A stretch of 64,000 nucleotides of DNA. It comes from Vitrella brassicaformis CCMP3155 (Eukaryota; Protista; Chromerida). The DNA is taken from the NCBI GenBank assembly GCA_001179505.1, contig CDMY01000258.1, forward strand, positions 62,001 through 126,000. Direction: 5' to 3'. Every line of letters starts with the position of its first letter. The stretch's first letter is position 1. This document shows, piece after piece, positions 1-64,000 of this stretch. Both the position numbers and the translations under genes were made by a program. The notes beneath the pieces are model-generated. The model saw only the letters and a program-made list of their open reading frames with translations. It made no database searches and was not told where the DNA came from.

Positions 1-63
1 CACCCCACACATCTTCCTTCGGTGAATTCACCCTCTACCCTCCTGCGTCCGCGTGTGTGTCAC

Positions 64-2681
64 CTGTGCTTGTTTGAATATGGACGGCTGCAGCTCCCCC
101 CCCGCGGCCAGCCCAGCCAGATCCAGACGATAAATGGTCGACGGCTCAGTGAAACCAGTCACCTTGTAGAAAATCTCTGACCATACACACACACACACGC
201 ACGCACACACACACACACACGTGTCGGCTGAGTGGAGGTGGCATTGCTTTCTCCTCGTCTCTTTCTCCGCTCCCTCGCCGCACCCACCGGTGTCCTTCCT
301 GCTGGATGAGGTGACCATCATGTTCATGCCGGCATCGACAGTCTTTCGGTGCTTTACCGTCACCTCCCGCCCCTCCCGCTCCTTCTCGGCCTCGACCCAC
401 TCGAATGAGCCTTCACCGTCGTTGACCGTGAACAGCTCGAGCTTGTTACGGACGTCCTGCAGGTACTCACACAGCAGGATGTTGGGCGCCGCGCGGCTGG
501 TGCCCTCGAGCACAGCGCCATTCTCTGCCTCGGGGATGACGTCGTATTGGCGGGCTATACGGCCTTCTGAAAGCGAAAGCAGAGGGGGAAAGGCATACGA
601 TGAGTGTCCGGGGGAGCGGTCATGTCCTTCTCTCATTTCTTGCCTGGTGTTTCTGCGGTGAGGTCTATGTCCATGGCTATGACCTTGTAACGCTGCGCGT
701 CCTTGTTTGTCTGCACATAAAGGTTTTGTACGTTGGTATGGCTGCACTACTGACTCGTGTGCTGCCCTGCCCTGCCCAGCTTGTGTGTGCATACCTGCCA
801 CAGGAATGTCGGGCCGATGTTGCCGATCAAGTCGTATCCAGCATCGAAATTATCTGGATGATATGGACGGCTCAAGCAGGGTGTCACTCAGATGGGTGCG
901 GTGTGTGTGCGCATGTGTGTGTACCGTACCGATGACTGGCTTCCACGACGACTTGACTTTGGTCATGTCCCTACCGATGGCCTCCAGATCACAAATCCAC
1001 ACTTGATTGGTCTGTTGGGTGCAACATGCACACACAGACAGAGTGTGCACGCCTTGTGTGCTGTATCTTCTGGTGCGTGGGGTCACTTTCATCTCTCACC
1101 GGCTCGCATGAACGGGAGATCGACAGCACAAGGTAGCGGCCATCTGCAGGCAGTCCAGAAGACATGCACACAACATCCACAATGAATCTTCACTCCACAA
1201 ATCCACACATCCATCCATCCATCCATCCACTCCTGGACCTTTGGTCTCTGAGGCGCTCGCCATCCACCTGACCCACACACCATCCGAACAGGGATGCATG
1301 CGGCGCATTGAGGCTGACAATGCGTCATTCTGCTCACTCAGGGTCGTCAAATTGAGCCAGGAGGACGTCTTCCGACTGGGGCGTCCCTAGCCGATGGAAA
1401 TACACCTATCACACACAGAATGGAATGCAAGACGGATGCACAGCGTCTCAGTGTCGCGTGTCTGTCTCTGCCGAACCTTTTGGTTCTGGTTCTTGGTCGT
1501 CTCCGTGCCGTCAGTTTTGGCGTACTTGTCGAGGTCGAAGTTGGAGTAGTACAGCCCACTGTCGTCGTGGTTCCAGCTCACGCCACTGTACTTGACCCTC
1601 TTGAGCTGGTCGTCGATCACGTACTGAGCCTCGTCGGCAGTGCTGTTGTCACCACTTGCCTGAAAGCTCTCCATGTCCACCACCTGCACACACCATGCAC
1701 CACACACCGTGAACGAGGGAAGGCCGACAGCATCTCTCTGAGCGATCTGTCCGTCTGTCATCGGCTTGCCTTGAATGCGGTCCAGTCCGAGCCCTTCTCA
1801 GAGATGCCGTAGGCCAGTTTGGAGCCGTCGTCAGTGAAGGTGAGTGATGTGAGGGCGATGGTGCCGTCCTCCGACCATGTGTTGGGGTCGAAGGCGCATC
1901 GGGAGGGTGCGTCCAGGGAGGGCAGGGTGTACAGCACGTATTGTTGCTGACATGACACGCAAACATGAATGACACACAGAGTCAATGGACGGACGGATGG
2001 TTGGAGGTGAGGGAGACCAGTGCGAGTCAAGTGCCATCCATACCTGCAGGCCGCTGTTGTGGTAGTAGTAGTACTTCCCTCCTCTTTTGAAGGGTGTGCC
2101 GAACTTCTCGTAGTCCCAAACCTTACATGCATTGCAAAGACAGACGATCCTCACACGAATGCAATGCGTGACCGACAAGGCAAGGATGCCCTGTCAGTGC
2201 CGTACCTCCCGCAGGCGAGTGAGTATCTTTTCTCTGACAGGCGCGTTCTGAATGAAGGGCGTCGACAGCTCATTCTGCGCAGCAACAAAGGCCTGAGTCT
2301 CCGGGCTGTCGGGGTCCTCCAACCACCTGTAGTAATGGTGTGATTGTCACATGAGGCAGGCGACTTCATGCTTAATCGACTCACCGGTAATAATCAGAGA
2401 TCTACACGAGCACACACATAAGCATGAAGTCGCCCTCTACTGGCTGTCTGAGTGGTTGATTGCTAGTTCACCTTGGTGCCATGGAACTCCTCAACGACCT
2501 CGTCGCGCCTTGCAACGGGGTAATCGTACTTCATCGTCGCACCAGCAGCAGCACTCATGCGACGGGACCTCCAGAGGAAGCCAGTGCGCTTGTGCAGGGG
2601 TGGCAGGAAGGAGGCAGCTTGCGAGCGGAGAGTGACGGCCGCAGTGAGTGAGAAGGGCAGGAGCATCAACCACAGCAGCAT
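64..2681 (-). CDS. PREP: Prolyl oligopeptidase (S9A), 5' part only; multi-exon; continues off the left edge; N-terminal signal + transit-like leader
   Basis: Spliced exons give MKYDYPVARRDEVVEEFHGTK / ISDYYR / WLEDPDSPETQAFVAAQN, then WDYEKFGTPFKRGGKYYYYHNSGLQQQYVLY, FDPNTWSEDGTIAL, KLAYGISEKGSDW, VKYSGVSWNHDDSGLYYS and FYKVTGFTEPSTIYR. These are the POP N-terminus and beta-propeller. The catalytic domain is not in the window. Confidence 0.92.
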
Positions 2682-3176
2682 CCACCACTGCAGCGCACAA
2701 ACACAAACTGTTGCCTGTCAAGGCCAGCTAATGAGTGCATCTTTCCTACATCTCAGTGAAGATTTTCAGTCCTTCAGACGACGGCTGTTCCTTGCCGCTC
2801 CGTCACGCTAAGCTCGCAGCCATAAGCTCGCAGCCGTTACACGCACACTGTAGAAAAGGTCGTGACCGTAAGGGCGGCACAACTCTGATTCTATCGCACA
2901 CAGACACTCCCGGGAGTAACCGAAGGCACCAAGGCGACCCGCACACGGCTGCGGAACTCAAAGAAACGGAAAACAGACGACTGGAGAGGAAGGGGAGAGC
3001 AAGAAGCAACGAGTGAAACATCGCGATTCAAGCAGTGAAGAACGGCCTGAGAGGCACTGCGACACTGGGTACGCACCATGCACAAGCGACAACATTGAGA
3101 ACACCGTTCGTTGCATGAAAGCACTTGTCAATGTTTGCTGTTGCTTGATTGTTGGTTGCTTTGAAACAGGCCGGTC

Positions 3177-6100
3177 ATGGCATCGGGCCATCGTGTCCGC
3201 CTGCTGATCCTGCTGGTGGCATCTCTCTGTCTATGTGCGACGGTGACAGCTCAGTGGTTTGGTGGCCGCAGCAGCCGTGCCGATACTGCCGATTCCGAGC
3301 CTGCTCCAGCCGCCGATGAATCGTCGCGTCGCAAGTGGTGGCACCTGGACAATGAGCCTGTAGAGGACCTCGGCGCGCCTTCCCCAACGCTATTCGGCGG
3401 CTCACGGGCAGCGGGACAGGACGAACCGACTACCACAAGCCAGCCGTGGTTTGCAGGCCTGTTCCCGCCATTCGGCTTCTCCTCTCAGCCGGCCAAAGAT
3501 GCCTCTGGTGCAGAGGAGGGCCTCAAGCCACTCAACTCCAGCAGCTTGGAGGGCTCAAACGGGCGCATCATCTGCCTGTTCAATGACGACATACAGAGCC
3601 ACCAGGAGACCAACCGCGCCACCCTGCTGAGCGACCTCCGGTCAGCGTGGCGTGACCGCACCGCTGAGTGCCGCGAGCCGTTCGGAAGCCGATTCCTGAG
3701 CTCACTGGGCATCGAGATCTTCACGGTCCAAGAGGAAGCCCAGTACGGCTGCCTGAAGGACCTGCTCACGCCCTATCAGGACATGGTCACGTGCACGCCA
3801 TCCTTCCTTTTGACCCGCATCTTCCAAGCACAGCCGACCGGATTCCTCGGCGGCATCCTCAGCAACAACGCTCCCAGCGGCGACCAGCAGACAGTGACCA
3901 CCAAGAAGGCCGACGGGCCGATGTTCGCCGGTGCGAATCGCGGCAACAAGACCACCCAGCGTGAAGACTTCGAGTGGTTCAGGAACGCCAATGACGTCAT
4001 CTTCGGCGGCGCGAGTCAGCTTCAGAACGTCCTCAAGGCATATCAGCAGTCGGACTTCGCCAAGAAGGAGGAAGAACAGAAAAAGGCCGCCGCTGAGGCC
4101 GAAGCAGCCAAGGCCAACAAGAACACGGGCAGCGGAGCAGTGTCCACACAAGCTGTGGGAGCGGGTGCCATCCCCTTCGACCAAGGCGCGCTGGGAGATA
4201 TCGCCAACGCTCTGCCGCAGCAGGCCATCCAGGAGCTGAGCCCGCGGGCCAAGGAGCAGCTGCAGGTCGTCAGTTCCTTCATCGGCACGGGAATGGACTA
4301 CTTCATCAAGGCCATGCAGGGCATGGCGCCCACACCGCTGGAGGGGCTGGCGGGCGCGGGAGGGCCTGGCATTGGCGATGTGCAGCAGGCCGTCGCCCTT
4401 TCGGCCGAGCAGGAGTCAGAGGTGCAGCAGCCCCACGGCCGCCCATCCGACAACCAGGCAGGCGGGCTCTTCGCCCGCAACAGCCGCGAGATCCCCCACA
4501 ACGGCATCGATGACGATGGCAACGGCTTCGTTGACGATTTCATCGGTCACGACTTCACCAAGCCCCCTCAGCAAGGCGGCAGCGGCTTCAGTGCCGCAAC
4601 AAAGGACGGCAGCCACGACACGGCAGCAGGAGTGCTCTTCGCCGGCAACTGCCAGCGCAAGATCGACTTCACCAACCTGGGCTCGCTGGCACAGGGCGAT
4701 GGGTGCAACGCCAGACGCCTCGGCCGGGCGCCACGGGCCATGCCCCTGAAGGTGTGGAGTGAGGAAAGGGGCGGAGCCGATCTGGCTGACGTGCTGACGG
4801 CCATAGACTACTCGGTTCAGCGCAATGCGTCCATGGCCTACCTCCCTCTTGGGTTCGGCGACTTCCCCTCACTGCAGCAGGCCAAGGAGGGCCCCCGCAT
4901 CCTCAGGACGGCCATCCACAGGGCCTCGCGTCACGGCCACGTGTTCGTCATCCCATGCGGCAACGAGGGCATCCAGCCGCAGCTCCAGTCGACGCTCAAC
5001 CTCAAGGAATACGTCGAGACCAACCTGTGTGACGTGCCGGGTGCGGCCGTCCTCTGTGTGTGCTCCATTGATTCCGCAACCGGGCAGCCGACTGATTACA
5101 CCAACATACCGCTCCTCACCCGCAATGTGCTGTGGGCCCCCGGCAGCCTTCTTAGTGTCGACTCATCGGGCAACCAGACGACCTTGACGGGCACCAGCCT
5201 CGCAGCCGCCTCCGTGCTGGGCACAGCAGCCATGGCACACGCAGCCCTTGGAGACGTGGCGACACCGGATCTCCTCTTTGCGTCCCTTCTGAGCAGCGAG
5301 CGCGAGGTCTTCGCGCCAGGCCGGCCTCTCAGCAGCGACGTCGCGCAGGAGTTGTCGCAGATACAGCACAGCAAGGCAGCGGCGAGAGACGCGACACGGC
5401 GCCGTATGCAGGCCGCCGCCCCTGCCGTGTCCTTTGTCGACATCGCCAGAGGAGCTGCCAACCTGGCGTCGGTCGCGGGCCCTGCAATTGCCAATGCTCT
5501 TGGAACCGTTCAGGGGCAACAAGCACCGCCACCGGCAGCCCCAGCTGCTGCTGGGGCTGCTGCTCCTCCTGCTGTTCCTGCTCTTGCTGGTGCGGCGGGG
5601 AATGGGCGCTTGGTGCAGAACCTGGGAAGGCTGGTCGATCCTACTGCATCATTGCTCAGCGGCATCGCTGCGAGGAACGGAATCGCCCCCCAAGGTTAGC
5701 AGCGAGCCACGCAATCGACTCATTCATTCTCTGCTCACTCTCCGGCTTTCTTTTGTATGTATGTGTGGCGCCTTTCTCTGTGTCAGGTGCTGCGAGTTGC
5801 CTGACGAAAGACACTATGCTGGTCGGCGGCACAGTGCTCGGCACACCCAAGGAGTACCAAGCCGCCAACCAGTGCCAGGCCGTGTGTCAGCAGACGGCCA
5901 CCCCCCAGCAGTGCACGGCATTCTCTTTCAAGGCCCCCAACGAGTGCACCCTCTTCAACAGCCCCACGGCCCAGAGCTCCACCCCCGGCACCGTGTCAGG
6001 CCCGGCATTCTGTCCGCAGCCACAAGCAGGGGCGCAGAGCGAGCAGGTGGCAGCGTTGGGAGCTTTGGCCCCCGGCCTTGCCTCTGCCGGGAGTCTCCTC

Positions 6101-8517
6101 CTTCCGGGCGCGGCGGCGCCCCTCAACTTGGCTGGGCTGGGTGCTGGTCTGGCGAGCAGTGGTACTCTAGTCGGCAATGTGGCGGCTAATCTGCCTGGTA
6201 TTGTGTCGACAAGCGCAAAGGCGCTGTCCACCGGTTTGGGGGCGGCGAGCGAGGTGGCCAAGTACGTGGACTTGGCCAAGGCGGCCGAGCTGGTGACACT
6301 GGCGAGGGACAACGGTGTGTTCAAGCGGCTGCCGGTGTCCAACCCCATCCCAGACCTCAAGATGCAGAGCCTCCCGCCACAAGGATGTAAGTATGGTGGC
6401 AGGGGGAGGGATAACAATTCAGTGGGTGGTGTGGTGTGAGTGTGAGTGTGGGTGGGTCATGTCATGTGTGGATGTCCGTGTGCAGCTGGTAAGCCCAAGA
6501 TCGACTGTTTCAAGCAAGGCATGAAGTGCTGCATCCCACTGGCCGCCCTCAACGGACGATACGAAGGCAGATTCGCGTGAGCAGCAAAAAACAGAAAGAA
6601 GGAGACGCACTCCCACCGCCGGCGATGCCCGACCACTTTGTCTCTTTCTGTTTGCAGGCCTGCCTTCTTGAGCGGCACTGAGCAGTGTTCGGCGACCCTC
6701 TCGAGCGACATTTTCAGCAACCCCAATGACTTCGGTGGTGACGTGTGCGCCACGGCCGTCTTCAAGGGCGAGGGCAACTGCGGCATGCGCGTCTACGACG
6801 CCGGCCCCACCAAGCTCTACGAGAACGAGCTGCGCCACCGTGGGGCCAACAACAATGTCATCTGCCGCTGCTGGCTGACCAAGAAGGAGGACGGGGACAT
6901 GTCGGTCAAGGGCGAGGCCACATGGGAGGTCACTGTCCAGGCCGCCAACGGCAGGACGGGAGAGGGAGCCGAACTCGGCGCCCTCGGACAGGCTGGAGGA
7001 CTGGTGGAATTTTTGGGATCTGAGGAGGGCCAGGCGGCCCTCTCGGGCGCCGGACAGCTGCTCAATCAGGTCTCCGGCACTCCCGCTCCCCCGGGAGCCA
7101 GGCCGGTGGCTGACATGCCTGTGGTTGGGAGGCTCGACGGGGCGATCGATGCCGTCAACGCCTACGATTTCCAGTCGGGCAGCTTCGCCGACACACTGAG
7201 GGCCCAGTCGGTGGATGAGGTGGACACACCCGGCGGCAAGGTGGCCGTCACACTGCTCACTGGTACGAGGGAGGGTGTCGAGGACGTCAAGGACTACGTG
7301 GACAGCCAAGCGCCGGAGAAAGGTTCAGGCAGGCGCTTGCTCCAGCAAGTGGACGCACCTGACGCCAGCATCAGCCCCAAGTGCAGTGCGTGGCTGTGGG
7401 CTAACCACGTGTATGCGAGGCGGTCACACTGCGAAGAGGCGCCGCTCGAGTACCAGGCCGTGAATGAGCAGTGTGCACCTGTCGAGCTGGTCAAGGACGG
7501 CTGCCCAGCCACAGATGCAGTCAACTTGAGGATGGTATGCCCACTGACCACATGCACTGCACTGCACTGGACGAGGAGGATCTGCATCCATCCCATTCAC
7601 TCTCTTGTTCGTTCGTGTGGCTGGGTGTGTGTATGTTTTGTCAGTGCGCATTGTCGTGCGGGCTGATGTGCTTCAAGATGGACAAGCTCCGGTGGTGGGA
7701 CGCCGCCCCCTACCGCCTGCACACGGAGTTCATCACCTACCCCTCCGTGCCGGCCCTGCGAGCCAACCTCGAGACCAGGTGCCCGGACTTCCTCGACGCA
7801 CTCCTGCAGAGCAACGACACAGGCATCCTGCCCATGGCATCACTGAGCCCACAGAGACGGCAGCTTCAGCGACGGCAACCACGGTGGCGAGACGCACGAG
7901 AGAAGAAGGACGAGGGAGACACCAGCAGCCCCACCGGCCCACCGTCTCTCGAGGACTTGGTCAACGACGGCCCTCTGGACCTGCTGCCAGCTGGAGACAT
8001 CCCTTCATCGGCAGCGGCAGATGGCACGTCTTTCGTCGAGCTGGTCTCCGACCTCGGCAACTCGGTCGTAGCGCTCGTCGCTGAGGAGGACCTGCCCCTG
8101 CTGAAGCCATCGCCATCGGAGGACCCCATGGCAAGTCTCGCCAACACATTCGGGGCCTTCCTCGGCGCGTCCCCCAACGCGACCAACGCGACGGATCGGT
8201 GGGCGGGGCTCTTCCCCGAGGGCGCGCGGGAGGAGCTGGGCATCGTGACGTTCAACCAGATGACGGGCGTCATCATGTCGGCCATCGTGGACGAGGGCAA
8301 GAACGTGGTGGGGCCGGTGTTGCCCAAGAAGGGGTGGGAGCTGGCCGAGGTGCTGGCGAGGCCCGAGCTGATTCGGTGGCGCTATGACGTGCCGCTGTAC
8401 ACATTCAGCAAGGTGATGGAGTTCATCCCCAGCCCCAACGATGACGGCGTGGCGCTCGACCTCATCCAGAGGGAACAGCTGGGGCTCACCCTGCCGCAGC
8501 TCGACACACGCAGCTAG
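3177..8517 (+). CDS. Secreted subtilisin-like (S8) protein fused to PAN/Apple and Cys-rich domains; 5 exons (3177-5694, 5787-6386, 6486-6576, 6658-7534, 7645-8517), ~1652 aa
   Basis: Signal peptide MASGHRVRLLILLVASLCLCATVTA. S8 motifs EIPHNGIDDDGNGFVDDFIGHDF, SHDT, PLKV, CGN and GTSLAA. All four GT-AG introns join in compatible phase (1,1,2,0), and the exon sum of 4959 nt is divisible by 3. Exon 2 has a 6-Cys Apple pattern. S8 identity is firm; the join across exons is inferred from phase. Confidence 0.8.
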
Positions 8518-8673
8518 CTAGCTAGCTCGGGTGGTGGTGGTGGGGAGGGGGAGGTGCCTAATTCGTGAATCGATGTGGTGCAAGGCAAGAGTCATGGTAG
8601 CCATTTATGCGTACGTCTTGTCGATAAGTAGAGGGGGCGCATTGATGTGCCAGTGGGGGGGGGGGGGGGGAAC

Positions 8674-8973
8674 NNNNNNNNNNNNNNNNNNNNNNNNNNN
8701 NNNNNNNNNNNNNNNNNNNNNNNNNNNNNNNNNNNNNNNNNNNNNNNNNNNNNNNNNNNNNNNNNNNNNNNNNNNNNNNNNNNNNNNNNNNNNNNNNNNN
8801 NNNNNNNNNNNNNNNNNNNNNNNNNNNNNNNNNNNNNNNNNNNNNNNNNNNNNNNNNNNNNNNNNNNNNNNNNNNNNNNNNNNNNNNNNNNNNNNNNNNN
8901 NNNNNNNNNNNNNNNNNNNNNNNNNNNNNNNNNNNNNNNNNNNNNNNNNNNNNNNNNNNNNNNNNNNNNNNNN
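8674..8973. other. Assembly gap (300 N) flanked on both sides by poly-G + AAC
   Basis: Seen directly. Both flanks read (G)n-AAC, which suggests a break at one homopolymer. Confidence 0.99.
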
Positions 8974-9441
8974 GGGGGGGGGGGGGGGGGGAACCGATGC
9001 ACACGGGCATGCAGGTGAGGTGAGGTGAGGTTGTATTTGTTGATTGATTCTGTGGCGGGATGAGATGAGACGCAAGAGGTGCCTGTCGGTCGGCCTGTTT
9101 TCTTTCTTCTAGCCTGTTTGTCAAGGACGTGGATGGATGGATGGATGGATGAGTGCGTGTGGTGAGGCATTTGGCTTTTCTTTCTTTGCTCACAGACAGA
9201 CAGACTCGCCTGCTAGTCCGTTAGTGGTTTGGACACGTACGTACGTATTATGTGTTATGTGTTATGTATGTGTGTGTGGTGTATGTGTGCATAGGTGCGT
9301 ACTAGTGGTGTGTGTACGTGGTTTCATCAATCAACACATGGTCATTTTCACCCACAGTCAGCAGCCACAGTTGGTCTCACAGACTCACTCCTCATACACG
9401 GCTCGACTCTCCCCATCTCCCTCCCTCCCGTACTCGAGTAG

Positions 9442-10410
9442 TCACCCCTGCAGCAGATTGCTAAGCATGCCCATCAGGCCGCCCGACGCATTGGCGTCCT
9501 TGACGCCAAACACGTCCCCCTTGATGACCTCCAGGTACCTCGCGAATGAGGGGTCTCGCCTGAGCACCAGCTGGTACTTGGTCTGCACCATCAGGAAGAA
9601 ATCCCAGTCGTTGAGCCGGCACGCCTCGGCAAGCAGATAGGCAGCCTGGAGGGCCGGCGGGAGGCCGGGGTCATCCAGGTCAGACCCGATAAGTGATTCG
9701 ACGAATGTAACTGCGGTGGGAATGTCGTTCATGGAGAGGACCATGAGGGTGGTGCGGAGGGGGAAGAGCGGCGCCTCGCTGGGGTAGGCCTCGGGCTGCC
9801 ACTCACGCACCATCGCCGCCAGGTCACAGCCGTCCTTGCCAAACACCAAATGAAGCTGCACGTACCGTACGTACGCGACACACAGCACAATCGACTGATT
9901 CTTGACCAGTCTCTCTCTGTGTCGGTGTGTGTTCGTGTTGCCGCCTACCTGAGCACTCCCGAAGTCCTTCTCTGCCCAGTATGCCTTGCCGGCTGCCGTG
10001 TGTAGCATCGGGTGGCCATTCGGGTAGGGGCTCTCCGCCCCCTCCTGCCCCTCGAGTGGTGTTGTCGACGTCCACTTGATGGCCTTGTTGATGAAGCGGT
10101 ACTTCTCCTTGGTCGAGTGGGGCGGGCAGGCCTGGAACAGGGCCACGATCGTCTCTAATCGCTCGGCGGTGACGCAGGGCAGCCTGTCGGCCTCCTCTTT
10201 CCAGAGGTCGATGAGTGTGATGGCCAGATCTGCGGTCAGGCCGTACTGCTCCTTGGCGGCAAACTTGAGGGCGAAGTCGGCGCACAGCGAGGCCGCCTCG
10301 TCCCTCTTACCGCGGGCTGTGAGGCGGGAGATGTAGCTGGTGAGCACCTGGTGCGCGTCGTAGAACTGGCCGCGATTGATGCGCTTGTCAATGTTGGCTG
10401 CGGTTGTCAT
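9442..10410 (-). CDS. GET4: GET4 (Golgi-to-ER traffic protein 4 / TRC35) homologue, 2 exons, intron 9856-9948
   Basis: KRINRGQFYDAHQVLTSYISRL, ADLAITLIDLW, NGHPMLHTAAGKAYWAEKDFGSAQLHLVFG, SEAPLFPLRTTLMVL, FFLMVQTKYQLVLRRDPSFARYLEVIKGDVFG and GGLMGMLSNLL match the GET4 family pattern. Confidence 0.88.
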   Translation of the reverse strand: MTTAANIDKRINRGQFYDAHQVLTSYISRLTARGKRDEAASLCADFALKFAAKEQYGLTADLAITLIDLWKEEADRLPCVTAERLETIVALFQACPPHSTKEKYRFINKAIKWTSTTPLEGQEGAESPYPNGHPMLHTAAGKAYWAEKDFGSAQVGGNTNTHRHRERLVKNQSIVLCVAYVRYVQLHLVFGKDGCDLAAMVREWQPEAYPSEAPLFPLRTTLMVLSMNDIPTAVTFVESLIGSDLDDPGLPPALQAAYLLAEACRLNDWDFFLMVQTKYQLVLRRDPSFARYLEVIKGDVFGVKDANASGGLMGMLSNLLQG

Positions 10411-10961
10411 GCTGCTTCGCTGGCTGATTGGATTGGATTGGTGGCTATCTTGATGCATTCATTCGAAGTGCTCCTGACGCATTTTTCGCTTGTCGCTCTA
10501 ACCCGTTTTGACCTTGGAGCCTTTGCGATCGCACCTGTCCACCTTTCTTTCCCAAAATACACGCCATCACTTTCGTCTTTACAGTAGCAACACGCACAAC
10601 AGTCTACACAAGGTAAGCAGCCACAAATCCCATCCCTATATTATGTACACAGCAGCCCATAGTTCCCCTTTCTCTCGCGATGATGAAAATGGAAGCGCAT
10701 CAGCGTCACGCAAACAGCAAAACATTCGCAGGGCGCTGTGAAGCTCTGCCTTTTCGTTGTCCGCGGTCAGCTGAGGCACATCCATCTTTTTCATCACACA
10801 AGGAACCGAGGAACGGACAAGGCAGACGGACAGACGGTGGAAGGCACAAGACAGAGATAAGATCAAGGAAGCAGCCAATTGCACCCAAGGCCAACTGCAC
10901 CCAGGGCCAGCCAGGAAAGCCAGCAGGCAGGCAGAGCGACGTCCTGCCCTGGCTGAGTGAG

Positions 10962-11913
10962 TCACTCGCCCATGAACTTGTAGAAGAATTGCATGTTCCT
11001 GTGGCCCCACTCGAGCCTGAAGCACCCGTTGCCATCGAAGGAGAACCCGATGCACCGCTTCGTGATGACGCCGTCGAAGTCGCTGGGGAACCGCCCCAAC
11101 AGATCCCTGTACTGATCGCGAGTCACCACCACACCACCTGCACAGCACACAATCAAGCGTCACACGTGTACGGAAAGAAACCGTCTTCGTTTGCCTCTGC
11201 CTCTGCCTCATTCGCCCGCTTCGCTTCACCTGTCCGATTGGCGAGAATGAGCAGCGCAATATCGTCATAGCTATGCAGCGGCCCCGGCGGCATGGGCATT
11301 TGCATCCCCTCGTGGCCGCCACCGTCCGACCCCTCGAAAGCACCGGTGTGCCACACCTTCTTCTTGGCGTATGGCACCAGGATGCGCTTGTCGATGGCGT
11401 CCAGCTTCTCCTTGTACTCGTAATTGGCTACCGGCACCCCCGGTGCGCCGCTGGCAGTGGTGGCGATGGGGCGGCGGAGGTACTTGTCCTCAACCAACGC
11501 GCGGACACTGTGCTTGTCATACCCTCTGCACACACACACACACAGACACACAGACAGAAACGAGCGGGTGTGTGCCTTTGTTGGCCTTTGTTGTGTGTGT
11601 GTGTGTGTGTGTGGTGGGTGATGACGTGACCGCACCGCTTCAGGAACCAGCTGACGGCCCTGTAGAGGAGTTTGTAGTCGAATGGCGGCATGTCCTTGTG
11701 CTTGTGCGAGAAGCGGGCGACGTTCGATGCGTCGAGCAGGACGGGCCGCCGGTGGCCCATCTCGAAGTTGGGCTGCGGGAAGGGATGATACGATGCCGCC
11801 GAGTCGGCATCGTAGCGCTCGAAGCTCAAGGTCTTCTCGAAACGGATATCATCATTGACGGGATCATCGTTGGTCTGCGCTACGCTCCTTTCTGCTGCGG
11901 AATGTGTATCCAT
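10962..11913 (-). CDS. NYN/PIN-fold ribonuclease of the Zc3h12a (Regnase-1/MCPIP)/N4BP1 type; exons 11913-11636, 11525-11230, 11137-10962
   Basis: RPVLLDASNVA...LYRAVSWFLKRGY...SYDDIALLILANRTGGVVVTRDQYRDL...KRCIGFSF mirrors the Regnase motifs RPIVIDGSNVA / YDD / GIIVSNDNYRDL. Splice phases are compatible (2, then 1). The 3' end is uncertain. Confidence 0.82.
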
Positions 11914-12349
11914 CTCTCAGGCATACGACTTTTGAGCTCGCCTTCGAGCTCGCAGTTTCTTCGCGGGGAGAAAGGAAGGAGAATCGGAGCTTCCCGTGCA
12001 TCGTTGTGCTGCCGGAGGTGGCAGCGGTTTGATTGCAAGGCAGATCTGGTCACTTGAGCCACCTGTCTGTCAAAGATCGGTAAGAAGCGAACGACGAGTT
12101 GGTCCATGCTGCTGTTTGTGCAGATCTCTGTCGATTTGTCCTCCTCTCTGTATGGCCGGTGTGTGTCCAGGTGGCTGTCTGCACGCACGGCGAGTCGGCT
12201 GTGGGTGAGATCGCATCTGCGTTCCTCTCGAGATTCTGTGCGTGCGCCGTGGTGTGCGGCCTGCGAGGGGGCATCATCGCCTCACACACACATTGTGCAA
12301 CAGCGTTGCTGGCGTGGCATCACTGGCGAACGGCAACACGAGCGGCAAC

Positions 12350-15300
12350 ATGACGACATTCCATCCAGGTCTGTCGCCGATCGATGTGGGACGGATGAAT
12401 GGACGGCTGCAGTGCAGTGGCTGGTCTGGGTTGTGTGTGTCACGTGTTTGCAGTGTCTGACCGGGTGTGCTTCCCCGAGGAAGAAGAGAAGACACTGCAG
12501 GTCAGTGGAGTGGAGTCGACCTGCGGGCAGCTCATCTGCTCTGAGATTACATGCGCCTGAGTGAATGATTGAGGGGGTGTGTCTGTTGTGTGGATGGGGA
12601 TGGGATGGCCGTGTGGGTTGCAGTATTGGCAGCAGATTGACGCCTTCAAGACCAGCTACCAACAGAGTGTCGATGAGGGCCGGCCCGTCTACCGCTTCTA
12701 CGACGGACCACCATTCGCCACCGGCCTCCCACACTACGGACACATTCTCGCTGGAACCATCAAAGTACCATTCATCAACCACAACGCACAGACAGTCCAT
12801 CCACCATTGTGTGTGTGTTTGCGGTGGTCATTCATTGTGTCTGTGTAGGATGTGGTGACCCGTTATGCGCACCAGAGTGGGTATTGTGTGGAGCGTCGGT
12901 TCGGGTGGGACTGCCACGGGCTGCCCGTAGAGCACGAGATCGACAAGAAACTCAATGTCAAGTCCAAGGAAGACGTTCTCGCGGTGAGAGAGAGAGTGAC
13001 CTGACACGCGCTTCACACACACACACACACACGTGTCGACACGTCAGTCAATATAGGCTCATCGGCCTGGCCCTGGGTCTGGCCGTGTGTCAGATGGGTA
13101 TTGGTGTGTACAATGAGGAGTGCCGGTCGATCGTCATGCGCTACTCAAAGGAGTGGCAGCAAGTCATCGGTCAGCCAGCCACTGCATGGTCGTGTTGTGT
13201 TGTGTGATTCACCCGCTTAATGAATCGCTGATTGATTGGTCGTCGACACAGAGCGTATGGGTCGGTGGATTGACTTTGAGAACGACTACAAGACACTCGA
13301 CATCTCATTCATGGAGTCTGTCTGGTGGGCCATTTAAATGCAACTGCACACACACAGACAGACAGACAGTATCCTGTGTCTTTGTGTGCTTGTGTGTGTG
13401 TAGGTGGGCGTTCAAGCAGCTGTTCGAGAAGAAACTCGTCTACAGAGCATTCAAAGTGCGCGAGTGACGCGACGACGGACGACGGATGCCGATGGTGTGT
13501 GTGGTCCACACAAACAAACAGGTGATGCCGTATTCGACTGTGCTGTGCACGCCGCTCGCCAACTTTGAGGTCAACCAGAACTACAAAGACATCTCAGACC
13601 CCTCAATCATCGTCGCATTCCCGTAACACACCACACACACTGGACGAGTGGAATGGTGTGTGTGGTGCGGGTATTTCAATCGTTCGTCGGTGTGCGGTGT
13701 GCAGGTATGTGGATGAGAGCGCTTGTGACTTTCTGGCGTGGACGACCACCCCGTGGACGCTGCCGTCCAACCTGGCCCTGTGCGTCAACCCGCACTCGAC
13801 CTACCTGAGGGTCAAAAACAAAAAGACCGACAGGTACGTACGGCTCACACACACACACAGACACACACACACAGACAGACAGACAGACAGACAGAGAGGC
13901 GCGTGTCTGTGTGTGTGGGTATGGCGACATGTGTGTGGCTGCAGGGAGTGGGTGTTGATGGAGGCGCGTCTGCCGTGGGTGTGCAAGGAGCTCAAACTCG
14001 ACATGGACACCGACATCAACATCGAAGACAAATTCCCCGGCAAAGTCCTCGAAGGTCGGTCAAGGCAGGGAGACGCGGATGGACGATGGACGATGACGAT
14101 CTCCATGTCTGTGTGTCGACAGGCATTCGTTACAAGCCGATGTTTGAGTACTTCAACAAGGGCGTGTGGAAGGAGAAAGGATTCAGGGTCATCACAGGCG
14201 ACTTCGTCGAAGAGACCGGCGGTCAGACACGCACACACACACGCACACACACACGGAGAGAGAGAGAGAGGGAGAGCGCATCATGTGTGTGTGGTTTATG
14301 TGTGTCAGGCACTGGTGTGGTCCACTGTGCCCCTGCCTTTGGCGAGGACGATTACAAGGCATGCGTCGCATTCAAGTGAGCGGACGGACGGACACACCAA
14401 TCCAATCCAATCAGCCGTCACATTGATTGCATCACAATGAATGCCGGGCCGTTGCTGTGTGCCTCTTTCCGTCCGTCCATCCATCCATTCCCATGGCAGC
14501 ATCATCGACAAGGAGTCAGGCGCCCTGCCTTGCCCCGTCGATGCCAACGGCAGGTTCACTGACGAGGTACCACACACACACACACACACTCACACACACA
14601 TAGGCAGACGCGGACACCCTCCCTTCATTCACTGCATGGGTGTGTGTGGATGGGATGCAGGTGCCCGACTACCAGGGGCAGAACGTGAAGGACGCCGACA
14701 AGGACATTCGGGTCAGCGCACATCACATGAATGAATGGATCAAGTGCACGGATGCGAGTGAAACGCCCTTCTCTTTCTCTCTCTCGCGCGCGTGTGTGTG
14801 TGTGTGTGTGTGTCCCACCACCCAGCGTGACATGAAGGCGACGGGTCGTCTGTTGCTCAACGCCAATGAAGTCCACTCATACCCCCACTGCTGGCGATCC
14901 GACACACCGCTCATATACAGAGTACACACACACCACACCACACCACACCACACCGATTCCCCCACCCTTTGCGCGTCGCCCATCTGTGCCATCTGTGCCA
15001 TTGATTCATCGTCAGGCGGTTCCGTGTTGGTTCATCAGTGTGGAGAAGGTCAAGCACGACATCCTGAAGAACATGGAGCGGACCTACTGGGTGCCGTCAT
15101 TCGTCAAGGAGAAGCGCTTCTACAACTGGGTCAAGGACTCCAACGACTGGTGCGTCAGCCGCAACAGGTTCTGGGGCACACCCATTCCCCTCTGGCACTC
15201 GGACGACTGGAAAGAGATCGTCTGCATCGGTCAGCCAGTGGAGCCAACAGTATGGAAAGGGAGAATCCTCTGTGCTGTGTGCGCAGGCAGTGTGGCTGAG

Positions 15301-18300
15301 CTGGAGGAGAAGACAGGCAAGAAGATCACAGACATCCACAGGCATTTCATCGACGACCTGAAGATCCCCTCGAGCCGCCCCGGCATGCCAGACCTCAAGA
15401 GAATCGAAGAGGTCAGCCTGCCTGCCCCTGAGCCCATTCAACCATATGAATCAGCCCGTCTTGTCTCCGCATATGCCACAACAAACAGGTGTTTGACTGC
15501 TGGTTCGAGAGCGGCTCGATGCCTTACGGCCAGGTGCACTACCCTTTTGAGAACGCCGACAAGGTGCGGGGGTGTGAAGAGGGAACAAACACGACCCAAA
15601 GGGACACACAAAGGAGAACTGTGTGTGTCAGTTCCGCGAGGGCTTCCCGGCCGATTTTATCGCTGAGGGGCTCGACCAGGTCAGAAGGGATGAGACAGTG
15701 GATGCAGGGCAAGCCCTGCATGTACCCGTGTTTGCCTTCATGTCTGGTGCAGACCCGCGGCTGGTTCTACACGCTGATGGTGCTGTCCTCGGCCCTCTTC
15801 GACGAGCCCGCCTTCAAAAACCTCATCTGCAACGGTCAGCACACACCCGACCCGTTTTCTCCCACACACCACTCAGAGAAGGGTCCGCGTGTTATTTCTG
15901 TTCAGGGTTGGTGCTGGCTGCTGACGGCAAGAAGATGAGCAAGCGTCTGAAGAACTACCCCGACCCCATGAGTGTGGTCAACAACCACGGCGCCGACGCC
16001 ATCCGGCTGTACCTCATCAACTCCCCCGTCGTCAGGGCGGAGCCGCTGCGCTTCAAGGAGGAGGGCGTGAGGGACGTCGTCAAGGACATCTTCCTGCCCT
16101 GGTTCAACGCATACAGGTACCAGACACGTGTGTCTGCAAGGAGAGGAGTGGAACAGCTTGGTCGTTCGCTTTGTGTGGATAGGTTTCTGCTGCAGGAGGT
16201 CGGCAGATACGAGAACAATGGTAAGCACGGCAAAGTGTGTGTGCATCGGCCGACCTGCCTTGATGAGTGCGGGTGGCCATCCATCACCCATGTCATGTAG
16301 GTGGGAAGTTCCAGGCCGACCCTGCGTTGGTCGAGGCGTCAGACAACGTCATGGATCGGTGGATCTACGCAGCCACACAACACCTGATCCAGGTCAGCCA
16401 GCACAGCACAGCACATGGGCAGACACAAGACAAGACACACACAGGCGGACGGATTGACGGATACGTGTTGTGTTGTGTTGTGTGACTGATGGATGCGTGC
16501 GTCAGTACGTGGACCAGGAGATGAAGGCCTACAGGCTCTACACCGTGGCACCCAAGCTCGTCGACTTCCTGGAACAGCTCACCAACTGGTCAGTCAGGGC
16601 AGACACACAGCGCACACGCATCGGCATACTCGTCCGTGCCTGACAATTCTCTCACAGGTACGTCCGCCTGAACCGTGACCGAATGCGAGGTAGGTGAGCA
16701 TTTAGAACGAACGGCCATCATTTGATCTGTGCTTGTGTGTGTATGTGTGAAGGTCTGTCGGGTGCTGACGAGACCATCACATCACTGTGCACGCTGTACG
16801 AGGTTCTCATGATCATCACACGACTCATGGTACCTACACACCACACACACATACACACACACACACGATGACCTGCCGTTTGTGTGACATATATCCGTCC
16901 GTCCGTCAGGCCCCTTTCACGCCATTCTTGACCGAGTATCTCTATCAGAATCTCGCCAGAGCACTGCCCGAAGGTCAGTGAGTGCGCCATTCCATGCGCC
17001 ATATTCTTGATGCATTGTGGGTGGCATGCTTGCAACGCTTGTGTGTGTGTGTGTGTGCGTGCAGGCCACCCGGACAGGTGTGCGAGTGTGCATTGGGTGA
17101 GTCTGCCAAAGGCCAACGAGAAGAGAATCGACGCGCACATCGAAACCAGAGTTGCGCGCATGCAAACCGGTCAGTCTGTCGGTGCTGGAGAAAGGAAGGA
17201 GGCAGACCTGCCCTGCCCTGCCCCACAGCCATTTGTTGGGCCCCTTCTGGTATACCCTTTGTTTGTGTCGGTGTGTCTGTCGGTGCAGTGATCGAGCTCG
17301 GCCGTCAGGTCCGCGAGAAAAGGAAGGTGTCCCTCAAGACGCCCGTCAAGGAGGTCCGCGTGATCCACGCCGACCCCTCTTACATCGCCGACATTGACTA
17401 CCTGCAGTCCTACATCAAGGTCAGTCAGTCAGGCCACCCAAAACATTAATGGGAAGGGCACATGAGTGACACACGGCATGGCGTGGCATGGCCCTCCCTC
17501 CCTCTGCGTGTGTGAACCGTCCAGGACGAGCTCAACACAATGGAGCTGACACTGTCCACCGATGCCTCCGCCATTCACCTGTCCGCACAGGCAAACAGCC
17601 AAATACTCGGACCAAAATTCGGAAAGGAGTTCGGGCCAAGTGAGTGCATCTGACAGAGAGGCTGGCATGGGATGATCGCAACATGGGTCCGTTCTGCCTG
17701 CTGGTCAGTTCGAAAGGCCGTGTGTGAGCTGACCCACGAGCAGCTGCAGGCATTCGAAGAGACGGGTGGGTGGGTCGGCACTCTCAAAGCACACGACGAG
17801 AGGACACTCAGGTGTGTGGGCGTGTGGCGTGTTTGTTATAGGCGAGATCGCTGTGTGCGGCCACACCTTGAAGCGAGACGAGCTCTTCTTGAAGCGGAGT
17901 GCCAAGGACATTGTGACCAACCCAAACCTGGAGGCAGATGGAGACAAGTAAACACACAAGAACTAGCCGCGTGTGTGGATCAATGTGACTGTGTGTGTGT
18001 GCCCCGCCCCTGTCTAATTAATTAGTTCTGTGTTGGTCGTTGTCGACTTCACCTCGGACGACAGCCTGCAGACCATGGCACTCGCTAGAGAGGTCACGCA
18101 CACGCACACGTGACGTACACACACGTGTGTGCACATACAAATGCATCTCTGTCTGTCTGTCTGTCTGTCTGTCTGCTGCCTCCCATCCCTTTTTCAGGTT
18201 GCGAATCGGGTGCAGAAGATGCGCAAGAAGGCGGGGCTGAGCCAGGATGACCCCGTGGACATGTGGGCCACACCGGCAGACCTCACTAAGGCACCCAACA

Positions 18301-18937
18301 TCCAAAAGGTATCAACACATACACCCAGCCAGGAAGGAGTATTCACCGTCCGTGCGGCTCGGCAGGTGCTGACCAAAGAGCGCGAGTATCTGCATCGGTG
18401 CCTCAGGCGGCAAATGTAGGCATGCACTCGACTCACACTGGCAGGCAGGCCACACGACCCACATTGAGGGTGCGTTGCGGTGCGGCTGTGTCATCCATCA
18501 TGCAGCTTCGACGGAGAGCAGCGGCAGGGCCACGAGGTCATCATCTACCAAGAGGATGTGACGGTCAACGGTGAGGATCTGAGGGTCGAGTTCACCCTCA
18601 GTGGCATCAGGTTCAACGAACAAGAGCTCCGCCGCCTGGCGCAGTCCATCAAGGTGGAGAGCTCCGATGGCCCAGCCAAGGCCAACGGGGTGGCGGCCAC
18701 TGCTGTCAATGGTGTCGATGGCGATGGGACGGACGGGCTGGTGACGGCGATGAAAGGGTGTCTGCTGTCCTATGAGGTCGAGGAGCTCAAACAGCTCGCT
18801 TCCTCAAACAACGGTGTGCAGGCGGCAGATGGGAAGCTGGCATGGGGGTGTTTTGTCATGTGTTCGCGCGTTTGTCAGGTTCCGTGACGTTCAACATTGA
18901 GGGCGCTGGCCAATGTGTGCTCATCAGAGACAAGTAA
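12350..18937 (+). CDS. IARS: Isoleucyl-tRNA synthetase, eukaryotic cytosolic type, highly multi-exon
   Basis: Spliced start [46 protein letters not shown] (HIGH), [71 protein letters not shown] and [12 protein letters not shown] (KMSKS). Stop TAA at 18935-18937. Confidence 0.97.
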
Positions 18938-19325
18938 GGGGACCTAGTAGAACCACAAAGGCAGGCCCAGGGCGACCAGCCTGCACCAGTGCATTTGTCT
19001 GCAGGCACTGGAGCGCCTAGGACAGGTTCGACAGTGCGTGTGTGGTCGGTTGGTCGGTCACATTGGTTTGTTAGTTTGCCAATTTGTGTGTGTGTGTGTT
19101 GGCGTGAGTGGGTGTCGCCGTGGACGCTGAGTGCCTTTGATCAATCAATCAGGAGGCACAGACACACACAGGCAGGCAGACTTCTTTGTTGTGCTGATGG
19201 CATGAGAGCAATCAGCATGCAGAGATCATGATCCCCCACCTCATCCTGGCCATGACTTGCAATTGGGCGCCAGCCACGAGCCTTGAAAGAAAGAGCTGCG
19301 CAAACTGCCGTGCACTCCGATACGC

Positions 19326-21436
19326 ATGCACCTCTTCGTAGCGATTCCACGGGGAATGAACGACCTCCGGAAGATCGCCGCTCCGGTTCGGGTGGCCCGA
19401 AAACTCAAAGCTAAAACGAGGAGCTCTACAGCGGCTCCATTGCATCGACAGACCCTTTCGCGGCTCAAGTCAGCAAGAGTCAGCATGTATCTTCCGCCCG
19501 GCTCTGTGCGTCCGACTCTGCCGGCCATCGGCAACAGCAATACGGCACACCATCGCAGCCTTTTCCGTCTCAAGAACGCCACAGGGCAGGCATGCCACTT
19601 CAATTCCCTTATGTGGAGTATCTTCAACCTCAAGGCGGTGCGGAAGAGGCTCACCAGGTGAAAGGGAGCTACTTATTGCAGTGGGTGGGGGAGCTGAGCT
19701 GCAGGGGGCTGGATTGTCTCATCTGATGATGCCTCTCTTTTGTTCCTTGTGGGTCTTTCTTTGCAGATCAGATGGCACTGAAGCGTCGCCCACGCTCCAG
19801 AAGCTAAAAGAGGCCTTTCTCACCATCGACAAAGCCCCCTCCCTTACCCCGGCCTGCCCTCCTCTTTTCGACCTGACTGGCCTGCTCGTCCATCTCGAGA
19901 ACGCCCTCGAGACGTCTGAGTACCACGTCGACGTCAGAAGCCAACAGGACACCGCCGAGACGTGCACCGCCCTCCTGCACCTCATCGACAGTGAGGAGGC
20001 AGCGGCAGGCGTTGCATCCAACCAGCGGTTCGACGCCCTCATCGGCAGCTCATTTGTGAGCCAACTGATGTGCAGTCACTGCTGCGATGACACGGGGAGG
20101 GAGGAGTCGCAGCGGATGGTGTCGTTGGGGATCAGTCACGCGATGAATGCCTTCAGAGAGTGGGGGCTGATGGAGCTGGTCGAGGAGACCACTCTGAAAC
20201 CTGAGCTGATGGAGGCCGCAGCCGGATGCCCCACTTGCGGCCGCCGGCGATACAAACGGTAAGAAGAGACAGACAAAGGGAGACAAGGAAGGCGACGCAT
20301 GGAAAACCTCACTTTCTTCTTGGTTGATGCGATGCAGGCTGTATTTTGACCTGCCGGGTGACGTGCTGCCTTTCGCCGTGAAGCGCAATCAGATCGTCTA
20401 CAACAACAATGGTGACATCGATCGGCAGTATCCGAGCCCTCTCCCGATACACCTCCCAATGACACTCACGCTGCCCTCCACCATCGGCCCCCTCACCTAT
20501 CGACTGTCGAGTGCCCAGCTCCATCACCCAGAGCAAGACCGCGAAGGCAACGCGACGGCCGAAGCAGGCCACTATACGACAATCCTCAGGTGTCTTGAGG
20601 ACGGGCCCGCCTCAGGAGACGGCGGGGGCAGCAGCAACAGCAGCAATAGCGGCAGCGGCAGCAGCTACTGGGCACTGACAAACGATGCGGCGCCACCCCG
20701 CATCATGACGCAGCAGGAGGCGACGGCGTTCCTGTCATCGCAGGAGACGCAGAGTCGGGTGTGTGTGGCGTGGTATGAGAGGGATGAAACCGAGAGCGAC
20801 GGCGCTTGTGCTGTCCCTCTCTCGAGGGGTGAGAGAGAGGGCGGGGAGAGGGGGGGCAACAGCAACAGCGGGGGGAACAGCAAGGGGATGCCCCACGCCA
20901 GACACCATTATGGGGTGCCGTCAGCAAGCAGAAAGAAAGACAGATGGATGGATGGATGAATGGTGGATGGATGTATACCTGTCTGTCTGTCTCTTTGTGT
21001 GTCTGGCACGCTACGCACACAGGTGCCATACACATACACGGATGAAGAGCTCTTTCCCGCCCTGCGGCCATATCCAGGCCTCCCGCGCGTCATTTACCCG
21101 CCATTTCCGCCGCCCCCCAACAACCCCAAGAAGCCATCGCACAAGAAGGCCACACGCCCGCAGCTTGTCCGTCCAATGACCACCGAGAAACCCAAGGTAG
21201 ACTACATGGCATCACTCGGCAAGAGCCTGACGAAGCTGGTGAAAGCGATGTTCCCGCCGAGGCAGCCCAACTTCAAGCTGCCTCCTCCAGAGGTCTTGTT
21301 CCCGCCCCCTCGGCCATATCCAGGCGGCCCCGTGGTGATGGTGGGTGAGACGGTGCTGCCTCTCGTCGTCCCTGTGAGAGCTGGCGTCCTTCCCACATAC
21401 CACGTGAGCACCTTGTCTCCCGTCATGGTCCGGTGA
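19326..21436 (+). CDS. Ubiquitin-specific protease (C19/USP) family protein; introns 19658-19766, 20259-20337 and probably one before a Pro-rich last exon
   Basis: Cys box LKNATGQACHFNSLM, QQDTAE, Zn ribbon CSHC...CPTC, His box AGHYTTILR and WALTND. The start codon and last exon (about 21021-21436) are tentative. Confidence 0.75.
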
Positions 21437-22139
21437 GGACGAGGGACGGTACGAGGGGGGGAGATAGTGGTGGGTAGGCGTGTTAGTATAGCTCTGACGG
21501 GGGGAAACAGTCTGTCTCATAGGTTCCACCTTACCTTAGTGGGTTTAGGAGTGGCTGGCTGGCTGGCAGAGAGGATTTCAGTCCTAGCTGCCTACCGTGC
21601 ATCTCTCTCTACAGACACATCACATCCAGCCACTGACGGTACATGTGTGCAGGACAGGACCTGCTGCCGCCATAGATATGGTATGTCTCCGTTTGTTTGT
21701 GTGCCATGGATGCGATGGATGCGATGGATGCGATGCATGGCAGCGGGACCGGCCGCATGTATTACATGGACATCTGCCTGTACGTGTGTTGGATGGGATA
21801 CATGAGCCGCATGACGTGACCTGTCTTCGCTACTTGAATTGATTTCAACCTCATGTCAATCTTGCAGCTGTTCCTCTCTGTATGGATCCCTCTCTCTGCC
21901 TGTCGCGCCTTGGACAGGTTCAACAGTGCGTGTGCGGGTGCATTCATTCGCATCGTCCATCTGCACACTAATGTCTGTCTGATTTCTCATCCCATCCATC
22001 CCCCTAACTCGTTCGTCGGTTAGCTCTAAAATCAGCCGGCGAGCCAAGCCAAGCCCTCTCAGACAAATCTCCCGCCACCCATGCAATACAACACGACACT
22101 CATCCACTCCACGTGTCTGTCCATCCATCGTCTTGTCAG

Positions 22140-22997
22140 TCAGTCATCCTCGATGGGAATTTCCCAGGTGGGGTTCTTGGACATGCTGTCGAACGTGTCG
22201 CCGAACTGCTTCTTGTACACCTCGTCCTCATCCTGCAGCTCCAGCACCACATCAGACCTCGGGTAAGACACGCAGGTCAAGGCATACCCCGCCCTCTCCA
22301 TCTCCCGCGTCAGCCCGATCTGCGGGTCCATCTTGACCTCCCCCTCCCTCACGCGCACCGCACACGTGGTGCAGCACCCATTGCGGCACATCTTCTTGAT
22401 ATTCTTGATCGGCGGCAGGTTCCGCGACTCCTCAAAGGAAAAGAAAATGTACCGGTCCTCGGGCACATCCTGGGTGTGCCGCTCGCCGCTGACCGGGTCG
22501 ATGATGGTCACCTTGTACGTCTTGGCGTTTGGGTCGCCCGGCCAGGGCCCGCCCTTGTATGGCTTGATCCTGTCGCCCATCTCCCACTTCATGGGCGTGT
22601 CGTCGGCGTCACCATGCCATGGCCGGTACTCGCGGTCCTGGTGGAACCGGTAGGGGGAGGCCTCCTGCCATGACGGCTGCTGCTGCTCCTCCTCTGACTC
22701 GTCATCGTGTTGCGCATCCTCTTCTTGACCCGCATCTGCAGCTTCAAGCACATCAGCTGCTGCGGTGGTCACGTCGGCCGTCTTGCTGACAGTTGAGGAA
22801 AAGAGCCGGCTGCTGCTGCTGCCGCGGCCATGAGTCGTCAGCCGTAGTAGATGAGGCGGCCTCAAAGCAGCCATAAGGGGGATGTCGTTGCGGAGCGTTG
22901 ATGACAGCGAAGAGGGGACGGTGAAGCTGCGGACGAAGGGCAGCGCCAGAAGGCCGCAGAGCCAGCACCAGCACAAGAGCGAACACGCCAACATCAT
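22140..22997 (-). CDS. FdC2: Plastid-targeted [2Fe-2S] ferredoxin of the FdC2/Fed2 (C-terminally extended) type, intronless
   Basis: CRNGCCTTCAVRVREG...GYALTCVSYPRSDVVLELQDEDEVYKKQFG, with an acidic tail, matches the FdC2 signature (CRHGCCTSCAVR...QDEDEVYWLQFG). Leader MMLACSLLCWCWLCGLLALPFVRS-F plus a Ser/Arg-rich transit peptide. Confidence 0.88.
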   Translation of the reverse strand: MMLACSLLCWCWLCGLLALPFVRSFTVPSSLSSTLRNDIPLMAALRPPHLLRLTTHGRGSSSSRLFSSTVSKTADVTTAAADVLEAADAGQEEDAQHDDESEEEQQQPSWQEASPYRFHQDREYRPWHGDADDTPMKWEMGDRIKPYKGGPWPGDPNAKTYKVTIIDPVSGERHTQDVPEDRYIFFSFEESRNLPPIKNIKKMCRNGCCTTCAVRVREGEVKMDPQIGLTREMERAGYALTCVSYPRSDVVLELQDEDEVYKKQFGDTFDSMSKNPTWEIPIEDD

Positions 22998-23559
22998 GCT
23001 TGTCAGAGGGACAGCGCAGATCTTGTCGTATGGGACATAGGTCTCGTCAAGCGTTCCCGCCACATGCCGTGGCACAGCAGCGGTTTCAGGTGGCACCCTA
23101 GGCTGCCTGACGGCTGGCGCAAGTCTGGAGAAACACAATAACCAACCGACCAACCAGGCATGAAATACGCTTCAGATCTCGCCATCAGTTGAGAACAGCT
23201 GCTGCTGCTGCTGCTGCCGCAGATCTCCCATCTCCATTCGCCGGCACCTCACGCCAGTCACGATGCAGCCCACTGGTGCACCGCCCTTACCCCGTCCCCC
23301 CGGCCCTCCCCTTTGCCAGCCACCGAAGATGCTTGACATCACCATCAGCAAGGCAGCCCGCATGGCGAGGTCGCCTCTCTGCTCACAGATCGGCACTTCA
23401 ACTCGGCACGAACAGGAGCGGCTGGGTGACGCGTGAGAGAAGCACCGCCGCGAAAGATTGGCCGCCCGCCAGTCGTCTGCGACCAGAGGCGGTCGGTTTG
23501 ATCCTGCCCGTCTCTGTCTAAGCAACCAGTGCCTGCGAGAGGCCGAGTGCGTCATCGAG

Positions 23560-24896
23560 ATGCGGAGCGCGGCCTGGTGCGGCTTACACCCTTTCTCGCC
23601 GTGCTGCGACCTCCAGAGCCTCTCGCAGATGAGGGAGCCGGCGGCACTTGGCACGGGCGACGATGATCCTGTTCCGCTGGAGATGGACTCTCCATCACCT
23701 TACGCAGTGTCGGTGGTGTCCGTGGAATCGGGGGTGTGCGAGAGTCGGCTTGACCTTGAGCAGAAGGTCGGCCTCGAGTCGACCGTCTCGGCCGAGACAG
23801 TCGGCAGCCTCGACAAGGCTCAGTGGGGCTTTTACGTGCTTCAGGTCGGCAGTCTTACGTTCTGGTTGGTGGACCGGCCCTTCGTGTACTGCACCCACGG
23901 CTGGGTGATCCCGCTGTTCTCCGTCTACTGGCTGCTGGGAGCGATCTATGCCTCCCCAGCCCTGCCCGCGTGGCTCTCCGCCGTCATCTTGGCCTTCGTC
24001 CCTGCCGTCTGGCTTACAACTCTCGTGGTCAAGCAGCTGCCTCCCCGATCGCGGATCGTCATGCCTGCCCTCACCATTATGTTCATCTACTCGGGGCTCT
24101 GCGTGGCCGCCCCATATTTCTCGCCCTTTGGGGCGTTCAACACCTTCTTGTGGATGGTACGCGAGTTGATCGTGAATGTTGTACGTCGTGGGAAGCTGGA
24201 ATGTTGTACGCCGTGTCCGTGTCTCAGGTGGGAGCTGCCTTATTCTTCGCCCATATGTTTGCCCATGTTGCCGTGCCGAGAGCCTATCCAGTGCCTCCTC
24301 CTGCCGCCTCAGACTCTAGCGCACCTTCGTCCCGCCACACGAGCCGTTGGTTCCGCGTGCAGCCGTCGGCTAACGCGTCGCAGTACAGCCTGCCGGCCTA
24401 CGAAGCTTCCGCGCTCTTTCAGTTTGTGCGACGCGCCGTCTACCAGAATCCCTGGCTGACCCACTGCCCTCAGGTGAACGCCGTCGCAGTTGAACGGCTC
24501 GTCCGATTTGCCGGTTGGGCGATTATGGGGATCGACTTTGTGTCGGACCTCGCGTTGGGCCTCGAGTTTATGGCTCGCGGCCTTATAGGGGTAGGGATCG
24601 TCATCATCGCATGTGCTATGCCGGATGCCGTGACGCAGAATACGCAGTACTACATGCGGCCACTCGAGACTCTGACGGTGCGCCAGAGCCTATTGGTATT
24701 CGGCCTGGCGGTCATTGAAGTGCCGATTGTGGTGTTGGCTTTGGTATACGGGCCTGGAGGCGATACGGCCCTCTACGCGATATCGGCGGCCTTGGCGAGC
24801 GCGATGGTGCTGGTGCGAGGAGGGCTGCTCACTGCGAGGCTGCTGGAAGTTCACCGGGGAGACGGCGAAAAGAAGGGACCCACAGCCAGGGGCTAG
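23560..24896 (+). CDS. Multi-pass membrane protein of unknown function, 2 exons (phase-0 intron ~24157-24227)
   Basis: ORFs 23458-24459 and 23823-24896 join at ATG|gtacgc...ctcag|GTG. There are many hydrophobic segments (e.g. WVIPLFSVYWLLGAIY, LIGVGIVIIACAM, LLVFGLAVIEVPIVVLALVY). Start codon uncertain. Confidence 0.6.
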
Positions 24897-26175
24897 CTGA
24901 CAGACGATGCTGATGGTGTTTTGTTGAAGCTGTGATGACCAGTGTTGGGAAGGACTGAGGGAGAGAGGCCCCCTACAGAGCATCGTACGAAGGAAGGCAG
25001 GCAGGCAGATGGGTGTACATGTGGCTGATCTGGGTCCTCCATGGATGTCTGCCGAGTGAGATGATGCATGCAGCTGTTCTCCCAGCCCAATGGGTCAGAG
25101 GATTTTGGTGCGTACCCCTTCGCGTCTATGTACGTCTATGCAAAGAGCGGGGACCGACTTTTTGTTGGCATTGGTGTTTCTGCTTGTGTAGGAGGGACTG
25201 TTTGACAGGAGCAGTATCCTTTCTGGATGTGCTTGAATATGTATTCTTTGACTGTGCTGAAGGGCCTGTCTGTGTACAAATGGAAAGGTGTGTATACCAG
25301 ACACGCATCACTGAAGTGTCTGTCTGTCGCGTCCATCCATCCATCCCTTCTAGCTATGCAGCTAGAATCAGGCTGCAGTGAGTGGTGATATGAGTGATAT
25401 GGTCCTTGTTCGTGTCTTTATGGAAAGACAGACAGACAGACAGACAGTTTTCGCCAAATTGCCCTACACGACCGGGTCGGCCGCTGACAACCAGACGCGC
25501 ACCTTGGGGGTCTGGGTTGGTTGTTTTGACACCTTTCCCTTTTCATTGTGTCTTTTTGCGTGTTGTGTTTTCCATGGGAACACATGGGAACACACTGGAT
25601 GCCATTGGATGGATGGATGGATGCATGGACGGGTCAATGGGCGTGGCGTGCCTATCTGTCTTTGCATCCCAGCACTGCAAAGATCATAAATATGTTATCT
25701 ATGTGGGTGCGGTGTGTGCATCTCTCTCGGAACATGAATCAACCGCATTGTGTGTGACTGACAAATAGAGACATCCACTCACTCACTCCATGAAAAAGAG
25801 CCACGGCGCTCGTCTCGTCATCGCAACCAATGACCTCCACCGCCCATGCACACATACAGTACACTGACCGACTGACTGAAGCAGACACAGGCCAGCCTTC
25901 GATCACAGCTCGTCTCGTCCCATCTGCCATGCCACCAGCTTGAGTGACAATTACCCACCAACACACCACACCACAACCAGCCGTCCAGCCGGGGGCACAC
26001 ACCTCGCCCATCGATCACGCCTGCCCTCCTGTCGGATAAGCATGGTAACACAGAATGCGCCTGACACACGCACACACACAGAGAGAGAGAGAGAGAGAGA
26101 CGGTCCGTCTCATCCCGTTCCAATGCATGAAGGCATTCATTCCGTCCGTCCCACAGCACTCACTGACTGACTCCC

Positions 26176-29100
26176 TTACTTGTTCTGCGTCATGACATAT
26201 ATGCGGAGGTAGGGCGTCTCCATCTGCGGCCCGCCCATCAGCCCGAAGGGCATTGGGTGAGACGCCAGACCCTCACCCTCCCGCTCCCTGTCCAGCGTCA
26301 CATAGTCACGGGCGCCGGTGCCACCCTCCTGCCCCTCTCGACGACCCACAATCGCAGCCACGGCCACGCCACACAGCGACTCGTACCACCCCTCTGGACG
26401 CTGCTGCTGCTGGCCCCTGCCGTCGTCTTGCTGCTCGTCAGCTGTGGGGATGGGAATGTGGTCGCCGGCCTCTGTCACGACATGGGGCTCGTCATGGGCG
26501 GCGTCGCGTGGCCGCCTTGCCTGTCCAGTGGCGGTGTCCTGCACGGCAGCCGTCAGACCTAGCAGACGGCCTAAGAGCGCCGCCCCTCTGCCGCGATGGG
26601 GGGACCCTTCTGCCCCCTCACCATCCTGCTCTCGCGCTGGCCTCTCCCGCCGCAGCAGCAGGGTGCGCTGGCCGAAACGGACCGCCATCTCGCTCGCAGT
26701 AGTGTCGCCCCCATTGCCGCCATTGCCGCCATTGCCGCCATTGCCGGAGACGGTGCCGGGGTCGACTTGTCTGCGGTAGTCCATGACGCGGCAGTTGGCC
26801 TTGAAGTAGAGCCGTTGGGTGTGCTTGCAGCGGATGATTGAGTAGACTAGGACGGGGGGGCCGCGCTTGGATGCAGTGACAAGGACGCCCAGCTGCGGGA
26901 CCCACTCGAAGAAGGAGAGTCTGTTGAGGCCGCCCACCTGGAAGCGGGTGGGCTGCCCGGCCCACACGTTCATCACACGAGCCTGGGTTATGTATGGGTG
27001 GACACATAAACAAACAAACGAAGAAGACGTGTGTCTTGGTTGGGTGCGTCATTCTGTTCGCTGGTTGGCTGGTTGATTGCTCTAACACCCACCCACCTTG
27101 AGGCTGAGAGTGCATCGATACCCTCCCCCACCACCACCACCACCACCAGCCCCACTCGCAGATGACGCGGCGGGCTCGTCCATCTCTGCCGTCCGTTGCT
27201 CGTCGGCTGCGGCCAGTCGCTGCTCCTCCTGGTCAGCCACCTCCATCATGATCTCGCGCATTGTCTGGCCCCTCTCACCCTCGCTCTCGGCCTCACCACC
27301 ACGAGCCGCCCCCTCCCCACCTCCACCACCCCCACCTCTGAATGGCTGCAGACATCGGCTGACCGCATCTTTGAGCCTCTCGGCCACCCTCTTGCCGCCG
27401 CCGTCGATGTGTGCGTCGGTCTGGTTGAAGTCAGGCTTCATCAGATAGAGGGCCGCCTGAGATGACCCCACTAGCAGCCAATCGGAGAGCCGCCTGGCCT
27501 CGCCCGCAGTGACGGTGGGCGTGGTGTGTGTGGCGGCGTGCTGGGGGGCGGCATGGCGCATGTGGAAGGGCCCGTTGAGGCTGTAGTCGATGGTCTCGTC
27601 GTCGGAGGGCTCCTCTCCGCCGTCGTCTTGGACGACAACCATGTCGTGGGGGCTGCTGTCGTCCTCGCCGCCATCGTCGTGCTCGGGATGGTCGCCGTGC
27701 ACGAGCGCCTGGTGCCAGTCGTCAGGCACCTGCAGGTGGGCGGGGAACAGCGCCGCCAAACTGATGGGCGTGCAAGGGAGAGAGAGAGAGAGTGACAACA
27801 CACACATCCACATCACAGCCAAGTGGGTGGATGGATGCGTTCCTCTCTCTGCGATCGCCCACTTACTCTATCGGCTCGTGCAGCGCGTCCTCAGGGCGGG
27901 GACGCAGCGCGTCCGCCCAATGGGCGTCTGCATCCGCATGAGGCGCCTCTGCGTCCCCGCCCTGCGGCTCGCCACCCTCGTAGCTGTCCATCATGCCGTT
28001 GTCGGCCCCCTCCTCCTCACCCTCCGCCTCACGCGCATCCATGAAGGCGTCCTCAGAGCTTTCTCCATCGTCATGCATCTCCAATGCCGACCGGTCGCCG
28101 TTGCGGATCTCCGCCAGGATCTCGTGCACGGCCTCGCTGGCTCGCCTGAAGTCCTCTTCGCTCATGGGATGAGGTTCCCCCGACGATGATGCTGCTGCTG
28201 CTGCTGCCGGTGCAGGTGCCTCGTGGCTTCTCGTCTGCTCTTCCTCGGCTTCTGCTGCCTGTCCTGGTTGATCGGTGTTCCCTGCACCGATGTCGCCACT
28301 AGGTGCCGGCGAAGCGGCAGCATCGCTTTCTGGCCTCACCCGTGCCAGCACCAACACGTGATGCGGCCGGGACGGCTCGTCTGGTGGGTGTGGGACGGCG
28401 TCTGTCCTCTCGGGCGTGCCCGCAACGAGTCGCTCCTGGTGCTCCCGCCGCGCCGCTATGAACTGCCCGATTGAGTAGCGCCGCTCATGGATGCCGCCGT
28501 CTGCCGCAGGCTCATCTGATGATGCCGCCGCTGGTGGTGGTGGTGGTGAGTGTGTTGGGCTGAGAGGGTCGTGCTCTGAGGGGTTGAGAGAGAGTGCGGA
28601 AGCGGGCCGGGGAGGTGTGTGTCTGTCGCTGCTGCTGTGGCCGTGGTCGGGGGGCCGGTAGGGTGTGGTCTCGGGGGTGGAGGGGAGGGAGGGGGGCAGC
28701 CTGTCCGCTGCTGCCTGCCGAGCCTGCATTCATTCAGTCATCCATCCATCCATCCATCCATGGAAAGATAAAGGAGCGTGTCTGTGTCTGTCTGCTTGAT
28801 GTGGTATGTGTTGTGCAATGACCTCACCCTATGTCTCTCTGCGGCCGGGAAGGAGGACGAGTGTGCGATGGCTGCCGCGGAGGGCAGCATCTCGCGCAGC
28901 TCGGACTCGATGGCCGCCTGCAGCGTCGACCGAAACTGTGGATTCTGCACACATTCAGACATGACATCAACAAAACGGAGAGCATACCAGGAGGATCTGC
29001 TGTATTGCGTGCACACGTGTGTGTGTGTGTGTGGGGATGGTCACCATGAAGAGGCCAAATGCGTATTCGTCGCCGATTTCGTTGCCCAGCTGCTGACGGG

Positions 29101-30746
29101 TCAGCAAAGACGATGATTGACTACCCCTCTGACACACGCGCACACCCACACCCACACCCACACACACACACATGCAGCCAATACAAACTACATGCACACG
29201 CCTCTCCCCTCCCCTCTCTCTGTGCCACCCACCCACCCGTTCTTCAATGGCCCTTCTGATGAGGGGTCGCCTGTATGCCCTCTCCATCTCATTGGGAAAC
29301 CTCTCCAGCCACTGCGCTATCAGCGGATGGATCTCATTCCGATTCAGCAGCCGACCCACGCGCAGTGGAGGACACCCCAGAAAGATAGGACCACCACCTC
29401 CACCTCCACCTCCACCACCGTCCCTCGACAGCTCCGAAAATGACCGTGCGATGACCGATGACGACTGCCGCTGAGACTCGCCATCTGCCGATACTGCTGC
29501 TGCCGCTGGGGGCGGTAGGGGTGCGATGGGAGGTGTTCTGCGCCACCTGGATGTGCGCATGAAGGGCGCCCTGAGGGGCGGGTGCGGGTGTGGGTGGCCG
29601 GCCAGGTCTGCCAGAGGCCCTGTGCGTGTGAGGGAGGACCATGCTAGCCGCATTCGGGGGGGCAGCCGGAGGCTGCGAGAGAGGTCGACCTGAGTGAAGG
29701 TCGGTAGGAGAACGGACGAGTGTGTAGGTGTGTGTCATGGTTGGCTGTGTGTGGTGTGTGTGTACCTCAGGAATGTCGTCTTTGTGGACCCATCGAATGC
29801 CCCACCCCCACTCGGCGATGCGATAAATGCCCAAACACTCACCACGAGCAGCGTGCCTACACACACACACACACACACACATCCATCCATCCCCTCCACG
29901 CCCCACGTGGCCCACTCTGGTACCACAGCCGAAAGGTCCCATCTATAGAGGCCGATGCCAGATAGTCGCAGCTCTCCGGATACCCCGGGCAGTAGGCGAT
30001 AGACGGGATGTTGTGGCCATGCCCCACCAGCCGGTGCGGCGTCTGGTCCTCAGAACCGCTCAGATTCCACTCAGTGACCACGTGGGCGTTGCTGCCCACG
30101 GCGAGGATGGGCCCCTGTGAGGGCCTCGGGCGGGCGGCCGCCGAGATGCTCCAGGTGGAGTCGTCCTCGTTGGTGTAGACGTTGTGGAAAATGATGGGGT
30201 CGCGGTTCTCGCGGATGAACTGCAGCGGGTAGATGCGCACCTGATGGACGGCACGGACACAAGAGACAGGGCCATTCTCTCTCCCTCTCTGTGAGTGAGT
30301 GAGTGGATGGGTGGACAGACACCTGCGCCCGCATGGTGACGACGATGAGGCTCTCGGTGTCGCCGCAGATCTCGACAGTGATCTGGTTGATCTCCCCCGC
30401 CTCCTCGTCGACCTGCAGCCAACGCCACGGAGCCGGACCCTCCTGCAAACGATCTGACAGACAGACAGACAGATGCGCAGGTACACAGACCAATGCACAC
30501 ACAACCGGGTTTGTCAGTCAACATCACTCACCGGCCGGCGGCAGCTTCTTTCTCTTCTTGGGCGGCATGTTTGCAGGGTCGTCGATAAAGCGGCCGGTGG
30601 ACCGGCTCACCCGGAACACAAACACCTGATGGATTGATTGACGCACACAGACGGGGAGAGAGAAAAGGAGGAGCACGTGTGTGTGCAAGGACAAGCAGGC
30701 AGGCAGGCAGGCCTCGTCTGTCTGCGTCTGTCTGTCTGTCTGTCTG

Positions 30747-30778
<32 letters not shown>

Positions 30779-31124
30779 ATCTGTAATCTCGTCAGGTCGC
30801 TCACTTTGGAGAGTGCGCCAGCGAAGAGGAGTGAGTGGTCTGCACTCAGCGCCAGCACATTCATGGCCGCCACCGGCAGCACGTCGTTCATCAGCGGCGC
30901 ACGCACCGAAAACACCTGCCAGGGATGGAGGGATATATGAGCCAACACACGGGGTGTTGGTCACAACCAGGCCAACAGACAGAGAGAGAGAGAGATAAGA
31001 AACACACGTGCGATGGATGGGCGGATGAATGGATGGATGTGAGTGAGTCATCGACAGCGGCCAACTCTGAGGGCATTTGCAGCCACCCTCGGGCACCCAC
31101 CTGATGCACCTCGAAGGGCTCCAT
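26176..31124 (-). CDS. CRT10-like WD40 repeat protein with a basic NLS-like motif, multi-exon
   Basis: STWSISA...LAVGSNAHVVTEW...VGHGHNIPSIAY...LASASIDGTFRLW and C-terminal LNRLSFFEWVPQLGVLVTASKRG resemble the CRT10 family. PPKKRKKL lies in an early exon. Start MEPFEVHQ| inferred from a splice donor. Confidence 0.65.
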
Positions 31125-31243
31125 CGGCCGCACAAGCAACAGATGAGATGAGATGAGATCACACGAGTTCGGTCGGACGGACGATGGTCACGCCATCTTC
31201 TGCCTGCCGTTTTCACAGGAGATCGGACTGGTGTGCCTCAGCC

Positions 31244-34011
<2,768 letters not shown>

Positions 34012-34099
34012 TGCATGAGACCACATACGAGGGTGGGGAGGGAGACGGGGAGGGGGAGGAGGATGGCGAGCGCGTCAGCCCCTCCCGCTCGAGCACTCT

Positions 34100-37000
34100 C
34101 TGCCCGGGCTGAGTGACGGGCGGGCTGGCGGTTTTGCATACCTACTATGCAATGCAATGCAATCAGTAAGTATATCCATCCTCCCATCTATCTTTCCATC
34201 CATCCATTGATGCATCGACCACACACATCGGATCCATCCAATCCAGGAAGGGATGAGGCATACCATACCTGGTGGGCTAATGAGTGTGTGCGTGAGTGAG
34301 GCCATGAAGGTGTGCGTCATTGGAATGGATCGGTGGGGAGGTGCCTGTCTGCCTGTCTGCCTGAGTTCCGGCGCAGCTGCTGATATTGCTGATGAATGGT
34401 GACTGCCATGATGACTGACTGGATGCTCAATCGGTAGGTGCCTGCCTGCCTGCCTGCCTCCCGGCGGCTGGCCCCTTTTCCCGTTTTGTTTTTTCGTTTT
34501 GGTTCATTTGCCTCGTTTGACGGACGGATGACATCCAGCTACTTGGCTAACAGCGCGGGACAGGAGGGATCGCTGGATACATGGATGGAGGGATGGACTG
34601 ATGGATGGATGGATGCGATGCATGGGTGGCTTGCAGAGAGACGTAGCTGGGCACGTGCAGGCGAGAGCCATGCACTTTTTTCCCTGCTTAAGACAAGACG
34701 AAAGAGGAGAGAGAGAAGAGCGCGGTGAGTGCCGTCTGTCTCTGTCTGTCTGTCGGTCTGTCTTGTGTGGTGTGTGCGCTCGTGTGGGGGCCCTTCTCTC
34801 CTCTCGGACGAGCTCGCGCACCTCGATGATGCATCTCGCAGATGGGGATGCATTGTCCAGGTGCGCTTGGTGCGCCTGTGGGAAGGAGGCACCACACTGT
34901 TGTGCTGAGACTGTCCGATTGAGTGCCTACCTACTGGTATGTCTGTGTGTATACGTGTTGCATCTCAATCTGTCTGTATTTGTGTGGCTGACTGACTGAC
35001 TGTCTCGTGTCTCGGTTGGTGCCTGCTCGTTGTTCGTCTGTCGTTTATCTTGGTCCCATTATATATTCCTTGGTGTGTGGATGACTGCGCATGGCCGACA
35101 CACACACATACACACATACTAACTGACATACCTCTCTGGGAGTACACACGGGCGGGGCGGGGCGCCGCTTTATGCATTGGATCCATGGATGGATGGATGG
35201 GTAGATGGATGGATGGATGACGGACGGCGGCTGTGTCTGTGTGTATATAGAGTCTGAGTGCGTGCAGTGCAGATGGGCACCAGCGAACCGACAAACGAAC
35301 GATGGGCCAGCTGGCTTTTTCTGCGTGCGGCGGTGGGCCAATCTGCCCGCCATCGGCACAACACGTGTGTGTATGTGGGTGTGGGTGTACAGGACTCTCG
35401 ATAGATAGACAGACGACAGGATTTTTTCTAACTTATCCTCGTCTGTCTATGGTTGATTTGTTGCACCCACCCTTGCACCGCACCCTCCCTGCAGCTGCTG
35501 CTGTGTTCCTTTCCTTTCTTTCGTTTCCTTTCTCACCACATCCATCCATCCATCCATTCATTGTTCCACTCCCCCGCTCAAGTCAGTCACTCGTTTGGCA
35601 ATTTTGTTTTGTCGCATTCTTGTGTGTTTGCCTCACCCCCACGCACCCCCATGGCCAATAGATAGATCACTGGGAGGGAGGGAGGGAGGGTTGGGGCATT
35701 CCATCCATCTGTGTGTGTGGTGTAACTTTCTAACAGCTGCCGTGACGTTAATGCTGCCTGACTGTCTGTCTGTCTGCCTGGGCAACGGCGTTGAGCCAGC
35801 CAACCGACAGTGTGGTGTGCTGTCTGCCGACATACATAGCCAGAAGCGAATTTGTGGACAGGGCAGAACGCTCCACACCCACACTCACACCCACACTCAC
35901 TCTCATAGCACACACAAGCGCACACACGTGTTCCCGAAGGGAAGAGACACAGGCGAGAGGAGAGAGGGATGGGGAGAGAGATTGCCTGCGGTGGGTGATT
36001 TGTGGTGAGAGTGATGGGGTGGTTTTGATGCCTGCCTGCCGCCCATGTCATGTGTGACACACTGACTGAGCCCATTGCCGGCTTGGTTTTGCCCTTTTGA
36101 TAAGCTAAGCTCGTGGATAAATACGAGAGCTGACTGGCCCCTTCGCCAGTGCATCTGGCGCTGGATTATCGTTGTGATTATGGCTGTGCGGGAATTCGCA
36201 TACTGCTGCTGCTGCGAGTATTATAGCTGGGTATTGTCTGTGTGATGTCCACCCCTCCTCTCATTCCTTGTGTGTGCGTGCGGTGCCCGTCCCACCCCCA
36301 CCCTGAACCCCCCACCACCCCCTCTCACCTCAGCTCACCTCAGCTCAGCTCAGCTCACCCAATGGCAGTTTTTCAACCACCAGCAGCATCAACCACATGC
36401 TGCTGGACTGCCTGCCTGTCTACCTTCCTGTCTGTCTGCCTTGTTGGCGTGTTGGGAGAGAGAGAGGGGGGGGGGGTTGAAGAAGGTGATGGGGCATTTT
36501 TCACCTCGCTATGGATGGTTGGAGGGAGGGGTCGATCCTGAGCGGCGGCATGTGTGTCTGCCTGATGCTCGAGTATTACACACACACGTGATGTCTGTCT
36601 GGTGTTGAGAGCGTATGACGTACGTGTCGATTGACCAGCAAGTGAGAGAGAGAGGGGCGGAAGAGAGGGAGAGAGGGAGGGCCTGCATACCCACACAGGT
36701 GCACACAGGAGGGGAGGGGGACGGACTCATGAGGTTTGTTGCCTGTTTGTGCGTGTGGTGCATCCATCCAATGCGTGTCGATGGAATTGGCTCGGTGCCG
36801 GGCATGTGTGCGTGCATCATGGCATGCATGACACACGTGCAAGCGGCCGAGAGCTCTCTACCTCGTTAATAGATAGCCACACCACCTGCCACACACACAT
36901 GTCTCTCTCTCTCTGTCTCTCTCTGACGGTCTGTAATTCATTCATTCCATGTGTGGAGGGGGAGCTACATGAGTATGTGTCTGTGTCCAATATTGAACAC
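34100..37000. repeat. Microsatellite-dense non-coding region: (TGGA)n, (TCCA)n, (GTCT)n, (CA)n, (GA)n, (CCTG)n
   Basis: Seen directly. ORFs here translate to VCVC/THTH/DRQT low-complexity strings. The same repeats fill most introns in the window. Confidence 0.85.
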
Positions 37001-37277
37001 AGCCGTATCGGATCGCTTTACACTTTTGCATGTTTTTGTTTGAATCAAGGTCGGAAGGTTCAGCGACGATGAAACCTACAAGTTTACAACCTGGCCGCAA
37101 AACGCTTTGTTGGCCGCGAACCCTTGGAGCTGTTTTGCTGTTTTTCTCCATCCCCCGCCGCATATCGTCACTTCCCACGGGCTGTTTGCTCACCGGTCCC
37201 GTCGCGAGTGTCATGGCTGATAAAGAGAAAGACACCCGGCTGTGAGCGCAACATCAGAGGAGGAAGGCTCTGCATCC

Positions 37278-39886
37278 ATGGATACCCACGGTAGGCCGGC
37301 AGGAGAGGGATGCGTGGATGGATGGACGTATCTGTGGCTTAAATGGGGTGGGGGGAACGGATGCATGGCATGAGATGAATTACATATTGCATTGTGGGTG
37401 CAGATGTGGCCAAGGCGGCTGGCGGGTTGAAAGATCTACATGGCCACTTCAAGAGGAGTTTGTCGCTCAAACACGGTGGTAAAGAGACCAGGAAGCTGCG
37501 CGCACCTGCCATTTGCCGCGGGCTGCGTGTTCCCCCGTGGTGCAGGTGGAGGTGAGGCTGTCGAGAGTGCTCCGATGACCGAGGCCAAGGACGGTAGGCA
37601 TACATACCGCAATGACGCCGTTTACACTGTTTTAAAACACAGGTACCCGGCGCATTCTCATGGCCCAGAAGGAACTCGCGCCCAAGGATTCCGAGTAAGT
37701 GCGAAGGAAGAGACACCACAACCACAGTAACTATACACAGACACACGCCAACGTGATGTGTGCGTGGCTTCTTCAGCAAGGCATTCCGTGCGTCTCTGCG
37801 GGTGTTCGAAAGCAGCACAGGGGACGAGGTACGCGAGCAGCTGCCTCGTGTGCCCTGCACTGCAACATCTGTGTGTTGTGTTGTGTTGTGTTGTTTCCAC
37901 AGGGGCTATTTGTGACCGATCCATGCTCGTTTCTGGCGTTCTACTATGAAGGCAGTCCGGAGGACACAACACTACACCACACCACACTGCCGCCATCGAT
38001 TGTCACTGCTTCTTTCAGCCAACGCGGTCCGCCACATGGCCTCGTCTGACATCAGCAAAATCGTCCGCCGCAGTGCAAAGTGAGTGCGGGTCGTGTCGTG
38101 TGTCACCATGCATGTCAGTCAGCTGCAGGCCACCCATCTCTCGCGTGTGTGTATTGTATGTGTGTGTGTGTGTCAGAGAGATGGTCGTTAACTTCCACAC
38201 AGGGCCCCCTGTGATCATCAACTTCAAGAGCGAGGCAAGTGCACTGCACACCTTCCTGCCTCCCCACTGCGGATCTCATCCCGCCGACCGATCTGTGTGC
38301 GCATGGCGTCAGGATGTCGATGAGGTGTGCCGGTGGGTGCAGAAGCGCGTGTCGGACAAAAGCACGGTGCAGCACTGGTTCCCTGTCGTCGATGACCCGT
38401 CCTACCAGCTCTCTACTGGTGGGCAGACCGCATGTACCACATGGAGAAGACCGAGACAGACGTTCTTGTGTTGGATTGCTCTCTCAGGTTCGCGTGAGAT
38501 GTCTGTGTCTAGCTCTGCAGAGGCCAGCGGTACATACGCGCACACGGTGGCATGAAAGCAGAGGAAACAGACGGATGCTTTGCTTTGTTGCGTTGTGCTA
38601 TACAGGCACTTCTGGCCGCCTGTACGTTCGTTGCCGACCTACTGCACGAGAGCCAAGTGTGATGCACGCACCTTGTTGTTCTTTCTCTCGTGCCGTTCAG
38701 GGCGTATCCGTGTGCGATCCGCCCCAAACAACACGTGACGTACCATGTTAGCCAGCTGAAGACATCCTTGAGCACTCGGCACGAATGGATGTCTGCTCAC
38801 ATCACATCAGGCCACTGTTCGTGCCGATGACACGGGCCTCGCGTGCACGGGTGAGGGGACCGGCAGCATGTCCACATCCCCTGCGTCTCTTTCCTGCACA
38901 GGTACAACTACAGACGACCACTCAATGTTTCTGCCGTACGCGAAGGTCGCCCAGTCTCAAAGAAGAATCTGTGAGCCGCTCGCTACGCTCCGCACACAGT
39001 CACAGAGACACACGCCTCCCTCCACGTGCGTGCCGTGCTGCATTCAGGTCGCTGGTGCGTATGGAAATCGACGGCACCTTCAAAACATTCAACTTCTTCG
39101 AATCGGTGACAAACCACCGTATCCAACACGACATGTGACACCAAACCAACACGCATGCCTGGGGTGTGCCCTTGTGTGCACTCAGCAACACATCGAGAGC
39201 ATTCTGAGTGATGTCATGGCCAAGGTGGGCTCGTCCATCCATCCATCATAGCAACACGAAAATGTAGATGACTGATAGATCGATGCCGCCCTCTGTGTGT
39301 GTCTGCAGCACGCTGCTTCGCACATCTACTTCGATTTGGGTGGCGGTAACCGATTGACAGACAAACAGAGAGACAGCCGACCCCAACAAGAGCCTTTTGC
39401 CCTCATTCTCTGTGTCTCCAGAACAGCCGGAGGCGCTCAGACTCTCTGCCGTGTCCAAGTTCCAACTCGCCGAGGCCAACGTCAAGAGCACCCCAAAGGC
39501 AAACGACACTGCCGGTACGTAGGAGGATCTAGCGTAGGATCAGAGCTCTCATATGTAGCTTCCGCTGTTTCCCCGTTCTGAAGGTTCTGTCGATCATTCT
39601 GCTGGTGCTGCTGCTGGTGCTTCTTCCTCCCCGCCCCTGCCTCCCGCCCCCGCCCCCGCCCCCGCCCGTCGCTGATTCTGATGCGGACCTGTTGAAGATG
39701 GGCTTCCACGCCGTGCAGGCCGACCCATCGATGGCCCTCGGCTATGAGCGGCAAGTCAAGCAGACGCAGATCCGCCTCGCGACACTCAAGGAGGAAGAGG
39801 GGGAGGGGGTGGGGGAGGGCGAGGATGAGGGGCTCCCGTCGCTGATGGACATACTCAAGAAGAATAAGAAGGCAGGGGAGGAATGA
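37278..39886 (+). CDS. Hypothetical many-small-exon gene with a PH-like domain in its N-terminal half
   Basis: Phase-compatible exons give ...RASLRVFESSTGDEGLFVTDPCSFLAFYYEANAVRHMASSDISKIVRRSAKEMVVNFHTGPPVIINFKSEDVDEVCRWVQKRV..., a run of strands followed by a Trp-containing helix. The last exon is Pro-rich and ends at TGA 39886. Middle exons only partly resolved. Confidence 0.5.
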
Positions 39887-40892
39887 ACTCGTCCGAGCGT
39901 GAGGATGAGAGAACAAGAGGGGGACTGAGCAGCCACGCATGACACACACACACACACACACACAACCAACCAAGGGGGTGGATGTAGTGAGTGTCGTGAC
40001 TCGTGAGGTTTTCCTTCTCTATGCTCTGTCGGCCTGCATAGCGCCATGTGCCCATGTTGTGCATGTATGGCGTGAGTCGTAGAAAGGTGTTCTCTCCCTC
40101 CCTGACTGACCGACTCGATATCTGCATTGATCTCTCATGAGTCGACTCTCGAACCACGGTGTCTCAACATCAACCAATCGGTGGGTGCATCTTCGCAGAG
40201 ACTGATCATGATGGATGCACACAGAAAGATCGATCACCGTTGTGAGTGCGTGCGTGAGAAGGCTCACAGACCATTCAGACCACTCAGCCGCCTCCATGTC
40301 AAGGCGGCCAGCTGCCCGCGTGGAGTGCATTTTCTAATTTGGCTGCATCGCTGCGGCAAGGGGCCGTCCTCGCTTCATGCCGCAGGGACGGCCATGAAGT
40401 TAAGCCTCCACGCATGCCGTTAAGCTCTGCCGATGAGTTCAAGGCGCTCCCGATGGACTGAACATTGCAAATGACCAGCAACCTATCTGCAATCACCAGA
40501 GCACAGCGTATTGCGCCACACCAGGCCCTCCAAAGCCTTGGAAGGAGGCGGCCGTGGACGATCGTCGACGAGCTTGCAGATGTGCGAGCTTCAGTGATGA
40601 GTGAGATGATAAAGATGAAGATGACGACGATGCGAGCGACGATGCATCGTGAGCAGCAGCCCTTTCCACGGCCGCATTCGCCGGAGCCGCCAAGGAAACC
40701 ACGGCGCCGGAGATGGCGCAACTTCAACGTGGACAGCGGCGATGAAGGCGATTGCGGCGTCGTGGAAAGGAGCTGCCCATTTCGCTGCAGCAGAGCAGGC
40801 AGTCGGCCGGTGCACGTGGGATTCCCGTGTGCACCTGTCGGCTGCTGCTTCAGCGGCGCGTGTCGGCGCCATGTTCCCAAGGACCGCTCCGG

Positions 40893-43800
40893 ACACCCCG
40901 AGCCCCCTTCTCACCCCCCTCACCCCTCTCACCCCCCACAGCCACCACCACGGCCACACCCTGCCATGGCGTTCCCCCCACCCCCACCCCTTCCGTATTT
41001 CTTGCCGCCCTGCTTCATGCCACAGGGCATGTATCTGCCGCCGCATCACCTGATGATGCTGCCGCCGCCGGTGCCAATAGCAGCAGCAGCCAGCTCAAGG
41101 GCCGCGGGTGCGCATCCGATGCCCACGTCAGCCGAGGAGGTGATGCGGGCGCACGAGAGCCACATGAGCATTGGGAGGGAGGTCGGGCCGCCCAAGGCGT
41201 CGAGTGGTGTGGGGCCACGGCCGCCGACGATCGTCTTACCGAGGAGCCGCGGGAAGAGGACACCCCCCGCATCCGCCACGGGTGGCACGCAGATCGCCGA
41301 CGACAAGAACAATCAGCATGGCAAGCAATGGGAAGCGATCAAAAAGCAGTCCACTCCACTCATCTCTCGTGTGTCATGGTTTGCCATCAGGTTCGTTCGC
41401 TGCAGCAGCAGCAGCAGCAGCTGCGTCTAGCGGTGGTCCAGCCCCATCCCTCCCCCTCCCCCACCCCTCTCACCTTTATCCCATTCCCACCAGTGGCGCC
41501 ACTTCAGCGCATGTGTGTGCCATGCTGAGCCAGCCCTCGCACCTCACCGTCCTGTCATCCGCCGACAGACACACACCTGCCCCGCGAGGCAGCACCAACG
41601 GGGCAGCTCAGCTGATGGAGAGCCGCGTTGGGAACGCAGAGAGTCGTGGCGGACATGCGGGGGGGTCCTCAGCCTCCGCTAACGTTGCCATGCAGCAGCA
41701 CGACTCCCCTGCGCGGCGCCGGGGAGTAGCCGGAGGGCATGATCCCGTTGTTGTTGTCGAAGGCGGTGTCCACATGGGCCGTTTCGGGACTCCAGTGCCC
41801 TCATCGCAGCTGCATAACCATCATGACGTAAGGAGGGAGGGAGGGGGGAGGCATTAGTGGATGGGCTCATGCACACGCCCATCGGTGTTGCTTTCTTCCC
41901 TCCCTCAGGTAGACGCGCCGATGTCTCTCTTAGCGCCCTCAAGGATTCCCGTGTTGCCGCCCTCAAAAGATCCGGTTGAGGTGGGCGTCGTCCCCGGCAA
42001 CGACGCCAACTGCACAACGTCACCCGCACACCCCGAGCCCCCTTCTCACCCCCCACAGCCGCCACAGCCACACCCAGCCATGGCGTTCTCCCCACCACAA
42101 CATCATCCCTTCTTCTTCCCGCCCTTATTCATGCCGCCACAGGGCATGTATCTGCCGCCGCATCACCTGATGATGCAACCGCCGCCGGTGCCAATGGCAG
42201 CAGCAGCCAGCTCGATGGGCGCGGGTGGGCATCCGATGCCCACGTCAGCCGAGGAGGTGATGCGGGCGCACGAGAGCCACATGAGCATTGGGAGGGAGGT
42301 CGGGCCGCCCAAGGCGTCAGGTGGTGTGGGGCCACGGCCGCCCACCATCGTCTCACCGAGGAGCCGCGGGAAGAGGACACCGCCCGCATCCGCCACGGGT
42401 GGCACGCAGATCGCCGACGACAAGAACAATCAGCGTGGTAAGCAATGGGAAGCGATCGAAAAGCAGTCCACTCCACTCATCTCTCGTGTGTCATAGTGTG
42501 CCCTCAGGTTCGTTCTCTGCAGCTGCGTCTAGCGGTGGTCCAGCCCCATCCCTCCCCCTCCCCCACCCCTCTCACCTTTATCCCATTCCCACCAGTGGCG
42601 CCACTTCAGCGCATGTGTGTGCCATGCTGAGCCAGCCCTCGCACCTCCCCGTCCTGTCATCCGCCGACAGACACACACCTGACCCGCGAGGCAGCACCAA
42701 CGGGGCAGCTCAGCTGATGGAGAGCCGCGTTGGGAACGCAGAGAGTCGTGGCGGACATGCGGGGGGGTCCTCAGCCTCCGCTAACGTTGCCATGCAGCAN
42801 NNNNNNNNNNNNNNNNNNNNNNNNNNNNNNNNNNNNNNNNNNNNNNNNNNNNNNNNNNNNNNNNNNNNNNNNNNNNNNNNNNNNNNNNNNNNNNNNNNNN
42901 NNNNNNNNNNNNNNNNNNNNNNNNNNNNNNNNNNNNNNNNNNNNNNNNNNNNNNNNNNNNNNNNNNNNNNNNNNNNNNNNNNNNNNNNNNNNNNNNNNNN
43001 NNNNNNNNNNNNNNNNNNNNNNNNNNNNNNNNNNNNNNNNNNNNNNNNNNNNNNNNNNNNNNNNNNNNNNNNNNNNNNNNNNNNNNNNNNNNNNNNNNNC
43101 CGCTAACGTTGCCATGCAGCAGCACGACTCCCCTGCGCGGCGCCGGGGAGTAGCCGGAGGGCATGACCCCGTTGTTGTTGTCGAAGGCGGTGTCCACATG
43201 GGCCGTTTGGGGACTCCAGTGCCCTCATCGCAGCTGCATAACCATCATGACGTACGGAGGGAGGGAGGGGGGAGGCATTAGTGGATGGGCTCATGCACAC
43301 GCGCATCGGTGTTGCTTCTTCCCTCCCTCAGGTAGACGCGCGGATGTCTCTCTCAGCGGCCTCAAGGATTCCCGTGTTGCCGCCCTCAAAAGATCCGGTT
43401 GAGGTGGGCGTCGTCCCCGGCAACGACGCCAACTGCACAACGTCACCCGCACACCCCTCTCACCCCTCTCACTCCCCACGGCCACACCCAGCCATGGCGT
43501 TCCCCCCACCCCCACCCCATCCATACTTCGTCCCGCCCTTCGTCATGCCACAGGGCATGTATCTGCCGCCGCATCACCTGATGATGCAACCGCCGCCGGT
43601 GCCAATAGCAGCAGCAGCCAGCTCGATGGGCGCGGGTGGGCATCCGATGCCCACGTCAGCCGAGGAGGTGATGCGGGCGCACGAGGGCCACATGAGCATT
43701 GGGAGGGAGGTCGGGCCGCCCAAGGCGTCAAGTGGTTTGGGCCCACGGTTGCCGACGATCGTCTCACCGAGGAGCCGCGGGAAGAGGACACCGCCCCCAT

Positions 43801-44015
43801 CGGCCACGGGTGGCACGCAGATCGCCGACGACAAGAACAATCAGCATGGTAAGCAATGGGAAGCGATCGAAAAGCAGTCAACTCCACTCATCTCTCGTGT
43901 GTCATGGTTTGCCCTCAGGTTCGTTCGCTGCAGCAGCAGCTGCTGCGTCTAGCGGTGGTCCAGCCCCACCACTCCCCCTCCCCCACCCCTCTCACCTTCA
44001 TCCCATTCCCACCAG
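40893..44015 (+). repeat. Tandem array of a ~1.1-kb unit (about 2.7 visible copies), each with two exons and two introns
   Basis: The ATG of PAMAF recurs at 40966, 42080 and 43494. Translations are near-identical (QGMYLPPHHLMM, PTSAEEVMRAHESHMSIGREVGPPKAS, TQIADDKNNQ). Confidence 0.95.
42800..43099. other. Assembly gap (300 N) inside the tandem array
   Basis: Seen directly. The 22-mer CCGCTAACGTTGCCATGCAGCA ends the left flank and begins the right flank. Confidence 0.99.
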
Positions 44016-46313
44016 TGGCTCCCCAATGGTCAGCCCGGCCCTCCCCCACCTGCTGCACCCACAGCAGCCCGCCACGTCAACCTGCCAAGACACCACCACA
44101 GCCATGGCCATGGCCCTGCTGCATCACCGATGGGCACAGCAGAACAACGCCTTCCTGCGTGATAAGTTCGCTCACCCCGAAGAGATCCTCCGCTTCTCCG
44201 CCGACCAGAACGCCTTCGTTCTGACCCTCGACGGCCTCCCGGCGGCCGACGGCCAGCTGTCCTTCACCACGGCTCCGGAGGGTGACGGCGCCGTGACGGA
44301 GGGCAGCCTGACTGCCGCCCTCAACAAGGCCCTCATGTTAGCAGAGGAGCACCTGCGTCAGGGGGAGGATGACAAGGGGGTCAGCAGGCGGCCTGCCGAG
44401 GAGGGCGAAACAAGACGAAACGGCAGCGAAGCCGATGAGACCCAGCAGCACAGCAGGAGGAGGAGCAGCCCGTTGCGCCGCCCGCCCCGATTGCTGATGC
44501 ACCGGCACCACCGACCCTGGAGATGCCCCCAGACCCGGCCGGTGCTACCACGACTCAACGAAGGTGCGTGTGAACACCAACCCAGTCACGTGTTGTCTCA
44601 TATGTGTGTGTGCGTCATGCAATGTAGGTCTCAAGACGCCGCTGAGGAGGTCCCTGTCAGCCTCGTCACTGAGTCCGCCCCCGCCGCTGCATCAGCCACC
44701 GACGCTGAGGCCGCCCCCGCGCCGCTCATTGCCGAACAGCACGTGCCACAGAGCCAGCCCTCTCCGTCTGCCGTGCGGACCTACAACAAGAAGCGCATCG
44801 ACATCAGCGAGCACCACCTGACCGGGGAGTACTTCTTTAACTCCCGAACAATGTCGCTCAGGGCAACCCTCGCTGGCGAAGAGTGCATCGTCAAGGTGCG
44901 GACCCCCAACAGCCTGCTGCAGGTCATGGGCGCCGACATGAGCGACAAGCTCGGCAGAAGGTACGCCAACGTCGTCTCCTTCAGGGGGGTGGAGGACGAG
45001 GCACAGCTGCTGCATAGGCTGGAGGGACAGCTGGAGGCGCCAAAGCTGCTGTCGAGGGGCTTCGTCAGTGCGGCCGCTCCGTTCAAGGTCCGCCTGAAGC
45101 TGCCCGACTTGACGAGCTACACGTCGATGGCCGAGGGAGAGGAAACGTTTGAGTTTCGGCTGACCGGCCCCTTCTATGCCGTTGAGCTCCTCAGTAAGCA
45201 CAACACAAAAAGGGGGGTGTGGCTGGGTCGAAATGAGGTGCTAATGCTTTGTCTGACGGTGCAGAGTTTGGTGGTTGTGACGCCCCGAACATGACGCAGC
45301 TCACCCTCCTTCGAGCGGCCATCAATCTCGCCAACAAGCAGCAGCTGGACCCCGCAGCCGCTCTCGGAGCCTTCCAGCGCTCCTACGGCAAGCCCATACC
45401 AACCGCACTCTTCGACGCCGTCGCCGCCACAGCCCCTGAAGCGCTGCACCGATGCCTCCTGCGCGCCCTTGAGGTCATGCATGGCTTTTCGAAGCCAAAG
45501 AAGGCCCACGAGATGCCCGAGGCCGCCTCCGAGGATGACGGCTTCCCGCCCACCAAACCTTACTCGCCCCTACTCGGCCAGCTGCCGATGCAGACCAACG
45601 ACGAGGAGACCATCCCTGCCACCCATCTGCCGGCAGTGTGGACGAGGGATGGCGGAGAGGTGCTGCTCATCCACGGAGGATCACGGCGGCAACCTGATGG
45701 CGACGACTGGCGGCAAACACGGCATCGATGTCGTCCACATCGATCACGAGTTCGTGAGGGAGATGCGGCGCAATCAGGCGGTCGACGCGGCCAATCCCGG
45801 CCTGTTCATGGCCATCCCTCCCACCTTCGTGCCGTTGTCCTGCACGCTGAAGGAAGCCGCCCGCGAGGACATCGCTCCCGACAGCCCCTACACCGACGTC
45901 TACGGCACGGCAATGACGGTGGCCATGTGCGCCCTCGCCGGCCATCCCTCATGGTGCGAGAGCTTCAAGGGATGGTCCCATCCATGGCATGCGGCCGAGC
46001 CCACCACCCTCCACAGCCGCATCACAGCCGTGCGGGAGCAGCAGAAGGCTGAGGCGCGAGGCACCGATGCGGCGGCCATGTCGCGGGTCCGCACCCAGGG
46101 GCTCCAGGAGCTGGAGAGGGTGCATCAGCACCTCATACGCGACATCGAGGCCACTGCGGCGCAGGAGAGCACCAGAGGAGGGAGGCTGGACCTCGACATC
46201 GCCCTTGCCTGCCTGCGTTTCATTCCGCCCCTTGGCGAGCGACCAGGTGACATCAGCCTCCAGCCCCTTATCGAGGAAGTGAACCATCTGATCGCATCGG
46301 CTTACGGCCACTG

Positions 46314-47920
46314 ATGGGCGGGGGATGGCTTATCGCAAGGAGGGCAGCACTCGAAGTGGAGAGGGGCCACTATTCGATGATTGAGTTTGGACGATCGACA
46401 GGTGTCTCAAATGGCGGCAGGTTCGGCAGGCAGGCCGGTCCAGGCGAGCAATGGATGGTGAAGCAGTCGGATGGCGGTGGAGGCCAGAGGAAGCAGCAAG
46501 GCGCTGCGGCATCATCATCTGGTGGGGGCAAGTCGTCAGGTGTGGGCAAGACCGACAAGGGGCCCGGGAACCACGAGAGCATCATGAAGCCCAGGACCAC
46601 CGACGGCGTCAGTCAGGAAGACCTCGACAAGTGGGCCAAGGCGGGCCTGTGTCTGCGGTGCGGCAAGGACCACGAGTACTACCGCTGCTGCAAGTGGCGG
46701 GCGGAGCTCATCGCACAGGGCTGGAAGATCCCAGCCGGGCAACCTGCCGACAAGGGCGGTGGGGGCAGAGGGGTGGGGGCAACAATCATGCGGCCAGGCT
46801 GGCCCTCTCTGAGGAGCCGGACCCGGCTGCAGCACTCGAGCACTCACTCACACCACTCCATCCGTCTGGTCCGCCCCCCCGCATCACCCCAGACGACTCT
46901 GCATTCTTCACCCGGACTGAGCTGACGGTCGGCCCCGACTCAACTTTGACGAGGACCGTCTGCAGCTGCCCGATGTGTGTGAGGGAAAGAGCGTCGCACT
47001 GCTGCTGGACGGGGGCAGTCAGGCCGCCGTCATGGACGGCGGCGCATCGCTGCACATCCAGGGCTCGGAACGGCCCACGCCGGGGCTGAGCATCAAGACG
47101 GCCAAGGAAGGCCAGGACCTCCACATGGAGTGCAGGGGCGACGCTCTCATTGTCATCAAGGACAAGAATGGCGTCGAGTTGCCGATGAAGCTGAGTCATG
47201 TGTACGTCGCCCCCGACTGCGCAGCCATCCTCATCAGCGAGCGCCAACTGCACACAAGGGGTGGGGGTGTTCACAAGGTCGCTGGAGAGGCCAACTCTAC
47301 TGGTATGTGGTGAACATCGACGGCATACGACAGACGCGTGTCGTCCCCCTGACGTGTGTGGCGGGCGGCTACCGCCTGATGATGCGGCCGTGGACAGAGG
47401 CCGATGACAAGAGGGCTGAGGAGATGGCGGCGAGCGTCACTGTGGGCGACGCCATGGTGACGTCATGAGATGTGCTGCTGACTGGTGGGGGCCACACACA
47501 CGAGGAAGTGTGTTCGAGCGACTCGAGCGGTGATGAGAGTGACGGTGACGGTGGGCAGCACACGGACGAGTGCGAGACCGACGGGTGCGCGGCTGACGGA
47601 GACAGGCAACTGCCAGACATGCTCATGACTGGCAAGGAGCGCCAGAACCTACTCAACGCCATGGACCTACACACCAGTGCGGGCCACAAGGGCTTCTCAG
47701 AGCTGCCGGAGCTGTCGAGGGTCCTCCGCGGCTGCCCACCCATCCATCACCAACATCCCGGTGAAGCCTGCCTGCCCACCTTGCAACCAGGGCAAGGCCA
47801 AGAGGGCGCCCATCCGTCATCCCACCGGCCACCGCAAGGACGCCAGACGACCAGCACAGAAGTGGCACGTCGATTGGGCACATATGCGCGGGCAGATCGG
47901 TCCTCTGGGGAGGACCTGCA
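46314..47920 (+). mobile_element. Decayed, truncated Ty1/copia-type retrotransposon fragment (gag zinc knuckle, aspartic protease, gag-pre-integrase and start of integrase); no RT, RNase H or LTR seen
   Basis: CLRCGKDHEYYRC knuckle (46648-46688). LLLDGGSQ protease (D at 47008), followed by KLSHVYVAPDCAAILISERQL, the copia 'nVlyvP.l..nLiSv.qL' motif. LHTSAGH...CPPCNQGKAKRAP...KWHVDW. Several frameshifts and an in-frame TGA at 47466-47468. Confidence 0.8.
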
Positions 47921-49990
47921 GCTGGCGGTGCGGGCACCTACAAGGCTGACGGGTCTTCACGCCGCTCAAGATGGAGGGGTCCCTCTTGGTGGCCAGCTCA
48001 AGAGCTCCCTGAGCATCACAGCCAACAATCCCCTGGGAGCCGACGTCGACATCGGCGTGTCCGAGCTGCTACGGTCCCTCTTCCAAGCCCAAGGTGAAGA
48101 GAGAGAGGCCGGATGCGTCAATGTCTCACCTGACCATTCATATGACCTAACCACTCATTTGGCGTCTCTCTCTGTGTGCGTGTGTGTCCTGTCAGGTAAC
48201 GCGGGCGTCGTAATGGTCGCTTTGGCCGGCCTCTTGATGCTGCCCAACTCAGTCCAACTAAGGTGAGCCCAACAGACAAGGGGGACGGACCAATGAACGA
48301 GGCCGGCCATGTGGTATCTTCCTCCCTCCCTCCCTCCCTCTCTCTCTGAATGTGTGCATGCAGCCTCACTCCGTCTCTCCCTCGACATGTCAAGCCGAGG
48401 TCGCCACCGATAACCTGCTGGCGACTCCTTCGATGCTACAGCGGATGGATGGATGGACCATTTCCTTTTTTTTCCACCTGTTCGGTTTGTGTGCGGCGGG
48501 GCGTTTGTTTGGTCTGATCGGTCATTTGCTTTGTCGGTCGAGTGTGTGTGGCGCATGGTGCCGTCAGTGTGGCCTCGTGTGTTGCTGTGTCCATTTCGTC
48601 TGGCCGGCTGTCTTTCTGTCTGGCTGGCTGTCTGGTGTGCGTCGAATGTCTGCCGCCATTGCCACGCGTGTGCCATCCGGACACACCGACCACTGCGGCA
48701 AGAGTTGACTTCTTCTTAGAGAACGTCTGTCTGTCGTGTCGCCTCTCTGTCTGTCTGGCAGTCTCTCTGTCTGGCTGTCTGGCTGTCTGTCTGCCTTTCT
48801 GCCGCGGCTGCATTGAATTATGTGGTGTGCTGTGATGTGATGTGATGTGGCGCGGCTGCACTACACACTGACCGACTGACTCATACGTGGACGATGTGCT
48901 GCCTGCAATGTGCTGCATTGATGCCATGCCGTCCGCTTACTGACTGACTGGCTCATACTGAGAAAGGCGGAATCGACGCCCACCTGGCCTCACGCACACA
49001 TCAGCTCACCACGGGCAGTACGGTACTTGATAGAGCCAGTTGGGGTCACGCGTGTGCGATAAGCGAACGATGCCCAGGCGCAGGCAGGCATACCGTCGTT
49101 TCTGTCCTCCCACGCATGACATGACGCTGCTGCTGCTGCTGCTGCTGCTGACGCATTTGAGGGTTCCCCTTGCACTTTGCGCTAGATTTGTCTGTGCTCT
49201 TCTGAGAGACGGCACATCCATCCATCCAGTGTGACGCAGCTGGCGTGAAGGGTGGGTGGATGCGTGGTACGTTGACTGACGACCATGGACCGCTGCTGCA
49301 GTCATGATGTGGTGGCTGCATGATGAACCTACTGTGTGTTGATGTGTCGCTTGCTCGGCTGGTTTGTCCTTTTAGCGAGAGACTCGAGCTCTTCTTACTC
49401 GTTTTATTCGTTTTGGATGAGTGAATGGGAAATACGGACCGCTGGTTGATTTGATACCCAACCCACGCACACGACTTATCGTTTTGGAGTCCTGGCAAGC
49501 CGACCCATTCTTCCCTCCCTCTTGTTTCCCCCGCTGTGACCACACACTCGTACACCCGGACCTTTAAACACCACACCACACAAACGCATCCACACCGCAT
49601 CCACTCATCCAGCCATGCAGCCAGGCCAACGAGTGAACCCGTTTCTGTCTCCCTGTGTCCCTTACTGGTAGCGATAGATCCCTCCCTCCCTCTCCACTCA
49701 CTTAGTCAAACCTGCCTGTCTGTCTATTTGCCTGCCAGCACACAGCCGACAAACATCTCTCCCCCCGTCCCTCTCGCAGTCCCTCTCGCAGGCAGTGAAA
49801 AAAGAACCGCGCAAGCGAAATACAGCAGCCCCCTTCCGATCCACCAATCCCTCACAGACAGCATCCATCGAGGCGACAAAGACGTGTGTACACAGACGGC
49901 GAAAGCAAAGTGACTGAGTGTGTGTGGGTCTCAACAAACTGCGGTTCTGTATGCGTGTGTGTACGTGTGCATGTTATCCATAATGTACGT

Positions 49991-52589
49991 CTACGGTGGT
50001 CCCTCCATGACAACATCGTCTGCGGCAGAACCAGCACCACCACCACTGCCACTGCCACCATCAGCAGCAACAGTAGCGGCAGCGGCAGCAGCAGCAGCAG
50101 CAGCCTGTGACGGCAACTCCTCACCTGAAAGACACACAACACAACACAACACATGTACCTCTGCCCGCACCTTTCCACCAGTGCCTCCCTCTCTCTTTCC
50201 GCCCGCCCGGGATACTTACCACCCCCAGAAGCAGCAGCAGTATCCTTGTGCTGCGTGTGTGTGTCCTCCTTGACCCCGTTTGCCTCCGATGGCCCGCTGC
50301 ACTGGTCGGTCGACACCTCACCAAACGGCACAGACGCACCGGGGGCGGAGATGGGGGCAGGTACGGCACCCCCAACACTCGCAGCACCAGGCTGATCACC
50401 ATCACGCATATCATCACCGGCGGCTGCAGGGCCAGCAGCAGGGCTGTGGTCTGGCTGCTCGGCCTGCATCCCTACCGCCACTCCCGCCGCCATTGCCTCG
50501 GCGAATGGGGGCGGCTCGGCGAGCGGCTCGCTGCCGCCCTCCGTGCCCCTTAATCCCATCCCCGCCAACGCTCTTATCTCGTCTCTGTAGCTGGTGGCCG
50601 CCGTGATGGCCTCCTGCACGTGGATGTAGGTGTCTCCCATGACCTCGAAGCGCCGCTCGTCACTGTCGCCCACTGCCTTGACGGCAATGACCACCTTGCG
50701 CGAGAGGGAGAGCTTGCAGATCTTCATGCCGAGGTCCCGCCCCTGCTCGCGCTTGAGCATGTCCTTCATGGCGCTCCGGGTGCAGCTCAGCAGGTGCTCG
50801 TAAGCCAGGGGCTCATGGGGAGTCAGGTGCCATGCGATGGGCGGCTGGGGGGCCCGGCCGGCTTGCGATGGACTGGCCGTCTCCAAAACAGCAGCGGCAG
50901 GGGAGCCCTCCACTCCTTCCATGCCCTCGTTCTCGCCCTCCATGCCCTCGCCAGCAGCAGGGGACCGCTGCATGTCCATCGCTATGGCGCCTTCAGGCTG
51001 CTGCTCGTCGCCCTCCAGCACAGTGGGAAGAGAAGTGCCGCGACCCCTCTTGCGCCCCCGCCCAGCCGACACGCCACCCCTACCTCTACCCCGCCCCCTG
51101 CCACGCGACGAACGGCCCCGCCCTCTGGAAGGTGACTTCTCGAACACCACACCGGCACCCTCGCCCCCGTCCGAAGGTGACGGGTGCTTACGTGGCCTGC
51201 CGGGCTTGCGCTTGACGGCGGGGATGAGTGGGAGGGGCAGCAGGGGCTGCTCGGTGTGTGCTGCGGCAGCAGCCGTGGGTGAGAGGTCCTCGTCTTGATC
51301 TTGGTCAGGGTGTGGCGGGAGCATGGGCTGGTCTTCGCTCTGCTGGGTGATGGAGGACGACTCGCGGGACACCCGACGCATCTTGGGTTTCCGTGGCGGT
51401 GCCAGGGGCACAGGGCCGCCCTCGTCTCCCTCGAGCTCACCACCCTCGCCCTCATCCTGATCCTCGGCCTCGTCCGGCATTGCCAGCGCCCGCTTGGATG
51501 GCTCCATCTGCGCCTCGTCATCGGCGGCAGCCCCCTCCTTCTTGAGGCGTCTCTTCGGCTGCCGGCTGCTGCCGAGCCGCAGGCGTCTGCCGTCGTCCAC
51601 AGGGGCCCGTGGTGCGACGCCGTTTTTGGCCAGGAGGGCGTGGCGGACGTTCATGGCCTCCTGGATGATCTGCTGGGCGGTCTTGCCCGGCACCACGTGG
51701 ACCGTCTGTGTGTCCCGCTCGCCCTTTTTGCCGCCACTGGCCTCGTCGACGCGCTTCGGCACCGCCACACGGATGCTGGCGCGCTCGCCGTCCCGCACCT
51801 CCCGCCGCATGAGGGTCATGTAGAGGCTGCCCGAGAAGGTCACCCTCAGGCGCTTGATCTCGTTGTCCACCTGTTGGATGAGGCTGAGGGACGATGGCGG
51901 CGAGCTGCCCCCTGCGCCCGCCGGCTCGCTCCACCGCCGCTTGTCGCGCCGCAGCAGCATGCTGTCGGACTGCTCCTCCGTGACGGCGCGGCGCACTCTC
52001 TTGGCCGCCGACGATTGTGTTGGTGGCTTCTTGGTGTCATTGTTCTCCTTCTTTATGTGTGGCATGGCGATGGGCTTGTCATCGTCGCTGCTGGACTCGT
52101 CAGGCGACTCGTCTACAGGTATGCCGGGGACGATGCCCACCTCACACGCGAGGGCGTCGCGGGACTGACAGGCCTTCTTGAGTGCGTCGAGGAGCGCGTG
52201 TGCGTTGCGGTTGAAGGGCTTGAGGACGTCCTGACGCGACATGCCGTTGTGGCTCACCTTGACAACGTAACCGGACTCCTTGCGCGACCAGCTGATGTAC
52301 CGGTGACCCAATGCTGCACAAAGTCAGACCAATGTGTGTGTGTGTGTGTGTGCCCCTTGTGTGTCCATTGTGTGTCGTCTGCGGTGTGCTGTGCTGTGTA
52401 CCTTTTGTGTATGCGTTGGCCCAGGTAGGTGCTTTGTCCGCTAGCTTGAGCAGCAGCTTAGTGGCGAAGTCCTGCTGCTCCTTCTTGGTCAACACGCCCT
52501 CGTGCGCATGACGAAGGAAACGATTCTGAACCACTGAATGACATTACACACGACCACACACACGTGATGACGCATGCGCATCGAGTGAA

Positions 52590-52623
<34 letters not shown>

Positions 52624-54846
52624 TCTCTCTGTGCGCCTTACGTGTAGGCGTCTTCTGCTTGCCGTGCGATTCCAGCTTCTGGAAGATCAGTCCCTTCTCC
52701 ACCGGGTCCGCCCGCTTGAGCCGCGCGACCACCTCCATCGCCCGCCACAGCCCCTCCTTTCTCTCGTGCTGCGCCGCGAACCGACGCCGCATCGCCGGGT
52801 CTCTCTCGAAGAACCCCTGGTTGTCCTTGATCAACATGTTCCGCAGGTGGGCCTCGAACCGCGGCTGCAGCTTATTGCCCTCCAGCACGTAGGTGGCGTC
52901 AGATGAGATCTTGTGGGGGTGGAGGTTGAACAGAAGGGGGTAGGGATTGCGCGAGGGCGACGGGGGGCTGGACGGGGCGATGCGCTTCGGTGGCCGCGAC
53001 GGCACAGCCGACTTGGCCGGTTTGCGAGGGGCTTTGGGCGGTGGCGGGGCGGCGGATGGCGTCGAGGGCGCCTCGTCGTCATGCGGATCGTCTATGGATG
53101 ATTCGTCCTCGTGTCGTGCGGGTGGGGGTGTGGGCGGTGGCCTCTTGGCCTTGATGGGACGCTTAGCCGAGAACCCACCACTGGGCGTCCACTCCTCCTC
53201 TGCGTCGCCCCTCGCCCGCGATCTGCCCCGACCGCCGCCCCGCCCCCTTCCTCTCCCACGCCCCCTCTCTCTCGTGGGCTCGTGTGCGACGGGCAGCCGC
53301 AGGGGCAAATCCTCATCGCTGTTGACGTTGTTGTCCTGCCCATTGTGCGGCATCTTGCTCGGCCAGCTGACCCCTCTGTCATCCTCCGCCTGGCGAACGT
53401 GTTCCTCGGCCAACATGAGGGCCTTGTTCAGGGCGGCAGTCAGGCCGCCCTCCGTCACGGCGCCGTCACCCTCCGGAGCCGCGGTGAAGGACAGCTGGCC
53501 GTCGGCCGCCGGGAGGCCGTCGAGGGTCAGAACGAAGGCGTTCTGGTCGGCGGAGAAGCGGAGGATCTCTTCAGGGTGAGCGAACTTGTCACGGAGGAAG
53601 GCGTTGTTCTGCTGGGCCCATCGGTGATGGAGCAGGGCCATGGCCATGGCCGCTGTGGTGTTGGTGGTGGTGTCTTGGCAGGTTGACGTGGCGGGCTGCT
53701 GTGGGGGCAGTAGGTGGGGGAGGGCCGGGTTGGCCATTGGGTCGGCCGCGTCACCACTGGTGGGAATGGGATAAAGGTGAGAGGGGTGGGGGAGGGGGAG
53801 GGATGGGGCTGGACCACCGCTAGACGCAGCCGCAGCTGCAGAGAACGAACCTGAGGGCACACCATGACACACGAGAGATGAGTGGAGTTGACTGCTTTTC
53901 GATCGCTTCCCATTGCTTACCATGCTGGTCGTTCTTGTCGTCGGCGATCTGTGTGCCATCCGTGGCGGATGCGGGCGGTGTCCTCTTCCCGCGGCTCCTC
54001 GGTGAGACGATCGTGGGCGGCCGTGGCCCCACACCACCCGACGCCCTGGGCGGCCCGACCTCCCTCCCGATGCTCATGTGGCCCTCGTGCGCCCGCATCA
54101 CCTCCTCGGCTGACGTGGGCATCGGATGCGCACCCGCGGCCCTTGAGCTGGCTGGTGCTGCCATTGGCACCGGCGGCGGTTGCATCATCAGGTGATGCGG
54201 CGGCAGATACATGCCCTGTGGCGGCATGAAGCAGGGCGGGAAGAAATACGGATGGGGTGGGGGTGGGGGGAACGCCATGGCTGGGTGTGGCTGTTGGGAG
54301 TGAGGGGGGTGAGAAAGGGGCTCGGGGTGAGCGGGTGACGTTGTGCAGTTGGCGTCGTTGCCGGGGACGACGTCCACCTCAACCGGATCCTCTGGGGGCG
54401 GCAACACGGGAATCCTTGAGGGCAAGGGCGGCGCCGAGAGAGACATCGGCGCGTCTACCTGAGGGAGGGAAGAAAGCAACACCGATGCGCGTGTGCATGA
54501 GCCCATCCACTAATGCCTCCCTCCCTCCCTCCCTCCTTACGTCATGATGGTTATGCAGCTGCGATGAGGGCACTGGAGTCCCCAAACGGCCCATGTGGAC
54601 ACCGCCTTCGACAACAACAACGGGGTCATGCCCTCCGGCTACTCCCCGGCGCCGCGCAGGGGAGTCGTGCTGCTGCATGGCGACGTCAGCGGAGGCTGAG
54701 GACCCCCCCGCATGTCCGCCACGACTCTCTGCGTTCCCAACGCGGCTCTCCATCAGCTGAGCTGCCCCGTTGGTGCTGCCTCGCGGGTCAGGTGTGTGTC
54801 TGTCGGCGGATGACAGGACGGGGAGGTGCGAGGGCTGGCTCAGCAT
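49991..54846 (-). CDS. ApiAP2-like transcription factor with up to three AP2-like domains, an AT-hook and RG repeats; multi-exon
   Basis: GHRYISWSRKESGYVVKVSHNG...LLDALKKACQSRDAL (52155-52311) is AP2-like. Two further strand-strand-strand-helix segments end in EAMNVRHALL and EAITAATSYRDEI. AT-hook KRKPGRPRKH at ~51184-51213. Phase-1 introns 52641-52534, 52401-52314 and 50219-50125 link ORFs 52544-54037, 52142-52534 and 49852-52311 to a last exon ending in TAG at 49991. Confidence 0.7.
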
Positions 54847-54862
54847 GGCACACACATGCGCC
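53366..54862 (-). repeat. Inverted copy of one array unit plus the conserved module (homologous to ~42620-44384)
   Basis: ORFs 54379-54855, 53820-54506 and 52544-54037 repeat the peptides of 41171-41857, 41861-42496 and 43699-45294. Homology ends at GGGGTCAGC (44376-44384 versus 53366-53374). Confidence 0.95.
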
Positions 54863-55087
54863 GAGGCGATGTGGCGGCCACACGAAACACAAGGGGGTGA
54901 TTCTTGGACGGATAGTTCTCGGACTGAGAGTTTGGCAGGGAGGTCGTCACGCCAAAGAGAGCTGTCCTTCTACGAATGCAGGCGTTTGTTCGCCTCCTCG
55001 TCACAAAGCTCGCACGCCTAGGGTGCGGTGTGAAACCGCCGCTGCTGCTGCTCTGGAGAGAGGAACTGTGAGGTCATCGGGTGCGCG

Positions 55088-57090
55088 ATGGAAGATGCCG
55101 ACAAGGATTTCGTACTATCATATGGTGATGAGCCATCATCTATCGAGGACACGCTGAGGAACATGCAACAGGACGGCCTGATGCACGGTGATGGTGATGA
55201 GGGCCTCATCGACTACCTCACGCTGCCCTCTTTGCCCGACGTCAATGACTCTTCGATGGAACACATCACGTAAGCCACAGAAGACTAACTTGTCACGCAC
55301 AGACAGGATCTCATGACATGGGTCTGTGCGCTGCCATTCGTCCATCGATCAGGTCAGCGTGTGTGCTTAATGAGGCGCAAAGGCTGCGGGAGTGCCCTGA
55401 GGCGCAGGAGGACAGAGAGCGGTGGAGGCTGTTCAACCGGTAAGAACACAACTTACACATTGCCGAGTTACTCGGTGATTTTCGATGCCCTGTGTGTTTC
55501 CTGCAGGTCACTTCCCCTCCACGGCCGGCTGTCGAAACATGGCGACCACATGTCCTCACCCAAGGTGGCCACAGCCGCGTCTGTTACCTGCTCTGAGAGC
55601 CCTGCAGAACGCCAACCTCCGTCGCTGTCGCAACCAAACGGGTCTATGAATGGGGCGTCGAGTGGCGGCGGGCTGAGGGCAGCGCTGCGGAAGGCACTGC
55701 TAGGCGGAGGGGAGGGATCCGACGAGGTCACCCGATGCTTACACGAGGTGCGTAGGTCTCACACGCAATACATCTACACATTCGCTGACCGTATTTTGTG
55801 TGCGGTGGTCAGGCGTCCACCGCTCTGTTGAGGTATCGCTGCGCACCTCCTCGCGTGTCTGCGTCAGTCCAGGAGTGCGCGAGGCGCCGCCACGGCAGCA
55901 TCTGCGAGCGGATCGCACTGAAGTGGCGGGAGAGTGCCCCTGCTGCTGCGTCGACAGACAACGGTGCTGACCCGCCGCCGCCGCCTCCTCCTCCGTCACA
56001 ATCCATTGAGGAAGCCACCCCAGCGCCCTCCCAGCCCTCTCTCCCCCCTGCTGCCGGCCTGCCAGCTGTCCCCTCCGTCAGCACACGGCAAGGCAGCAAC
56101 AGCAAGTGGCTGGACTCCCTGCCGCCCAGGAAGGGCCGAGCTGTGCAGCTCATCGATACGGAAGAGGCAAACAAGAGCAGGAAGCGCAAAGCGGGCGACG
56201 GGGAGGATGGGAGGAGCCCCAGGGTGCGTCAGCACACACCTGTGGGCAGCACCGGCAAGATGCAGCTGCGCAGCAGGTGGGGATCGGATGGGTGGCACGG
56301 GTTGACGCGAAAAACACTTCCAGCTAACGGATTGCTGCTGTCCCCATCTTTCCTTTTCAGGACTGGTCGTCGTGGCGGTTCCTCCTCGTCTGCCGTCATG
56401 GACGCCAAGGCCTTCGTCAGCAACTTCGAGGCCAACGTTGACAGGGCCATGGCCGCAGCGGCTGACGGAGATGCAGATGCCCGTGTATGCGAGCCCTCCC
56501 CTGCCCTCCCCCCTGCACAGCCCCCCACAGCCGCCATCGAGGCCTGTGCTGCTGACCAAGGAAAGACGACCGAGCGGCCCAAGGCGGCGAGGGGCAAGAG
56601 GAGACACAGGCGTCGGGGACACGACCGGAGGAGCTGGGAGGCACGCCCGTATGTGACGGGCGGGAAAGCGGCTGTGAGCAGTGAGGATCTGCCGGAGTAC
56701 GAGAGGGGCCTGTTGCCAAAGCCAGACTAGTGTGTGGGCGAAATGTGAGGGCTCACTGGAGAGGGAGGGTGTCTGTGTATCTGTCTGTGTGAGAAGACGT
56801 GTGTGTGAGTCATGTGTGCTCATCGTGCTCACAGACGATGGGGTGCGTGATGACGTACGTCGAAGCCCTTGAGGCAGCCAAGGCAGTGAAGACAAAAAAG
56901 GGACACACACTGCATATACAGACCTTCAGCGAGCGACAGAGGTGATCAACCCCAGCGAAATACCCGGTGTCAGTAAGAATAGCGGATGAACGTCGGACTA
57001 TTCTTGCTTACGCCAGGTATCTCACTCGGGTCGATGACCTCGAAGCCCTTGAGGTTGCCGTCTTCGTGTACACAAAGTGGTCAGCTTTCC
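55088..57090 (+). CDS. Hypothetical multi-exon protein (acidic N-terminus, Pro-rich middle, basic cluster)
   Basis: MEDADKDFVLSYGDEP... exon with a gtaag donor at 55270. Coding-like ORFs 55313-55831 and 55798-56730, plus small donor/acceptor-bounded segments to ~57080. Exon chain not fully resolved. Confidence 0.4.
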
Positions 57091-57462
57091 CTAGTTAGTT
57101 GTGTAGGTGGATGGGGTCTGCTCAGACACAGAGAGACGCTTGTGTTCGTTCCCATGCGTTGAAGGTTTTGGATGCGTCTTGATGTTCGGACAGTGGTGTT
57201 GATAATTAATCGCACTCACTCACTCACTCACCATGCAGTAGTGGTGACAGACAGACAGACGCGTCAGCCAGTCAGGCAGTATCCATCCATCCATCCATTC
57301 GTGCATCCATTGGTCCACACTCACTCAGACGGCCACTTGTCACTCACTCGCGCATCCAGACCTCTATCCCTCTCCCTGTCCCCCTTCCCTCCCTCTGTCT
57401 CTGTGTCTGTCTGTGTCTGTGTCGGTCGTTCACATCGAGTCCTTTTTCTTCTTCTTCTTCTT

Positions 57463-57579
57463 CTTCTTCTTCTCGATGTCTGCGATCATCTTAGCGATGT
57501 CCTTCACCAAGCTCTTGGCGATGTCCTTCGCTTGGTGGCCGCCATCGCCAAGATGATCAAAGACATCGAGAAGAAGAAG
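57463..57579. other. 117-nt inverted repeat / hairpin (37-bp outer stem with 3 mismatches, 8-bp inner stem, 17-nt loop)
   Basis: 57463-57499 CTTCTTCTTCTCGATGTCTGCGATCATCTTAGCGATG pairs with 57543-57579 CATCGCCAAGATGATCAAAGACATCGAGAAGAAGAAG. CACCAAGC (57505-57512) pairs with GCTTGGTG (57530-57537). Confidence 0.85.
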
Positions 57580-58274
57580 GATGGATCGACCGACACAGAC
57601 AGAGGATCTGGTAGCCTGTTTCCGTCTCTCCCTCTCTCTCTCTCTCTCTCTCTGAGTGTGTGTGTGTCATGTGGCCACACAGTGTGTGTCGTGATTGACC
57701 TAGGTGTCATTTGGACACCCAGGTCTCTCTCGGTTCCTTCCACAAGCCGAGGGTCAATGCCAATGAAGGTGAAAACCATCACCATTCATACACACACATG
57801 CAAGCATGACATGAAATCATCCATAGCTCTCCTCGGCCGTTGTGGCACGTGCCGGTGCCGCCGCACTCTTCGGCGTCTAGCTACGACCCCCCGACCCTCC
57901 AGGAAGCGTTCCAGCCAGACACAAGAGAGCGATATGGATACAGCAGGCGCACACGGAAGCATGCATCAAACTGTACACCACATCCGTGTGGCCCCCAGCT
58001 CTCTGATGATCAGTGAGTGACTCATGCAATCGTCAAGTCAGCAAGGCACATGAGTGGAGTGGGCCAAATGCGCTCCTGCACCTCATCGAACGCCATTGGG
58101 ATCGCTCATGGCCCATGGCATGGCCACAAACGACACGCATGGTCTCAATGAGGTACAGAGGAACCGCCGGCACCACTGACGTGACAACGGCATCCCACGC
58201 CACCACACAGACACCAATGACAAGCCAGGAATCTTCCACAAGTACGCACATCCTCAAGCAGGCCACCCACCCAG

Positions 58275-60909
58275 TCAGTACGCTCTCTGATCATCCATCC
58301 CGTTGCTATCGACACGCGAGAAGTAGTCAGTGATCAGTCGCTGGCCCGCCGTGATGGGCAGCCCCTTCCGATACAGCTCAACACTACACGGGCCTGTCTG
58401 CACAGCGGCGAACCCGTGAGGGCTCAGCCGCTCGGCTACGCCTCCCTCCCCATCATCGTGCAACGACTCGACAGGGAGTGCATCGTCGGTGGTGAGTGTG
58501 ATGTAATCTAGCTTGGGCAGAGTGGTGATGGCCTTGACGCATGTGCGAAACAGCCGAGACCAGACTGGCAAACGTAGTAGCAACTCGCCCTCGTCTGTCC
58601 GCCCATCTCCCTCCCCGCCCTCTGCAGCGAAGTTGGTAGCGAGAAACACGCTAATGTGCCGGATGCGATGCTCTATGCCCTTGCCCTTGTTGCTGCTGCC
58701 CTTGTCGGCCCCTGCCTCCCCCACCGACACATCTATCTCCATCTTGCTGCTGCTACACGCCCCACCCGCCCCATCCTCACTGCCCTCATCTGCCTGCCCC
58801 TCCCACAGTGACCAATTCTCACTGCCGTCAAGGCACTTGTGAAACGCACACTTGACGTGCAGCAGTCGCCCCCCACTGGCACAGTTGCTCAGGTACGACG
58901 GCAGGAAAAACGGCTGTTCATGAAAAGAGGGCTGGCGGGCGAACCGCACTACCCGCAGCGATGGGAGGTCGTCTATCGTTTTGACGACGGCCTCCTCGCC
59001 CAGCTGATGCGCACTGCCCATCTCGACGAACTGCACCGACGGGAAGACGCGGCCGAGGTTGAAGAGCAGTGGCTGTGGGAGGGGGTTGTCGGTGTCTGTG
59101 GCCGGCTGCAGGGTGAGGGTGCGTGCTGAGCTGAAGACCAGCTTGGGCAGGAGGAAGTAGAAGGCCTGGATGATGTTATCCTCTGCCAGGCTGGTGGAGA
59201 ATGTCACCGATGTGGCGAGGGAGGCCGCCAGGGTAAGGGTGGACGACTCGAATGCGGGCGTCTCGTCGTCGTAGATCCTGCGGATGGGGCTGCCAGGCTG
59301 TGTGGGCCAGAGGAGGGTGAAGGGGAAGTCGAATACGCTGCTGCTGTAGTCCTCCTTGCCGCCAGGGCTCACACAGTACTTGTGAACCGCATTGAGAGAC
59401 TGTGACACCAGCAGGAAACACAGAGGATGCATTGAGAATGATCAATCCCTCTTGTGTGCGTGGATGCATTGGTCACTCACCGATATGATTCTTGGCGTGA
59501 TCTGTTTGAGCTTGATGGTGGCCTCGATGGCCTTGAGCGACCCCATCGGCGTACCGTCGTCTTCATTGGTCCAGGGGTACAGGTCAGGTTCGTCCGCTGT
59601 GATGCTGAAGCTTGTCACCGTGTCGACGCTCGTGAGCTCGACAAGCTTCATCGCGTCGTGCGCAGCCCACGCGAATAGGGGCGAGAGGGTGACGGTATCG
59701 ACGGCGTCGCAATCCAGCCAGTCCCACCCATACTCTGTGTTGTAACCGCCAAACTCGTTGTCGTGCGCCGTCTTCTCCTGCGTAGTCAACTTGCGCAACT
59801 CGACGGTCTTAAGAGACCTGTGGCACCCACACCCAACAGACAGGGGCGGATTGTGCGTAGGGACCTTTGGAAGGAACTGTCCTGGATTTGCACCCACCTG
59901 AGTGTCCAGCCGCGCAGAAACGAGGCCCACGCCCACCGCCCGCCCACCACTATCGTCTTCAACCGTGGGAACGCCAACGGCTTCTTATAGCCTGAACGCC
60001 ACCGAGAGGGTACCTCGTGCTGCTTGACGCTGTGGCTGTCGGCTTCCAGACTCTCGAGGCTCTCACTAACGCCGTCGAGCAGCTTCACCATGCTCATGTT
60101 CATATGACACCGTACCACCGCCCGGCGGGTCTTGGCCAGACGGGGCCGCCATGCCTCCAGCTGCTTATCGGTGGGGTCGATGTCGCGGTCGGCGAGGAAT
60201 GCGATGGTGGTGTGCATGTCACTGTCGTGGGAGGGTCCCAGGAAGGATGAGTGGGCCCGTGAGAGGCCGCCGATGATGGACTCGGTGCCGATGAGGGGGC
60301 CGAGTCGGTCAAACAGCAACGCGTCAGGGAGGGTGAGCACCGACGGGGTCAACGACTGAACAGAGCACAGCACACACGCACAAATGTGCCATACACACAC
60401 TCTCTCTGTATGTGTGTGTGTGTCCAAGTGCACGTGGGCGGCTGTCAGTTTGTGACCATCCTCACATCTAGGCGCAGGTTGCGAAGCATAGCAGTGAGCT
60501 TCTGCTGAGCGATACCGATGAGGATGTCCTGAGTGCTGGGCGGGGCATCGGCTGGGGCTATCTTGGACAGAAGGACCTTAAACCTCTCATAGTCCATATA
60601 CACCATCTGCACACGTGATGGGCAGAAAGATCAGAGACGCAAAGCACACTCCATGTGTGTCATCTTGTGGTCTCTCACCTTGGCTACGTTAGGGCACATG
60701 TCTTGTCCCAATGTCCGCTCCTTGCTCTCCTTGAGCGTCAGCACCTCACCAGCCTGATTGCACAGGGAGGCCCACAGAATGGTACGGGAGACTTCGAGCC
60801 CTTTTCATCTCTCCCCTCTCCCCACCTGTCGCTGCAGTGCGTCGATCTTTTCTCCTACGTTTCCGTACTTGTCCCTCGCACCCACCAACACGCTCACAAT
60901 GGACTCCAA
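58275..60909 (-). CDS. Large hypothetical protein with an F-box-like motif followed by degenerate LRR-like segments; upstream exons unresolved
   Basis: Phase-compatible exons: LESIVSVL... / AGEVLTL... / MVYMDYERF... / SLTPSVLTLPDALLFDRLGPLIGTESIIGGLSRAHSSF (F-box-like) ... FPRLKTIVV ... RSLKTVELR ... FPSVQFVEM ... LPSLRVVRF ... LPKLDYITL. Confidence 0.5.
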
Positions 60910-62899
60910 CTGGATGAACCATCACATGCACACCAAAACGAAGCAATCCAGTGACTGCGCTTCATCAGAGCAGCCGGCCAGTGTCCTTTCTCACCTCTGT
61001 GCATGCCACTCGCCGTCGCTTCGGATTCGTCTGCGGCTCCATCGCCGCCGCGCGACGGGAAGCCAAAAGAGTGTCGAATATCAGAACATCTCGAGGCTAC
61101 TGTAGATCCCAGCTGTGAGAGGCCGCAGAGCGCCAGTACGGGGGTCAGAGGCCGATCTCCCTCTGGCTCGCATCGTCAGGGGGGGGAGGAGAGAAGGCAA
61201 AGAGAGAAGGCAAGGACCGCCGCATGACTCCTTCTTCTCTATGTCCTTGATGCAGGAAACCCCAAAGGCCCTCCCCTTGCGCCTCCTCCAGTCACTTCTC
61301 TCTCGAGCCCCCATCCAACCTGGCGCGTCATCCCGCCGCCATGGGCTGCCCTCTCATCAGAAGAGCCGCGAAGTTCGCAGCTGACGCATATCAGGGCGAA
61401 CAGGTGAGATTCATAGCCAACGAACAGCGTCTACGGCGGGCGGTCACAGTCACTGGATGGCTTCGATTTCCGTGTTATATCTCCCCAGGTGCAAGGGGAT
61501 GGCCTCCCCAGCATGCCACATGCACACCCATCGATGGCATCCATCATGGTACGGAAACAGGACAATCGTGCACGCACACGACAATCTCCAAGCTGAGAGC
61601 ATGTGGGCCATGCTTGTGCAGGCTGATGGTTCAATTCAGTGGACAAGAGCCAGAATGAGCGGCTAGCCAGGTAGAGAACAGAAGACGCTAGTCGCCGACT
61701 AGGTCTCCGAGCTCCATGCATATCCATGTTTTGCATCCGCAGGTGTAAGGGGATGGCCTTGTGATCATGAAACATGCATCCATCCATCCATCCATCCATC
61801 CTGGTGAAAGCTAAGCATTCTGGTATGCTTACAGGACAATCGTGGACGCTAAATGATGATCATGTTAGAAACGATGTGTGTGTCTGTTCTCCTGTGCAGG
61901 CTGTGCAGGCTGGAGGGAAAAATGGTGGTTGAGGCGCTGATGGTTCAGCTTTGTGTCGTCGGATCTGGTGAGCGGACACACAAGAGTCAGAATGATTGAG
62001 TAAGCAAGCACACTACGCACAAGCCAAACATACCGAAGCTCAGCCCAGCTCTCTTTGTGTGTGTCAGGTATGGCGTGCGGCATGCGGCATGTGTCAGATG
62101 CAACCCCCGGATGTCATGAGCTGTGATGACTGAGAGTGACGGTCTATAACTGGAGTACACAAGGGTCACATGACGGTATTTTGCGGTGACTTCATCGTCG
62201 ACCGGCTGTGGAGATATGAGGAGTGGGAGTGCTGGTCTCTCCAAGTGGCCTTCTTCCTGGTGGCTGCTTGTCGTTGTGAGCCGACGCAGCTTCACCGCAA
62301 TGGATACAGACACATTTGCCAGTCTTGCACGTAGGGCAAAATGGGTGCCCGAGAGGAGGCCACTAGCATCACTGCTCTCACTGCTCTTTTGTCGTGGGTT
62401 TTGGTGGCTAATCTATCTGCCTGGTGCCGGCCATCGAACCGCTGTGTGTCAGGTTGAGTAGACAGGATCGGTGCATCGGTGTCTGAACTATTGACTGCAG
62501 TGTGAGTGAGGCGACGCGTTTTTCGAGGCGATGCACCTCATGAAGAGACCCATGCAAGGCCAGAAGGTGAACACCATCAATATGCAGACAGACACACACA
62601 CGTGAACATGGCATCGAATCATCCATTGCGAAGGTCAACAAGACATTCAAGCCGTTTTGGTCCACAAAGCCGGCTAATCAAGTGATTTTGTCTAGATCAG
62701 CAGCCATCCAATGGTGAAATGAAGGCCCTGTGCACGGAATAGCACGGAACAGCCACGTATGATCTGAGGGATCAGATTCCACCGCCTGGAAAGCGAAAAG
62801 CTTCAAAAGATCCCACAAAGTGAGCGGTTTCGCGCAATGATGTGAGTTCGTCTTCGGTACCAGCAGTCCTTTTGACCTTGGTCTGCCTTCTATGGCCTT

Positions 62900-63000
62900 C
62901 TGTTGTCCCCAGAAAGCGAAATGCACGCGCGGCGAGATTTTTCGAGTGGCGAGATTTTTTCGCGCGGTGAGACGGCGACAAGCGCGCAAAAAATTGAGAG
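62900..63000. promoter_or_regulatory. Putative promoter with a direct repeat and E2F-like sites
   Basis: GGCGAGATTTTT at 62931 and 62948, TTTCGCGC at 62958-62965 and GCGCGCAAAAAA at ~62982. The segment is microsatellite-free and lies upstream of a chain of short GT-AG-bounded exons on the + strand. Confidence 0.35.
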
Positions 63001-64000
63001 ACAGTTTTTCACAATTTCCGTCCGTGGTCGGCTTTCCAGCCTCATTTCAGCCACAGATCCTTCATTTCTTCTTCCTTTGAGCTGGTTTTCGGCTTGTGTG
63101 GTCCGCCTCGCCCTCTCCCACCCCTCCCAACTTGTCCGAATGTTATCCGCCACTTCCTTCCTCCACCGCCGTGCCCCGGGCGAGGCCTCGCCCGATAGTG
63201 CCCTGCCTTCTGTGGACCGGCCGGCGACTGCCTGGTAAGTTCCTGGCGTCAGCGGAGTGCGCGCGCCTTGATTTTCCCTCAAACGACCTCCTTCAGGTGA
63301 GTACATAAAAATGTGCCGTCTTCCGTCATGTCTCTTGGCTGTCGTGATGGGGTGGTGTATGGATGATCGGTAGGGTTGAATGCATGGTCTCTTTCGCTGC
63401 CATGTGTCTTCTTTCGTCAGGTCTGTCTGCTGCAGACGAACGGTCCTCTTTCTTTTCCCCGTCTCCGACTTTTTTCCTCGACGCATTTGTCTGAAGATTG
63501 GTAAGTGCCTCACTGAGCCTGGTCTTCACTGCGCACATCAATGTCCTTGTTCACTGCTTCAGGCATGCAATCCTTTGGTCCGAAGGAAAAAAGGAAGCAG
63601 ACCAATTTAGTGGATCGACGAACAAATTCATTGTTGTGTATTGCAGCTGATAAGGAAATCTACGATGACAACCTTTTAATAAGGAGAAGACACGCACATA
63701 GACGACAGGAAGGTAGGCCGTACTTACGTGCACTGTGTGAGAAATTCAGAATGCGCACCTTTTTCAGGCAAACACCGTGAGTTGCTTTCCCTTGGGTCAC
63801 CGCAAAAGCGGCTGCCGTCAAGTGGTGCATGCGTCGACTGACAGACGCCACCCCCAAACAGAGAGGTGCGTGCCCATTGCCCATCCTCAGAAAGAGCAGA
63901 CATGGTCTGTTTTGTGTGGGTGTGTTGGTGTGTGTGTGTGTCTCTGTGCTGTTCAGGTGTCTCCACCATGCGAATCGATCCTCGGTAGACCAAGATGAGT

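Follow-up and report, generated by a model that had tools for sequence, protein, structure and literature searches.

Subtilisin-fold proteins that act outside the cell are not always used as proteases. PCSK9 acts through binding, not cutting, with its prodomain still attached; its triad is intact and it cleaves itself once. In Plasmodium, PIMMS2 is a subtilisin-like putative pseudoenzyme of the ookinete surface with degenerate catalytic motifs, and its function partly survives mutation of triad residues. It has a transmembrane segment, lacks an Apple domain and, in the case of PbPIMMS2, nominally retains Asp, His and Ser (PMC5520436). The protein described here resembles PIMMS2 in being an extracellular subtilisin-fold protein of the same wider lineage, a comparison by description and not by homology. 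It differs from PCSK9, whose C-terminal domain is unrelated. Both proteins are precedents for a non-catalytic use of the subtilisin fold.

The locus lies on the plus strand of the window, that is, the whole stretch of 64,000 nucleotides of contig CDMY01000258.1 of Vitrella brassicaformis CCMP3155 that was analysed. All positions follow window numbering, and all searches and folds of the window gene were run exon by exon. It is one five-exon nuclear gene which encodes a single secreted protein. Exon 1 (3177-5694) holds 839 codons plus one base and belongs to an ORF which runs to a TAG at 5697-5699, exactly the 840-residue frame with an apparent stop given in the preliminary description. The donor CAAG/gttagc at 5695 leads out of this frame into exons 2 (5787-6386), 3 (6486-6576, with 29 full codons), 4 (6658-7534) and 5 (7645-8517, with 290 codons and the stop). 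The four introns at 5695-5786 (92 nt, phase 1), 6387-6485 (99 nt, phase 1), 6577-6657 (81 nt, phase 2) and 7535-7644 (110 nt, phase 0) are all GT-AG and mutually compatible in phase, and the spliced frame is open as far as the TAG at 8515-8517. Arithmetic on the separate exons (839+1+199+1+29+1+292+290) gives a product of 1652 residues. A signal peptide is found at 3177-3251, and hydrophobicity across all exons places the only strongly hydrophobic stretch of the protein at this N terminus.

The Vitrella genome contains a paralogue on contig C613, 63% identical to the window protein, in which all four introns occupy the same positions and phases; its first intron measures 74 nt, and its stop falls at the place equivalent to that of the window gene. 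Identity reaches 61% in exon 1, 57% in exon 2, 76% in exon 3 and 65% in exon 4. In alignments, contiguous stretches of apicomplexan proteins cross junctions 2, 3 and 4. Removal of intron 2 rebuilds a stretch which is unbroken in these proteins, and once intron 4 is spliced the spacing from G-C-P to P-Y-R-L amounts to 37 residues, compared with 36 in Rhytidocystis. As only the predicted splices restore stretches that are contiguous in apicomplexans, these alignments support one gene. The gene structure is beyond chance: no exon or intron is missing from the paralogue, and exons 1-4 are matched, in that succession, by apicomplexan proteins. The donor, the four phase-compatible introns and the single secreted protein of about 1650 residues that had been proposed are thereby supported by the paralogue introns, the low dN/dS and similar dS of all five exons and the exon-intron contrast in DNA identity in the comparison with C613, the apicomplexan contiguity and the shared module order, together with the N-terminal signal peptide. 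Neither the window protein nor the C613 paralogue has a match below 1e-30 in a collection of 15 billion proteins, and no Vitrella transcript or annotated protein of the gene turned up in these searches, which counts against the model. An intron-supported gene model now exists for a locus without a product found in public protein collections.

We think it probable that the product, secreted, soluble and about 1652 residues long, comes from an old family and has a subtilisin domain that no longer cuts. This domain would act in binding or as a scaffold, the Apple domain would recognise a sugar or protein as its ligand, and the role of the Cys-rich half would be assembly in the extracellular wall or coat.

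The first exon is predicted to fold as a full pro-subtilisin. Behind the signal peptide and a disordered stretch, the AF2 model shows a prodomain-like α/β unit (about 3537-3821) and, after a long linker, the subtilisin-fold domain (about 4242-5306), which is followed by an Ala/Pro-rich linker. The pLDDT is above 85 at residues 125-215 and 430-710. Foldseek matches the model to subtilisins (E 4e-10), and the alignment with subtilisin BPN' takes in 261 of its 275 residues. The best structural matches are PvSUB1, PfSUB1 and deseasin MCP-01 (Z 29, about 300 residues, rmsd about 3 Å), with a VIA Z of 29.2 for PvSUB1 (309 residues aligned, rmsd 3.1) and of 29.0 for deseasin MCP-01. Matches which include the prodomain are nearly as strong: uncleaved pro-subtilisin E reaches a VIA Z of 28.6 over model residues 129-764, and the prodomain and subtilisin fold of PCSK9 match residues 121-761 (VIA Z 27.7). 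At the sequence level, the S8 model PF00082 does not match exon 1 even at E up to 10, and Pfam S8 finds no match in the apicomplexan relatives either. A word-index search with exon 1 returned one weak S8 match alone, and the true S8 protease P0001 shows 32% identity across 258 residues. SUB1 proteases and deseasin MCP-01 have the catalytic Asp and pass Pfam S8, whereas the window protein does neither. Both Vitrella copies keep a D-D-D-G-N-G stretch of the calcium-loop type seen in true subtilases, unlike their parasite relatives.

The site of the catalytic Asp is occupied by Gly370 (codon 4284-4286), in a strand (residues 365-370) modelled with a pLDDT of 91. The motif FIGTG aligns to I-D-T-G of true S8 enzymes, and the glycine is present in every family member of a 70-sequence alignment (A2). 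A Val in the motif just before N-S-R-E-I-P was also considered as the residue at the Asp site and was rejected: the alignment and the model place the true strand 50 residues upstream, before an insertion. The subtilisin domain is probably a non-enzyme. The loss of the Asp predates the split between chromerids and apicomplexans, the fold having probably been retained as a non-enzyme. Without this residue self-cleavage is probably impossible, so that the prodomain-like unit probably stays attached. A 'processing' role, which the preliminary description had suggested, is unlikely because Pfam S8 finds no match and the Asp position, residue 370 of the window protein, holds Gly throughout the family.

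The protein belongs to an old family common to chromerids and apicomplexans. Exon 1 finds its best relatives among apicomplexan proteins 1164-2338 residues long. These have no Pfam S8 match but carry PAN_1 just past the subtilisin-like part, and they align with exons 2, 3 and 4 as well, in that order. For exon 3 these in-order matches come from Rhytidocystis, Cryptosporidium, Cardiosporidium and Selenidium proteins; for exon 4, phmmer gives 3e-19 to 5e-12, and an alignment of the region (A3) contains 17 invariant columns. The same modules occur in the same order in proteins of Cryptosporidium (C. canis KAJ1606442 and C. muris CMU_016980, annotated 'large extracellular protein with a signal peptide'), Selenidium pygospionis (GHVN01002188), Rhytidocystis pertsovi (GHVQ01013212), Cardiosporidium cionae (KAF8821751) and Polyplicarium translucidae (DN2851), some of which are complete transcript ORFs. 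The common order comprises a Gly-for-Asp subtilisin, one PAN, a small Cys-rich piece and two blocks, A and B. The relatives have longer insertions than Vitrella, and several end in a hydrophobic tail resembling a GPI signal, which the Vitrella copies lack.

The preliminary description proposed a fusion of subtilisin and Apple domains in one chain for a probable photosynthetic relative of apicomplexans, which were said to keep these modules in separate proteins. The first part stands in so far as a single spliced gene does join a subtilisin fold to a true Apple domain. The fusion is not unique to the alga, because Cryptosporidium and gregarines carry the same architecture, and the separation does not apply to this family, whose Cryptosporidium, gregarine, Rhytidocystis and Cardiosporidium members are single chains. 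This corrects the notion of the fusion as an algal peculiarity. A literature search found no description of the family, of the gene identifier or of zona pellucida (ZP) proteins in apicomplexans, and a word-index search with the family alignment returned only its own first sequence. We define here a conserved extracellular family, not found in the literature, which ties a free-living alga to early-branching parasites; its Cryptosporidium orthologue is a large, unstudied protein with a signal peptide and a GPI-signal-like tail.

Besides the Apple/PAN domain, exon 2 encodes a linker rich in Ala, Gly and Leu and a conserved stretch ending in LPPQG. It passes Pfam PAN_1 narrowly (22.3 bits, cut-off 21.4), and relatives score up to 35.7 bits. 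The six Apple cysteines lie at exon residues 4, 29, 33, 42, 53 and 75 (positions 5798-6013), and the family profile matches solved Apple domains of factor XI (4e-8), EtMIC5 (2e-7) and TgMIC4 (4e-6). With Sarcocystis SML-2 included, such matches range from 4e-8 to 7e-5 and have the six-cysteine pattern in common; in contrast to these adhesins and factor XI, the window protein holds a single Apple domain inside a much larger chain. The bit score, the cysteine spacing and these matches bear out the canonical six-cysteine Apple domain proposed for this region. Two further assignments found no support. Against a second Apple-like domain, exons 3-5 have no PAN match, and contiguous relatives have a single PAN stretch. 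Pfam ShK, expected from a segment described as weakly ShK-like, does not match exon 4, exon 5 or contiguous relatives; the Vitrella exons were scanned one by one, so that a domain interrupted by intron 4 may have escaped there. Three cysteines that open exon 5 but are missing from the relatives also count against an ShK domain.

Beyond the Apple domain, a Cys-rich region with about 16 cysteines spans exons 3-5. Exon 3 (three Cys) opens this conserved module. Exon 4 contributes nine Cys in block A (exon residues 26-145) and block B (233-286), which are separated by a variable linker bearing RRLLQ at 7331-7345. Exon 5 holds the end of the module and starts with three closely spaced cysteines which are extra in the Vitrella copies and absent in the aligned relatives. 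After the Cys-rich region come a basic stretch at 7855-7875, a linker rich in acidic residues and Pro, and a conserved C-terminal unit (around 8398-8480), whose resemblance to the relatives is one seen only by eye, at non-significant E-values; the exon has no hydrophobic tail.

A ZP-like reading of exons 3-5 is only a lead. In a language-model search of named clusters with the matching region of a Selenidium relative, nearly all of the ten rows listed were ZP families (scores 0.80-0.84), and hhalign aligned the exon 4/5 junction region with a piece of another Vitrella gene that Pfam scores as ZP-C (E 0.0014, 47 columns). Together with the basic stretch behind the region, these are the points of likeness to animal ZP module proteins. 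In a six-frame scan of the whole genome, ZP-N (PF23344) and ZP-C (PF00100) matched at three loci (C553, C272 and C227) and neither at the window locus nor at C613, and a scan of the relatives with an E limit of 10 gave no ZP match. The family HMM did not match the three Vitrella ZP loci, pairwise scores against the Vitrella ZP-N pieces stayed at chance level (z -0.8 to 2.8), and no ZP protein was among the PDB profile matches of the family. No paralogues of the C553 gene, wanted for a profile, turned up in a search. PDB sequence searches yielded no meaningful match for exon 4 or exon 5, and exon 4 folded alone from an 8-row alignment yielded an unusable model (pLDDT 36) whose Foldseek matches were noise. 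We tentatively entertain a stronger version, which we would not expect to prevail: exon 3 to early exon 5 would form a true ZP polymerisation module with a basic cleavage site behind it, in a filament-forming coat or wall family which predates the chromerid-apicomplexan split, with the dead pro-subtilisin and the Apple domain acting as latch and ligand-binding head. If true, ZP modules would exist outside animals, and Cryptosporidium and gregarines would have a ZP-type surface polymer.

The reading we favour, a non-cutting subtilisin domain, has to be weighed against the remaining active-site residues. His480 (codon 4614-4616) aligns with the catalytic His, Asn596 (4962-4964) with the oxyanion-hole Asn, and Ser674 (5196-5198), in a G-T-S motif, with the catalytic Ser. 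Both Vitrella copies, at 61% identity in exon 1, retain all three, as does Selenidium serpulae. The domain could thus be a weak or specialised hydrolase which relies on the Ser-His pair and the oxyanion Asn and processes itself or a partner in cis. Preservation of the entire subtilisin fold would fit such an activity, and purifying selection on Vitrella copies that retain His, Asn and Ser could mean residual chemistry. We nevertheless judge it unlikely. The Gly at the Asp site is family-wide, and removal of the triad Asp reportedly lowers subtilisin activity by orders of magnitude, a finding of Carter and Wells (1988) cited in PMC5520436. Most relatives lack His and Ser too and still keep the domain: outside Vitrella and S. 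serpulae the His is replaced and the Ser position holds Gly, Ala or Tyr. Vitrella and Cryptosporidium have Asn at the oxyanion position, where gregarines, Rhytidocystis and Cardiosporidium have Asp. The failure of Pfam S8 to match even at E 10 also counts against a hydrolase.

Far less probable is an arrangement of two genes, a subtilisin-like one ending at TAG 5697-5699 and a separate downstream Apple/Cys-rich one, conserved as neighbours only. The first ORF does run into the stop at 5699, and gttagc is not the commonest form of a donor. However, the frame of exon 2 has no ATG between 5156 and 5816, the latter being past the first Apple cysteine, so a downstream gene would be left without a signal peptide and without that cysteine. 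A donor sits at the corresponding codon of the paralogue, and the complete transcript ORFs of S. pygospionis and R. pertsovi hold both parts in one chain.

That the locus is a decaying, functionless duplicate is scarcely credible: frameshifts and deletions mark a third copy, on C791, as clearly decayed, but the window locus has five open exons and intact splice sites, and its dN/dS against C613 is 0.15-0.38 for every exon (dS 0.82-0.98), with 0.15 in exon 3. Between the window gene and C613, DNA identity is 0.58-0.80 in exons and 0.46-0.55, near the shuffled level, in introns; for intron 1 it is 0.54, against 0.47 for shuffled sequence.

The window is nuclear DNA of a chromerid alga. On its plus strand, an open reading frame of 840 residues is closed by a TAG codon (3177-5699), and the preliminary description had proposed that splicing carries this frame further. 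The sequence bears out that model. A donor (CAAG/gttagc) starts at 5695, the corresponding acceptor ends at 5786, and four plus-strand GT-AG introns with compatible phases can be read: intron 1 at 5695-5786 (phase 1), intron 2 at 6387-6485 (phase 1), intron 3 at 6577-6657 (phase 2) and intron 4 at 7535-7644 (phase 0). The frame remains open through these introns as far as the TAG at 8515-8517, which by arithmetic gives a predicted product of 1652 residues. All searches, alignments and folding of the gene were performed on single exons.

Sequence comparisons make it very probable that the locus is a single gene across all five exons. The V. brassicaformis CCMP3155 assembly (72,700,666 bases, 1064 contigs; PMC4501334) was searched for copies, and a second full copy was found on contig C613, in which all five exons keep their order and strand. 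Similarity between the window gene and this paralogue ends at the predicted splice sites, and all four introns of the paralogue occupy identical codon positions and phases with GT-AG ends. DNA identity is 0.58, 0.67, 0.80, 0.72 and 0.60 in exons 1 to 5 versus 0.54, 0.55, 0.55 and 0.46 in introns 1 to 4, the latter near the shuffled level. In every exon dN/dS lies between 0.15 and 0.38 and dS between 0.82 and 0.98, as expected if the entire unit was duplicated once and each exon then stayed under purifying selection. Furthermore, the frame of exon 2 has no ATG from 5156 until 5816, which is already past the first Apple cysteine; a separate gene starting downstream would therefore have neither a signal peptide nor a complete Apple domain. 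Neither copy's protein has a match below 1e-30 in a collection of 15 billion proteins; public gene models for both may be missing or different. A third copy, nearest to the C613 paralogue, lies on the minus strand at C791:258174-260877 (matches within C791:256500-263500). It is decayed: frameshifts interrupt it, its Apple domain is truncated, and sequence is deleted from exon 2 into exon 4.

The best relatives of exon 1 in an exhaustive protein search belong to Cryptosporidium muris, C. canis, Cardiosporidium cionae, Selenidium serpulae, S. pygospionis, Rhytidocystis pertsovi and Polyplicarium translucidae. Among the long relatives (1164-2338 residues), two of which are complete transcriptome ORFs, Pfam gave no match to the subtilase peptidase family S8; it placed PAN_1 directly after the subtilisin-like stretch in all except the C. 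muris model. These proteins match exons 2, 3 and 4 in that order, in combinations varying between proteins: exon 2 in four relatives, exon 3 and exon 4 in four, and exon 4 with scores of 3e-19 to 5e-12 in three. In the exon 4 alignment, stretches which are unbroken in the parasites are interrupted by the Vitrella introns and rejoined by the predicted splices. One continuous conserved stretch of the parasite proteins aligns with the LPPQG that closes exon 2, with the junction codon and with the first part of exon 3, and the spacing from G-C-P to P-Y-R-L over intron 4 is 37 residues after splicing versus 36 in Rhytidocystis. In one C. canis orthologue model the 3′ end runs on into the adjacent TRAPP subunit 5 gene, a fusion which brings unrelated TRAPP proteins into the 90% cluster of this model.

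Exon 1 has no S8 match in Pfam; it shares 32% identity over 258 residues with a true S8 protease, and the family profile matches solved subtilisins. The AF2 model is confident at residues 125-215 and 430-710. Structure comparison (VIA) yielded Z scores of 29.2 to PvSUB1, 29.0 to deseasin MCP-01, 28.6 to uncleaved pro-subtilisin E (model residues 129-764) and 27.7 to PCSK9. Together, the model and these matches indicate that exon 1 holds a prodomain-like unit and a catalytic-type domain. In a 70-sequence alignment, the strand of the catalytic aspartate reads F-I-G-T-G, with Gly370 in place of Asp, and is followed by an insertion of about 50 residues. The glycine is present in all relatives; the aspartate was therefore lost before the chromerid/apicomplexan split. 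Both Vitrella copies and S. serpulae retain His480, Asn596 and Ser674; in most parasite relatives the histidine and serine are replaced, and several carry Asp for Asn. The alignment thus describes a subtilisin-fold domain which probably persisted as a non-enzyme.

The Apple domain assigned to exon 2 holds: six cysteines have Apple spacing, the exon passes Pfam PAN_1, albeit narrowly, and the family profile matches the solved Apple domains of factor XI, EtMIC5 and TgMIC4. A second Apple domain and an ShK-like segment, also proposed in the preliminary description, find no support: with the exons scanned one by one, Pfam gives no match in exons 3-5, and the contiguous relatives contain neither a second PAN nor an ShK domain. 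Exons 3, 4 and 5 encode 3, 9 and 4 cysteines, respectively, and the odd counts make sense only in the joined chain. The three cysteines opening exon 5 are Vitrella-specific; its C-terminal unit resembles the parasite tails by eye, with non-significant E-values. Two basic motifs lie in this half. The variable linker of exon 4 carries R-R-L-L-Q (7331-7345), a candidate cleavage site similar to those of PEXEL/TEXEL or dibasic type; the C613 paralogue has five arginines then L-L-Q there, and several gregarine relatives have Arg-Arg-(x)-Leu nearby. R-R-Q-L-Q-R-R (7855-7875), after the Cys-rich region, could be a furin-type site, and the paralogue has four consecutive arginines there.

As a tentative lead, rather doubtful at present, the Cys-rich region (exons 3-5) might be a zona pellucida (ZP) module. 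Language-model neighbours of the Selenidium counterpart are nearly all ZP families among the matches listed, at only 0.80-0.84, and hhalign gave one match (E 0.0014) to part of a different Vitrella gene that Pfam scores as ZP-C. Pfam ZP models have no match at the window gene, a PDB profile search and pairwise tests for ZP likeness gave no support, and exon 4 folded alone produced no usable model. Elsewhere in Vitrella, ZP-C and ZP-N score in Pfam at C553:146929-147222, C272:38089-38565 and C227:67005-67175, with one ZP-C match above the cut-off (29.9 bits). The C553 and C227 genes have a hydrophobic stretch directly downstream which may be a membrane anchor.

The N-terminal signal is the sole hydrophobic stretch of the window-gene protein. 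In contrast, three of the parasite relatives have a hydrophobic, GPI-signal-like C-terminal tail, which is absent from the Vitrella copies. We infer that the product is secreted, lacks catalytic activity and belongs to a matrix or wall. Partners would be bound by the Apple domain and by the subtilisin fold, which probably keeps its prodomain, and the Cys-rich half would mediate assembly. Plasmodium PIMMS2 is an example of how a degenerate subtilisin can act at the surface of a parasite without relying on its triad (PMC5520436). We found no paper on this family in the literature, and annotation of the Cryptosporidium orthologues goes no further than 'large extracellular protein with a signal peptide'. 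The parts are of known kinds; their conserved combination is undescribed.

Downstream, an assembly gap of 300 N (8674-8973), flanked by G runs, starts about 155 bases past the stop codon. The adjacent minus-strand ORF (9442-10458) is a homologue of GET4 (Golgi to ER traffic protein 4; Pfam E 1.4e-42) and contains an odd stretch which may be an unspliced intron.

Follow-up and report, generated by a model that had tools for sequence, protein, structure and literature searches.

How do two facing genes come to share one N-terminal part and to carry different proteins behind it? The question is raised by a 64,000-nt stretch of scaffold C258 of Vitrella brassicaformis CCMP3155 (hereafter the window). 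Vitrella is a chromerid, and the chromerids are the closest free-living relatives of the apicomplexan parasites. A preliminary description of the window reported that a Pro-rich unit followed by a small module occurs twice, at the head of an AP2/AT-hook gene on the minus strand and, inverted, of a kinase-like gene on the plus strand, and explained this by exon shuffling of a common header, on the analogy of Crinkler proteins. The features of both genes are collected in Table 1.

Table 1. Header copies and the genes that carry them (positions in the window)
Feature	Position	Strand	Basis
Tandem unit 1: "upA" 5' region (40447-40889) and first copy of the Pro-rich exon, one open frame	40447..41320	+	C482 blastn, frame
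Unit 1, copy of intron 2, 70 nt, with a GC donor instead of GT (GCAAGC...CATCAG)	41321..41390	+	
Start of exon 3 fused in frame to "segB" first-exon sequence	41391..41827	+	
Pro-rich exon, tandem unit 2	41909..42437	+	
Start of exon 3, second identical tandem junction, segB as far as the gap	42508..42799	+	
Assembly gap in the tandem repeat, identical 22-nt flanks	42800..43099	.	
CEL97903.1 exon 1, segB type; ATG 15 nt past the gap	43114..43251	+	tblastn
CEL97903.1 Pro-rich exon 2 (tandem unit 3)	43332..43848	+	
CEL97903.1 exon 3: Ala/Pro linker, module, tail common only to C482	43919..44556	+	
Module core (ALLHHRW...AEEH), plus copy	44113..44352	+	
CEL97903.1 kinase-like body, deposited exons 4-6	44629..46314	+	
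CEL97903.1 deposited 91-nt "intron", actually containing the catalytic-loop and HIDHE motifs	45660..45750	+	
CEL97906.1 C-terminal exons: possible degenerate AP2-like segment, AT-hook, RG repeats, conserved domain	49991..52313	-	
CEL97906.1 small exon, in frame, GT-AG on both sides	52402..52533	-	
CEL97906.1 exon 3: linker, module, gene-specific RG-rich and Pro-rich sequence, one frame	52642..53850	-	
Module core, minus copy	53399..53638	-	
CEL97906.1 Pro-rich exon 2	53921..54458	-	
CEL97906.1 exon 1 (segB)	54541..54753	-	

The shared segment of ~1.5 kb comprises a short exon 1, a Pro-rich exon 2 and, in exon 3, a module of ~80-95 aa. It is present at 53362-54864 on the minus strand and, inverted, at 42606-44389 on the plus strand, and the module peptide (LLHHRWAQQNNAFLRDKF...ALNKALMLAEEH) is readable in both copies. 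The repeat and its inversion are real, but the count of two was too low: the window has four Pro-rich units (three in tandem on the plus strand, one on the minus strand), and the module has a third copy on scaffold C482, giving three loci in the whole 72.7 Mb genome. The inverted arms (41935-42530, 43538-43943 and 44090-44389 on the plus strand vs 53362-54423 on the minus strand) are 93-94% identical, and positions 41504-41848 match 54520-54864 with 98% identity. By part, identity amounts to 96.5-99% for segB, 92-96% for the core and 87-93% for the C482 copy, and the headers are 75-86% identical in amino acid sequence. At its inner end the homology between the plus and minus copies is as abrupt as had been noted, stopping in the alignment directly after GGGGTCAGC (at 44377-44385 and 53374-53366); at the other end the homology of CEL97906.1 to the plus-strand array extends to 54864, or to about 54886 if small indels are allowed.

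The deposited proteins CEL97903.1 (942 aa, plus strand) and CEL97906.1 (1439 aa, minus strand) each contain the header in frame, joined in frame to their respective C-termini. Although the deposited gene models are mostly products of Augustus (PMC4501334), the exon junctions of CEL97906.1 were independently re-derived from GT-AG sites, and at all three loci the module and the start of the gene-specific sequence share one uninterrupted open frame. A single header thus precedes different C-termini, as had been proposed, with three bodies in frame instead of two. The copies of the header are genuine and in frame, and they are recent: their DNA identity is 85-93%, whereas the C-termini cannot be aligned. 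We consider it likely that three unrelated gene bodies acquired a Vitrella-specific header of about 375-415 aa through copying of DNA, i.e. recent domain shuffling by segmental duplication. Sequence comparison shows the gene bodies to be older than the header that they carry.

On the plus strand the 5' 1.1 kb forms a tandem array of at least three units, whose Pro-rich parts start at about 40948, 42065 and 43476 (period about 1.1 kb). The upA region is common only to this array and the C482 copy (80.6% identity between C482 and window positions 40447-41497; blastn). An open frame beginning at 40465 runs without a stop into the rest of the array, and the spliced array is open throughout (966 and 939 nt of coding sequence per unit), with no stop across about 1100 codons. 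The tandem junction at about 41497, in gap-free sequence, reads CCACCAGTGG, CGCCACTTCA and GCGCATG in succession and includes about 10 nt absent from both parents. The 22 nt preceding the assembly gap (42778-42799) are identical to the 22 nt following it (43100-43121), and both flanks map to one repeat position (54671-54692 in the minus copy, 41676-41697 in unit 1); therefore the gap lies within the tandem array. With the 300 N the flanks are out of frame and, once merged at their overlap, in frame: being the same 22 nt, they can be joined with the reading frame preserved.

This gap inside a repeat, with its overlapping flanks, the start of the deposited plus-strand gene directly past it and the mostly automatic origin of the gene models (PMC4501334) are what would be expected if the array and/or the inverted copy had been mis-joined in assembly and the fusions were errors of gene prediction. 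Such an artefact is very improbable, since the copies differ by 1-19% and are therefore not collapsed identical reads, the tandem junction holds nucleotides from neither parent in gap-free sequence, and the module and the gene-specific sequence are connected by uninterrupted frames that need no splicing.

The two window copies of the module differ by nine synonymous and two non-synonymous substitutions over 80 codons (dN/dS of 0.07; Fisher p=7e-5), a pattern that has P=1e-4 in a neutral model and P=0.005 in one where a copy lost its function at the duplication. Both copies are under purifying selection at the protein level; the predominance of synonymous differences, from which this had originally been argued, is upheld by the counts. 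A simple dead duplicate, present in only two copies with a dN/dS near 1, had been named as the alternative; we found three loci and the low ratio given above. In the C482 copy dN/dS is higher (0.3-0.5 for the module and, in the Pro-rich exon, about 1 or higher). Among five copies all 13 exonic indels are multiples of three, and both indels in intron 1 are of 1 nt. Many indels fall in trinucleotide-like repeats, where length changes in steps of three arise in the absence of selection too.

The body of the plus-strand gene belongs, by sequence, to a kinase-like family expanded in Vitrella, of the APH / protein-kinase type. The window copy itself gave no Pfam match; its intact paralogue (L053) exceeds the APH cut-off (24.2 vs 23.2 bits) and has the motifs LIHGDAHGGNL and HIDHE, and the atlas neighbours of the body are all kinases. 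The similarity of CEL97903.1 to a header-less paralogue begins only past intron 3; the Pro-rich part of the header shows no significant similarity to a kinase paralogue's N-terminus. The earlier label "kinase-like" therefore holds for the family, but the catalytic loop of the window copy is frameshifted near 45670-45676, where 2 nt are missing in comparison with the paralogues' LIHGDAHGGNL. This defect, which the deposited model must skip by means of a 91-nt "intron", could mean that the plus-strand gene is a decaying chimeric pseudogene left by the duplication and that function is retained only by the minus-strand gene and perhaps by that on C482. The GC donor in unit 1, the remnant of a retroelement just downstream of the gene (46.3-48.3 kb) and the stop codons in several members of the family are all in keeping with decay. 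Nevertheless we judge it unlikely: the module's dN/dS would hardly be expected of a plus-strand lineage neutral since the split (the P=0.005 above), every exonic indel preserves the frame and the array is free of stops over its whole length, while the frameshift may have arisen recently, reflect a sequencing error, or be tolerated in a pseudokinase.

The header copy on C482 precedes a kinase-like domain different from that of the plus-strand gene. Its body scores with Pkinase (E=2e-6, 27.8 bits, below the cut-off of 31.7) and passes the APH cut-off (24.3 vs 23.2 bits), it has an intact HxD..N / D-x-E core (HNDFHPDN and IIDYE), and P0005, a paralogue with 51% identity, carries PF00069. The deposited protein for this gene was not recovered, being either outside 342-1087 aa or not annotated. 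BLASTP detected nothing in common between the C-termini of CEL97903.1 and the C482 gene, nor did tblastx between the C482 and plus-strand loci past the header; the two kinase-like families have only a 36-aa catalytic core in common, with the motif ID-x-ETSR. The C482 body and the paralogue of the plus-strand body share the HxD..N and D-x-E motifs with Pkinase (PF00069) and APH (PF01636), from which both Vitrella families differ in being very divergent and expanded. Header-less paralogues are numerous for both C-termini, and the header is absent from 20 or more of these kinase-like paralogues, including the nearest (37-58% identity).

Two of the three header genes being kinase-like, with distantly related catalytic cores, the header might have been joined to a kinase-like body in the distant past and kept alike by gene conversion while the kinase domains diverged, and mosaic identity indeed indicates that gene conversion is clearly active between the window copies. 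We find such an ancient junction decidedly improbable, given the more than 20 kinase-like paralogues without the module, a third carrier that is not a kinase, the position of C482 on a separate scaffold, and the likeness of the header intron and synonymous sites, more simply explained by recent copying.

Under the preferred reading of recent copying, an order of events can be proposed. The breakpoint between the plus and C482 copies is at or near an intron, and that between the plus and minus copies lies inside exon 3; because the latter is not in an intron, the original proposal of exon shuffling is only half right; the origin of the copies by DNA-level shuffling is supported. First, the plus-strand gene may have received the 5' part of a C482-like header gene, upA and everything through exon 3, by a break in or close to intron 3. 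Some of this, from the middle of exon 2 to the middle of exon 3, would then have been copied in inverted orientation and inserted in frame into the AT-hook gene, 9 kb off. Later, segB, the Pro-rich exon and the start of exon 3 would have returned to the plus-strand gene, where GTGGC microhomology together with unequal crossing-over would have amplified this piece in tandem; the inverted copies would still be undergoing gene conversion. A bolder version, which we regard as improbable, sees in the header a mobile newborn domain grafted onto regulatory proteins, in the inverted 1.5 kb copies, besides their gene conversion, a pair of sites able to recombine and flip the interval between them, and in the array a selected N-terminal repeat of variable length. 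If true, flipping would swap the promoter and the 5' repeat array between the AT-hook gene and the kinase-like gene. We also considered that the header might derive from a transposon, but dropped this because there are only three copies, with differing ends and no terminal repeats at the aligned ends.

The module has the predicted order helix / three strands / helix (AlphaFold: H3-26, E33-36, E41-45, E55-58, H70-94; pLDDT 71). It matched no Pfam or NCBIfam family, its best hit to a PDB sequence profile has E=0.66, it is absent from the scanned metagenome contigs, and hhalign found no relation to the conserved C-terminal domain of CEL97906.1 and its paralogues. A HMMER profile run against 1.84 billion protein representatives matched, in Vitrella, only the two deposited proteins; two further matches, to T/G/A-rich bacterial repeat proteins, were rejected as compositional. 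Foldseek against the PDB gave nothing at E<=0.001, and the best match in a wide fold search with VIA (Z 5.6) is noise. The AP2-like fold formerly seen in the module has to be abandoned: hhalign against a Vitrella AP2 profile aligned four columns (E=0.12), the AP2 structure 3igm_A was found by Foldseek only at E=1.9 (probability 0.10), and AP2 lies outside the 50 best VIA matches. The Pro-rich exon of the header is probably disordered. The module might serve as a handle for protein-protein interaction or localisation, through which various regulatory proteins would reach a common partner or site, and the Pro-rich part might be a flexible linker.

Kinase-type C-termini occur among Crinklers (CRN), and the idea of one N-terminal header before varied C-terminal domains, here three, two of them kinase-like, is common to both. 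The header would then be a dedicated delivery or targeting part for many swappable effector domains. We think this extremely improbable, and the analogy was not borne out: the header has three copies in 72.7 Mb and is lacking in at least 20 kinase-like paralogues, the defining LxLFLAK and HVLV motifs are absent from CEL97903.1 and CEL97906.1, the predicted module is unlike the ubiquitin-like fold, and no literature pairing Vitrella with Crinkler was found. The N-termini of the two proteins (MESRVGNAESRGG and MQQHDSPARRRG) are not hydrophobic.

Chimeric genes produced by segmental duplication or exon shuffling are known from textbook examples (e.g. Drosophila jingwei). The genes described here resemble them in that a duplicated 5' segment is joined in frame to the body of another gene, one breakpoint (plus/C482) is at or near an intron, and the carriers have paralogues without the graft. 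They differ in that (i) the other breakpoint lies within a coding exon and is still in frame, (ii) the graft is found on three bodies, in one case with in-frame tandem amplification of 5' exons, and (iii) the two adjacent copies lie in opposite orientation and continue to exchange sequence. As an instance of DNA-level domain shuffling it is clean but rather ordinary, and not a new kind of system. It is well resolved and recent, showing a lineage-specific domain without relatives spreading among genes in datable copies, and may serve chromerid research as a modest test case of how genes arise and domains are shuffled.

The minus-strand gene is the carrier that is not a kinase. CEL97906.1 is RG-rich and has an AT-hook (KRKPGRPRKH; KRKPGRPRKHPS at residue 1069) recognised by motif alone from its GRP core and basic flanks; it is probably a nuclear protein that binds nucleic acid. 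The AT-hook in the earlier name of this gene is real, and the AP2 part is weakly suggested. Chromerids have an expanded set of ApiAP2 transcription factors (Woo et al. 2015, PMC4501334). CEL97906.1 recalls these by its AT-hook and RG repeats and by a segment in register with the AP2 profile: residues 700-752 align with 50 of 53 columns of a 19-sequence Vitrella profile (hhalign; E=0.027, probability 1.8%), and the atlas feature neighbours are all AP2 clusters (scores of 0.80-0.83). A single-sequence AlphaFold model (pLDDT 66) orders it as strand-strand-helix-helix-strand, with no AP2 match in Foldseek. Unlike the at least 150 canonical AP2 domains of the genome, which score well, neither CEL97906.1 nor its 819-aa frame matched any Pfam family at E<=0.1 or E<=1, AP2 (PF00847) included, and no C258 locus is among the best 150 AP2 matches listed for the genome. 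The conserved C-terminal domain of ~90 aa, to which the AP2 profile showed no relation, is also encoded on scaffolds C688 and C284. Two deposited gene models need repair, with respect to a start codon set by the assembly gap and to an "intron" that hides a frameshift.

The plus-strand gene P0001 (CEL97903.1, 942 aa) and the minus-strand gene P0002 (CEL97906.1, 1439 aa) open with the same three exons, i.e. a short first exon of the segB type (...HNHHD), a proline-rich exon and an exon encoding an Ala/Pro linker and a globular module, separated by GT-AG introns of 80-82 nt and 70 nt. A header shared by these two genes had been proposed in the preliminary description of this region, and we were able to confirm it: a repeat search of the window matched 53362-54864 (minus strand) to plus-strand sequence at 93-98%, the aligned homology stops directly past GGGGTCAGC (44377-44385, plus strand; 53374-53366, minus strand), and the module is encoded in both copies. 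The earlier picture had overlooked a tandem array on the plus side, as well as a third module copy on scaffold C482 (31985-32269, 86% amino-acid identity), which we found by searching the whole assembly (72,700,666 bases in 1064 scaffolds) and which brings the number in this genome to three.

Between loci, the header DNA is 85-93% identical and the gene bodies are past DNA alignment. The plus/minus breakpoint lies within exon 3, and the open frame goes on in both genes. The homology of the plus and C482 copies extends, with indels, up to the exon 3 donor, which fits a break within intron 3 or close to it. At all three loci the module and the start of the gene-specific sequence form a single unbroken open frame (497, 531 and 621 aa), so the fusions are independent of splicing predictions. 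The spliced models used were the database proteins; exons were searched singly and joined in a script for the frame check only. Re-derivation of the minus-gene junctions from the DNA (donor 52641, small exon 52533-52402, acceptor before 52313) placed all of them in frame and in agreement with P0002; two small introns of this gene carry (GA)n and (CA)n microsatellites (52585-52635 and 52330-52350, minus strand). A word search found no deposited protein of 342-1087 aa for the header-kinase gene of C482 (31700-33540), which may be unannotated or differently modelled.

The module differences had also been described as mostly synonymous, and protein-level selection is borne out by the counts. In the 80-codon core, the plus and minus copies differ by 9 synonymous and 2 non-synonymous substitutions (dS 0.17, dN 0.011, ratio 0.07), a pattern unlikely under neutrality (binomial P=1e-4) and also if either of them had been free to drift after they separated (P=0.005). 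Against the C482 copy, dN/dS is 0.3-0.5. For the proline-rich exon, the window copies compared with one another give ratios near 0.5 and comparisons with C482 give about 1 or higher, values that fit a disordered region. Across the five copies, all 13 internal exonic indels are multiples of three, several of them in GCA/GCT-type repeats; both indels of intron 1 are single-base.

The module has no family in Pfam or NCBIfam, no sequence relative in PDB and no match in metagenome contigs. When 1.84 billion representatives were searched with a three-copy profile, only P0001 and P0002 gave strong E-values; two bacterial T/G/A-rich Ig-like repeat proteins were rejected as compositional. An AlphaFold model of moderate quality, built from the three-sequence alignment (pLDDT 71), predicts a helix (3-26), three strands (33-36, 41-45, 55-58) and a second helix (70-94), for which Foldseek returned nothing at E<=0.001 and an exhaustive structural aligner reached a best Z of 5.6, inside its stated noise. 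The faint AP2-like pattern suspected in the module is unsupported, as the Plasmodium AP2 domain 3igm_A appeared at E=1.9 only and 19 canonical Vitrella AP2 domains, combined into a profile, gave no alignment to it. The module, having no family, sequence or fold match, is therefore a domain without detectable relatives.

The header has spread, and its module is under constraint. Kept on both DNA-binding-type and kinase-like proteins, this small folded module behind a long proline-rich linker would most simply serve these proteins as a common handle for interaction or localisation. The suggested analogy with Crinkler-type proteins fails on the copy number of the header (three in the genome), on motifs and on predicted fold, and we found no paper connecting Vitrella with Crinklers. 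The original observation is confirmed and extended, and its interpretation holds in part only. The process is ordinary domain shuffling by segmental duplication, a further example of an already known process.

It is the header that moves. The resemblance of P0001 to its nearest paralogue starts only past intron 3, and the module is absent from all header-less paralogues, since the genome has only three copies. The C482 copy is the most distant, yet upA at one end and the exon 3 tail at the other are common to it and the plus copy, which suggests that the plus arrangement predates the minus one. Units 2 and 3 of the plus-strand array are headed by segB instead of upA. At 96.5-99% identity to the minus copy, as against 93% for the module, segB is younger, pointing to its return to the plus gene at a later stage, where tandem amplification would have followed.

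Both inter-unit junctions of this array are identical: about 10 nt link CCACCAGTGG of exon 3 to the sequence found just upstream of the minus-gene segB, with a GTGGC microhomology at the join. When spliced at matching intron positions, the entire array (40465-44555) is open for 1132 codons, and the unit coding lengths of 966 and 939 nt are each divisible by three.

Positions of features in the window and of related copies on other scaffolds
Feature	Position	Strand	Basis or remark
Tandem array, 5' 1.1 kb of segment	units begin near 40948, 42065, 43476	+	repeat search
upA, head of unit 1	40447-40889	+	common to C482 copy, absent from minus copy
Unit 1 second intron, GC donor GCAAGC	41321-41326	+	GTAAGC in other four copies
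Deposited 91-nt 'intron' of CEL97903.1	45660-45750	+	model vs DNA; takes out entire catalytic loop
Unnamed ~90-aa conserved domain (W.L.P...QLLS...K...I.VK...EV.G.TY.HV.QA...YRD), minus gene	50374-50874	-	
Same domain, locus L047 (C688)	1501-1971		second copy upstream, in tandem
Same domain, locus L048 (C284)	1501-1911		

The 22 nt preceding the assembly gap (42778-42799) equal the 22 nt following it (43100-43121), and both flanks fall on one place in the repeat, corresponding to 54671-54692 of the minus copy and 41676-41697 of unit 1. The gap thus lies inside the tandem array, as a contig break in a repeat, and its true content is either nothing, in which case the flanks overlap, or one or more complete units of about 1.1 kb. 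The flanks are out of frame with the 300 N and in frame when merged at the overlap, exactly like unit 1. The deposited plus-gene start codon (43114), 15 nt past the gap, was probably imposed by it.

The plus gene had been called kinase-like, which is correct for its family (at least 8-15 loci): intact paralogues read LIHGDAHGGNL...HIDHE, one of them matches Pfam APH at 24.2 bits (cut-off 23.2), and the ESM Atlas clusters nearest to the P0001 C-terminus are all protein kinases (features 0.91-0.93, predicted structure TM about 0.5). The window copy itself is 2 nt shorter than its paralogues at ~45670-45676, so that LLIHG and EDHGGNLM...VVHIDHE of its catalytic loop lie in different frames; this copy is either a pseudokinase or pseudogene, or the product of a sequencing error, and the CEL97903.1 model probably needs correction. 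In the C482 gene, the motifs HNDFHPDN and IIDYE occur in a kinase-like domain (Pkinase E=2e-6, APH 24.3 bits) that belongs to a family of at least 15 loci with a 51% identical member named protein kinase domain protein. The only part that these two kinase-like families have in common is a catalytic core of 36 aa (33% identity, E=3e-4), and BLASTP of P0001 against the C482 frame found nothing common outside the header. Directly past the plus-gene stop lies an apparently truncated LTR-retrotransposon-like remnant (46314-48300, plus strand) whose gag-like frame contains the zinc knuckle CLRCGKDHEYYRC; Pfam Pol_BBD matches the remnant weakly, under the cut-off (E=0.0023).

The minus gene, previously regarded as ApiAP2-like, indeed contains an AT-hook (KRKPGRPRKH), together with RG repeats; its AP2 assignment is unproven. 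Residues 700-752 of P0002 are in register with an AP2 profile, weakly (E=0.027, probability 1.8%), and every language-model neighbour of this part is an AP2 cluster, with scores (0.80-0.83) that are rated as leads only. A single-sequence fold of the segment was of low confidence, with no AP2 match, and Pfam AP2 finds no match in this gene, against 150 or more AP2 domains in the rest of the genome. It is more safely named an AT-hook/RG-rich, probably nucleic-acid binding protein. Its additional conserved domain of about 90 aa, which two other Vitrella genes also carry (see table), matches nothing in Pfam, and hhalign relates it neither to AP2 nor to the header module. None of the Pfam AP2 matches listed falls in the window; many are densely clustered on other scaffolds (C290, C269, C488, C781 and C708), and their abundance is consistent with the published ApiAP2 expansion in chromerids (PMC4501334).
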